This document shows, piece after piece, positions 1 to 64,000 of a stretch of 64,000 nt of DNA. Each line of letters opens with the position of its first letter. Position 1 is the first letter of the stretch. The notes under the pieces were generated by a model. It searched no databases, was not told where the DNA came from, and saw nothing but the letters and a program-made list of their open reading frames with translations. Source of the stretch: Camelus dromedarius (Eukaryota); contig NC_087462.1 in assembly GCF_036321535.1 (NCBI RefSeq), forward strand, positions 23,932,001 to 23,996,000. Direction: 5' to 3'. A program made the translations under genes and the position numbers.

Positions 1-112
1 TCTAATGTATTGTAAGGTATTTTACACGTGTCCTGATTTTGCCACGACCTGGATATTGAAGCTATCCAAGCTTTTGAAATAAAAATTTAAAAACCCCTGA
101 GCCTGGGTGAGT
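1..112 (+). other. HNRNPAB: Terminal 3'UTR of HNRNPAB
   Basis: GTAAGGTATTTTACACGTGTCCTGATTTTGCCACGACCTGGATATTGAAGCTATCCAAGCTTTTGAAATAAAA matches my recollection of the HNRNPAB mRNA 3' end; synteny (HNRNPAB is tail-to-tail with PHYKPL in human). Confidence 0.8.
78..83 (+). terminator. HNRNPAB: Polyadenylation signal AATAAA (HNRNPAB)
   Basis: Canonical AATAAA, followed ~25-35 nt later by GU-rich GGGTGAGTGTGGGG. Confidence 0.75.
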
Positions 113-209
113 GTGGGGCACACTGTGAAAGGGGGCAGGTGCTCCAGAGCTTTCTGAGCTCCGGTGTCTTTCATGACCTAACCGCCCTGTCAGGCATAAC
201 CGCACACTA

Positions 210-435
210 TCCGCATCCTTAGCTAATTTCTTTTAATGACATGGCCCTGGCCCTGCCCAGGACTCAAGCCTTTAAAGAAAGCTTGAGGCAGCTGTTGAAG
301 AGAGTGATGATGGTGTAGTGAGGGCTCACCATCCCCAGTGGGGACACTGCCCCAGGGTAGCGTGAGTCTGCAGCACCTTGGAACACCTGTCTTCACCAGT
401 GGGATTCTCTACCTTCTGGTGGAGGCGGTGTGAAC
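210..435 (-). other. PHYKPL: Candidate non-coding terminal exon of PHYKPL
   Basis: Minus-strand acceptor CTGTGCTCTCCTCTTCAG|GTTC at 436/435 and ATTAAA at 237-232. The true terminal exon could instead lie left of the window, inside HNRNPAB. Confidence 0.35.
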
Positions 436-854
436 CTGAAGAGGAGAGCACAGCCGTAAGGGCCAGCTGGACCTGGGCGAGGCCGTGCTGGCTCTGGCAC
501 CGAGTGGAAGGCCAGGACCAGGTAGTTGCGAGAGGCGGCACTGGGCTGGGGCTCCAGGTGGGGGGGGAGCCTGGCAGAAGTTTCCTTTCCCTTAGAGGCA
601 CTGGCTGGCAGAGGAAATAGCCACTCCTGGCCCAGCAATCAAATCCAAAAGTATTCGGGAGATGTTGGCCGGGGAGGGGTGAGGAGCAGCCAGAGCCTCC
701 TAGCGTTGGCACTCACAGAGAGGGACATCACCTGGAACAAAGGAGTTGGAGCTGCTGGCTTTTGGACGGTAAGGAGCCCAGTCCTGGGCCTTTGGGAGCA
801 GGAAGCAAGGCCCCAGACTTACCCAGAGAAGGACACGCCTCAGCAGGGCCTCCC

Positions 855-904
855 TCAGGGCCGGAGCCTCAGGGTCTCACAGCTTCTCACATTCTCTTCC
901 ATGT
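855..904 (-). CDS. PHYKPL: PHYKPL exon 12 coding part: (D)MEENVRSCETLRLRP*; full exon 823-904
   Basis: CCCAG|AC ATG GAA GAG AAT...CGG CCC TGA; donor TGG|GTAAGT at 823/822; matches the human C-terminus DMEEKVRSCETLRLQP; E437 conserved. Confidence 0.93.
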
Positions 905-1876
905 CTGGGAAAGACCGCAGAGCCACCCAGACTAGCCAGCCTTTCTCCTCTGCTGAAGACGCCCTGCCTTCAGCATGGAGAGTGTGCCCACTGGCCTGTC
1001 CAAGCCCGTGCCCCACCCTTTACCCAAGTGTGTGGGCCCCCAGCCACAGGGTCAGCAGCAGTTTCCCAACAGGACAAAAATCAGCCCTCAGGTTTCAGGA
1101 GACTTTGGGCTCAAGTCCCCTCTACAGGAATTCCAAGCCAGTTATGTGCCATCAGCCTTTTCTTCCCAGGTTCCCTGCACACACATTCCCTTCTCCCAGC
1201 AGGTCCCCACACCACCAGCAGTTACACCTAGTAGGGACTGGGCCTCAGCTCCAGAGACCTGGGGGCAGCAGCAGAGTGTCCTGGGAAGGGGGCTGGGGTG
1301 TGAGTGGCCGGGCTGCTCTGATCTCTACCATGAGGACAGGAGTTTGCCTGTTGGGTCCCCCACTGAGCACTCTGCTCGCGTGCTAAGCAGCCTCAATACA
1401 TAGTTATGTCCAATTTGGTAATTAGGTTCCCTTGTAGGTGGATTTAAGGGAGACCTTGACTTTCCTAAATGACAAGGAACGTGGGGAGGAATTTCATTTT
1501 GCGTTGAGTCAATCCTGGGCACAAATCTTGTTTCAGCCACTTGGCAGCTGAAAAAGCACAAAGCTGCCACCTTCATCTCATGGAAGCGGTAAGGACAGAA
1601 TGGACTCTCCCACTGCAGTTCTGGTGGGTAGGCTTACAGCCCTTGTCCTGCTTGCCACGCTGGTACCTGCCCGGGGGGGGCGGGGAGATGGCTCAGCTCC
1701 CACCTACCTAGGGCTCAGAGTTTTGGGGGGGGTACAGGCAGGAATTAGGGGAGGCCTCCACTTCAGCTCCCTGCTTCCCACACGCCTCAGAGGCCTGGCT
1801 CAGCTGTCACAGCCCAGTCCCTGGGCATGCTGGGTTCTAGAGACAGTCAGCAGCTGCCTCTTGGCCTCCAGCTTAC

Positions 1877-2007
1877 CTGTCAGGATGGCATCCAGTTTTG
1901 CTACCACAAGTCGTGCGTTGTCCAAGGTGAAGCACATGGGGGGCTTAAACTTCAGGACGTTCTTCCCCGGGCCATCCGTGCTTAACAAAATGTGGTTCTC
2001 CTTCAGC
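1877..2007 (-). CDS. PHYKPL: PHYKPL exon 11 (131 nt): [43 protein letters not shown]
   Basis: CACAG| acceptor, |GTAAGC donor; class-III aminotransferase C-terminal KFKPP motif; frame continuous. Confidence 0.97.
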
Positions 2008-2433
2008 CTGTGAGGACAGGGCACAGCAGGGCCTGCCGCCCACCAGCCTTCCAGATCTTCCTCAGCCTGACTTTGGCCTCGTAGGCAGGGCCGCAGCCAC
2101 AGTGCCCTCAGGACCCTCCACAGGCCAGTTCGCACCAGGATACGACCCCAGCCACCCTCTGCCAAGCTCCTGCCCGATTTTACGGCTCAGCACAATGGCC
2201 CCCGCCTGGGCTGCCCCACACCTGGACCTGAGCCTGCTGGCCCCAAAGCAGGGGCCTCATTTCATTCATCTCTGGGGCCCCCAGTCTAAGCCAAGCTGAG
2301 ATGGGCCCCGGGGCTACAATGTGGGCAGCAAGAGTCCCTGCACCTCCCATTTTAATGGATGGTTTATGTGATGTGTATGGTTTACTTTAACATTTCTGTA
2401 TTTTTTGACGGGACATAGGTAGGTAGGTTTGTT

Positions 2434-2502
2434 AAAAAATGGAGGTACTGGGCTTGAGCCCAGGACCCTGTGACTTCGTGCACCACTGAGCTGTACCCTC
2501 CC
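2434..2502 (-). mobile_element. tRNA-derived SINE (camelid Vic-1-like), internally degraded
   Basis: AATGGAGGTACTGGG...CCCAGGACC...CCACTGAGCTGTACCCTCCC is the reverse complement of the A-box/B-box SINE seen four more times in the window. Confidence 0.7.
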
Positions 2503-3925
2503 TGCTATGGTTTACTTTTTAAGTCGAAAAAAGCTAACATTCACAGAGTAGCATAAGGAACCCACGGAACACTTACCTAGCCCCAGTAACTTCCCTGCCA
2601 GCCCTGTTTCTCTGCCCTCCCCCAGGTTGTCTTGCAGCCCAGAGGACTTAACAGTTCTAATTTTCAGTTCTTTTTTGGAAGATACCGTCCCCATCTTTAA
2701 CATGGTCATTGGTACCTAAGAATCATTTTTATTCTACATTTACACTTCTAAGCTAGGAAAGGGCCTTACCCACCTGGAGCCTGAGAAAGGGGTCTGATGT
2801 GACTGTATGTACTCTCTGACTCCCACTAACTCTTTTATTCTTTTTATATAAGCCTTGTTAGGAGCAGGGTGTTCTCAGTCGGCCGCTGGCTCCTTTCTCC
2901 CATCCCAGGCTTCCTGGCACTGACAGCGGCCGTGCTAGAAAGAACAGGTTCTGAACTTCAAAACCAGCTCTTCCTCTGACTAGCAGGGTGACTGCCAGTG
3001 AAGCACCTGCCCCCGGTTCGTTTCCTCACTGAACTGGAGAAACCACTGGGGTGGTTTTAAGGTGGAGGAGGTCAGGCTTGGCTGGGGATCTGGCTGCTGT
3101 CTTCCCACAGACCATTCTGCAGTCCCGAGTCCTGAGCTCCCTGGGGGAAGGGGTGGGTGAGCTGGTCAATGTGCCCAACCAGCAGAGAGAAGGCAGAGCT
3201 GGACGGCCGCTTAGGAGGGGTCAGCCTCAAAAGCCGTGGCAGGAAAGATTTTTACATCAGTACTGTTCATGTGAATTCAGAACAGGATGACGCATGTGTC
3301 ACAATTTGAATAAGGACACACATCAGCCACTATAATGGTTTTCCAAGGAGGCAGGAGTGAGGAATGGAGATAAAAAGGGAAGGGAACAGGTCGTGGGGTT
3401 CGGGGCTTGCCTGGGGTTCCAGTGAAAGAACACGCAAACCGGAGCTGGGACAAGGGCTTCTGAGTCCTGAGGTGCCGAGTCATCCGGACCCGCTGAACCC
3501 AGATGAGCGGCAGGAGCCCTGTCTATTTGAAGACCCTGCTCTAGGAATTGGGGTTCTGGTTCTGCCACAGCCCCTGGTGGGGCTCTGGAGAAGGTGTGTC
3601 CCTGGGGCAGCCTGGTCTGAGCTCCTGCAGCGCTGGCATTTCTGGTGGAAGTGGCTGCTCAGGCTGGGAGTGGCCTGCGCCCACCTGAAGTCTTTGCTGC
3701 CAGGCACTGGGCACAGAGCTTTCTTTGTCTGCAGAGCCCAGTCAAGGGGGTGCACAGATTGGCAGCCCTCTTACCAACTCAGAGGCTAAAAGCCACCTCC
3801 TTCAGTCCACCCTCGGTGGGCCCAGAGTGCCCGGGAACATGGTGGACAAAAGGAGAGGCAAGATGTGGGCTCTCCCGGCTAGGGCTGTAGACAACGCAAA
3901 GTCAACTTGTTTGAAGAAAACATAC

Positions 3926-4015
3926 CTGGACACCACGTAGTCAGCCTCTTCGGTTGCTGGCATCCTCGTGGCCTCATCTTTGATCAGGTCCACACCAATG
4001 AAGAGCCCAACGCCC
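3926..4015 (-). CDS. PHYKPL: PHYKPL exon 10 (90 nt): [30 protein letters not shown]
   Basis: TCCAG| acceptor, |GTATGT donor; RGxGL motif of class-III aminotransferases. Confidence 0.97.
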
Positions 4016-4381
4016 CTGGAGCAGAAGGTGACAGCTCAGAGGCCAGGCCTAAGGGACTGTGGTCCTTGCTCTCACCTACTGCCTGGGCCTCAGCCAAGCC
4101 CTTATCAGCCCCCCAGGGCTTGGCCCTTTACCTCCTGGGGAGGCCTAGAGCCAAGGGACCTTTGGAAGGTGTGAAACAGTGCCAGGAAGTGGGGAGGGGC
4201 CCTTGATGTGGACACAGGGAAGTCTGTCCTGGCTTCAGCCCCGCCACTCCTTGCCCCCAAAGTGCCACCTTGGGCAACAGCATCTCTTGGTGCTTCGTTT
4301 TCTCTTCTGTGGAGTGGAGATCAAAGTTCCCCCTGTCCCAGGTGGTTCGCTCGTGGATAGTGACTGCTGCTCTGGGTCTCA

Positions 4382-4537
<156 letters not shown>

Positions 4538-5269
4538 CTAAGCCAGGGGACAGAGAGCATGTCAGATGCCCAGCAGAGCGGGCCATGCCCCGGGGAGTGT
4601 GAAGGGCAGGAAACTGCCACACACATTCCAAGGGCAGTGACGAGCACAGGCCCGAATCCCACAGGGCTCAGCATGCGGGGCAGTAAATGGGGTTCTCCTG
4701 AGGCCCTCTTGGGTTGTCCCACCTTCCCAGGTGCTAATGTGACAGTAACTCAGGTCAAGTACCCCCAGGGGCGCAGGAGGAGCCCTGAGGAGATGCAAAA
4801 ATCAGAGGGGAAGGTGTACTGGGCATTCCCACAGAGCTGGTTTTTGTCGAGAGGCGTCAAGGCCCCACCTTGTGGGCTGGGCCCAGACCCACAGCGCTGC
4901 ACTATTCTCGTCACCTCCTTCCGGGAGGGTCGTGGGCAACACGCCAGAGCCACACCCAGGAAAAGCCGCTCTGTGTGGTTCGAGCTCAGGGCTCTGTTGG
5001 CTGAGCCCAGGGCAGATTTTAGGGTGTAAATCACAAGCTGGCTGTCCGTGAGCCAAATGGGGCCTGAGGGTTCACTTTGTTCGGATTGTGTGGCATAATT
5101 AAGAGTTTTGAATTAGGTGCTAATGTTTTAAAAGGAGACTTCACACAAAAATGTGTTTTTCTGACTTAAAACAAACCTGGCCTATCTGGCTACACTGGCA
5201 CTGGCTGTCCCTTCAGGCACCCTGAGTGCTTTGACTGCAGGTGTCTGAGTAAGGACCTGCACCGTAGGC

Positions 5270-5820
5270 CTCCACTGCTGGCCCAGGCAACCACTGACCT
5301 GTTTCTGTCACTGCAGTCTTGCCTTTTCTGGAATGCCATACAAATGGAAATCACAAAATATGACCCTTTTGTGCCTGGCTTCTGCTCAACAAGTTTTACA
5401 AATTCATCCATACTGTTATATGCATTGGTAGTTTGTTCATTTTATGACTGCATAGTATTCCACTGTATGGACATACCACCATTTTTAATCCAGATTCCTG
5501 TTGATAGACCTTTGGCTTATTTTGATTTTGAGCTATTTATGAATAAAACTGTTAAGAACATTTATAACAAGTCTTTTTGTAAACATAAGTTCTCATTTGT
5601 CTTAGGTAACTTAGGAGTGGAATGGCTGAACTGCTTGATAAATGTATATTTCTTTATAAAAAAAACTATGAAACTGTTTTCCAAAGTGGCTGTATTATTA
5701 CAACCCTTGTTACATTCTCACCACTCATTCTGTGAAACTCCAGTAGCTCCACATCCTCAAAAACATTTGGAATTGTAGTCTTTTTAATTGTAGCCATTCT
5801 AATGGGTGTGTAGTGGTATC
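5270..5820 (-). mobile_element. Old L1 (L1MB/L1ME-type) 3' fragment
   Basis: Typical antisense L1 3' motifs: TTTTCTGGAATGCCATACAAATGGAA, TTCCAAAGTGGCTGTA, TAGCCATTCTAATGGGTGTGTAGTGGTATC. Confidence 0.8.
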
Positions 5821-6069
5821 CTGTAGACCATCTTGAAAATTTGCATGCAGAACCTCATACTTGAGATCATAAAAAGCTTTCTAGGCGATTCTGCTATGAG
5901 GCAGCTTTCTGATACGTCCAAAGCAAACCATGTGTGGAATGAACACAGGGGATGGATTGAGGCTACTTCTTATATAACATTATTAACTGTGAACTTGTTA
6001 AAAGCTGGCATGTCTATCTACCAAGAGCATCTTTGGTTTAGAATCATGGCCTGGCCAACATATACTTAA

Positions 6070-6450
6070 AAGCCTCAAAATACAGGAAGAAAAAAGTAAA
6101 TAGTATTACAGGAAAAAACGGATCAGTTTTCATTATAGTGTGAGATTTCAACACACAGTCCTCAATTACTAATAGGTTAGTAGGAAAAAAAAAATCCAGA
6201 AAGAATCCAGAAGATTCAAACCACACAATTGACAAGTCCGACCTAAGAGACATCCAGAGAGTCTGGCCAACATTCAGGGAACACATTTTTCTCAAGGATG
6301 TGTAGTGCAACCAAGTTCCAGGTCACCGCAACACATTTTACAGAATAAGTGTCAAAAGAAGAAGCATCACACACGAGACAGGCCCTTGCACCTCAGTGTC
6401 AGTCAGAAGTTAACAAAAAGATCTGAAAAACCTAGAACTGAATGAGAACG
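6070..6450 (+). mobile_element. Degraded L1 ORF2 (endonuclease-region) remnant
   Basis: A-rich; GAGATTTCAACACAC, GACCTAAGAGACATC, GAACACATTTTTCTCAAG resemble the L1 ORF2 5' region; no open frame. Confidence 0.6.
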
Positions 6451-7120
<670 letters not shown>

Positions 7121-7240
7121 TCAAGGACTTCACTGAAAATTCCAGCAAATAGTCCAGACTGAGGTCAGAATGTGGAACAAAGGCTGGGAAACCCCACCGC
7201 AGCCCTGCCATCCCTGGGGCAGCCTCTCCCACCTACTCAC

Positions 7241-7323
7241 TCCGCCACTTCCGGGAAGTAACCAGCAGGGGGAACGATCTGCCCTCCCACACTGGGCAGG
7301 GACTCCGCAAAGAACGCTGCGAT
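7241..7323 (-). CDS. PHYKPL: PHYKPL exon 7 (83 nt): [28 protein letters not shown]
   Basis: CACAG| acceptor, |GTGAGT donor; frame continuous. Confidence 0.97.
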
Positions 7324-8836
7324 CTGTGGACGAGAAGGGAGCGCCACCGTGGAGGGGCTGGGCGGCAAGCTGAGGGCATCCTGCTGACGCTGGCTCAGTG
7401 CTGGCGCCAAGCAGGATGAGCTACTGTCCTCGCTACGCCCTGACTTCAGGCTCCCATCATGTCTCACGGTGTGTGACGTAGCTTTCTTTCAGGCCTCAGA
7501 CCAACTCTTAGCACCTGGATGCCTCCAGCCCCCTTGCGCTTAGCATGCCTCAGGTGAAATCTACCAGCTTCTCCCGAATAAGCCTGCTCCTTCCCTTCCC
7601 CCACACGGTGAGTCCCGTCCCTCCCACCCAGGACAGCAATCTGGCCCTATTCTTGATTCAGCCTCCTCCTTCACCCACCAGTCAGCACAGCCTCTGACTC
7701 TGCTCCTGTGACATCTCTGCACCCATTCCTTCCCTTCCGCCTGGACAGACCTGCCAGCTTCTGCCCTGGCCTCCTGCAGTGCTTTCTAACTGGACCTCTT
7801 CCAGCCCATCCTCCACGGGCCACCAGGTGACGCCTCAACCAGACCCTGAGCTCATCACTGCCCTGTTGGAAACCCTTCGATGACCATTTTGCTTACAGAA
7901 ATGACAATGACAAAACTGTGTTTTGCCTTGGAGCCGCTTCAGAGGCTACTGCTGGGATGAAGGGAGGACGGGGGTGGGAAACTGATCCCTGACTCATGCT
8001 GCCACCAGAGCGATCTCTTTCCTGGTTTTATATAAGTAGGTGCAGATCATCTAAAACACATAGGCCAGGCTTCCCGAATCCAGCTCTGCCAGCCTCTCCC
8101 AGTTGTCTTAGCTGTATATCCTGTGTTCAGCTGTCACTCCTTCAGCGAAGCCCCCTAGAGCCCTCACACCAACTGCTGGCTGCCTTCTCTCCACTGTCGC
8201 CACGGCCGCTGCCCTTCCAGGGTATACGCCACATCTCTCCTGTCTGTGCCCCACACTCCGTCTCCACTGTGCTGCCCTGGGTGGGTCTCCCCATCGCTGA
8301 GCCGGGCCAATACAGCCCGACACCTGTCACTGTCCTCATGTCTCTGGCCCCGTTCAGGTGCATCCCTTGGTCTTATTACTCCCCCTCTTAAAACCCTGTA
8401 AAGGCCCCTCGGCCAGAGGGGCACTTGCGTCCTCTGGCCTACAGTCCTGCCAGCCTCTCCAGGTTGATCTCCTGCCTGCCCAGCCTGGCCCACACTCATG
8501 CGGTGCCTGCAGAGGCTGCCCGTCTGTTGAGGATGCCTTTCCTTGTCTACACCCCACCCCACCTGAGTGGCTAACTCCTACTCACTTTCCATCACTGAAA
8601 TCAGGCAGCAACCCCTCCATGGGCCTGCCTTCACACCTGCCCAGTCCAGCCTGGGCCCCTGGGCTCCAGTAATGCCTGGGACATATCTCTGCCTAATCTC
8701 TCTGCTGAGCACTTAATCCCCTGCTAGATTCCCACAGAGAGGCCCTGGTTCCGATTTCTTTCAAGGTTCCCAGGACCCAGCCCTGGGCTGGCAACACTTG
8801 CCGCTTCCTGGACCAGACCCATGTGGAGGTGGTTAC

Positions 8837-8953
8837 CTTCCTGCCCTTCTCCTGTGCGCTGCTGACCACACGTTTCACCTCGCTGGCGTAGGCCACAGCT
8901 GGATTGGGGTGGTCCTCCCGGTAGGGGCCCCGGTAGGTGTCTGGGAGAGGTGC
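8837..8953 (-). CDS. PHYKPL: PHYKPL exon 6 (117 nt): [39 protein letters not shown]
   Basis: CGCAG| acceptor, |GTAACC donor; 77-nt intron to exon 5. Confidence 0.97.
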
Positions 8954-8979
8954 CTGCGGGGAGTGACAGCACCACGTCA

Positions 8980-9189
<210 letters not shown>

Positions 9190-9739
9190 CTACCCACATC
9201 AGAGACACTCGGGAAGACCAGCCTTTCTGACACAGCCCTCAGGTCCTAGGGCCGGGAATGAGCACGGCCCTCGGAGTCAGCAAGCCTTCCTGCAAGGCTG
9301 CTTACTAGCTACGTAATGGTGGCCAATCATGTACTCTTGGGGTCCAGTTCCCTCCTCTGTAAAGTGGTGGTGGTGGGGTTTTTCCTTTGTGGTTATAATG
9401 CATGTTAAATGTGACAATCTTGGGCTGGATCTTATGCACGGGAGAGACTCAATACTGTTGGAACAGTTCTGAGAGTTAAAATGTGGGACCAACTCTCACC
9501 ACCTTATAAAGCAGTCTCTGCCCCGCAGAAGAGAATACTCTTCCATACTCTGCCGTCACAGAAGGGACACCCAGAGTAAAGAACTGCCTGGGGAGGGTGC
9601 AGGGGTGTCTCTGTGGCCAGGTCCTCATGCTTCTCTCCAGAAGCCCAGGCCCTTCACCTTTCCTGACTAAGGCACCCCAAATCAGATCCTCGCCAATTCC
9701 CAATAAGCGGCGGGCCCAAGCACTGGAAACAGCACTTAC

Positions 9740-9814
9740 TGGTCCAATACCACCACGTCCCAGTGTCCTGTGTACTGGCGTGCCAGCCTCAGGGCCAGGT
9801 CATTGGCTTCTGAC
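9740..9814 (-). CDS. PHYKPL: PHYKPL exon 4 (75 nt): [25 protein letters not shown]
   Basis: CATAG| acceptor, |GTAAGT donor; NSGSEAN motif spans exons 3 and 4. Not present in the ORF track; found by motif reading. Confidence 0.96.
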
Positions 9815-9985
9815 CTATGGCAGAAAAGTTGGGCACTGCTTGGACAGCTGTCCAGGGCGTTTCCCTCCTGGATAACTGCTTCCTACAGAGAAAGCAGGAG
9901 GGAAGGAGGAGCCCTTCCAGGAGCAAGAAGAGTCTCAGGATACCATCTGTTAGTCATTCACTTACTCATTTGGTAAATATTTATC

Positions 9986-10292
9986 AAATGCCATTTGTTG
10001 CAACGTGGATGGATCTAGTGATTATCATACTAAGTAAGACAAAGAAAGACAAATACCATATGATATCACTTATATGTAAAATCTAAAAAAATGGCACAAG
10101 TGAAATTATTTACAAAACAGACTCAGACTAAGAAAACAAATTTATAGTTACCGGTGGGAAAGGGATAAATGAGGAGTTTAAGATTAGCAGATAAAAATTA
10201 TTATATACAAAACAGATAAACAACAAGGTTCTACCGTACAGCACGGGAAACTATATTCAATATCTTGTAATAAATGATAATGGAAAAAACCT
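9986..10292 (+). mobile_element. Artiodactyl-type L1 3'UTR fragment, inserted among L2 remnants
   Basis: GCCATTTGTTGCAACGTGGATGGATCTAG..ATATCACTTATATG..ATAAACAACAAGGTTCTAC.GTACAGCACGGGAAACTATATTCAATATCTTGTAATAA. Confidence 0.85.
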
Positions 10293-10640
10293 GAACCTTC
10301 TGATGGCTTCTCAATGCTCTTAGGATAAAAACAGATTCCTCACTTGATGATAAAGCCCTGGGTGCTGGACCTTGCCTCCCTCCCCAGTGTCTGCTCCCAT
10401 CCTGTGCCCTTCCTCACTTGCTGCCTTTTGGCTCCTCAAGTGTGCCAGGATGCCGGTACCCTTCCTGCCACAGGGCCTTTGCACAGGCCGTTCCATGTGG
10501 CAACCAACCATGACAAAAGCACTTCCAATGGAGCGAGCAGCAGCACCCTTCCTTCCTCCTCACCTAGTCATCTCCTAGTCAGCTCTTAGCCTAACATCAC
10601 TTCTTCAGGGAGGCCTTCCCTGATCCTCTCAGGGCATGCC
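10293..10640 (+). mobile_element. L2 fragment
   Basis: CAGGGCCTTTGCAC, CATCACTTCTTCAGGGAGGCCTTCCCTGA. Confidence 0.65.
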
Positions 10641-11061
10641 AGGTCCCCTCATTGCTTCTATGCCTCATTATTCCCAGTACTTTTCTGGCAGACAATGACC
10701 CTTCTTATGATTTTGTATTTCTCTGAAGAACCTTTGATGTTTGTGTTCCTTATGGAGCAGGGGTTTGGGCTGTAGCTCCCAGCACTGTGCCTGTGTACTC
10801 ATAAGGCAGAACTAAAGGGACATATTACTTCAGTGAGCCACAACAATGATCCTGGAAGGGAGGAAATGGCATCCCTTATTAAGAGAACAAAAAACTGGAC
10901 AGAGAGCAGCAGGGCCTACAGCTGGGAAGCACAGGTGCTCGGCACACACTTGGTGGGCTGCCTCTCCCCACGCTCAGTGGGCTACACTATCCTGCACCCA
11001 CGTAAGCACATCTCTTTATCACTGTCTCACCTTCCTGCTGGGGGCTGGCTGAGTGCACTTA

Positions 11062-11301
<240 letters not shown>

Positions 11302-11609
11302 CTAGTGGAGATGCAGTTACGGAGGGAGAGGTGGAGAGGAAAGAGGGGAGCCTGAAGACAGAGGGGCCAGACAGAGATGCTAGTCTGGAAAGGGAGACCA
11401 ATAAAGGGGTCCCTGAGATTCTGGCAGAAGAAAAACTTCTCTGGCAGAAATCTAATCTAGGAAATCCATGTTCTTAAGGAAGCTTGAGGCCTTCTGCTTA
11501 ACAAAGACAAAGGGTGTGGGGTTTGGGGGATGGAGAGGGGTACGGGTGTTTTTTGGTGGCCTGGACTTCACCAATCAGTAGGGCGGGAGGTAATGACTGC
11601 CAAGGGCCA

Positions 11610-11860
11610 AGGATTATGATAACAGTATTGAGGGCTCACCAAGTGCCAGGCACACTCTAAGTAAGTTACATGAATTAACTCACTTTATCCTAAAAACACC
11701 TGGAGGCGTGCACCTAGTGTTAGCGTGTCTATTTCGCAAATGAGCACAGAGACTTAAGAAATTCGCCCGAGATTACAAAGTCAGCAAGCAGAGAACAGGG
11801 ATATGAACCCAGGCAGTCTGGAATTAGAACCTGTGTTTTTAACCTCTACTTTATTAACCT
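11610..11860 (-). mobile_element. MIR SINE (representative; further MIRs at ~25300, 26900, 32650, 33500, 37650, 38620, 39950, 42900, 45300, 50900, 59870, 63000)
   Basis: GTGCCAGGCAC..TCTAAG, CORE-like AAATGAG..CAGAG..TTGCCC, GAACCCAGGCAGTCTGG. Confidence 0.75.
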
Positions 11861-12108
11861 CCAATTTGCCTGCTGATTCACTGGACTCCCTGTTCTTCCA
11901 TCAGCTCTAGTGGCCTCATCTGGATAACTGCATTCCTACTTTAGTTTCCTTGCCTAGGACCAGAGATGACCCTCAGGGCTTGGCCAGGGCCCTGTTGGGT
12001 TGCTGGTCATGGCCGGGCCCACTGCTGTTCTCTGAGCTCACGGTCACTCCCAAGCGGAACTAGACCCCCAGACCTAGGTCTCTGACTCATGCTGGTTTAG
12101 CACAGCTA

Positions 12109-12594
<486 letters not shown>

Positions 12595-12879
12595 CTAAAA
12601 CTTTAAAATAGTTTCTTAAGTCATTTGAAGGCTGTGTGGCTTCATTCATTCCCGTATGTGCCCATTAGTCTCTTAGGTTCCAGAAAAGGTGCCTGCCTCA
12701 GACCCAAACAGACTCCCTATGACAGTGTTTCTTCGCTGGGATGGGTGAGAGGAGAGCCAACCGGCTCTAGGGCCCCAGACGAGAGCTGCCCGCTGGGGGC
12801 CAGCCCCAAGCTCTAGCCCAAGGCTGCCTCCTGCCCCACGTCCGACCGAGATCCCCTCTTGCACAGGTCGAAGGCGGAC

Positions 12880-13860
12880 TTTCTCTAAGGCTGCCTGTGA
12901 GCCGGCCCCCCACCCCCACTTCGTCTGGACTTCCAGTCCCTTCCCGGGTCACTCCCAGGGGCCCGGCAGCGGCTGCGGGTGAGGACAGAACGCTGCAAGG
13001 GAAGTCCCGGCGGCGGCCGCTCGCCCCGGGCGTGCGCCGCGGCGTCTCGGGAGCCAGAGGAGCGAGGCGGATGGGCCGGGCGAGGCCGATGGGCCGGGCG
13101 AGGCCGCGCGAGGCCGCGCGGGGCGGAGGCCCGCGGGCTTCGAGCCAGACGTGGGTGCGTCGTGCGTGCGTCGTGCGCGCACGCGCGCCCCCTCTCGCGC
13201 CGCCGCGTCTGTACCTGAGCAGCCGCCGCCGCAGGGCCAGCGTCGCGGCCTTCCCACGCGGGTCGGAGGCCATGGCGCCGCCGGGAGCCGCGCCGAAACG
13301 CGGCGCCGAGGGGTGCACGGGGGGCGGGCCCCGAGCGGCCCCGCCCACAAGCCCCGCCCCTGGGCCCCCGTCCCCGCCTCCGCGCAGGGCGCTGCTCGGG
13401 GTTCCCTTCGCCCTGCACCCGGCTGGTGCCTTTCGCGTTGGTTCCTTAATTCGTCCCGCTAACAAACGTGGCGTGCGTCCCACCCCTGCCAAGTTCTTTA
13501 GGCATCGCCGCGCGGGTGCCGTGTTTGCGCTCGCCTCGCCGAATGCGGGCGGGGAATGAACCTCGAGCCTCGCCATCCGCGCCGCTGCGGTTTTCCTGCC
13601 TGGGAGGGGACCCCCGGTGACCCTGCCGCTGCTCCCGCACCCGAGGTGCGTGCCTCTTGAGCTTCGGCAGTTCTCGCTCGGGGATTCGGGCTTAGTCCCT
13701 GAGTCGCCCTCCCCGTGCATAAAATGGGACGATGCGCCGTGATCGTTCCCTGGGCAGGTGTGACGGGCGCCCAGCCTGCTGCACAGCCGGAGCCTCGGGG
13801 CAGGTGAAGTGCAGGAGCAGGACGCGGGGCTTCCCAGCCCCTTGAAGGAGCCGCAGGAAG
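12880..13860. promoter_or_regulatory. PHYKPL: CpG-island promoter of PHYKPL
   Basis: Very high GC and CpG density around exon 1; GC boxes (GGGGCGGG ~13321, CCCCGCCCC ~13352, ~13546); NRF1-type CGCGCACGCGCG at 13176-13187. Confidence 0.9.
13215..13273 (-). CDS. PHYKPL: PHYKPL exon 1 coding part (59 nt): MASDPRGKAATLALRRRLL; 5-phosphohydroxy-L-lysine phospho-lyase, 450 aa in total
   Basis: Strong Kozak GGCGCCATGG, donor CAG|GTACAG; the 12 exons sum to 1353 nt = 450 aa + stop, the human length. Confidence 0.95.
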
Positions 13861-14379
13861 GGCAGAAGGAGGGCACAAGGCCACTGCTGGGGCCGGCGGA
13901 GGAGGTCATGGGCACGACCTCCAGGACTCCTGCTGGAATCCAGGCAGGGTGAAGCCGAGGTGTAGCAACGCTAAGAGAATCTTACAGTGCTTAGGCGGGA
14001 GGGGAATTGGAGGGACTCTGGAGCCTTACTCATGGCCAGTAAAGGGAGCGGGCTTTGCTCTCAGACACAGAGCTAAGTGTGCCTCAGAATCTGGACTCCC
14101 AACTCCAGAGAGCGAGAGGAAAAACGTGGGAAGCCGCGAGAGCAGAGAGGTATCCCCTTATGGGGCTCTCTGCCTTGGTGAACCCTAGAACAAGGGCGCG
14201 AGGTTGCAGCCTGAGCGGGGTGACTTGGGCAGGCTGGGGCAGGGGAGGCTCCTGCTGTCCCTCCTGCCACCTCTTCACGATTCTCAGCTCTTTGCTTTGC
14301 CCCCTTGTTGCTGATTTCTTCATCTTTCCCCCGTGCAAGTGTAAAATGTTTAAGGCATTTATTGAAGAACATTTGGAGT

Positions 14380-14522
14380 TTCTTTATTGTGGTAACATGT
14401 ACATAACATAAAATTTACCATTTTTAACATGTTTAAGTGTACACATTCAGTGGCATTAAGTACCTCACGTGCACCCATCACCACCATCCATCTCCAGAAC
14501 TTTTTCGTCTTTGCAAACTGAA
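14380..14522 (-). mobile_element. L1M 3' terminal fragment
   Basis: TTTATTGTGGTAA..CATAACATAAAATTTACCATTTTTAAC..TTAAGTGTAC..CAGTGGCATTAAGTAC..CATCTCCAGAACTTTTT. Confidence 0.85.
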
Positions 14523-14670
14523 TGGAGTTTCTTCCTTTAAATTATAAAGCTGAATTGAACCTTAGGTATGACTTCGTGAAAAAAAAAATCCCTCCCAAGT
14601 TGACCAAGAGAGGTTGCTTGTGACCAGCTTTAAATGCAATGTGAATGTTTGTGTATGTTTGTGTATGTGT

Positions 14671-14698
14671 TGTGTGTGTGTGTGTGTGTGTGTGTGTG
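14671..14698. repeat. (TG)14 microsatellite
   Basis: Read directly. Confidence 0.95.
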
Positions 14699-16789
14699 GC
14701 AGAGGGAGACTGAGAGTCCTGTGTGAAGCCCATCTTTGGCCCTATCTTGAGCCCAAACACAAGCCTATCTTGTGGCCCAGAGCAGCTCAGAGAAGTCAGG
14801 TTGGCACAGAGACTTCTCCTGCCTCAGGGTAGAGGGTGAGAAGGCCGCAGTCAGGCCCAGTTCACTCCCAGGATGTCCAGGGTCAGGAGGTTGGAGGTCA
14901 GACCAAGCTGGGCCATTTCCTGGGCCAAGAGTATCTCCAACAGGGGCAGGACAACTCCAGGAAGACTCCCGTTCTTCCTGTTCAGAAGAGCCCACTCTTT
15001 CCTTCCTCTGGCCCCATGCAAAGCATGCCTCTGTCCATCATGTCATGCCTGACCTTTGAGGTGCTACTGGAGGCCAAGAGGGCAGGGGGTACGAGGAAGT
15101 AGCTGAGTCAAGACTTGAAGCCAGGGCAAGCTGTTTCTCAACGCGGGTGTTACATTCTTAGATGATTTATCATTGGGCAGGACTGTCTCCTGCGTCTCAG
15201 ATGTCTGCTATCCATGGCCCTACCCACCAGTACCAGGAGTGTTCCCCCGACCATTGTGATGACTGAAAGCATCCCGTGCATTTCTAGCTGTATCCTGGGG
15301 ATGAGGAGGAAGGAGGCCTGGGCAAGCCCACTCCTCTTGGGCCTCAGTTTCATCTGCAAAAGGGGAACAGTCATCCTTGTAATTAGTTTAGCTGCCGTGG
15401 CACACGGCGGGGCTCAGTAAATGTGTTTCCTCACTTCTGGAAGGGGCTAGTGTGGGGCACAGCTGCCCTCTTGGCAGGGGGACATGAGCCCCTCAATCCC
15501 TGAAGCTCAGCTGCAAGGCAAGGTGCTCCCCAGTGTCTCAGCTGGGACCTTAGCAAGTCATTCACTCTTCTGTAGTTTCTTGACCCTACTCTAAGCTCTT
15601 AGAGTACTCTGCACTTTAAATTTTGAAGTTTGCAGACCTAAGAATACACAGCATGAGGCCACAAGAGGGCAGCAGTGAGCCATGAATGGCCCTGTCCTGC
15701 TGGATGGCACTGGAAAGGACCTCCTGGATTATCTGGGGAAGTCGGGGTACTTGTGGCTTCTACCCTCATGAGGATCTGCCTGCCAGTCACCCAGCATCAT
15801 GGCCCTGCCCACAGACTCCATGCCCTGCCAAGCAATTTCAGAGAGACAAACTGGAGGACACCCAAGAGCCTGGGTCCCGTCCTACACCTGCTACCACGTC
15901 CTGGCTGCGTATCCCTGGGCAGGGGACTTACCCCTCGGAGCCCCACTTTTCCCACATGTAAAGCAGAAATAGGGACACCAACCAAAGTGGTCTTGTCTTT
16001 CACAGGGTTGGAGAGGGGATCCGGTGAGGTTCCTGGGTGCAGGGAGGAGCAAATTACAAATTGTAGTGTGCAGTGGCTTGGTGCGGTGACGCCAGAACTC
16101 CAGAGGACACTTGGACGCCCAGTAGCCTCCATCAGTCATCACAGCCTCACCATGTTTCTCTTTCTTTTCACACTATGGCTTCCCTGGTGACCCACACGAC
16201 TTCCACTTAGTGCCAGTAACTGAGGGAAACAGAAGTGGGGGCTTTCTTTCTCCTTAGCCAGCAGGTGGCTGGGCCTCTTGCTTAGCGAGGAGGCCACATA
16301 GCGGGGTCTGGGGGGGAAACTACCCATACTACCCATAGTGTGGCCTCCTTGGGCCTCAGTCCTTGGAGGAAGAAGGCTGAGACACTGTCACTGCAGGCCT
16401 CTTCTTGTCTATACCGCCCCGGGTGTGCTCGATTTTGCCATCTGAGAAATGGGCACGTTCACTGAGTCCCTCTCTTGGGACTGTTGTAAAGACCAGCTGG
16501 GATGAGAGATGTAGAAATACGCTGTAAGACTGTGGCACTGGCTTTGTCTTGGAGTGAGGAGGAGACAGGGAACTCACGACTGTGGTCGCTTCTGGGTGCT
16601 CCACCTGTCCTAGGTTCTTCATGTGTTCCGCCCAGTTGCTTCTCCCCAGACCACAGTCTGAGTGTAAGCGTCAACGAAGTGACAGGTTGAATTTTCTAGG
16701 ACGGCTGATGCAAGATCGCCTACCCCACATTTTCTCTTTAAAATGCAATGTCAACAGTTATCCCTTGAATGAGGGTGATGAATGAGGGT

Positions 16790-17096
16790 GAACCTGTGAT
16801 CTTGGCAGAAAGTGACACCACCTGACCTCTGAGGCTTGGCCATAAAAGGTGACTGAGGTCTACCTGGGAATCTGGCAGCCATGCTGTGAGGAAGCCCAGA
16901 CCACACACACACACACACACACAGAGGTGTCCTGGCCATCGGGGGTCCCAGCTGACAGCCAGCATCAACCAGCAGGTGTGGCAAGTCTGAGCCACAACCA
17001 CCCAGCTGAGCCCATTACCCCAGAGCTGTGAGAGACAAGTAGAAAGGCTCACTGTTTTAAGGCAGAAGATTTGGGGGTGCTTTGTTATGCAGCGGT
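16790..17096 (+). mobile_element. MaLR (MLT1-type) LTR with internal (CA)11 at 16902-16923
   Basis: GGCAGCCATGCTGTGAGGAAGCCCA, CCCAGCTGACAGCCAGCATCAAC, TGTTTTAAG...TTTGTTATGCAGC. Confidence 0.8.
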
Positions 17097-17344
17097 CAGA
17101 GGCCACACAGGGGCTTGGTAATTCGGGTGGCTGGACAAGGGGGCTCAGGTGGCAGCATGGCAGGGCCGTGCCTTGAGTCTTTGTCTTCACAACGCCAAGC
17201 CCCATCTTTGCCCTGACTCTGAGCTACTTCCTCTGGTTTCTGGGGTGGCTCCGGCCCAGGGACAGTCCCCTTATCCCTCCCCACCTAGCGAAGGCCAGGC
17301 TGAAAGCTCGCTTGGTGGTGGTGCCAGGGGCAGTCTGCAAGGAC

Positions 17345-18403
17345 AGGCACACCCAGACGCACATCTGTGGTTTACTACACGCAACAGTATCTGTCTACAC
17401 AGGGGGCAGGCAAGTGGCCGGGTCAGAGGTGGTGGCTGGGAACCCTTGTCAGAGGTGGGGCAGCCGCTTCTCAGAGGGTCACTAGCTCGGGTCACAGGCC
17501 CCCTACTCAGGCCTGCCTGGAGCCAGCCCTGAGGCTCTCTTCATCTGCACACTCATTTTTGGCCAGAGTTCCCCTGGCTGGGAGACTTGGGGCCAGTGAG
17601 ACCCAAACTCTGAGCTGGAGGTCCATCTCATCAGTCCCATCATGTCCCTGCTCTGGAGGGGCGTGGAGATAGACAGGAAGCGGCAGACACCCAGCCTGGG
17701 ACCTGCTGCCCTCCACACTCGGGGATCATAGGGCTCCCCGCAGCTGGGTCCACACGGTGGCGATCATAGTGCTGGGCCTCTCCTCCTGGACACAGGATGC
17801 TTGTCCTCACGGCAGGCAGGCTGCTTCCTGAGGCCTGCGGAACTCGGTGGGAGCTCCACCTGCTTGGGGTGCTTCCCACAGCTCCCAGTGTCCGGCTGCA
17901 AGTGCTGGGCATGAGTCCTGCCCTGCTCTGATGAATCAGGGCCCAGGCGGTGGGCCCAAGGGATGGGCAGCTGGCTGTGGCTGAGTGCCGAGGCCAGAGA
18001 CGCCTGGAGCAGCTGCCTTGGCCATCCGTGCCCTGAGCCTTTTTGGATGGGGTGGGCCCTGGGCAGCAGGACAGCCAGAGTCTCTGCTGATCAGGTGACT
18101 GAAGGCCTAACCTGGCCGGCGTCTTTGCAACCTCTCCTGGGCCCGGATCCTTCCCGGGAAAGCCAAGTCCCGCAGGTGGCCCTCAAGTACGTCGTGCCCC
18201 CACTGGGCCTGTCCATGTTCCCACCAGCTTCACATGCTGAGCGTTCTGGGGCTGGGCCGGGCACACTCTCAAATGTTAAAAGGCCACAGGGATGGTGGTA
18301 CAGCCCGTGAAAAAAAAGATCAATATATTACTGTTTTGTTTTTACAAAAATTAAAAATGTCCACACGGATCTGTACAGGTTGTCAGCTGTGTGCTGGGGA
18401 TCA
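17345..18403 (-). other. COL23A1: COL23A1 terminal exon 29: TGA stop (18403-18401) plus ~1.05 kb 3'UTR
   Basis: Acceptor TTTCCCTCCTTTTCCAG|TGA; the following sequence (CCTGTACAGATCCGTGTGGACATTTTTAATTTTTGTAAAAACAAAACAG) matches the recalled human 3'UTR. The 3' end is estimated from AGTAAA at 17376-17371. Confidence 0.8.
17371..17376 (-). terminator. COL23A1: Candidate non-canonical poly(A) signal AGTAAA of COL23A1
   Basis: Only poly(A)-like hexamer I found at the expected UTR length; followed by GU-rich TGTGCGTCTGGGTGTGCCTGT. Confidence 0.5.
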
Positions 18404-18837
18404 CTGGAAAAGGAGGGAAAAGTGAAGGTGAGGCGGCGCAGGGAGGCCCCGGAGGCCCTGCCCTGGGCCGAGCTCTCCCCACCCTGCCCACTTCCTCAGG
18501 AACAGGTGCGCACTGAATCCCTTCCTCCCAGCCTCCTGGATTCCACCCCCTCTGGGGGGTGGGGTTTAGACAGAGCCTCAGCGGGTGCTGATGGCTTTGC
18601 AATGGCTGGGCAAGGAGCTGAGTGAGCCCTGAGTGACCCACAGGCTGGGCTGTGCACAATCACCCAGGACCACAGCCACAGGCCCTGGGCCCCAAGACAG
18701 GAGAGTCACAACTAGAATCATCCAGGGAGACCTGGCTGTTCGGTCGCAGCCTGGGGAGCGGCAGACACCCAGCCCCGGGGGCCCCTTTGGTCCCAGCTTC
18801 TCCCAGCCTGCCCTGGACACTCTTTCCAGCAAGGTAC

Positions 18838-18876
18838 CTTATGCCAGCAGCCAGGCACGGGCAGCCCGTCGGGGCC
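18838..18876 (-). CDS. COL23A1: COL23A1 exon 28 (39 nt): GPDGLPVPGCWHK
   Basis: TCCAG| acceptor, |GTACCT donor; conserved MACIT-collagen C-terminal NC domain. Confidence 0.97.
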
Positions 18877-19740
18877 CTGGAAAGGAAGAAGGTTTCAGTG
18901 ACAGGGATGGGGGCTGGTCAGATTTCTGTGCTCCACACACTCCTGCCCCGGGCGTTGGGAGCTGCAGCCCTGGGAATTGCCATGTGAGGCCACTGGACCC
19001 ACTGAGGCAGGGCCCGATGCCTGCCCTGTCCAGCTTGTGGAGAGTCACAGGGCACAACAGCCCTCACTGTCCTCGTTCCAAGTGCACCCTCGTGGGCTTT
19101 GCTGGGACATGGGTGCTGTGGGCAGAACCAGGACACTGCGGAGTACTGGGCATCGTGCAGGACGTCTGTGGGCTGGAAGCAGGGCCTGGCCCCGGCCCTA
19201 CCCAGGGGCTGCATGGCTTTGCTGCCTGGCAGCTGTGACAGTGGCTCTGCTCCTCACACTGGGGACCTAAGAGCCTTCAGGATGTGTTTGAGGACAGTCC
19301 AGGAAGTGGGATTCCCCTCTGGCCTGTCCTGGTCCCTGTGTCTGGATCCGAGTGGCAGACAGGGTAGGCTGAGCTCAGGGTGGAAGCTGGGCTGGGGTGG
19401 GGAGGTGTGTGTGGGCAGGTTGGAGTGGGGACTGTCACAGGCAGGGGGGTGGGTTTTCTCAGACGGCCCGGAGGTGGGGAGCCAGAGAGGGACAAAGGCA
19501 GACCCGTCGTCAGTCAGCCTAGCATCCCTGCGGGATGCTGTGGTGGACAACAGTTCACTCCATTCGGAAGCACACGGGCAGACGCCAGACACCAGACACG
19601 GGGACCATGCCCCCCAGAACTCCAGTGCATCCACCGGGGACACAGGCTGGGACCTAACAGGAAGTGGGGGGAGGGGCAGAAATGGAAAGGAAGGCGGGAT
19701 GGAGGAAGGTGGGCCAGGGCAGCGGGCACAGGCCTCCCAG

Positions 19741-19793
19741 AGCACACAGCACAGCGCACAGCACAGCACAGCACACCACACAGCACACCGCAG
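19741..19793. repeat. Degenerate (CAGCA)n pentamer repeat
   Basis: AGCACACAGCACAGCGCACAGCACAGCACAGCACACCACACAGCAC. Confidence 0.85.
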
Positions 19794-20815
19794 GCCAGAC
19801 CGCGTACCGCAGGGCAGGGCCCGCTGCCCCTCGCCAGGCCCCTGGAGCCCGGCGCCCCGCGCCTGCCTCCGCATTTAGGATTCTCCTGTTTCAAAGACAA
19901 AGGCTTAATGACTCAGAGGGAAGTCTTGGCCCAGGGCCTGAGCTGCGAGGCTGGGCCACCCGATCTGTCTGCTATCCCTGGCCCTCTCAGTGTGTGCCTT
20001 TCCTCCTCAAAACCATCTGGAGGTAGGGTTTAACATACCCACTGCACGGATGAGGAGACTGAGGAATGGAGGACTAAACTAACCCACCCAAGGTCAGGGG
20101 GCTGGGCCTCTGGGGTCCCCGGCCCTGACCCCCTTTGGAAGGGGGCCATACACATCATGGCAGGAGGCTCCTCTCTCCATGCCCCTGGCTGTGGTGGTCG
20201 GATGTGAGTATCTAGTCAGTTTCAGTATGGAAACTCAGCTGTTTTGTTTCTCCTGACTTTTCCGAGTTCCACTGGAGGAGTCTGACAGCTAAACCCTCCC
20301 TGCCTTCTAGAAAAAGAGAACTGAACTTTGATGATTTCAGGCACTGGGTCTGGTGAGCCATCAAAGGATGTTGTAAAAAAGCAGGGAAAGAAAGGCTGTG
20401 GAGGCAAGGGGTTCTGGGGCACGTGGAGGAGATGCAGGGGTGGGTGTGGGGCTGCCCAGACGGGCAGAAGCCTCCTCTGGGACAGGACAGACTCCCAGAG
20501 AGGTGAGGGCGGTCCCACCCCACTTCACGCCTGAGGAAGATGAGTAAAGAGGAGCAGTGACCTGGCCGGGCCTCCATCTCTGTAGAGGGGTCCCCAAGCC
20601 GTGCCCATGGAGGGGTCAAGCCCAGGGCAAGGGGCGCATCCACGACTGCAGAGACAGAAGGGGTGGCCCCAGCAGTGTGGGCATCCCGGGGCGGGGCCCG
20701 TGGGACCTCAGGGACTTGCAACTGAGCTCTGAGGACAGGGAAGGCGGGCGCCCCACCCTGGCAGGAGGCGGCGGCGAAGACCTGGGTTGGGGTCCCACCC
20801 TGCACTAACACATAC

Positions 20816-20902
20816 CACAGGACACGGCTGGTCCAGGCCTGGGGGTCCTGGCTCGCCCTTCTGGCCTTTCATTCCTTTCCGACCGGGGACGCCGCGCTCC
20901 CC
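20816..20902 (-). CDS. COL23A1: COL23A1 exon 27 (87 nt): GERGVPGRKGMKGQKGEPGPPGLDQPCPV
   Basis: CACAG|...|GTATGT; Gly-X-Y repeat; phase 0. Confidence 0.97.
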
Positions 20903-21193
20903 CTGTGCACGAAGGGAGATGGGGGATGTTCCTGGCTGCCAAGCCCAGGGCACCTCCAAGGCCTCTCAGAGAGATGGGCCTGGGGGTCCGGCAGCCACCC
21001 CTGCCCTGCTGCCTCATCCCAGCCTCCCTGCTCCTCCTCCTCCCCCCATCCCACCTTCTGTCTGCCTGCTTCCTGCCTCCTGTGTCCTTTCCTTCCCACC
21101 TGCCCCTCCTTCTCTTCGCTGGCCACCCTCCCTCTGTCCTCCTGTCCCCACCTCCTCTCCAGCTGCCCCCCACCTTCTCTCTGCTTCCCCCAC

Positions 21194-21247
21194 CTTCTCT
21201 CCACGCTCGCTCTGGTCGCCTTTCTCTCCTCGGGGTCCAGGGAAACC
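21194..21247 (-). CDS. COL23A1: COL23A1 exon 26 (54 nt): GFPGPRGEKGDQSERGEK
   Basis: GTCAG|...|GTGGGG; contains the Ser-for-Gly imperfection also recalled in human (GDRSERGEK). Confidence 0.95.
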
Positions 21248-21744
21248 CTGACAAAAGGATGGAAAGTTAAACGTGCAAGCGAGGTTTGCGGTTCATCTCT
21301 GCCCCTTCCCTCCATGCACATTCGTGGTACAAGCTGGCCCGGCCCCAGCTCCCAGGTGGCACAGAGGCTGGGTACAGGGCTGATTTAGAGAAAAGCGTGC
21401 GTTTGGGACACCAGCACCGTGTCCTCTGAAAGGAGAACTGCTGGCGTTTCTGGAGGGAAGCTCTCAGGCAGAACAGCTACCAAGGGCTTTCTCTAAGGTC
21501 CAGTGCAGCAGGCACTGGCCCAGGCTTGGCTGGGGACATAGACCCAGGAAACTCACGGACGTTTGTGTCACCCTCTTCAGCAGATCAAGAAATGGTGACC
21601 TCTGTTCTCTGCCCTTGGCTGAAAATCTTGTCCACCCACCCATCCATTTGTCCATCTGTCCATGTACCCAACCATTTCTAAGCATCCACTAGGAACTGGG
21701 CTGCGGGCTGAACGCTGGGGCCAGAAAAACAGATTTGACGTGTT

Positions 21745-22200
21745 CCCTCTTGTGTTCTTTTCGTAGTTTACTTTCTATATTTTACGATGTATTAATATCC
21801 TTGAAATTTTGCTGGCCGGGGAGAGCCTGCCTCCCCCAGGGCTAGCCAATTCTTAGGGAGAGCAAAGGGTGAGTCTGGGAGCATGGCTTTCAGAAGCAGA
21901 CCAGCCGGTCCCCCAACCCGCCCCTTTAACTCTCACACACTGAGTCAGCGATTCCCCCACCCCAAATCATCCAGGGCCAGGGAGCAGGCAACGGGAGAAC
22001 ACCCCCATCACCCGAAGCCTGCCAGGATTATTCAGACTAGCCAGCCCCAAACCGTTTACCCGCCCTGCCCTGCCTTGCCCGTGGAAACCCCAATAAAAGC
22101 CCTGGCCTAGGCTTTTCCCTCAGTCCTTTCTGCCTCCCGACCAAACCTGGTGCTTCTCCACGTGGCCCTGTACTGCAGAGACAAGAGAGGGTGAGAGGTT
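21745..22200 (+). mobile_element. ERVL-class solo LTR (MER54/MER73/MER74-like)
   Basis: GCTAGCCAATTCTTAG, CCAGGGCCAGG, ATTATTCAGACTAGCCA, GGAAACCCCAATAAAAG (AATAAA 22092-22097); antisense to COL23A1. Subfamily uncertain. Confidence 0.7.
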
Positions 22201-22439
22201 CGGCTGCGCTGACACATCTGAGCCCTGGGTTGGGATTTTTCAGTTATGAGTCAGTTTAAACCAGTTTAAATTGGGTTTTCTGTCTCTTGCAACCAAAAGA
22301 CACTTGACCCAATCAGTGCTCAGTTCATACTTCTCTTCCTCTCCTTCCCATAATGCTGCCCTAGCTGAAGCCTCGTCACTTCTCACCAGGATGTTTCAAC
22401 AGGCTCCTCACTGCTCTTCCCGCCCCCCTGCTCCAATGG

Positions 22440-22675
22440 GCCATCCATCCATCCTCCATCCATCTATTCATTTATTATTCATCTATCCACCATCCATCAT
22501 TCGTGTATCCACCTATCAATCATTCGTCTGTTGTCCATCCATCCATCCTTCATCCACCCATCCTCCGTCCATCCTCTACCATCCTCCACCCATTAACTAT
22601 TCATCTATCATTCATCCATCTGTCCATCCATCATCCACCCACCCATCCTCCATCCTCTATCTATCATCCATCTAT
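22440..22675. repeat. Degenerate (CCAT/TCAT)n tract, next to an L2 tail
   Basis: CCATCCATCCATCCTCCATCCAT... over ~235 nt. Confidence 0.9.
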
Positions 22676-22854
22676 CAATAAAGCACCTTCCCTGGGCTGT
22701 GCATTGGACACAGCACTGGGGACACAGAGGGGACCCATCACTTGTCGTCCCAGCCATGGGGAAAGCCAACCAGACCAGATTACTGTGTGGGCAGTATGGG
22801 GACAAACGCGACACAAGGGAGGGGCCTGGTCATGGTGAACGCTGAGGTACTCAC

Positions 22855-22881
22855 ATCGAGTCCTGGCTCCCCGGGCCTGCC
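22855..22881 (-). CDS. COL23A1: COL23A1 exon 25 (27 nt): GRPGEPGLD
   Basis: CTCAG|...|GTGAGT; phase 0. Confidence 0.95.
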
Positions 22882-23087
22882 CTGAGGGAAGACAAAGAGG
22901 AGATGTGAGGGGGCCGAGGAGGGGGCGCTGGGAGAAGAGCTGCTGGCAAGCTCGGTCCAGTGGCTGGTCCACAGAACCTGAAGTCTGGCCTTGGGGACCA
23001 GCAGAGCGCAGGGGTTGTGCCCCCCGGGCTGAGTGACACCACAGGCATGGAGCCACATTCGGGGGAGCATTAAAGGAAGCCGGTTAC

Positions 23088-23141
23088 CTTCTCTCCTTTG
23101 GTTCCTGGCAGCCCAATGAGGCCTGGCGGGCCAGCCGGCCC
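23088..23141 (-). CDS. COL23A1: COL23A1 exon 24 (54 nt): GPAGPPGLIGLPGTKGEK
   Basis: CCCAG|...|GTAACC; phase 0. Confidence 0.96.
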
Positions 23142-23224
23142 CTGGGGGGAAAGGAGTGCGTTAAGAGGCATGACAGTCACAGAGATTAGCACCTCGAAGG
23201 ACAAATAAGGCTCATGACACTCAC

Positions 23225-23287
23225 AGGCAGGCCGCTGGGGCCTCTCTCGCCCGACGCGCCCTTCTCTCCCTTTGCTCCGTCCAAGCC
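23225..23287 (-). CDS. COL23A1: COL23A1 exon 23 (63 nt): GLDGAKGEKGASGERGPSGLP
   Basis: CCCAG|...|GTGAGT; 83-nt intron to exon 24. Confidence 0.96.
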
Positions 23288-24209
23288 CTGGGAGTAAAGG
23301 GGAGACATCAGTTAGGGGGCCAGATAGACGGCAGGACAGGGGGTTTGGGGCCTGAGTGGGAACCGAAGTGTGCAGGTCAGAGGGGCAGACTCCTTCCTGT
23401 GCCAACAATCGGGAAGAGCTGCGGGTGTGTGGACTTTCCAGTTTCCCACACACGGGCTCCCTCAGTAACCGTGGAAGGCCGCTGTAGTCACACCCACTTC
23501 ACAGATGAGGAAAGAGAGGCACAGGGACCGGCAGGGACGGGCCCAGCCACACAGCCAGCAAGTGGCAGGGCTGAGTAGCAACTGGGATTCTGAGCCCCAG
23601 GCTTGGACCCCGTCCCTGCCAGCAGCTGCCTCTTCTGAACATGATCTGGGGAGGCCTCGGGACAAAACAGAACCAGAAGCAGCACATCTGGTCAGGCCAC
23701 ATGCTCAGCCCCACTGGGCTCTGGGATTCCATGACTCTGAGGCCCCCTTCCGCGTCCGAGCTGGGGAGGCAGAGATGTGCCCTCCCCCAGGGTAAACGTG
23801 AGGGATGCAGTGAGCCCAGCTGGCTTCCCCGCGACAGGGCACATGGGCAGGCCACACTCAAGGTTTTAATTTAAGAGTAGAAGACATGGCATTATGTAAT
23901 ACACGCCGAACCCAAGACTTTACATCCAGGCTGCGGGCACTTGGGAGACAGATGTGCACGTGGGGGGGCGGGGGGGGAGGGAGCAAGGAATGGAGATGTC
24001 AAGTGTGGGGTCTGGGGAGTCCCAGCTCTGAGGACATCAGGGAGGTTATTCCACAGGCGACTGGGAATGGTCAGGCCCCGGGAAGGCGCAGGGCTGGTCT
24101 GGGGCCAGTGTGGGGCCCTGACTTTGCTTACTAGCAAGACTTTTTGGAACCGTCTAGGCCGTGAGCCTGCAGAGAGTAGGGGGGTTCTCATCCACGCTCC
24201 AAAACTTAC

Positions 24210-24236
24210 CTTGGGACCCTGAATTCCCTGAAGGCC
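24210..24236 (-). CDS. COL23A1: COL23A1 exon 22 (27 nt): GLQGIQGPK
   Basis: CCCAG|...|GTAAGT. Confidence 0.96.
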
Positions 24237-24480
24237 CTGGGGGAGGAGGAGAAAGCAGATCAGAAAGGCCATCAAGCTGGGTCCAGACCTCTGGACCACA
24301 AAGGCTTGCAGGCCATTCACTGGCCCCTGTGACCCCGCCCTCTGCCGCCTCCCAAGCCCAGACCTGGGGTCTGCCCTCCCGGCCTGATGCGCCCCCTCCC
24401 CCACTGGGGTACCCTGTCCTCCCTGGGCCTGGGCCCACACCCTCTCCACATCCCAGCTGCTTCAAGCCAGATGTTCTTAC

Positions 24481-24537
24481 CATGGGGCCTGGGGGACCAG
24501 GCGGGCCTGGGGGCCCTGGCTCCACTATGATTTGGGC
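24481..24537 (-). CDS. COL23A1: COL23A1 exon 21 (57 nt): [19 protein letters not shown]
   Basis: TCTAG|...|GTAAGA; end of the non-collagenous linker and start of the last collagenous domain. Confidence 0.96.
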
Positions 24538-24846
24538 CTAGAAAGGGTCAGAGGTGGATTATCGCCCCATTACCCCTCACCTGCCCACACTTGAGTTCGC
24601 CACCCTTTGGAGGAGCACGCCCCCGGGGCTGAGCCACCCAACTGAGGCTCCCCCCTGCCCGGCGGCAGGCGCTGCCTGGGGAGGGACCCAGTGCCGGCCT
24701 TTGGGTTCAAAGACAGGCCCCAGGCTCCCCTCCCCCTCCCTCACCGCCCTGGGCATGGGCAGGCCAGATGGCCCTTGTTGTCCCAAAGCTTGGGGCCCCA
24801 GCGGCTGGGGCTGGGTGTTGCGCAGAGACCCTCAGCAGCCCCTTAC

Positions 24847-24909
24847 CAGGCTCTCCTGTAGGCTGTCAGATGCCGGCTCTCCCTTCTCCCCCTTGGGGCC
24901 GTCGGTGCC
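24847..24909 (-). CDS. COL23A1: COL23A1 exon 20 (63 nt): GTDGPKGEKGEPASDSLQESL
   Basis: TGCAG|...|GTAAGG. Confidence 0.95.
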
Positions 24910-25699
24910 CTGCAGGACAGGGCAGCCTTGAACCCTTTCTGTCCATCACCAAAATCACCGCCCGTTCAGCACCTCCCCTTCCTTCCCCCATAAGGCTTCT
25001 GGGCAATAAGCCCGGAAGGCTGTTGGCTTTTGCAGCTGAGAACAGTTTTTCCTAAATCAGGGGGAAACGTGCTCAGAGAGCACGTTAACAGCAGTATAAA
25101 CTGTTTCTCGTGGGGCAGCGGGGCAGCCAGGGGCTCTGGAAGCAAAGACCCGGGGTTCAAACTCTGGCCCCAGCTCTCTGGCTGAGCGAGCCTTGTGGAT
25201 GGACAACGGGTGTCTAGCGGTGGCCGCCCGACAGTGGTGACAGCGGGTATTTACCAGGTGCCAGTCAGCCACTCTCTGCCCCGCTCCTGTGTTCCCTGGT
25301 GGGTGTGGGAGATTATCACCTCCATTTTAGAGCTGAGGAAACTGAGGCCCAGGGAGGTTAGGGCACTTGAGCAGGGTTCCAGAGTCCGTAAGAGACGGAG
25401 CAGGATGCAAACCTGGGTGGTCAGAGCTCCTGGTCTAGCCACCGCCCGGCCTACTGCTCCCACCGGGCGGGGCCTCCTTATTTCACCTTTAAGTAGGCCT
25501 CGGCAGGGTGGGGTGGGGTGGGTAGGACCTTCTGTGGAGTCAGGGCAGCCCAGAGCGTCTCTTCAAAGGCCCAATGGGCCGGGGTGGGCTGAGACCAGGA
25601 CAGCGGGGCCCCAGCCCCTGGCAGGTGCCATGGTGGGCATGCATCCACCTCGGGCCCCCCACACGGAGCAAGCATGGTGGGACCCACACAGCCACGTAC

Positions 25700-25789
25700 T
25701 GGGAGGCCTGACAGGCCCATCTCGCCTGCTTCCCCTTTAGGTCCGGCTGGCCCAGCCTCTCCTGGGTCTCCTTTCTGTCCTTTGGGACC
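25700..25789 (-). CDS. COL23A1: COL23A1 exon 19 (90 nt): GPKGQKGDPGEAGPAGPKGEAGEMGLSGLP
   Basis: TTTAG|...|GTACGT; ten perfect Gly-X-Y triplets. Confidence 0.96.
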
Positions 25790-26561
25790 CTAAAAGCCAC
25801 AGAATAAGGTGTCAAAAGGCATTTCCCCCCTACTCACACTGGCAGGTCCCCAGAGCTTAGTCCGGGCCAAGCCAGACCCCTGCTTCCTCCTCGGGGGTCC
25901 TCTCCTCTTGCCCAGGTGGCAAATGAGCTGAGGGGCCTGGACGGGGACAGGGAAGGGGCACCCCCCAACCTGGCCTGCCTCACTGCAAGCAGGGGTGCAG
26001 GCTGGGGCAGTGGGGGTGGAGCGTGGGACTGGGCAGCCACTGAGAGGGCACATATGGGGTTCGAGGCCAACCCCGTGCTCACATCTCAGGAGCCAAAAGC
26101 GGGAGCCCCCAACCCCACATACAACCAGCCATGCCCCAGTCACCCAGCCCCTGCACTCCCCCATTCAGCCAACTGCGTAACATCGCGGCGTGCACACACC
26201 AGGGACCCAGCCCTCAAGACACACTCATGAGTGTCAAATGACACCCGCGGATGCTGTCGTGTCTACGTGGGATCCCACAAACACGTGTGTGCTCACAGGC
26301 ACACTGATAACGGCCGTGACACTACTAGCTGGCATTTGAAGGCTCTTTGCTATCGCACGCCGGGCACTGCTCTGATGTGTTTTCCATACAGTTATTTTAC
26401 CCTCACGGCAGCCCTGTCAACCATCTTCACTGCGGGTGAGGCACCGAGGCTGCCAGAAGCAAGCAGCTTGCCTGAGGCCCACGGGCAGCACCAGGGTTTG
26501 CACAGAGGCTCGAGTCCACTCCGTTCTGTGGCCTTTCTCTGACTTAGCGCAGGTGCGTGCG

Positions 26562-26583
26562 CACACACACACACACACACACA
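26562..26583. repeat. (CA)11 microsatellite
   Basis: Read directly; ~50 nt downstream of the exon 18 donor. Confidence 0.95.
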
Positions 26584-26631
26584 GTCTGACGCCAAGCACT
26601 AGCATCACCAAGGAAATGAAAGGCCAGAGAC

Positions 26632-26676
26632 CTTCTCTCCATCGATTCCGGGAGCCCCGGGCAGTCCAAGTTCGCC
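26632..26676 (-). CDS. COL23A1: COL23A1 exon 18 (45 nt): GELGLPGAPGIDGEK
   Basis: TCCAG| acceptor; weak donor AAG|GTCTCT; peptide identical to recalled human. Confidence 0.93.
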
Positions 26677-27325
26677 CTGGAAGGGAACAGACAGCAAGAG
26701 GGTTCACAGGGTCCCACAGCCCCCAGCAGGGATCTGTGGCTGAGCTGCCTCCCCTGACCAGCACCCTGGCCCTGGGTCGGGTCCCTGCGGTTGGACCTTC
26801 AGGGAGGTGCCCACTGGGTGCCCAGCACAGTGCCAGGCACTGGCCACCCTCTCTCCCCCGTTTCCTCAGCCCCTACGAGCAGCCCGTGGCTATAAAAGGC
26901 TGGCAGGTTATAGATTTAGAAGCTGAGACTCGGAGACTTAAGTCACTGCTCCAGGCCACACAGCCTAGGGACGATGGCCTGGACCAGACCCTCCCTGATT
27001 TCAAAGTCTGCAGCTCCCTTTCCTGAGCCAAGCGGGCAGGTGTAAGAGATGCGCACAGGCCGGAGGAACAGCTATGTAACCTACGGGACTTTGTGACATC
27101 ATGAGGGGCTGTTTATGGATGACTCATGTGAACGAGGTTTCCCAGGGAGAAGCTAGGGCCAGGAAGAAGGCACCAGCTTGGTCAGGAAGGAGCAGGCCAT
27201 GTTCTCTGAGCCCTGGGAGGGCAGGCTGGGGCGCTGGGAGAGAAGACGGGCAGCGTGGCAGGGAGGAGGGGGGCGGGCCCTGGGGACAGGGGCCTGGGGC
27301 GCCACACAGCTGCTCCTGCACTGAC

Positions 27326-27379
27326 CTTGGCTCCAGGCAGCCCTGGCAGCCCTGGTGGCCCCGGTGGCCCAGGAGGACC
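27326..27379 (-). CDS. COL23A1: COL23A1 exon 17 (54 nt): [18 protein letters not shown]
   Basis: Branch point ACTAAC upstream; CACAG|...|GTCAGT. Confidence 0.95.
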
Positions 27380-28690
27380 CTGTGTGTGAAAGTCAAGAGG
27401 TTAGTGTTTAGGCGGGGCCTCCCCATGACTGCCCGTCTACCCCTCCATCCCGAGGCCACGTCCCAGCCCAGCTGGGCTGCAGCAGTGGCCCTTACGGCCC
27501 TCTTCCCACCCAGTCAGGTCAGGCCTGTGTGTCGGGGGAGGCCAGGCAGGCAGCACCAGGCATCAGGTAAGATACCAGGGTCTACTGCCCCGGGGGCGCC
27601 CAGAACCCCTCTGCCCCAGAGCCATTCCCCACCCCCATATAGATTTCTTCACAACACTCTCCTGCTCAAGATCCTGGGATGGCTCCCCATTGCCTCTAGA
27701 ATCAGGCCTAAATCCTCTGCTGGCATTCAAGGCCACCCAAAAATTGAATCCCCAACAGTGACCTCTCCCATGAACTCTGCCCGCCACCTGCTGGCCCTGG
27801 GGCATCCCTTGGCCTCACAGGTAGGGGATCACTTGCCAAGTATCTTCACTCCCCAGCTCCCATCTCGACCTTGGCTTCCCGCAGGACCCCCTGCCCACCA
27901 TGGCTTGTCATCACCCCCGACACTCACTCCCCCTCACAAAGGCTGTAGCCACCTAGCTCCCAGCCCAGCAAGCTCCAGGCCCCTTCCCTCTGCTTTCCCG
28001 CACCAACCTTCCCCTTCTTGTTGGTGCCTCCACTGAGATGTCCCTCATCTTCCAACCTTCCTCCATTCCACCCGTGCTCCTCCATGCCGAGGCGCAGCAC
28101 CTGCCTCCCCGGGGACCTCCCTGCCGTCAGCCGTTCCCACCTTCCACACCACTTCCCAGCTAGCCTCCCACTTGTGTTTTTCAATTTCATCCCTCTATGT
28201 CTGCCTGTGGCCTGTCAAATCCAGCCATCATCCCTGTCTGGCATCTGAAATCCACTTCCCGCCTCTCTGTACTCATGGAGCTTCTCCAGGCAGCTCCCAG
28301 CCGGTCTGGGACAACCAGGCCCATACACACCCTTGGGCCGCGTCACATCACACCACACCACACCATGCAGGTCTAGGCAGGCGCAGTTCCACCAGCCTGT
28401 GTTCCCCAGGAGGCCCTGCCTCCTGTCCCCGAGGGGCGAGCTTCCCTTTTTGCCTTGGCCTCTGGGGAGCTCAGGGCCCCGTCAGCTGCCTTCACAGCAG
28501 CTTCTCAGCATAGTGTGCGTCTCCACACAGCACTGATTTCCTTATCAGGCACCTGGTGAAGTTGGGGTCCTTGAGTTAAGCTGCCCCTGGTCCCTTGTGT
28601 AGAGAAGTGAAGTATTTTTACACCAAGTAAGTGGCTATTCCCCCAGGAAATGAACAGCAAGGGCCTATCAGGGCCCACCGGGAAGGCTAC

Positions 28691-28768
28691 CTTAAGGGCA
28701 TCCAAGATCCTGCCATCGTAGTCAATCACCACCGTGTCTCCTTGCTCGCCCTTGAGGCCTGGGGGACC
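28691..28768 (-). CDS. COL23A1: COL23A1 exon 16 (78 nt): GPPGLKGEQGDTVVIDYDGRILDALK
   Basis: CTCAG|...|GTAGCC; diagnostic non-collagenous linker IDYDGRILDALK. Confidence 0.97.
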
Positions 28769-30164
28769 CTGAGGTGGGAAGGGAGGGAGAATGTCAGGGA
28801 GGAGCTTGGTAGGCGCCTCACCCAGAGGACCTAGTGACCCAGCTGCGCACAGGCCTGTGAGCCGTGGGCCAGCTCTCACCCGGCTCCTGGCTGGACCCCA
28901 GCCCCTCGTCTCCTCCTGTTCCCTCGGGCATTGGCATGCTGGCTCACTGACTAAGCACTCCAGGGCCAGGCCGGGGGTGACACGAGGGAAGGGGGAGGCC
29001 TGGGGCCAACTGAGGAACAGCCCCAGCCGGGTCTGGGGGTGGCTGTAATTTACCTTCATGTGGGAACTGAAGCCCACTGAGGCCCATCTCTGAGTCCTCA
29101 AGGGAAAATGGAGAGCCTGATTTTGATGTGAAATTCTGCAGATTTTTAAACGAACAAAGCACCCAATCCCCCCCAAACACTGTAGTAATTAAAGCCTGGC
29201 CAGCTGGCTCTTGCCCTTACACCACAGTTTCCTGACTTCAGGTAAAGGCTGCAGACACCAGGCACTGATGCTCCCATTCACTCCTGGTTCTGAGCGCACA
29301 TCCAGCCACGCACGTGTCCACACGTATGTGTCTGCTCGTGTGTGTGTCCACACGCGTACCCGTCCTCATGGGCACGCGCGCCACCACGGGCCCCGCCCTT
29401 TCCCTTTGAACCTCCCCTCCCCACCCAGCTCTTCTCCACTGGGAGAGTAGCTGGGGCTGGGAGCATTTTGGTCCGGCCTGAGGCCAGCCCCGTGCACAGG
29501 ACAGAGAGACCCAGGCCAGGGCCTCACTTGCCAGCTGCCTCCACGGTCATGGCCTTCCTGGAACTGTATGTGTACACTGAATTCCCACACTCGATGCTTA
29601 ATCCAGTCCCGGGCTACCTGCATGACCAGGCTGCAGGCTTAGTTCTGTATTTTGGAGGAGGAGGAAGGCAGCTTCTGGGAGTGTGAGGGGATGTGACTGC
29701 TGGAGGTCACAGAGCCAAGAACGAGGACGGGGATGTGGTCCTAAAGGTGTGTTGACAGGGGCTCATCACAGAAGATCTGGGACCAGCTGTGGTGGCTGTG
29801 CCCAGCAACAGGGCTGAACTGTGATGGGGGCTGCGGGGAGGGTCCCACGGCGGTAGGGTAACGCCATGTGTGACAGATCAGGGTCTATTAAAGGTCTGAA
29901 TATGCCCAGAATGAGTCTAGGAAGACAGACGCTCGCCTGGGGAGGAGAGGGGGAGGGGAGAGAATGGGGCCCTTATTTTCACATCCAAAGTTGAACATTT
30001 TCCCAAAAGCATGTATTATGAAATTAAAAGCAAAAAAATCACCAGTGAATTCTTACTAAAAAAAAAAAAAAAGACTCTCAGTTCTGGGGTCTCTGGGGGA
30101 CAGGGGCTTCAGAAGGAACCAGTCCCCCAGACTCCAGGGTTGTGGCCGGAGGAGAGCTGCTTAC

Positions 30165-30209
30165 CCGTGGCCCTGTGGCTCCGTCGGCTCCCGGGTGGCC
30201 GGGCTCCCC
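30165..30209 (-). CDS. COL23A1: COL23A1 exon 15 (45 nt): GEPGHPGADGATGPR
   Basis: CGCAG|...|GTAAGC. Confidence 0.95.
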
Positions 30210-30629
30210 CTGCGGAGACACAAGGCTGCAGCCAGGTGTGCACAGCTGAAGCCAGAGGTTCCCCCGCCCCCTCCAGTCCCCTCTTCCAAAGGGTGCAGGG
30301 CTGATTGCACATGACTGGCACCCCAGGGATGGGGCTCCCTGAGGTGGGCCTGCGAGACTTCCCTCTGACCCCATGTTGCATAGAGATGGGCCACTGAGCC
30401 GAGCGCCCAAGGCTACTTAGCCACACAGCAGGCCTGGCGGGAGGCCCTGTCACTCACCCAGACCCACTGCCTCCCGCCCCCTGTGCCAGTGTCTGACCGC
30501 CGGTCAGACAAGTCCCCTGGCCCTGGGCTCTCCCGGACTCCCAGCCCGAAAGAGCGAATTAGAGGCGGAGCCGCATCTCCACCTCACGAGGGCGGCTTCG
30601 GGAGCCAAAGCGGCAAACTGAGACGTCAC

Positions 30630-30692
30630 CTTGGGTCCTGGGGCGCCATCCGGGCCATTCTCTCCCCGAGGCCCCGCGCTCCCCGCTTCACC
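30630..30692 (-). CDS. COL23A1: COL23A1 exon 14 (63 nt): GEAGSAGPRGENGPDGAPGPK
   Basis: TGCAG|...|GTGACG. Confidence 0.95.
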
Positions 30693-31177
30693 CTGCAACA
30701 GAGGTGTGTGCGCCGTGAGTGAGCGCTGAGGGAGGCTGGGGGTCTGCGGGCTTCCAGAGTGTTCTGAGAGTGTGCCTGCGCCCACCCAGGGGACCGTCTG
30801 CTCTGGTCTTGGGGCATAGCTGGAGCAGCTCAGGGGCTCAGCTGGTTTGGAGGCAGGCTGGCCAGGATTTGGTGGGGTCTTGAGAGGCTGGGGGAGCAAG
30901 GATGACACCCAGTCCCTGGCCTGGGGACAGGGCAGAGTGGGGCCACCTAAGACGGGAACCAGAAGACTTGAGGGTGTGAGGGAGGGTAACGGCCTGGATG
31001 ACTTGCCAGGCTGATGGTGAGTGGGATCCTGGCCTTCCTGCTGCCTCTCTCTGGTCTGCCCTGGTCATCAGCCTCTGTGCCCATCATGTGAAAGGGCCGG
31101 GTAGGGGCTTTACTAGGCAGACAGGAACCCGGGAGGTGGGAGGCAGGGGGACCACCGGGGGAGGGGCATGTACCTAC

Positions 31178-31231
31178 CTTGGGCCCTGGGGGTCCAGGGA
31201 CCCCTGGCTGGCCTGGTGCCCCATCATGCCC
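31178..31231 (-). CDS. COL23A1: COL23A1 exon 13 (54 nt): GHDGAPGQPGVPGPPGPK
   Basis: CTCAG|...|GTAGGT; six perfect triplets. Confidence 0.95.
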
Positions 31232-31869
31232 CTGAGGAGAGAACAGCAGAGGCTGAGCCCTTGGGCCTGGACACACTGGCTGGGCCTCTGGCAGCCAGTT
31301 GGCTACCCGCCCCCCCAAACTCCCCAGCATACCAGCCCACCCTTGGTGGCAGTACTGGTCACACTGGGTCGGGACAGTGACACCCTCCCCTCCTCATCCC
31401 TTTAGGGCAGGGATGGGGTCAGACCTGCCTCTGTCCCCTGTCCCCACCAGCCCAGAACACGCCTCAGTAGGTGTGCGCAGAAGGAATGGATGGGGGCTCG
31501 TGAAGGAGAGGGAATTCACTTGTTCCATCAACAAACATCTCTGAGCGCCCTCTGCGGGCCAGGCAGAGGGTCAGAGCAGGCCGAGGGCAAAGAAATATCC
31601 AGGTAAATGCATAGCGCCACGTGGGGAAGAGAATAGAAGAGAATGGCAGGGCGGAGAGGGGCTCAGGGAGAGTGTGCTCCAGCAGGTGGCTGGGGACAGT
31701 CCTCTGGAGGAGGGGATAGTTTTGCTGAGGCCATCAGGAGGAGGAGGAGGCCCGGCCCTGGGCAGCGGTGGGGGACGATCAATCTGGGTCACTGGTTCCC
31801 AGACTTGAATGCAGGTCGGCATCACCCAGGGCGCTGCTGGGACAGAGCCCGGCCCACCCCCAGCGTCTG

Positions 31870-31967
31870 GCTCAGTGCCTCTGGGGCGGGCCCCAAATGC
31901 ACATGTCTAATGAGCCCCCAGTAATGCCGATACTGCTGGTCCAGGGACCGCACTTTGAGAACCACTG
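31870..31967. mobile_element. MER5A (hAT-Charlie) fragment
   Basis: GGGGCGGGCCC..AATGCACATGTCTAA...TGCTGGTCCAGGGACCGCACTTTGAGAACCACTG terminal repeat. Confidence 0.8.
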
Positions 31968-32027
31968 TCCAGGACCCTGATGTGGGAACAAATCTGATGC
32001 ATTTGAGTAACAGAATATATTTTTTAA

Positions 32028-32047
32028 GAGTGAGTGAGTGAGTGAGT
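32028..32047. repeat. (GAGT)5
   Basis: Read directly. Confidence 0.9.
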
Positions 32048-32190
32048 GAATGAGATCCTGACTGCAGAGACAGAGACAGAGCAGCCACGCACGGTGAGGT
32101 CCCGGGCCTGGTCCTGCCGTGCCCAGCCCTGGTCTTTCCCCCCAGCCACTTCCCACATCCCCACCAAGAAGCTCCTCCAAGGTCCCCCAC

Positions 32191-32217
32191 CTTCTTTCCA
32201 GGAACATCGGGCCCACC
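32191..32217 (-). CDS. COL23A1: COL23A1 exon 12 (27 nt): GGPDVPGKK
   Basis: CTCAG|...|GTGGGG; position and the VPGKK motif match human GEPGVPGKK; Asp sits at a Gly position. Confidence 0.88.
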
Positions 32218-32901
32218 CTGAGGGGGAGACCGTGGGGATGCTAGAGAGAGGTCATAGCCACTCAGACACCAGGCACACCCCTCCCAGCCCAGAGACCCCG
32301 AGCCTCGCAGAGAGATGTGAATAGGTGGTGGGGCTGACAGTCCAGGACTCCACTCTGACGTGGTCCCTCCCAAGCTGAGTGACCCTGGGTAAGTTGCTGC
32401 TCCTGAAAGCGGGGCTGGGATGCCCCCAGTGTCGGAGGGGGTGGTTGCGAGATTAGAGAGAAAGTACTGAAGGCCCCTGGCTCCTGGCAGGCGCTCACTA
32501 AAGGGGGTTTCTCTCCCACCCTTCCCTCTTGCTCCGTCCAGGGATCTGGCTCCTTCAGGGAGAACCATGGCCTTTTCTACCCCGGCAGGCGCTGCTCCAG
32601 GAGTGAAGAAAAGAGCTGACATCTGGAGAGGGCTGCAAAAGCTAACGTTGTTTTACTATTCAGTCCTCACAACCTGGTATGAAGGCAAGGCAGGAAAGGC
32701 CTGTCATGCTCCCATTTGATAGATGAGTAAACTGAGGCCCAGAGAGATGAAGTCACTTGCCCAAGGTCATGGAACTTGGAGCTCCATCTCCTAACCCTGT
32801 GGCTTTGGCTTCAAGGAGGGGGTGGGAGAGGGAAAGTGTTGGGGGGAGGGAGCCAGCACCCCCCCCCCCCCAGGCCTGAGACCAGGAGTGAGGACACTTA
32901 C

Positions 32902-32928
32902 CTGGGGCCCTGGGGGTCCACTCGGGCC
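32902..32928 (-). CDS. COL23A1: COL23A1 exon 11 (27 nt): GPSGPPGPQ
   Basis: Long pyrimidine tract, TCCAG|...|GTAAGT. Confidence 0.92.
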
Positions 32929-33352
32929 CTGGAACGAGAAAAGAGAGGGTGTTAAATGTGATTCTGGAGGCTGCTCCTGGGCTGTCTTCCTTATCATCCT
33001 TATCATTGTAAAAGATGACAAGTCCCAGAGAGCAGGCAGGGCTGTTGCTGGAACCCAGCTGGGCCGCCCATTCGTGTGTCTCGGATGGAAATCTGCATTA
33101 GATCTCAAGCAGTAACAGTGGACTGCAGACTCCCTCCCAGGAATGTGGGGCTGTGAGAATTCTGCCGGGGCTGGGGTCCTGGTCCAGCCGTGCCCCACTG
33201 CTGGTGGGGACAAGAGTGCAGGTTTGTGCATGTGGACAGCAGTGTGGACAGCCACACGTACAACCCCAGTGTGGGTGTGTGTGGGAGGGGGCTTCCAGGC
33301 CAGCAGCTACAGTCCTGCCAGCCCAGGCCTCTGAAATGCCCTGGATACTGAC

Positions 33353-33388
33353 CGTCTCGCCGTCTTGTCCAGCTTCTCCTTTGGGACC
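33353..33388 (-). CDS. COL23A1: COL23A1 exon 10 (36 nt): GPKGEAGQDGET
   Basis: CTCAG|...|GTCAGT. Confidence 0.95.
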
Positions 33389-33930
33389 CTGAGGGGGCAT
33401 GAGAAGAAAGCAATGAGGGGAGGCGGGGACTGCACGGCTGACTGAGCCCGCATCTCCTGCCAGACCCTGGGATGGGGCTGCAAGTACATTCCCTCATTCC
33501 AGCCTCACCAAACCTCTGAGAAGGGGGTTTCATTGTTCCCACTTCACAGATGAGAACGTTGAGGCTCAGGGAGTTAGTGCCCAATGTGACAAGGAATGGG
33601 TGAGCCAATTGGGGGGCTGCCCTGACAGCGGACCCCGGTGGTAGTCTGGTGGAGGTGCCAGCTCTGCACTGGGGGGGAAGGACAGCTTGCCGTCCCTGTA
33701 ACCCACATCAGGATTACAGAAAGGGGTAGTTCAATGAGGTCTGGCCTCCAGAGTTTGGATTAGGACCAGGGGAGGACAATTGAAGCTTAGTTATCACTGG
33801 GGAGAAAGAGAAGGGGAAAGAAAAAAAGAGAAAAAGAGACACAGAGAGAAACAGACACGAGGGAGAGAGAGGGAGGGATCGGGGGAAAGAGGTTGGTAGA
33901 GATTTGCAGAGAAATTAGCCACATACAGTC

Positions 33931-34148
33931 TCAGGGTCAGGACTGGGACTGAGAGTACAACCAAGGTCGGGGTTCGGGTCTATGAATCCACCTGGGGTTA
34001 CAGTGCAAGGTCTAAATTGGGTTAGGGGTCTGGTTAGTGTCAGATTTAAGGTTTGATTGGAGTTAGAGTCTGGGTTGGGGCTGGGTCTGGACTAGGGATA
34101 GGGCTGGGGTTGGGGCTAGCTCCGGGATCAGGGTTTGGGGTTTTGGTG
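33931..34148. repeat. Degenerate telomere-like hexamer array (NNRGGG)
   Basis: Period-6 units TCAGGG, TTAGGG, CTAGGG, ATAGGG, TTGGGG, CTGGGG. Confidence 0.75.
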
Positions 34149-34179
34149 GCTTCAGAACCAGGTCCATGCCCTCTCTTAC

Positions 34180-34296
34180 CATGGGGCCTGGTGCTCCCCT
34201 GGGGCCGTCTTTCCCGGTGTCTCCAGGAGGGCCCCGGGCCCCAGGGGGTCCAGGAGGCCCTGGGGGCCCAGCGGCTCCTTCCTGCCCTTGGTCTCC
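34180..34296 (-). CDS. COL23A1: COL23A1 exon 9 (117 nt): [39 protein letters not shown]
   Basis: TTCAG|...|GTAAGA; 13 perfect triplets. Confidence 0.97.
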
Positions 34297-34689
34297 CTGA
34301 AAGAGGCGGGGCCCAGCGTGACCCTGCGGGTGAGGGGAAGGGGGCCTGGCCTCCAGAGGGAGGCCTCCTCAGATGCACGGCCACATGCCTTCCCCTTCCC
34401 CGCCCTCAGCAGGCTCCCAGGAGAGGGCTTTGTCGTTCGTTGGGCCTCTTGTCACTTCTTGGTGGTCACATGAACGGACAAGTCCCTATACGTCAGCAAG
34501 AGAGGCCAACAGGGCCTTGAACTGTCCATGGCAGGTGCCACCTCTCCAGCTCCAGTGCCCGAAGCCCAGCTATGGTGTCGAGGTGGGAGATGGGGCACAC
34601 TGGCAGTGAACAAGGCACCAGTGCCCACCCAGGCCCCTTCCTGCTGGGACAGGGACTGCGCACCTCCTGAAAGACCTTCCTGGTTGGCC

Positions 34690-35365
34690 AGCTCCTGTTT
34701 TACTAAGTGGTGGAGGTGCACTCTCGGGCATTCGTTCCCGAGGAGAAACGGGTTCACACAAAAACCCATGCATGGATGTCCACAGCGGCTTTATTCATAA
34801 TAGCCCCCCAAACTGGAAACAATTCAAGTGTCCTTCAGTGGTGAATGGTCAACCAGCTGGGCTACATCCATATCACGGAACACAGCTCAGCCAGAAATAA
34901 AAGGAAAAAAGCGTTGACACATGCAGCAACCTGGATGCATCTCGAGACAATTATGCTGAGGGAAGAAAGCGGGTCTCAAAAGGTTCCATACCGGATGACT
35001 GCATCTACACAAGAGTCCTAGAGTGCGAATTTCGTAGCGATGGAGCACAGCTTAGCGGTGGCCAGGGGTCACGGAGCGGGGCAGGGATGGAGGGGACTGT
35101 AGCTATAAAAGGGCAGCAGGAGGGGTCTGCGTGTGGTGGTGGCAAGAATCTCGAGGTGTAAAATTGCATGGAACTAAGTAGACACGCAAATGGGTGAAAT
35201 AGGTGAAACTGGAAGCAGGCTGTTGGATCACATCAATGTCAGTTTCCTGGACGTGAGATTGCACTACCGAGCTGCAAGATGTTGCCCCGGGGGGAGCCTG
35301 GGTGAAGGGTACATGGAGTGTTATTTATTACAACTGCATGTGAGTCTATGATTATCTCAAAAAAA
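34690..35365 (+). mobile_element. L1MC-type 3' fragment
   Basis: GCTTTATTCATAATAGCCCCCAAACTGGAAACAA..CAAGTGTCC, GCAACCTGGATGCATCTC, CTGGGTGAAGGGTACATGG, ACAACTGCATGTGAGTCTA. Confidence 0.8.
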
Positions 35366-36369
35366 GGGATGGTCGGTGGGGGGTACCCAAAGGGCCACAC
35401 AGTCTCTCATGCAGCACAGAATCCCTGACCCTCGGGCCACGTTAGTACTGGCTCAGACCTCAGGCAGCCAGAGCCCTCACCTTGTGGCCCCACCCACAAG
35501 GGGAGACCACAGTGCCACTCACACTTCCCGTTGCCCCAGGGGTGCCCACCTAGCACGGGCACAGGAATGGGGTACGCCTGGCTCTCAGTGCCAGCGGCTC
35601 CCAACCTTCCTGTCACCAAGAAAGGAAGGAGCCTTTTGCAGATCAGGACCATGCTCTGTGCCCAGCGCGGACGGGCGAGGCCTCCTGGAGGTTACCTCGC
35701 CCGCCCCTGTGACCAGCTGGCCGGGCACTGCTACTGTCCCATTTTACAGATGGAGCGGCCGGGGCTCTGAGAGGGTAGTCATTTCCTCATGACTACAGAG
35801 TTTGGAAAGGGAGTGGCTCCTCTGGCCACGGAGGCAAGTGGTCTCTTTTAGACACTTTTTTTCATCCATGGGCCCCGTGATAAGAGAACTTGCCTCTCTG
35901 GACAACTGCCCCTAAGACATAGCTTGTTTTCCCAATTAAAAAATTAACAGAAGCGCTCAGTGTCCACCGCGTGTATCTTCTGATCAGTCTGACTCAGCCA
36001 GTGTCCTGACCGAGAGGATAGAACTCCAGCCAAAAGTAAAGAGAACTGGGTTTGGTTCAGTCACCCAGCCGGTGTGGCGTGGGTGGTGGGTAATTCCTGT
36101 CTCTTTTTACACCATATCAGATACCCTACCCACTGCTGCTCCTTTGGGAACCACTGGCCTGGCCTCTCCTTATCAAAGCAGAAGATGGGTGTGGATACTT
36201 GAGTAGGTCCCAGAGGGTCTTCCCCTGAGTTCCTCGGGGGCGAGGCGGGCCAGCCTCCTCCTCCTCTCCCCGCCGGGACTGGCTGGCTGAGGTCTCGCCC
36301 TGGGAAGGCGGGGTGAGTCGCGGGGAGCACGCACACCAGGAGCCGGGACCCGCCACTCGGCCAGTCTAC

Positions 36370-36441
36370 CTTGAGGACGTGGCGACCGTACACGTGATGG
36401 TCTCTACTTATAAAGCCCGGGTTGAGCCTCGGGAAAACCAT
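36370..36441 (-). CDS. COL23A1: Candidate alternative (cassette) exon '8b' of COL23A1 (72 nt): MVFPRLNPGFISRDHHVYGRHVLK, COL25A1 NC2-like
   Basis: Pyrimidine tract CCCTCCTGCCTTTCTCACC...CTGACCAG| acceptor, AAG|GTAGAC donor, phase 0 at both ends, no stop; 11/24 identical to the recalled COL25A1 MVFPKINHGFLSADQQLIKRRLIK at the equivalent position (after GPR, before GDQ). Confidence 0.75.
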
Positions 36442-37558
36442 CTGGTCAGCAAACAGGTGTGTGGTGAGAAAGGCAGGAGGGTGATTTAGAAACCACCAGG
36501 CTACTTTACGGAGGCAAAGCCACTTAGCCCAGCCTGGGGAGAGGCAGCTTGGTCACTGGAGGACCACGTATTCCAGGGACGGCTGCCGTGCTTGGTTCCA
36601 CCCCACCGGCTCCTCTGCAGGGACCCTGCAGTCTTCAAGAGCCAGAGTCTGTCTCCTCCTGACTCCGAGTGGGCCCTGTGACTGGTGTGACGGGCAGAAT
36701 GCAGTGGACGTGAGGCTGTGTCTGTTTCGGAGACAGCTCTTAACCAGCCTGGCGGTTCCGGCCTCCTGCCTCTTGGAATGCTGCCCTCTGGGACATCCCT
36801 TTGGGAACCCCCTGCCAGGATGAGAGAGGCCCGAGGCGCCCAGAGACCCACGTGTGGGCACCCCCAGCTGAGCTCCCACCAACAGCTGCATCAATTACCA
36901 AGACCGGCTTTGTGGCTCCACCGCAGGGGTTCTCCACGCTGCTTCAGCCTCCATCGAGGAGACCCCTGGCTCGGCACAAGGCAATTCTGGGTCCCTGGGC
37001 CCAGGGGGCAGAGACTCTGATCTGTTTGCACCCGGGGTGCTGGGTGCCCACTGTCATGACTGCCACACATCTTTACCTCGGTAGCTTGGAGTAAGGGCTG
37101 TCACCCCCACTCCCAGTGGGAGAAACCGAGTCTTACGAGGAAGTGACTCATTCCAGGTCACTTGGCTGGTAAGTGGCAGAGCTGAACTCTGGGCTCAGGG
37201 CTGCTGGCTCCAACCACAGTCTCCCCTCTTTCTGGGGCCAGTGCCCTCAAGAGGGTCAGTCTCCAGCCTGGGCTGGGCCAGCCCCACTGTCTGCCCATCT
37301 ACGGTGATGAGGGTGACTGGGATGTCTGCCAGAGACCCTCCTCTTTGCAGGGGACAGCAGCCTCGGCCAAATCAAGGTGCCTGGGGCCTTCACTTTCATT
37401 TAAATGAAAACGGGCAGCGAGACAGACCACGGCGGGGAGTGGGGAGGCTGGGCACCTCTTTCTGTGATAAGCATAGGGACCCAGAAGAAACACTAGGTAT
37501 GCCTTATAATGATATAAAACAAACCACGCGGGGTGGGAGGAGGGTGCTCAGTTCTCAC

Positions 37559-37585
37559 CCGGGGGCCGAAGTCTCCTGGTGCACC
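37559..37585 (-). CDS. COL23A1: COL23A1 exon 8 (27 nt): GAPGDFGPR
   Basis: CCTAG|...|GTGAGA; identical to recalled human. Confidence 0.95.
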
Positions 37586-38789
37586 CTAGGGACAAAAAAC
37601 AGGGAACCCATTACGGCCATTTGTATTACTTCCTCACATGTATGGAACATGAAGCTCAGTGCTTCACGTTCACGGCCTCACTGCATTCCAATAAAAACAG
37701 CACACAGGCTCTATATCATCTCCATTTCCAATGAGGAAACTGAGGCACAGAGAAGCTAAGTAAGTTGCCCAAGGCCACAGAGCTAGCAGGTCCAGGGCTG
37801 GGAGCCGGGTGGTCTGTTATCTGTTGCCAGCCCCCAGACACAGCGGAGCAGAAGAGTGAGGGATGGTAACTGATGCACGGTTTTAAGTCGCCAAGTTTTG
37901 GGGCAGTATGTTATATAGCAATAGATGCCAAGTTTCTCTCTGGTTTCAACGCCCCTGCCTTAATCATTTCTATGACTTGGTGGCATTAGCCAGACGGGCG
38001 GGAAGGTGACCACTGCTGGCCAGCAGCACGAGTGTCTCATCATCTACGAAGTACCCTCAGACCACGACCTCGTGCAGTTTTTCCCATGTGACGCTGCTTC
38101 TGCCTTACAGAAGGAGACACTGAGGCCCACAGAGCTGGGCAACTTTCTGAAGGCCACACAGTTGAAGGGGGAGCCGGAATGTAAACCTGAGGCTCTGAAC
38201 ACCGGATCCTGTGTTGTGCTCAGCCCTGATGGTGGAGTGGAACCCTGGCCGTACTGACCTACAAGTGCCTGACCTCTGACCTATGAGGGCCACATCGCAG
38301 TCGGGGTTGGGGGTGGCCCAGCCCAGCCATGCCCTGCCATGCCTCAGAAGTGCCCGTGGGTCCTGCCACACCCAGGGCTGCAAAGACCGCAGGGCCAGCT
38401 CTCTCAGTCTTTCCTTGGAGAGGTTCCTCATAAAGAAAGGTATCAGTGGTCCCTGTTCAACCCCTGGGCTTTCCTGGCACCCTCCCTGTTTCAGGATTGA
38501 TTCTTTTGGAAACCCGTCATTCTGGGTAGACTGTGCTTTGAGTTTTGTTACACTCCGGTGCCAGGAGAACTCAGATCCAACCCTCCAAGTACTTTAAATT
38601 GTCAAATGTAAGCTTTGTAACCACTTTAGGAGGGAGGCACGACTAGCCCCACTTTACAGATGGGGAAACTGAGGCTCCAGGAGGGGATGTGAGTTGCCCA
38701 AGGCCACACTCTGGAACCGGGGTTTGGAGGCAGGTTTCTGGCCTCCTTGATCAGCCTACTGTGTCTGGATAGCCGCCAGCATTGCTTAC

Positions 38790-38816
38790 CTTTTCCCCTT
38801 TGGGGCCTGGAAGTCC
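38790..38816 (-). CDS. COL23A1: COL23A1 exon 7 (27 nt): GLPGPKGEK
   Basis: TCCAG|...|GTAAGC. Confidence 0.96.
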
Positions 38817-39449
38817 CTGGAGAAGGAAGGTAGAGACAGAAGAGGAGTGAGTGAGGAGGACGAGGCTGGCCCCCCTTCTCGCTTCCCCGAGGCTGTGAGG
38901 GCAGAAGGGCCTGTGAGGCTGAGTAGAGCCGTGGGCGGCCGACTGAAAAAACACACGTGCCTGTTAGCCCTTAGGAGGGGTGCTCTGCTGACCCCAGGAA
39001 AGCTCTGCACCTCCATCCTCACCACGAGGGAGACGGGGCCAGGGCAGTCACTGGCGTCCTCTCTGGACAGGGGCACATGTGCTAGTCATTCCCCCAAGAG
39101 AACAGAGCCCTCTCTGCTCAGCACCCGCGATGCCCAGGTGCCAGTGGGGAGGTCACCCCCCTCGGAGCCTGGCGGGGTGTGAATGCGGGGCTGGCTCCCT
39201 GCAGGCCACGGTGGCTGCCATCTCTCTCTGGCTGCAGGGAAATGTGTCTCTTTCAGTCTTGCCAAGTTACCAGGACTTCTAGGGAAGAGGATCAGGCCAA
39301 AAGGCACCGACTGTGGAGCTCAGAGACCCCAGGGTGGGGCCAGGCTGGGGTGGGACAGCTTGGCGTTCACACTCTTGGTCAGGGACTGACCTGATCACTG
39401 GCCTCCATCCCAAACCATCCATGTGTCCCTTCAGCTAGTAATGGAGTCG

Positions 39450-39735
39450 CTCACCCATTCATTCAACAACTCATCCATTTAGGGAGTTGGTAATTTTCTT
39501 CCATCTTTACTAATGCACACGTCATTCAGCTCTTCAGTCACTTGTTCATTCACTCATTTCTTCACTCATTTATCTGCTCAACCTTCATGCATTTGATCAT
39601 CCACTAACTCATCTACTTTTCCATGCATCCTACTGTCTGTACAGTTACTGATTCATTAACTCACTTGACTGTCCATCCATCCATCCATCCATCCATCTCC
39701 AATCGTTAATTTTATTATGCTGTCTCTCTGTGCGT
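39450..39735. repeat. Degenerate (TCAT/CCAT)n tract
   Basis: CATTCATTCA..., ending in (CCAT)5. Confidence 0.8.
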
Positions 39736-40174
39736 CTCATTCATTCTGCTGAGGATGGCCGTGGACCACACGCTCCTGGCCCAGGTGCTGAGAACTCTTC
39801 AGCCTGACGCCCACCATCTAACTCCTGAGACTGAATGGAGGGACGCGTCATGCCTGGGGCCTGCTAGGAGGGGCTCGTACGTTTTGAGGGCTGACTGGGC
39901 ACCAGGGACAGTGCTGTCCACAGTTCTCTGCATCCCGGCCTCCCTGTGGGGAGAGTTAATATGCCTCAGGCTCAGGAGCTGAAGAGGCCTCCCCAAGGTC
40001 GCACAACCAGCAGGTGGTGGAGCTGGATTTGAACTCAAGTCTGACGGTCAAATAGCTTCTCTCTGTGCTCAACCAGGTTCTCAGTGGCTCATCTCTCTGG
40101 CATCCACGGTCATTTCCAACCCTAGGGGCAGGACCCCACCCCAGGACCACCAAACCTGCCCTGCTATCACTTAC

Positions 40175-40201
40175 GGGTTTGCCATCCAGACCCAGTGGCC
40201 C
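40175..40201 (-). CDS. COL23A1: COL23A1 exon 6 (27 nt): GPLGLDGKP
   Basis: TCCAG|...|GTAAGT. Confidence 0.96.
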
Positions 40202-40750
40202 CTGGAAAATGAGAGAGAAAGAGCAGAGGTTACACAAGGGGAAGGCATTCCTTCTGTGTTTTATGACCCAGAGGCACTACTGAGTGACAAGAGACCAAAG
40301 CCTGCCCTGAGCCCGTGGTCTGGGCGCATCTCACATGGACGCAGGGTGGGGGGCATCTCTGTGCTGTTTGTTGCCCAGAACCCCCTCTCTGATAACACAG
40401 CCTATTTCTTCTCTAAAGCCACCCTCATCCACCCCGCAGGGCTTGGGCGCCTGACCACACTCCCTCGGCCACGGTGAGCCGGCCAGGGGTGAGTGCTGTG
40501 CCGGGGGCTGTGAAGGGTGCAGCTTCAGAAGAAAGAGGGCCCCTTTCTCCTGACGGGGCTAAGCCTGGAGCTCCTAGGGGCACCGCATGGCTTGAGAAAG
40601 AGCCAGCAGAGAGGAAGGCAGGGCTGAGAGGCAGAGAGAAAGGCAGGCGAAGGGCTTGAAGCTGAAACTACCCCTGCACACTTCTGGTTTGTCAGCAAAT
40701 ACATTTTTTTCCTTAAGCCAGTTTGAGTTGAGTTTCTGTCACTTGTAACT

Positions 40751-41099
40751 TGTTAGGGGCTGAATGTGTCCCCTCAGATTCATGTGTTGAAAGCTAACCC
40801 CCGATGTGATGATGTGTGAAGGTAGGGCTTCTGGGAGGTGATGAGGTCATGAGGGTGGGGCCCTTGTGAATGAGATTAGTGCCCTCATAAAACAGACCTC
40901 AGAGGGCTCTCTAGCTCGCTCTCTGTGTGAGGACACAGTGAGAAGTCAGCCGTCTGCAACCCTGGAAGAGGGTTCTCACCAGGACTCAACCACACTCTCC
41001 TCAATCTCAGACCTCCAGCCTCCAGATGGTGGAGAGAGATTTCTGTGGTTAATAAGCCACAACAATACTTTCTTAGAGTGGCCTGAACTGACTAAGACA
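40751..41099 (+). mobile_element. Full-length MLT1A-type solo LTR with 5-bp TSD TAACT, nested in the end of an older MLT1 LTR (~40560-40750)
   Basis: TG..CA ends; GGCTGAATGTGTCCCC..ATTCATGTGTTGAAA, CAGACCTCCAGCCTCCAGA, GAACTGACTAAGACA; TAACT at 40746-40750 and 41100-41104. Confidence 0.88.
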
Positions 41100-43350
41100 T
41101 AACTGGAACAATCCTGAAAGCTCCTTTGGCTTCCAGCATCGCTGTGGCCTTTGCAGGCAAAAGCCAAGGCTGACAGAAGCCAAATAACACAAGCGTGGGT
41201 CCAGAGAGCTGGGGCCTCTGTGGTGTCTATTGATGGCCAGTTACCACCGCACAGCAGCCCCTACTGGGCCCCTCTACCTGTCCACCCATCTAACAAAGCC
41301 TTGCTGAGCTCCACCTCCTTCTGGGGTCTGGAGGAATCCAACAGGGGGGCCATGGACTGGGTCCATCTGGTCTCTGCCAACCCTTGTCCTGCCCCCCACC
41401 ACTGCCCCCTCATCCCCACATGCACTTCACTCTTGACCTCAGCAAATGTCCTCGGCAGCTCTACTTTCCTGAGCTTTTGCACACACTGCCTGCCTGCCTG
41501 GCACACCCTCCTTGCATTTGGACGCCATCTTCAGCTCCATTACCTCCTCTTCCACAAACCCTTCCAGGCTCCTCCATTTCCCAGAGGCAGGCTGTCTGTC
41601 CCCGCGCCCAGCACATTTCCTAACTGTCACGTGTGACACAGTGTATTGTTCACGTGTGGTCTACATGAATCTTCCAGGAGACCTAGGGAAGGGTCTGATT
41701 CCTGCACCTCCAGGGCCCGAAGGAGACCTGGCACAGAGCGTGTGCCAGGAAATGAGTGCTGGGTCAGGCCCAGGGAAGGCAGCCAGGAAGATGAACCGTG
41801 CACACATACATATCATACGACATGGAAAGTGAAGAGAGGGGACAGACAAGGGGATCTGCAGGACGAGGGCCTGTCCAGCTTTGGGAGGGGCTGGAAAAGA
41901 TGAGGGAGCACTACCCTGAGGAAGTAACATCTGCGGATGTGTCATGGGGAGGGCACGATGGGCAGAGAGAACAGCCCAGCAAAGGCAGGGAGGAGGGAGT
42001 GTGCAGGGGGCCTGCCGGCAGAGGGGCAGTTTGGCCTCAGCATCAACCCCCAACCCTGGTCTCACAACCGTGCACAGTTTGTCCCTGCGGTTCCACTGCT
42101 ATGGCTGCACCCCTGGCCCAGCGTCAGGGTCCTCTGTGGCCAGGGGCCAGCAGTAGTTAGATGACCCATGTGTCTGGTCTCCTCAAGCTCTGAGACTTCT
42201 TTCCCATTTTCACGCCTTTGCATGGGCTGTTCCCTCTGCTTGGAATGTCATTCCCTGCCTCCTCCAACCAGTGAGAGTGACTCATTCTCGGAGACACACT
42301 CCGGCTCCAAGAAGCTTTTCTTGGCCCCTGGTTGAGGCGGTCTCTTCTTCCACAGTCCTGGACACAACCTAGGAACTGGCGAGCCTGCCCTCTGGGTCCA
42401 GCAGCAAATGGCCAATTTTCCTGGCTGGATCTCCAGGCTGTCTGGCAGACAGCCATCTGCCGATTCCCCAGATGCCATGACGGCGGCCGCTCCTTGGTGC
42501 CCTCGCAAACGGCCTCACTCCAGGCAGGAAACCACGGAAATTCTGAAAATTGGTCCCTTAAGTGCTTCTGGCCACCCACTTCACAGTTGGCCGAGGGTCT
42601 GGAGGTCAGGGTGATGGCCTGGGGGCAGCTGGGGTCCCAGGAGAGGTGGGGGCAGGGCCATTTCAAGGTCTTGGGGGTCCAGGCCCTGGGGGGTCACGGT
42701 CACAGGTGCATTCTGTCCCTGTCATCTGCGACTCACCAGGAGCTGCCCGAGCTCCACCCCTCATGCTCAGGCCCTGCTAAGCCTCCTCAGGGCCATGCCC
42801 CTCTGGGCATCTCTACCTTGGACCCCTCACCTGGGCCCAGCCCTCTCAGCTGCCACAACACACAGAACCCAGTCCCATCCTGGGGGCTGTTGGTGGCCCC
42901 CTCTACTGAATCACAACAGAAGCCCTGCATAAGGCAGGTGTTATCATCCCCGTCTTATAGGGGAGGAAACTGAGGCCCAGTGAGGGAAGACCTTGCCCCA
43001 CATGCAGCCAGAAGAGGAGGAGGCTGGAGCCCGGACGGCAGACGGCAGGCACTTCAGTTCTGTGTCCTCTCTGCACTCAGGCCCCTGCAGCGGTCTCACC
43101 TGGCCCTTGGCCACTCTCTCCCCTCTAGTCCCCCTTCACATGCCTCAGAGTTCAAACCTTCCCTGCTCCATGCCATTGCCCACTGGATCGCGCCTGCCCA
43201 CGGCACTCCCCCGTTACCTTGTCCAGCGTGGCTGCCACCACAGACTCTGTGACCAGGCCCTGCATGTGTCTGTATTTCCTGCTGACCTGAGCCCAAACAC
43301 AGTGCAAACTCTGCCCCTCTCTAATCTGCATGGATTAAAAAAGCCGTGAC

Positions 43351-43459
43351 GGGGGGAAGGGTATAGCTCAGTGGTAGAGCGCGTGCTTAGCATGCTCTGG
43401 GTCCTGGCTTCAATCCCCAGTATCTCCATTAAAAAAAAAAAAAAGTTAAGGAAAAAAAG
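43351..43459 (+). mobile_element. tRNA-derived SINE (Vic-1-like) with A-tail and degenerate TSD
   Basis: GGGTATAGCTCAGTGGTAGAGC (A box)...GGCTTCAATCCCC (B box) AGTATCTCCATT A14; flanks AAAAAAGCCGTGA / AAAAAAGCCATAA. Confidence 0.9.
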
Positions 43460-43506
43460 CCATAATGCAGATGGAAATGAAAAAGAGACAACGATGCAGC
43501 TTAGAA

Positions 43507-44260
43507 ATGTATAAAACTNNNNNNNNNNNNNNNNNNNNNNNNNNNNNNNNNNNNNNNNNNNNNNNNNNNNNNNNNNNNNNNNNNNNNNNNNNNNNNNNNN
43601 NNNNNNNNNNNNNNNNNNNNNNNNNNNNNNNNNNNNNNNNNNNNNNNNNNNNNNNNNNNNNNNNNNNNNNNNNNNNNNNNNNNNNNNNNNNNNNNNNNNN
43701 NNNNNNNNNNNNNNNNNNNNNAAAGATACCAGCAAACCCGTGTTCATTGCAGCATTGTTTATAATAACCAAGACATAGAAACAAGCTAAGTGTCCACCAA
43801 TGGATAAAGAAGATATATACACATAGACACCCATATATACACAATGGAATATTATTCAGCTATAAAAAAGAATGAAATCTTGCCACTTGCAACAACATGC
43901 ATGGACATCGAGGTGCATTATGTTAGGTAAAAAAGTCAGACAGAGAAAGACAAATACCGTATGGTCTCACTTACATGTGGAATCTAAAACAAAACAAAGC
44001 AAAAAGAAAAAAACCCACCAAGCTCTCATAGATACAGAGAACAGATTAGAGGTTGCCAGAGGTGGCGGGGGGCGGGGGTGACTGGGGGTGAAATGGATGA
44101 AAGGGTCAACAGGTACAACCTTCTAGTTATAAGATGAACGAGTCTTGGGGATGTATGTGCAGCCTGGTGACTAAAGGCAACAGTACTGTATTGCATATTT
44201 GAAAGTTGCTAAGAGAGTAGATCTTAAAAGTCCTCATCACAAGAGAAAAAAAAAAAAAAA
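43507..44260 (+). mobile_element. 5'-truncated L1 with an L1MA9-like 3' end and poly(A), interrupted by the gap
   Basis: TGTTCATTGCAGCATTGTTTATAATA, AATGGAATATTATTCAGC, GAAAGTTGCTAAGAGAGTAGATCTTAAAAG..CATCACAAG A15; flanked by a 27-nt direct repeat. Confidence 0.85.
43519..43721. other. Assembly gap (203 N)
   Basis: Run of N. Confidence 1.
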
Positions 44261-47200
44261 GAGACAAAGGTGCAGCTTAGAACCAAATAAAGCTCTCTTT
44301 TCTTCGTACACCAGGAGGGAGGGCACAGTGGCCTCATGGCCAAGTCGCTGGCGGCAGCTGGGGATGGGAGCTGGTCTCAGGACCTGGACCGCGTGATGAG
44401 CTCAAGGCGCCCCTGACAAAGGCCAGGACACAGTTGCAGACGTGGGAGTAACCTTGCCCAATAAATGCAGTTTAGGGGAGCAAAATAAAATGTCTGGACT
44501 CAGTCCTCCATATCCGCCATGGCATCTGCCCTCACCACAGCCCTGGGAGGCAGGGGCCATGACCCCTCCTACAGAGGCAGCTGAGTCAGCGGGATTGTCC
44601 CAGGCTGAACCAGGACCCCCTCTCCATGCACTGCTCTTCTCCTGCAGCACAGGGTAGCAGGAGTGGCAGATGGCCGTCCAGGGAACCTGGGAAGAAGGCT
44701 CACAGGCTTTGCCTTCCTTCCAGGAGTCCTTGTACATCTGTCTCCCTCACTGAGCAGACCCTCCCCAGGGAAGGGTTCTCTGGACCCTCTTTCACTTTGA
44801 ACCTCTAACAGAGAGAGTGCTGGTTCAGACAGACACACTTGCTGTGTGACCCTGAGAGATCCAGTCAACCTCTCTGAGCCTCAGCCTCCTTATCACCAGT
44901 TCTCCCTAGCAGGGCTGTTCGTGCCTGGGCTTCACTCCTGTTTTCCCCTAAACTCTGCCATACCCTTGGGTCCCTGCCAGCCCTTGGGATTCAGAAAGAG
45001 CTGCTCCAGTGGTCTCACGTGCATACCTGGTGCCTCCTGAGACCCTGTGCACTGTCAACCCTCACACTGTTTCCTGGACCCAAGCTGGGTTTTCCCATCT
45101 CACTTCCACTGTACAGTGTCCTGCCTCTACCTGGAGAATGCCTACTCATTCTTCAAGACCCAGTTCAAATGGCCTCTCTTTTGGGAGCCCCCCCCAGGGA
45201 GCAGCAGCATCCGTCCAGACAGCCTGCTGCACATCTGGGTCTCCATCCTTCGGGAGAACAGTCCTATAGTTGACCTCTCGGAGGCACGTGGAGGGGTCAG
45301 ACGAGGCAGCCTCTGGATTCAGACACACCTAGGATCAAATCCTGGCTTACCCAAGTACCAGCTGGTGACCCTGGGCCTTGTCATCTGTAACAGGGAGATG
45401 GGCCTCCTTGCCTTGTTATGTTCACTCAGTGAAACATACAAACTTCAGGAGACAAAGTAAGCGCCACCCACATGCCCCCAGTTCTTCCACCAGAAGTGGG
45501 TGGGGGAGTGCTGACACCAGCATTTTCAGATAGCAGTCCACACCACAGAAGCACATGCAGATCCCTGCCTTTCTTATTTTTAAAGCCCTGTATGGGCTGA
45601 ACAATACACATCTGCGGGTCCATCTGCCCATGGGTTGTGGGAGAATCTCGTCCCTGTGACGCACATCATAGTCAGCCCTCCTCACTCTGGGTTCCACGAA
45701 GGTCCCACCATGCACGTGAGATTCTGAGCATCATTTCCACAACCCTCCCGGGACCAACACCTGTAGTCTCTCCCAGACACTGCCCTGGAGAACTTTCTAG
45801 AATGCAAATCTGACCACACTGCTCTCCAGCTTGAGCCCCTCTGAGGAGCCTCACTCCTGAAGGATGACGTCCAGACCCCCTGGCCTGGTGCCCCAGGCCG
45901 GTCACTGTCCTGATTCAGTCCCTCCCAGGGCTGGGCTGCTCTGGTCCGTCACTGAGTCCCCAGGCCCAGTTCTAGTTGACGCGAGCACGCAGAGCAGTAG
46001 GTGCCGCTGTAGAAGGGAGCCCGGGATGTTCCCTTGGCTTTGAGCCCAGAGGGAGAACCTCAGTGCCACCAGCTCTCTCTAAATGCGCTCTGACGGCCAG
46101 ACCTCAGATGCTCCCTCCTGAGCGTGATCGTGGGCCCCCTGCCTCCTGGGCGGGGTGCTCCCCTCTGCCAACTCTGAGATTGTCCCTGGTGGGTCATCGA
46201 CGGTGCAGCCTTGGTCCCCAAGGCCTCTTTCTGGTCTGTGAGAAGCCCCAGAAGCGGCAGGAAACCCACTTCGCACCTAGGGCCCTACCTGACTTTGGGA
46301 TCACAGAGCTCTCGGCTCCCAGGACTTGGAGTTTTGAAGAAGTGACTAAAGCTTGTAGTTTCTGAATAAAGGCAGAGGGCACGTTAAGAGCAGCGATCTG
46401 GGAGACGCCGACTGCGGGGCTGAAGGAGAGTCATCTCCGATTCCCCAGGAACCCAAGATTGGAGCTGTGCATGGTTGGATGTGATGCCAATAACGTTCCC
46501 CTGGCAAACACAGAGCCCCAAGGTGTAAGTATTTAGAGAGCAGAGGGTGCTGACCTGGCCTCGGGGAAGGAGCCAGCCCACAGCCATGGCCTTGGGATAT
46601 GGGGGTGGCTCTGGGCTCATCTCTGATGACACCGAGGTAAGAAGGCTGTGCCCAGGCCCCTGAGTTCTCTGTCTGAGGCAACAGCTGACCCTTGGAGAGG
46701 CTGCTGGTTTACCCGTGGTCACTGGGAGTCACTGAGGAGGGGACTCGCAGAGGGGGTGGGGCAGGGGAAAGAAACAGCCTGGCATTGGAGTCACACGGAC
46801 ATGCCCAGCTTGGGGGCACGGTTTTGATCCGTCTTATCCTGCAGGAGGCTGGGCTCTGGTCTGTGAACCCTAGAGGGAGGGTCCTGCCCGCAGTTACTCT
46901 ATGTAATGCCTTTCCAAACCATTGTCCATGGAACACTGTCCTACAGTGTGTTAACAGGCTCGCCTGGGGAAGGGAGTTCCACAGCCAAGTAAGTTTCAGA
47001 AGGGCTGGCTTACACCCTGTGCAAGACTTGCCTGAGCCATCATTTTGCCTGTGGCTCTCCAGGAGGGCAAGGCTCTCAGCCGCACTGGGCCCCTTGTCTC
47101 AGGGCCTGGCTGAGTCTTAGCAAAACAGCTACTCTGGCTGAGTGACCATCTATGAAGCAGGCATTTCCATGGGTGGAGGGAGGCCCAAGCCTGGCTCTGG

Positions 47201-50200
47201 GTGCTCAGAGAGGAGGAGAAACAGCCTGGGGAAGGGCCAGGGGCTGGTCAGAGAGAGCCAAGGACAAACCTGGATTGAGGGGAGCAGTCAGGCTTGGACC
47301 AAGGCAGGACAGTGTCCAGGCTGAGTGTCCCAGCTGATAACAAGCTGGTTTGGAGCAGGATGGAGCCGTTTTGGGGAGCCGGGCCATCTGGAAGAGCAGA
47401 GCCCCAGACTGGGTGGAGGCATGGCCTTGGTGGCAGAGGGTCTTGTCCCATCAAGGCAGCCCTCCGTTTCCCCGAGCATCAGCTGCTCCAGCTGCTTGTC
47501 TCCCCGCACCTCCCACCAGAAGAGTGGAAGGAAGGACACCAGGCAGCCCACGAGGCAGCTTCATGGAGTGAAGGCAGGCCTTGGGCCTTGCCTGGGCTCC
47601 AGTCCCCTCTCTGAGCCACAGCTTCCACACACCGGGTATCCTGAGGGTCAGACGCCCCAGCACTGTGCCCAGAGGCGCTCGGTTCCTGCAGGCTCCCTCC
47701 CCTGCCTGATCAAAGCCATGGAATTCACCAGAGGTTTTCAACGCCTTCTGCCCTCCTTGAAGCCCCACAGCTGTTTACAAGCCTGAGTTCTGCTTTGAAT
47801 CACTCCTTCCCAGTGCAGATCGGCGGAGCTCCAGGGCGTGTGGGAGCAAACAAAGCCCTGCACAGCGTGAAGGGCAGGCCAGGTGGAGGGAGAGCCCCCC
47901 TCACCCGCCCCCCGCCCCCCGCCCCCTGCCATGCTGACCCAGCCCTTGGCCTCACGCAGGGTCCCGAGCAGCCCAGAGACTTGGCTGCCTCACCTGTAAA
48001 ACAGCGATCAGGCCATTCTATCAAATGACGAGTTCAACACGGGTCCCTGCTCGGTCCCCTCTGTCTCCTCCCCCAGGCCAACCCCAGACGTGCGACCCTG
48101 CTGGCCAGCGCACAGCACACACCAGAGGCGAGCCGCGCTGAGAGAGGACTTCCGAGCAGCAGGCGGTGGGACTCCCCGCTGGACCACCGCCGACATCTCT
48201 TACCTTTGTGGGTTTGCTCCCTCCTTCCCTCCCCACCGTTGAGTATTTCCTAAGCAGCATTTCGAGAGAGTCATCTTTTGAGAAATATTAACCAGAATGG
48301 CAAAGCAGGGGAGGTTTCTCAGGGAAGTAAGTTGGGGCCCGTGGAGTATGGTGACGTCATCCCTGGAGCTTTTCAATGTCCACCAGGGAAGAAGCCTCCA
48401 AGGGACCGTCCCCTCTGTCCCCTCCGCGCGGGGCTGGCTCTGCCCCTCCCTGTTAGCTGTGGCTCAAGCCTCCCACAATTGGCGAGAATATCCGTTGAAC
48501 TGAACGAAATCAATACACTGGCCGTGTTTGGGTGATGACAGGAGTCAATGCTCAGACCGGCCGGAGCTGGGTGACTGTCTTGCTTTCTGGAAGTAATTAA
48601 TGCTGATGGCCCCCGTTGGGGAATGGAGGCCTCAAAATGCACGAGGCCGGGGCCCCCTGGATGAGGGGGCTTACCAGGATTATCAGTCCAGGGCCCAGTA
48701 ATTATGGCCCAGATGTTGACAATTCATCAAATTACAAGGCTCTGGGGGGCCGGGGTCCCAGCCTGGGTCGTGTACATTCCTGCGTGAAGGCTCTCTCATT
48801 ACGCTGCCCCATGGGCAAGGGGGTGGGTGGGCAGCCCCCCAGGGCAGGTCAGCACCATGTGGTTCTGGTTTCTCAGGCCAGGCCGTTTGCACACACGTGG
48901 GCCACAGCGAGACTGCTCCGGCTGAGCAATTTCCCAGACTCGAATTCCCCCCGAGGGTAAGGGAAGAAAGGACCCCCACTTCTTATGTCCAGCCTGGCTG
49001 CAGCAGGGGCCTTGGTGGTGGCACATGACTCCTCCTGGGGAGCCCCTCCTCTGGATCTGGGGCTCCCTGTAGAGTGGGCCCTGCGGTCACAGCCAGCTGT
49101 GGGGGGGTTCTGTGCAGGCGGGGAGGCCTGCCTTGCCCTGCCCTGCCCTACCCTGACTCCTTGGCCCGCCCCCGCTGCCCCCTCCCACTCCACGTCTGTA
49201 CAGCAAAGGGCTGGGCCAGGGCGGGGCTGGCCGGGAGCCAGGCTTGGTTTGGTTTGGTCCACGCAGTTTAAAAACAAAACAAAACAAAACTGAAAAACCA
49301 AAACTAACCGAATGAGTTTGCGTCATTTAAAAACTGTGATGTTTCACATAAACATCTGGAGTACGGACTTTCTGTGAAAAACTGCAGATCTCACACTTGG
49401 GGGCCACGGCTCCTTTAGCACCGCCCCCAGCCACAGGCTCCACCCTACCCTGTGGCCTCACACCTGGCCCCGCTGCCCCATTGAGGCCACCTGCCAGCTC
49501 TGGAGGGGGCATCTAGGTTTGTAACCCTTGGCCAAGAAAATATCTGGATCTCTTTGAGCTCTGCAACTCTGTGAGGCCAGCTGGCTTCTATTCTGCGGGG
49601 AGGGCATGCTCGGTGACTCCCCTGCGTGCGCTGGAAGCAATCGCCCGTGTGTCCTTATACATCATGGCTAGAAGAGGTGGTGCCATGCCTTTGAACCGAT
49701 CCCCAAATACCTGCTTCAGTTACACACTGGCCTGTTACATGATGACCCTGTCAGGTATCAGGAGAAATTGTTCCTGGGTGGGTGGGGTGAAGGGGAGTAA
49801 CCGGCCTGACTCCCACTGGGTGTGGGAGGATGGAAGGTGGATCCGTGAGTCGGACTTGTCTGCCTGAGAGCTGCCTCTGGCCCGGCGTCTCCAGCTCAGC
49901 CAGGTGGGGCTGGTCTGATGGAAGGCGAAAGAAAGAGCAGACAGGCTGGGGCACCCATCTTGGTGGCGGCCTCCGCTGGGGTGAAAATCTAGCAGGATGG
50001 ACCAGAGGGGTGACCATCCCAGTGTGGCTGGAACCACGCGCCTTGCAGCAGACATGGAGGCACTCTGCAGGGACCCCTGATGCCCCGGGCTGCACACCTG
50101 ATCTGCCCTCTGGCCTTCAGCCTCAGTCTGCAGGGCTGCTTCCCTGCTTCCTCCCAGCCTCACTCACGTTTGAATCTCTAGCCTCTCTGAAACCCTGGGC

Positions 50201-53200
50201 TTTGGTGTGGGCCCTCTTTGGTTTCCTTGGATGACACAATTGTCACCCACTCGTAATGGATTGGTTGGAATCTTTAAGAATCCAAAGACTTTGTATAGAA
50301 TTTGTGTTTCCAGTTTTTCTTGACATGTTGGAAGATGTGCTAATGGTCCACCTGCCTGGGCGGAGCTGCGGCGCCACCTTTAGATGGGGCACGTGCCCCC
50401 CTAGTTCAGCCCAAGCTCAACTGTTTCCTCCACTCTCGTGCACCCAGCCAGCCCCCTATTTCCTCACCTGGCTTGTGGGGTATCAGGGAGCTTGTGAGCC
50501 TGCAATTCTAGCTCTGAACCATCTCTCCAAACCATGTCCAAGTCCAGTCCCCCACCCACCCCTGCCTAGGAGTTGGCCTCTCTCCTGGACCAGCCTCCAC
50601 CAGCCTCCTTGCCTCCAGTCTCCACATACCCATCCTTCCTACCCAGCGAGGAGAGCAGGGGTTGCCCTGACTGCCACGGCCCTACCCTGAAGACCTTGGA
50701 GCGAGCTGCTTAACTTCTCTGGAGCCTGCTTCCTCCTCTGGAAAGTGAGCATGGTGTGGATGGAATGGCTCCAGCGTGGAGCTTGGCACCTGGGGATTGA
50801 ATGAGTGTGACTGTAATGCGCTGCGCCAGTTTAGGGGTAAGAATCCAGGAAATGGTGAGGAGCTCAAAGACACACACCTTTACCTTCTCATCTGGACATC
50901 ACTGACCCTGAGCATGGCCCTGTCAGTCAAGGACCGTTATTACCTCCGCTTTACAGATGATGAAATGGAAGCTTGGAGAGGCCAGGCATGGCCAGCTTGG
51001 CTTGGGACCCCAGCTTGAATCTTGTGCCTAAACCCCGCACCATTCCCATCTCCCCACCCCCCTCTGGCTTTAGCGGCACCTGTCACAGCCTCACCCCATC
51101 CTCAGGGCAGAGCTGCAGTGCCCCTTGGCCTGGTAGACAAGGACCCCTCCTCTGTCTCCACGGGCCTCCTTCCAGACTCACATGTCACCTCTGAGACGCC
51201 TTCCTCAACTCCCCCTCGTCCTGCACTGAGAAAATCCTGTTACTGACCCGCTGCTCTGTCTTCCTGATGCCTCCCTCCCCGCACTGACGGATCCTGAGGC
51301 TCCAGTGTCCCCCAGAGGCCTGGCTCTGAGGGATGTCTGTGAATCTTTGACGTGCCCCTCCCCCGGCCCCTCAAGCCGGGCTGTGCCATCCTGTCCCATT
51401 GAGGAGGCCAAAAGAGAGGCCTCGGTGGTGGAAGGACCTGCCCTTGTAGGGAAGATGACCCACTGGGGCCAGTCTCTCCCTAGATGCCCTTCCTGAAAGC
51501 CCTGGCTTGCACACCTTCAGTGACAGGGAACTCACTGCTTCCTGGGCAGCCTGATGGGTTTGCCAAGCTTTAGTTCAAGCCTGGCCCTTCCCAGGTAGGA
51601 GGCCACTGCAAGCTCACTCCACCTTGTGGCCCTTGGAGAGGCAGCCACCTCGCTCAATGAAGCTGGGCGCTCAGGGGCCCCCCTCCTATTCCCTCACCAG
51701 CCCGGCCTGTCTTGGGTGCACCCTCTCTCTGGACATTCCCCCGGCCGCTCCCCACTTGGTCTTTTCCAACCTTGGCTCACACCTCCCTTCCTTTGGGCGG
51801 CGCCCCGACACCGCCGCAGCCTGGGCCTGGGTAACAGACACTCTGCAGCAACCTGTGTTTTCTTGGTGCTGAACTGTGATTCTCTTTCCTGGGTTTATTT
51901 CCCACTATCTGTATCCCAAATGCCAAACAAGTGCCACATGCATAGCGAGAACACAGTAAATACTTGAATGAACCAACTGTCAAGTGAACTCTTCTGTGAA
52001 TCAATGTCCGTTTCCTGCTGGCCCCGGTGCCTGGCCTGGGAGCACTAGGGGGCGCCCTTGACCTGCTGAGGGCGCCAGTGGACCCCTGCCCTGGGCCACA
52101 GCCTGGGTGCCGGGCACTGGACACTGGCCAGAGAGGGGCCTTCACCCCAAGGCTCTTCCTGCTGGGGTGGCTGGCTGTCACAGGACCTGCCACCCACTGA
52201 ACCCAGCCTGTACACCGAGTGCCAGGGCTTTTGTCTACGGAGCCCCAAAGCCCACTCACTGCCCACCGTGTGGGCAGGACAGGGGGCCAGCCCCTGATTT
52301 CAGGAGACTCTGGGTGGTCCTGTTTCATACCCCAAATAACGGCTTTCTCTCAAGTCTGTTTACTCGGAGGCCCCGAGTCTGCCCCAGTGGCCTGGTGCAG
52401 GGCTGAGAACACGCTCTTCCTTGCCCGGACAGGGTGATTGGCTGCCTGGGGAAGTGGAAAGAGCCATCTACCCGTGTGGAAGGCACCACTCCGCAAAGAC
52501 GTAGCCACAGGCACACCCGGAAAGGGCAGGACAAACCCTGCTGGCTCCCCCGGGGCTGTCCCTGCTGAGAGCCCTCCCGGGGCTGGACACGGGGAGAGGG
52601 AGCCTCCAGAGAGGCTCGTATCTGGGGCCGGGTCTCCCCGGCCACTGCCTGGAGCATGCAAACAGCTACCGAGGGTAAGTGGGCATCTAGGAACTGGGCA
52701 GAGGAGCAGCAGCTCGGCCCTCCTGCCCTTTGGCTGCCCCACATGTGACCCTCGAGGAACATGGGCCCAAGGCCGGGCCAAAGAGCACCTGTGATGGGCT
52801 TCTGAGAGACCCTGGGGAGGGAGAGAGGAAAGGCCAGCTCGGTGGCCGTTTCCCTTGGGTCTCGCTGTGGTCCCCCGAGGTTCCAATCTGGGGGCCATTA
52901 GCAGGGGCTCGGGAAATCCACTTTGATCCCATCCCCGTTCCACCCGGGATCTGGGGGACCGCAGAGCAGCTCTGCAGGGGTCCGATGAGAATGGGATGAA
53001 AATGAGACGTAGGATGTTGAAATCTAAAAACAGATGAATTGGGGATATTACAGATGAATCGTTTAACTAATTACATTTTTACAATCAAAGCTGTTTTTGA
53101 ACTCCGAGAGTGCAAAAAAGCATATGAATGCGCGGTGCCCTGTGGTCTTTTTTGTTCACTTGATTAATTCCAAACAGTCTAACTGAGTTATTCATTTCAA

Positions 53201-54432
53201 AATTGGTCCCAGGCAGAGGCCCCGTCTCCTAGCCCACATTTCAGCTCAGAGTTTATGCTGTCCCCAGGGCCCAGGCTGTCGATGCCCCCACGACTGAGTC
53301 TGTGAGCAGCTCTTGTCTCCCCTCACCCACACCCGGGGGGGTCTCAACCAGATGGTGCCTGGGGACCTGGGTGCTGCCAAGCGTGAGGAGTTCCGGTTCT
53401 GGCCCCTCACCTGTCAGAGCCGGTCGGCAGCTCCCGCCAGCCCTCATTTGTCCAGTCTGCCCCCTTTCACTCCATTCTTTCTGGGACGTTCTTGGTTCAG
53501 CCGCCTGAAATGATTGTAGCTGCCTCCCACCTGGACCCCCTTCCTCCAGTCTCTGCCCTGCAACCAGGGAGGCCTTTCCAATATATACATCTGGCTGCAC
53601 CCTTCTGGGTGGGTGGGTGGGGGCCCCACTCAGCGTCATCTTCCCACCTTTCCCTGCCCTCCCTCAGTCACTGTCCCCGGGGCACATGGGACCACATCTC
53701 TCCCTCTGCCGCTTTTATTGTGCCTGTGTTGGTGGAATATGCCTTCCCACCTTGTCCTCCTGCCAAACTCCTACTCATCCCTCAAGACACACCCCCATTG
53801 TCCTTCTATGAGGCCTCCCCTGGTCCCAAGCAGACTTAGCCTCTCCTTCCTCCGTGGGGCCCAAGGCCCTGCCGGGTGCCTGACTGCCCTACACACGGTG
53901 CCACAAGGATCTCTATGTGGGAGGGTCTCACCGTGTGGGGTCTAGGGAGTCTTTAGGGGGAAGCCAGGCCCTGCGTGTTTGCCCTGGTGAGATCCGTAAA
54001 AGGGGCACAGCCACGCTCAGCTTCAGTTTTTCAATCCACAAAATGGACACAAATCATCATGTCCAGGGATAGGATGTCCTTTGAAACAGCGAAGGGCTGC
54101 ACAGATCCGATCCCCACCGTTCTCACCCAGGCCAAGCCTGGCACTTTGCAAACGTGGACACAGAACCAGAAGGGCTGAGTGGCTGCTGCGGGCAGGGGGT
54201 GGGGAAGGGCTGGGTCATGGCTGTGGTCCCCTGGCCTTGCCCTGCTTCACTCAGCTGCTCCCTGACAAGGACAGGACTGGCCAGGGAAATGCAGTCGGAC
54301 ATTTCGTCAGAGGGGGATGTTTTTCTTCCTAATTTCTCATGATCACTATGACACGGAGTATGGCTGAGGAACAGGAAAGAGGGCGGATGGAGAAATCGAC
54401 TTCTTTGTTTCAGTTAGACCTGAGTTTCTCTC

Positions 54433-54456
54433 CTTCTTCTTCTTCTTCTTCTTCTT
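54433..54456. repeat. (TTC)8 microsatellite
   Basis: Read directly. Confidence 0.9.
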
Positions 54457-54500
54457 TAAGGAAAGCAGGTTTGATTGTTTGGGGGTTTTTTGGGGGGAGG

Positions 54501-54590
54501 TATTTATTTATTTATTTGGAGGGACTGGGGATTGAACCCAGAGCCTCTGGCATGCTAAGCATGCACTCTACCCCTGAGCTACACCCTCCC
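54501..54590 (-). mobile_element. tRNA-derived SINE (Vic-1-like)
   Basis: Reverse complement with (TTTA)n tail; GGGGATTGAACCCAG B box, TGAGCTACACCC A box. Confidence 0.88.
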
Positions 54591-55279
54591 TCTCCCAGGG
54601 TTTTAATTTGATAATGGTGGGGGGTGGTGAAATGGGGAGAGAGCTCCAGCGCCAGGTCAAAATCGGGATGAGGAGGAGAAACAGAATATTCACTCCAAAT
54701 ATCTGTCCCTCTGGGTGGTGAGAGGAGAAAGACCCTCCTGCTGACGCCCGGCCAGTCTGTGCCCAGGCTGTTGCTGCAGCCTGCTTACTGACAGGGTGGC
54801 TGGTTTGTGAGCCTGGGTGCTAGTCTGGGCTTTGCCAGGCGGGTGGCCCTTGTGTCTCGGCCAAGTCCCATCAGCCTCTGAGCCCCGCTTCCTCCTCTGT
54901 CTAGCAGGGCTGAGATCGCCGACCCCCCCGGGGCCGTGGGGGCGTAAGCCCCCAGCAAGCACTGAGTCTGGGCGCTTGGCCCCTGGCACGTTGGAAAGGC
55001 TTCCGGGGGACGGAGCGGACAGTTCTTTCTCTGGTTCCTTCGGGAGGGGGAATCGCCCAGGCCCTGGCAAGGCAGCCTGTCTCTGGGGACGAGTGGTTTC
55101 GGTAACACAGAGCCAAGTTTCCTTGGCCTCCTGCCTGGGTCAGCCTCTCACCATGGCCCACAGGAGTCTACTCCAGGCAGTCCCGGAGACTTCCCCAGCC
55201 TCCCCTTCTACCGTTTCCCGCCCCTCGCTGGCCCACTCCAGCCGCACCAGCCTCGCATGTACCCCGGATGCACGATGCG

Positions 55280-55630
55280 GCTCCAGCCTCATGACCCATG
55301 CACTTCCTTTCTCCTCTGCCAGGAGCACTGATTTTCTTTCCCTCCAAGATTGCGGCATCTTTTCATCATTTAAGTCTCAGCTCAAATGTCATCTTCCCCA
55401 AGAGCCCTCTGATTATTTAATCCAAATTAGACCCACCCATCCGCCCGGCCAGACCCCTCATCACATCCCCTGCTTTCTTCTCAGTCTAGCACATTTCAGT
55501 TTGAAGCTGTCTTGTTGGTTCATTTTCTTGGTTGTTTCTCTCCTCCCCACCACAGACAAAAGCCTTGTCTCTCTTGTTTGGTGCTGGTCCAAAGGCCCAG
55601 AAAAGCCTCTGGCACAGACACAATGATTGA
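55280..55630 (+). mobile_element. L2 3' fragment
   Basis: TCAAGTCTCAGCTCAAATGTCATCTTCCC-like core, CCTGGCACA-like tail. Confidence 0.65.
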
Positions 55631-56589
55631 TGGTGTTTCCACGGTGGCAAGCCCCCCGGTGGACCCCAGGGCCTCTGCACTGGTAGTCCTCGCAGGGTTT
55701 CATCATCTCGATGTGCCTCTGGCCTCACGACCTAACACTCTCCTCAGACATTCAAATACACAGAAATATTAAGCCCTGGAAGACTTACCAAAAACACATT
55801 TTCCAAAAAATGTTTGAATTGTCTTCTGAAGGTGTAAAACAAACCAGAAAGTCGCTAAAGCTCAATGTTGAGATTTCAAAAAGTCCAAAAACCAGAAAAG
55901 AGGGAAAGGTGAGGGTTTGATGTTATAAGGCAGAGATAATGAGTCTAATGTTTTCTGTGCAAAAGTCAAGGGGTAGGCAAGACTGTAGCTTGCGTGAGAG
56001 GCAAGACTTTCTGTCTCAGACAGAAGCCACAATTTGGAAAGGAAACAAGAGTTTGTGATAAGAGACCTCTAAGAAGGTCACAGTGACCCTTAGTTGTTCC
56101 TCCCTCGCGATCTCATGGCAAATTGGCTGTTGGTCTCTCTCCTCCACAGCTCCCCAAAGACTGCAACTGGGTCTGATTCTCTTTGTGCTATCCTTCTGGA
56201 TTTGTTGAGCAGAACCAAGCCTATTTATGAGATGGTAAAATCACTTTATAAACATAAATGCTGCTTACTACCCTCACATGCAAGAGTGATGTGCCCAGGG
56301 TTCCTGCAGGTCCCACCTTGGACTCAAAATGTTCTGAGCTCAAAATGCCCCTTGTGCTGCTGATTCCATGATGTCTACTGCCCCTGGACCAACTGAGATC
56401 TGAAAGCTCTCAAGGGCTGGTGATTTCTTCTTTCAACGCTATACCTGCAATTCCAAGTGCTATCACCAGAGGGCAGTGAGGATCACACAAACTTTATGAA
56501 AACTAGTTTATATAATCTCTGAAGACTGCACTTCCAATGAAAACATACCCTAAATTAAAACAAGATCCATCCATCCATCCGTAGATTTT

Positions 56590-57190
56590 TACCTTATCAT
56601 ACCGGCATAGATTTAAAAGTATAATACCCATGGCTGGGCAGGGCTTGGGGAAACATGTAGCATGCGTGTGCTGTTGGTGGGGATGGAAGTTAGCGCAGCA
56701 TCCAGGAGGGCAATTTGGCAGCACACATCGAAAGCCTTGAACATGTGCAAACCCTTTGGGCCAGACATTCAACTTCTAGACATTTATTCTAAGGAGATAA
56801 TTGTGGAAATAAGCCTAGATTTATTCCCAGGATGTTGACTACAAGGGTGAGGGATTGTCAATACAAATATTAGGACGTGGAGACGAGTTAAACAGATGAC
56901 ATATCTGATAAAAGACTACGTAGCTACACGAATTCTTTATGATGTCGAGAAATCTCATGCTCTGTTAAGTGAAAACCGAGGCCACAAAAAAAGATTGTCC
57001 ACGGTGATCCCATTTTTAGAACAATAACTATAAAAACAAACTCACACATAAAACATTTGGGAAGAACAAACACCAAAACACTGAGAAGACTTATCTGTGG
57101 GTGGTAGGGTCATGGATGATTGTTTGTCTCCTTTTTTGTGCTTTTCTCTATTTTGGGAAGTTTTTTTTTTTTTTTTTTAATCATAAACAT
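56590..57190 (+). mobile_element. Old L1ME-type 3' fragment
   Basis: GCTGTTGGTGGGGATG, GGAGGGCAATTTGGCAG, CAACTTCTAG..ATTTATTCTAAGGAGATAATT, ATCCCATTTTT, CACCAAAA. Confidence 0.7.
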
Positions 57191-59055
57191 GCCTTTCTTG
57201 TCATCAGCAGAGAGCTATCCATGAACCCTTACAGCCCGAAGGACAGGCCGGTCGCTGCACCGGGAGGCTGCGGACAAGGTGGCCGCGGGCCCCTTTCAGC
57301 CCACAACCTGCCCCACAGATGTGCTTGGTCCCTATGCCCCTGTCCCCCCGCCACTCTGCTGGGTCCACATATGGACCTGGTTTCAGCTGGTCTCCTCAGA
57401 GGAGGGGCTGCCCTGGATTAATCCAGAACCACAACCACCCTGCCTGACTCTCTTCTTGCTTTTACTTCCTTTTAGGAAGTAACATGTTTTAGCACAAAGG
57501 AAAGAAAAAAAAAACACCTCCCTGAGGCCAGTCTCGAAGTTTACCAAATTGCAGAAAGAAACGGAAAAAAAAAAAAAAACTTTCTCTAAAACTGACCGTT
57601 CTCAAAGCCATTTTCCTTTCCAAATGCTGCCACTGTGTGTTGGTGGCTCAGAATGATTTCCTAAGCCTGTCTGCCCTCTCCTCGGGGCTTTGAGAGGGAG
57701 AGTATCACAGGGCCGTACGTGGGCTCTGCCATAATGTCTCTCTCCTCACTCCATTTAAGCCTCCAACTCTGTAGGTGCAATCTCCCCAGGTTCCGAGGGG
57801 CCGAGGACCCTGCCCGAGACCACACAGCCAAGCCGGGATTGGACTTGGGTCAGATGGACTCCAAGCCCGTGGATGCTCAGCACACAAGGTGGAGCTGGGG
57901 GCGGTCGTCCTCACCCCGGGACGACCACGTGGAGCCGTCTGTAAGCAGACGCCGGGCTGGGCGCCAGGCCCTCCGCAGGCGGAGAGATCTGGATTTCAGC
58001 TTAAAACACATGGGTCCCATGAGCCTACAGAATTCTCTTCTAACCTCCCCCTGCCCAATTCCCTCTTGCAGGGGAAGCCAGGCAGGGTGTCACCTCTACC
58101 CTGTGAGCCCACCAAAGGGACAGACAAGGGTGCTTGGAGGCACACAGCTGGGCGAGCCAGCTGGCTTCTGGCACTGGAGGCATGAGCACCTTGAACCCAG
58201 CAGCAGGCAAGTCCAACCCAGCCAGGAAAGATGCCTAGATCTGTGCAGAGATGGAGGTGTGCATGAAAACGAGGGCTGGTGACTTCAGGAAAGGGGGCAA
58301 CTGGCCCCGGGGTAATTGTGGGTGTGATGCCAGCTTCCCCTCACCCCTCACCCAGCCCGGCCTGCTCGGGGGTGCCCAGTGATGAGGAGCTTAAGAGGCC
58401 AAGGTCACTGGCTGCTGGGACTGCCTGCAAATGGGCAGTGGGGGAGGCTTGCTGGGCCCTGACTTGCTTCCTTCCCAGAAAGCTCCTAACTCCACACCAG
58501 GTGGACACACGCCACGTGCATCCCTCCCTTGGCCTCCCCGCCTCAAGTTCACAGGGTCTCATCTCTGGTCCAGGCTGGGTGACAAAAACCTCACACACTA
58601 AACCCCAGGCTTAATTCCCCATGATGGTCCCAGTAACCTGACACTGCTTGCTGTGACCTGAACCCCAGCACCCCTCCTCACAGGGAAGGATACATTCCTT
58701 AGCTTCACAGCTATGAGTGTGATTCAACTCCCAGCTGCTTAACGCTGCACGGGGCTCCTGCCTGTCCCTCACAGACCCTGCTGGCCACCCCCAGTCTGCT
58801 CGGCCCTGGAAGGAGAGGCTCTGTGCGGGGTGGACTGGACCCCCCGGCGACTACTCTGGTGTCCCCTGCTCCTTTCCTGGGGAAAGTGATTCCTGCCATC
58901 AGCCGGCATCCTCTCTGATGCTCAGAGCCAGGGAGAAAGAACTGCGTCACCATGTGCTCAGAGGAGACGACAGTGGGGGAAGAGGGAGGACACCCACTCA
59001 CCCAGCCACTGTCCACTCCCCTCTGGACACCTACCGTCAACAGGAACCTTGGGGG

Positions 59056-59149
59056 TGGGGTGGGTATAGCTCAGTGGTAGAGCGCGTGCTTGGCACGCAC
59101 AAGGGCGTGGGTTCAGTCCCCAGTATCTCCATTAAAAAAAGAAAAAAAG
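59056..59149 (+). mobile_element. tRNA-derived SINE (Vic-1-like) with TSD
   Basis: A and B boxes, A-tail; flanks AGGAACCTTGG / AGTAACCTTGG. Confidence 0.9.
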
Positions 59150-59730
59150 AGTAACCTTGGAGTATAAAAGGTAACTAGGTAATCCCAGAAGTGGTTCTCT
59201 CAGAGAGTTTCCAGTGCTCCTGAGCTGCTGAAGTGAGTGGGTCCAAGACACAAGGCTGAAAAGTTCCAGAAAAAATCTGTGGTTCCCCAAGACTCCAGCT
59301 GCCATGTCTAGGAATGGGGGCGGGGGGAGGGCTGACTCCTCCCTAATCTGGAAAAGCTGTTGGGGAGGTGGTGGCCCCCTGCCCCACCCCGTGTGCTCCT
59401 GTGGGATGAAGATGGGTCATGGCGGGTGTCACATTTCTAACTCCATCCAGAGCAGGATGTTTCTAGTCTGAGAGGCCAGGACGCTTGCTGCTGGGGCAGC
59501 CCGAGCCCCCCGGCTGCCCGGGAGATCCCAAACTGCACTCCAGGGAGAGCCCAGACCACGCTGGGCACGAAGTACGTAAAGTGCCCCGCTAAGTTACCGC
59601 CAAGTCTTAGAGGATGAGTGTGTGATGCATTTTGTGTAGCTGTCACCTCCTCAGTCTTTTTTTTTTTAAATAAATATAAAAATTTATTTTCCATTTCAGA
59701 GTTTTGTGTTGGTATGTAAAACTACTGAAC

Positions 59731-59820
59731 TTTTTTTTTTAAATGGAGGTGCTAGGGCTGGCACCCAGGACCTCATTCATGCCAGGCATGTGCTCTACAT
59801 CTGAGCTACTCTCCCTACCC
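59731..59820 (-). mobile_element. tRNA-derived SINE (Vic-1-like), more diverged
   Basis: T10-AAATGGAGGTGCT...CACCCAGGACCTC...TGAGCTACTCTCCC. Confidence 0.8.
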
Positions 59821-60832
59821 CCTCAGTCTTAGTTAATCCCAACTCCAGTGCTGGGAGGGAGGCCTTGCATCACCCATTTCACAGAGCAGGACACTGAAAC
59901 TCAGAGAAGGCCAGCGCCTCCCCTAGGTCACCCAGCTAGGGGGCAGCAGGTCGGAGTCCACGCCCAGGGCTGCCCTCTACAGTCGCCTGGGAAGGCGGCT
60001 CCTGCAGGGCTGGGGACGCCCACCCCCCTGCCCCACCCTCCATGGCAGCCCATCCTGACCTTGGACGGAGCTGGCCACTAGAGAGGCCTCTGAATTGATC
60101 AGCCTTTCCCTCCCTGCATCCTCCTGGCCTGAGGCATGAATCTGTCCCCCAACAGGATGGTCCTCCCGTGCTCTCTGCCCCCCAGGCTCACCCCCGTGGT
60201 TCTTTCTTTATCAGGACTTCCCGAGGCTGCTGTCACAGCCTTAACCTCCCTGCAGGACTCAGCAGTGGCACAGCCACATTTCACACGGCGCTCACTCAGC
60301 CTAGGCCAGGAGCATAGATTCCAAGTATAAGCTAAATTTTTAGGTTTAAACGTAAAAGAGCTGAGAAGTAAGGACACCACAAAGGCCAAACTGGAGCCAA
60401 CCAGTCTCTGGTCCCCAAGTAGTGACAGGACACGATGGTCTGGGACAAGGAGTCTCCTGCCCACTGGAAGAGGTCGGCCGCCATGCCAGCAGGAGGGCAC
60501 TGCACAGCCAAGGCTGGACCTGGCTCAGGGCAGACACACTGGCCAGGAAGAGCGGTGTTGGATGGACTCAACCCATCACCGAGGTGCCTTCGTGAAGCTG
60601 CTGCGCTGTCTGCAGGGCAGCTGGAGCTGCAGACTGTTCCCGTCAGACCACGGCCCTGCCTCCTGCACACCCCACATCTCCCCAGCGCTAACGCTAATCC
60701 CTCCGCAGAGACTACAGCAACCAAGGAGCAGGCGGGGAGGAGGAGCGGAGAGCAGTTAAATAAAAGCGCAGAGGAAGGATATTGGCTTGAGAGTAGAGGG
60801 CAAAGAGAGCAAAAAAATAAATGGCAAATTAC

Positions 60833-60859
60833 CGGGTAGCCATCTCGTCCTGATTGCCC
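60833..60859 (-). CDS. COL23A1: COL23A1 exon 5 (27 nt): GQSGRDGYP
   Basis: CACAG|...|GTAATT; identical to recalled human; 20.6-kb intron 5 follows. Confidence 0.93.
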
Positions 60860-62341
60860 CTGTGGTAATTAATACGTCATTAATAATCAGACTTTCGGCA
60901 GAAAACCATATGGCAACACTTAGAACTCAATCAGGGCCCCAGATCCCCCCCATGTCTGCGGACTTTGCAGCAGGGGCTGCTGGTTGCTAACTGACTCCTT
61001 CAAGGGGCGGGGGACGCGGGGCTCCGACGGGTCTAGGGGATGCAGCTCACATCCAGGTACATGGCGAGGACCACGTGGGGATGTGGGGTTCCTGAGCATG
61101 GCATCACATGCTCCTTAAGGCCCTAGCGAGCAGATATGGGTTTCCTGTCTGTTGCTCCAGGGGATGGGGGTGACTCGAGGAAGACAGCTGTGCAAGCCAG
61201 AGATATGGGGGCACATTTACTGTTCCTGGATGCTTCGCTGCTCCCACATGCTCGGAGCGGTGACTGCCCGGCCAGCGTCCCACCCATCTCAGGTCGCAGC
61301 TTGAGAATTCTGTGTTTGCTTAATTCACTTCGTCATTTAACAGTCAAGTTTAAAAAAACACAAAAAACGCAAGAAAACAACTTTGCTCCAATAGCCCTCC
61401 ACACTACGCACTTTGGCGAGTTCACACAGGTCAGCCTTCATGTGACAGTCAGGAATGACTTAACAGCAAAAAACTGCACAGGGCTTATAAATCTACACGC
61501 TCTCAATCTCTGGCTCAGTGGGATGCTGCTACACACACCAGGAAGCCTGGATTCCACAGGGTGCCGACCGGGAAATGAATCATGGTAAGCGTAAGTAAAA
61601 ACGAAGCTGCTCATCTGAAAGGAATTCCTGTAGAAGGTGAATTTTTGGCTCAGGCAGGCTGTACATGTGCCTCTTGAATTGATTCGTCAGGATTTATCAG
61701 ACTCTGAAAAACTGCCAAGATGCATCAAAGGCAGACTTCTGTGTCCTGCGGGAGGAGCGGGGTTTCTGGGGCTGCTGTGCGTCAGGCCGCCGGCCCCTCC
61801 CGCACACCCTTCGCCACCTCAACGCCCTCGCTGGCCAGCTGCACTCCCGAGGTCTCTGCTGCCCAGCCCAGAGAGTCAAATATTTTGGCAAAGAAGGAAA
61901 GCAGACCCCAGGATCTAGCAGTCAAGTCCAACTTATTCCTGGCATCTCTGTCTGACTCCCAAGCCCTTTGTGCCAAAGCACATGAGACCAAAACATTTAG
62001 ATGGATCAGCACTGCAGGGCACTCAGGGACATGGGCACCATGCTTGCGTTTCTGTGCACCAAGCGGAGCCCCGGATTTGGTGAGCAGCAGCCAGGCTCGT
62101 GCCGCCCTCTTTGAAGGAAAACGGTCCCAGAACGCTTCCCCGAGCAAGTCAAGCCCACGGAATCCTGTGTTTGCATTCACCCACAATTCACAAAATATAT
62201 GGCCGCTGTCTGGGACTGAATTTTTTTTTTTTAAGGACACACCTCTCTAACCAAATATTACTTCCATGGAAGTGCTATACACAGAGAGAGAACAAAGCGT
62301 CTTATCTTTCAGGAGCAGAGGGCCTAATCCAGGACACTTAC

Positions 62342-62349
62342 GGGAGGAC
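62342..62349 (-). CDS. COL23A1: COL23A1 exon 4, 8-nt microexon GTCCTCCC, (G)PP
   Basis: TTCTCTGCTTGTGTCTTGCAG|GTCCTCCC|GTAAGT; supplies the GPP expected before GQSGRDGYP and converts phase 1 to phase 0. Exons 1-3 lie beyond the right edge. Confidence 0.88.
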
Positions 62350-64000
62350 CTGCAAGACACAAGCAGAGAAGCCACAGTCAGCATCACAGGGAGAGACGGT
62401 CCCCTGGGCCAGGCCGGCCCCTCCCTTGCCCGTTTCCTGGCCTCCCCTCCTCGCAAGACTTTAATGCTATGGCCGCCCCCAAAGCCAAGTGGCAGGGCAG
62501 AGGGAGCGCCTTTGTCCTTGGAGGGGCTGGGTGGCCGTGGCCATGGTGATGACAGTTCAGGAAGTCTGGGTCCACGCCTTCATCGCCTGAGGCTGCCGCT
62601 GCTCCCTGATTGGGGCCCACCCGGGTCGGGTTTTGGCAGGCAGGGCAGGAGCCAGACCTTGTTCTTGCTTGAAGAACAAATTCTGGAGCTCACCATGGAA
62701 GGGGAGAGACTTGGGGGAGAAAACATTTTGAGCAGAGGGACGAACACCCTAGGGGCACTGGACGTGTGTGGCTGAGCAGATGTGTGGGGCAGGTGTGGCC
62801 ACAGCCCAGCCTCGGGGTTAGCGGTGCCAAGCCTGGCTGTGTATGGGGGCTTGAAGGGGGCTGCGTCTGGAAGCACGGGTGGCCCTGCAGGGAAGGCTGG
62901 CGCCGCGGGCTGAGACTCGCCCCCTCCTCCCGGGAGAACCCCCAGGACACCCACATGGGTCCTCGGCTTACAGCATGCAATCCACATCTGCATTTGACCT
63001 CAATAATTTTTGTGAGAGGTATGATGAACATGTGACAGGTGACAACACAGAGGCTCAGAGAGAAAGGATTGACTTGTCCAAGGCCACGTCATTGGTTAGG
63101 GGTGGAGCTCAGCCCTGGAGGAGGCCTCCGAACCCTCCCATCCTGCACATTTTCCCCTAGAGCCACCCTGCTGCCCAGCCAGCAGCTCCTCTGCCCCCGG
63201 CAGCCCCCGCCCTCGGCCTGGGGAGTGAGGCTGGCAGCCGGCACACGTTTATGTGATGGGCAAGTGATGGCACCAGGGGTGAAAGAGGCAAGGTCTCTGA
63301 CGCAGAGTTTTCCTTGGACGGATCGATACTTAAGAAAACCATTACACACGGAGAAGCACAGGGAGCTCCCGGCACAGAGCGAGTGGCCAGAGCCTGGCTG
63401 GGCCGACGGGGGACAGCAGGCCAGGCTGAGCGCAGGCGGTGAGGGATGATTACCGGGGAGAGGAAGGGGAAGGAAGAGCGTGGCGGAGAAGGAAAAGTTC
63501 GGAGCACACCAAGGTCACTGGGCAGCTGGGGACTAGGAGGGGCCGAGTGGCGGCAGCCGGGGGGCCTGGGGAGAAGGCAGCCAGAGCACAGGGTCTGGTT
63601 TCCAAGACACGGTCCAGGGGACGTGACTGGAAGGGCAGCGGGGGCCACTGAAGGGTTCTGCATGGAGGAGTGGTTTGAGGAGGCAAGAGTGTGCACAGGG
63701 ATGCGCTGCAGCTGTCCCCAAGAAGGACTGTGGCCCCAACGCAGGTGCTGGCAGTGGAGACGGAGAAGTGAGTCAGATGATAAACGTTAGTGAGGACAGA
63801 CAGGACCTGCTCATGGATTTGACGGTGGAGGTGGGGGTGGAGGGGTGCCTGGGGTATAGAGGAAGCACAGAGATGAAACAAAGATTTTTGGCTTGAAAAC
63901 CTGACGTGCAATGGAGCTGAGACCCGAGAACGTAACGGGGGGACCGTGTGTCCCCTAATCCTAGACTGAAGGTGGGGCGGGGCGATGGCCGCGCGGATAT

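Follow-up and report, generated by a model that had tools for sequence, protein, structure and literature searches.

A 72-nt segment in an intron of COL23A1 is probably a genuine, selectively maintained coding exon of this gene. In collagen XXIII it would correspond to the NC2 exon of the transmembrane MACIT collagens (XIII, XXIII and XXV) and, in mammals, serve as an alternative cassette. The probability of this reading was put at about 0.7. The segment was studied in a window of 64,000 nt of dromedary DNA (the whole stretch that was analysed; positions are those of the window). The exon is homologous to an exon of the same length in COL25A1, is conserved with its frame and splice sites in other animals, and is under constraint at the protein-coding level.

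Gene context and anatomy of the exon

COL23A1 was read on the minus strand of the window as a chain of short Gly-X-Y exons, which continues to about 18.8 kb (Table 1). The candidate exon is separated by 1117 nt from the GAPGDFGPR exon upstream and by 2073 nt from the 117-nt exon (GDQGQEG...) downstream. The positions of these two neighbours had been given correctly in an earlier reading made from the letters alone (hereafter the sequence-only reading). The 117-nt exon was also matched by blastn in the cross-species comparison. Further along the gene, an exon encoding GPPGLKGEQGDT runs into TVVIDYDGRILDALK, an interruption which we take to be NC2 of collagen XXIII as described and the counterpart of the coiled-coil NC3 of collagen XXV. 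At positions 43519-43721, inside the large intron that precedes the studied exons, 203 N mark an assembly gap or a stretch that was masked.

Table 1. COL23A1 exons and features of the candidate exon, by position in the window
Feature	Position	Strand	Remarks
Exon GQSGRDGYP	60833-60859	-	Collagen exon, first in listed order
Exon GPLGLDGKP	40175-40201	-	Collagen exon
Exon GLPGPKGEK	38790-38816	-	Collagen exon
Exon GAPGDFGPR	37559-37585	-	27 nt, constitutive, upstream of the candidate; orthologues in L001 (GAPGDFGPR) and L009 (GEAGDIGPR)
Acceptor region	36442..36491	-	CAG acceptor and modest pyrimidine tract; also the conserved proximal intron block
Candidate NC2-like COL23A1 exon	36370..36441	-	72 nt, phase 0/0, stop-free; read 36441..36370 as ATGGTT...CTCAAG; encodes MVFPRLNPGFISRDHHVYGRHVLK
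Donor AAG/gtagactgg	36361..36369	-	4.5 bits; AAG/GTAG type, as in the COL25A1 NC2 exon
CpG-enriched patch	36200..36499		Spans the exon and the beginning of the intron that follows; CpG observed/expected 0.70-0.74
Exon GDQGQEG...	34180-34296	-	117 nt, constitutive, downstream of the candidate; orthologue in L009 117 nt, paralogue in L007 108 nt
Exon GPPGLKGEQGDT running into TVVIDYDGRILDALK	28691-28768	-	Later interruption in described collagen XXIII

The sequence-only reading had proposed a stop-free segment of 72 nt in phase 0/0, with a CAG acceptor and an AAG/GTAGAC donor (the slash marks the splice site). Sequence and translation agreed with each of these points and gave 24 residues, MVFPRLNPGFISRDHHVYGRHVLK. 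The segment has three properties expected of a cassette exon: a length divisible by three, no stop, and flanking exons of the same phase. Its two ends fall on triplet boundaries, so that reading frame and Gly-X-Y register survive whether it is included or skipped.

Both splice sites look usable, though weak. At the acceptor (...cacctgtttgctgaccag/ATG), the pyrimidine content is 61% over 18 nt, versus 67-94% in most neighbouring exons. The tract that had been called real is thus present, but only modest. A possible branch point (cTcAc, read by eye) was located about 26 nt 5' of the acceptor. By consensus, the donor was scored at 4.5 bits, versus 6-12 bits in most neighbouring exons. A motif scan revealed no telling splicing-factor motif beside the exon. 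The CpG observed/expected ratio at the exon is 0.70-0.74, versus about 0.35-0.40 close by (0.23-0.48 over the neighbouring 200-nt windows). The local elevation in CpG claimed earlier was confirmed in this way; the count of about 19 in 200 nt was too high, with 16 CpG in 36270-36470 and 17 in 36200-36399.

The COL25A1 NC2 exon and the likelihood of a chance match

All AG..GT phase-0 segments of 45-120 nt on the strand of the candidate were collected from the window, and 3102 of the 7095 were stop-free, so that an open frame alone carries little weight. The frame of the candidate itself is open over 163 codons (36064-36552, minus strand), through both splice sites. Such frames are common in this GC-rich window and the open frame was not accepted as evidence for a coding exon. 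Because this frame stays open through both splice sites, read-through 'proteins' are given at this locus by prokaryote-style gene callers in several animals (P0002, P0005 and P0007).

The peptide was then scored against the NC2 peptide of COL25A1, as read from the DNA of a contig locus (L007, described below). The ungapped BLOSUM62 score was 64. Among 63,608 stop-free 24-mers from both strands of the whole window (mean -26, SD 10), the runner-up reached 21, and none of 200,000 shuffles attained 64 against the same peptide. Taken as sequences, the candidate and the COL25A1 NC2 peptide are similar far beyond chance. The identity of 11/24 between them, claimed in the sequence-only reading, was recomputed with the same value.

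JGI metagenome contigs were searched with a degenerate DNA pattern (M-V-F-P-x-(L/I)-x-x-G-F-h-x-x-D-(H/Q)). Three loci were obtained, all of them animal DNA carried along in the samples. L007 (Ga0065711_1027953), L009 (Ga0065711_1005674) and L008 (Ga0181612_147918) are vertebrate host contigs of 17-45 kb from two JGI metagenomes. In bacterial and archaeal genomes (596 billion bases), the same pattern matched only once, with an internal stop. This match (L010; JAYKIK010000041.1, 6130-6173; Synechococcus MAG) was discarded as a chance match, the stretch holding a stop codon.

L007 is a COL25A1-type contig. Its 72-nt exon, cag/ATGGTG...AAG/gtag, encodes MVFPKINHGFLSADQQLIKRRLIK in the same phase as the candidate, and the NC2 peptide of this host is identical to the human one. 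A 108-nt collagen exon follows about 870 nt downstream. Like the candidate, the COL25A1 NC2 exon is 72 nt long, has phase 0/0 and an AAG/GTAG donor, and in L007 it directly precedes the homologous GDQGQ-type exon. The upstream COL25A1 exon lies outside locus L007; the shared position of the two exons is backed by the L007 downstream exon, by the exon series of L009 and by the order of the human collagen XXV protein. In a machine-read Clustal alignment, human collagen XXV runs ...GDQG(P)R-MVFPKI-NHGFLSADQQLIKRRLIK-GDQ... (PMC4678570, supplement 1). The COL25A1 peptide named in the sequence-only reading therefore exists both in this alignment and in the exon of L007. Its length agrees with the NC2 deletion made in COL25A1, which covers residues 165-188, i.e. 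24 residues (PMC2807601).

The two exons also differ. Collagen XXV as described includes the residues of its NC2 exon, whereas the candidate is absent from described collagen XXIII. Human collagen XXIII (NP_775736) reads PGDFGPRGDQG... in the same alignment, with no insert (PMC4678570, supplement 1), and GDFGPR is joined directly to GDQGQ there, in agreement with the sequence-only reading. The flank upstream of the exon is GDQGPR in COL25A1 and GDFGPR in COL23A1 of the window. Identity of the COL25A1 NC2 peptide to the collagen XXIII exon is 11/24 for the window and 14/24 for L009, which evolves more slowly. The core common to the COL25A1 and collagen XXIII exons can be written MVFP+hN.GF..-D........R..h.K (+, basic; h, hydrophobic;. 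and -, variable). In COL25A1, NC2 contains a basic motif that binds amyloid-beta and for which heparin binding is predicted (PMC2807601). The basic KRR cluster linked to this binding (PMC2807601) contrasts with GRHVLK in the window.

Collagens XXIII and XXV are the closest pair among the three MACIT genes (PMC4678570). The third, collagen XIII, has a non-collagenous interruption at the equivalent MACIT place, as the candidate would provide. In human collagen XIII, NC2 ends ...PPVVIKRRTFQ and is followed by GEQSQ (PMC4678570, supplement 1). This human sequence shares with the candidate a hydrophobic-basic-hydrophobic tail before the GDQ/GEQ triplet. At the protein level, NC2 of collagen XIII is far longer, and the N-terminal MVFPRLNPGF half finds little likeness in it. 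The candidate and the 72-nt NC2 exon of COL25A1 would derive from one ancestral exon, probably related to the C-terminal region of the collagen XIII NC2.

Orthologues, coding constraint and database searches

With a 30-residue query, HMMER found three read-through ORFs on animal genomic contigs among 1.84 billion representative proteins. The AG, the 72-nt open frame and the GTAG are retained at all three of these loci (L001, L003 and L006), where the exon peptides are MVFPRLLPGFVSRDHHLYNRRVLK, MVFPRLNPGFISRDHHGYSRHVFK and MVFPRLLPGFIGRDHHLYNRRILK, respectively. In L001, the GLPGPKGEK and GAPGDFGPR exons were found upstream of the orthologous exon, and L001 is therefore the same gene as in the window. 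L008 and L009 represent one much more distant vertebrate orthologue, in which the exon is retained along with its frame, acceptor and donor. The 72-nt exon of L009 reads tag/MVFPRLNHGFLANDQLVFSRRVLK/gtag. It stands in the series GPLGLDGKP, GPPGPKGEK, GEAGDIGPR, [72 nt], 117 nt, 36 nt, 27 nt (L008/L009), and the order and sizes of the L009 exons (27, 27, 27, [72], 117, 36 and 27 nt) are those of the window. When L009 was compared with the window by blastn, the exons alone aligned, the introns no longer doing so. Its peptide is identical to that of the window at 15/24 positions and to that of collagen XXV at 14/24. Judged by these identities, the L009 peptide bridges the window and collagen XXV, as common descent predicts.

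The acceptor AG is retained in every orthologue, as cag or tag, and the GTAG donor in L001, L003, L006 and L009. Frameshifts, stops or a lost AG or GT, named in the sequence-only reading as marks of a decaying pseudo-exon, were not seen in the orthologues, and the length was kept as well. A four-way alignment was made with the window, L001, L003 and L006. Excluding the pair L001-L006, which are close relatives (83-94% identical throughout), pairwise identity was 81-88% in the exon, with no gaps; 70-87% in the 50 nt upstream of it, with few gaps; and 54-73% in the more distant intron, with many gaps. Beyond the 50-nt block, on its upstream side, the window is 54-72% identical to the three other species. 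About 20 nt downstream of the exon are visibly conserved, a stretch too short for scoring. The exon and the proximal intron are thus conserved above the intron background across species.

The basic cluster (KRR or RR) of a MACIT NC2 exon is lacking in the exon of the window. An RR pair is found in collagen XXV and in L001, L006 and L009 (YNRRVLK, YNRRILK and FSRRVLK among the three). RH stands in its place in the window (GRHVLK) and L003 (SRHVFK) alone, through a CGC-to-CAC change. Among the orthologues compared, the loss of RR is specific to the lineage of the window and L003. The claim that the basic stretch of collagen XXV is replaced in COL23A1 is consequently right for the window, where GRHVLK contains neither KRR nor RR, but it describes one lineage, and the three other orthologues keep RR.

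Coding constraint was estimated by the Nei-Gojobori method. The dN/dS was 0.10 for window-L003, 0.45 for window-L001, 0.38 for window-L006 and 0.27-0.50 for the other pairs; the check suggested in the sequence-only reading thus came out at 0.10-0.50 among the closer relatives. Against L009, synonymous sites were saturated and dN was 0.27. For window-L003, 6 changes were counted at about 16 synonymous sites and 3 at about 56 non-synonymous sites (Fisher p = 0.003). Parsimony on the four taxa counted 10 changes as synonymous and 11 as non-synonymous (p = 0.02 if 25% are expected to be synonymous). The first 16 codons are tightly kept, mostly with third-base changes, and codons 17-23 are variable. 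The last eight codons vary considerably among mammals, and the codon-position bias is weak (9, 4 and 8 changes).

Sequencing runs were searched through a run index. All three sampled words of the 72-nt exon were contained in 13 runs, X1 and X2 among them. When the query was widened to 421 nt around the exon (39 words), these two contained 0.10 of the words, i.e. about 4, essentially the exon alone. This exon-only pattern would fit a spliced mRNA, but it is suggestive only. X1 and X2 were not counted as RNA evidence: both are small, were labelled as RNA by a guess and have a size that would also suit reduced-representation DNA. The metatranscriptome runs X3, X4, X25 and X26 contained 0.87-1.00 of the words, intron included, and X7 contained 0.33. 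The RNA runs that contain the intron point to pre-mRNA or to DNA carry-over.

Protein word indexes were queried with the 163-residue read-through frame, a 76-residue spliced peptide and a 227-residue frame around the later exon. Genomic read-through ORFs alone were returned, and no spliced fragment with or without the exon. Candidates in these searches are limited by the length of the query, which leaves full-length isoforms of about 540-565 residues out of reach. The database speaks neither for nor against a spliced form. The described human collagen XXIII (NP_775736) presumably has 540 residues. Among the 1.84 billion representative proteins, no full-length collagen matched the 24-mer, in agreement with the absence of the exon from the commonly represented mammalian form. 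Long invertebrate-looking repeat proteins (P0001, P0003, P0004, P0006, P0008 and P0009) were rejected as chance likeness amplified by repeats, and not as homology. They matched the first half of the peptide, FPRLNPGFISRD, with E-values of about 1e-6 to 6e-5. They contain many units of the FDRLTSGFVKK type between basic pairs and look like neuropeptide precursors. A literature search found no paper mentioning the candidate exon or its peptides. It is quite possible that automated gene models, especially those of non-mammals, already include the exon.

Alternative readings and use of the exon

An exon that coded in the vertebrate ancestor, and perhaps still does so in non-mammals, could have become an unspliced pseudo-exon in mammals, where it would slowly decay. 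Such a relic would be absent from the described human protein, as the candidate is. The weak acceptor tract and donor, the variable C-terminal third and the loss of the RR pair in the window and L003 would suit it as well. It is nevertheless unlikely, since the AG, the GT, the 72-nt length and the open frame are present in all four species despite an intron difference of 27-46% and frequent gaps. The exon identity of 81-88% across these species, the dN/dS of at most 0.50 in all pairs and the conservation of the intron just upstream also argue against decay. Conservation of this kind could in principle belong to a non-coding element, i.e. an enhancer within the intron, a regulatory patch rich in CpG or a regulator of splicing, whose open frame would be incidental. 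Open frames are common in this GC-rich DNA, CpG is raised, and the conserved block extends beyond the exon by about 50 nt on the upstream side and 20 nt on the downstream side. A non-coding element cannot explain a protein-level similarity to the COL25A1 NC2 at the same gene place, with the same length and phase. Synonymous changes are moreover in excess, coding similarity alone survives in the distant orthologue and no Rfam family was matched in 34000-38000. We consider this explanation very improbable.

The level of conservation, being that of a coding exon, would also be expected if the exon were constitutive in the species of the window and the insert-free form were particular to the human and mouse reference transcripts. 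In favour of constitutive use, the paralogous exon of COL25A1 has the same weak-looking AAG/GTAG donor and belongs to the described protein. The splice signals of the candidate are however weaker than those of most neighbouring exons. The nearest relatives by sequence share the architecture of the window, the mammalian reference protein is without the exon, and no representative full-length collagen has a close match to the 24-mer. Constitutive use was judged quite unlikely.

A coding exon used as an alternatively spliced cassette with weak splice sites is the most likely state in mammals. This regulated use is favoured because the human protein is without the exon, the splice sites are weaker than those of the neighbours and the adjacent intron is conserved. 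Weak splice sites, a length divisible by three and a conserved flanking intron are the usual signature of conserved alternative exons. Alternative splicing is on record in this family: by the title of a cited study, six alternatively spliced exons of collagen XIII affect COL1 and NC2 (reference 52 in PMC4678570). According to the 2015 family study, documentation of alternative splicing was still inadequate for collagens XXIII and XXV (PMC4678570).

The exon would go back to the common ancestor of collagens XXIII and XXV, and selection would maintain it in several mammals and in a distant vertebrate. Its inclusion between GAPGDFGPR and GDQGQEG would place 24 non-collagenous residues at a Gly-X-Y triplet boundary. 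The insert would break up the long first collagenous domain, leaving two triple-helical segments with a short non-helical linker between them, situated where collagen XXV has its NC2. Skipping would give the uninterrupted GDFGPR-GDQGQ helix, which is the described form: same gene and same flanking exons as in the window, without the 24 residues and with three collagenous domains. Since the later interruption TVVIDYDGRILDALK of collagen XXIII itself remains, a protein with the insert would have four collagenous domains. The sequence-only reading had likened such an isoform to collagens XIII and XXV. That comparison does not hold, as collagens XIII, XXIII and XXV are each described with three collagenous domains (PMC4678570).

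The existence in mammals of an undescribed, regulated isoform of collagen XXIII is proposed more tentatively and at a little under even odds. This isoform would retain the ancestral MACIT NC2 interruption and have four collagenous domains, with a linker in the first helix carrying RR or RH depending on the species. By analogy with collagen XXV, the linker may affect flexibility, heparin-type binding (where RR is kept) and protease access.

As described, collagen XXIII has no counterpart of the first interruption (NC2) of its sister collagens XIII and XXV. A discontinuity in the domain alignment of collagen XXIII with collagens XIII and XXV was reportedly pointed out by Koch et al. in 2006, in J Biol Chem. 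An NC2-retaining isoform, if real, would remove this long-noted mismatch, and could in particular tissues change how flexible the protein is, how it binds heparin or other ligands, or how readily proteases reach it. If the exon is used, all three vertebrate MACIT genes inherited the NC2 interruption, the candidate being the third MACIT NC2 exon, and cells can probably make collagen XXIII in both versions, with the interruption and without. Studies of shedding, of integrin or heparin binding and of collagen XXIII as a cancer marker may then cover one form only.
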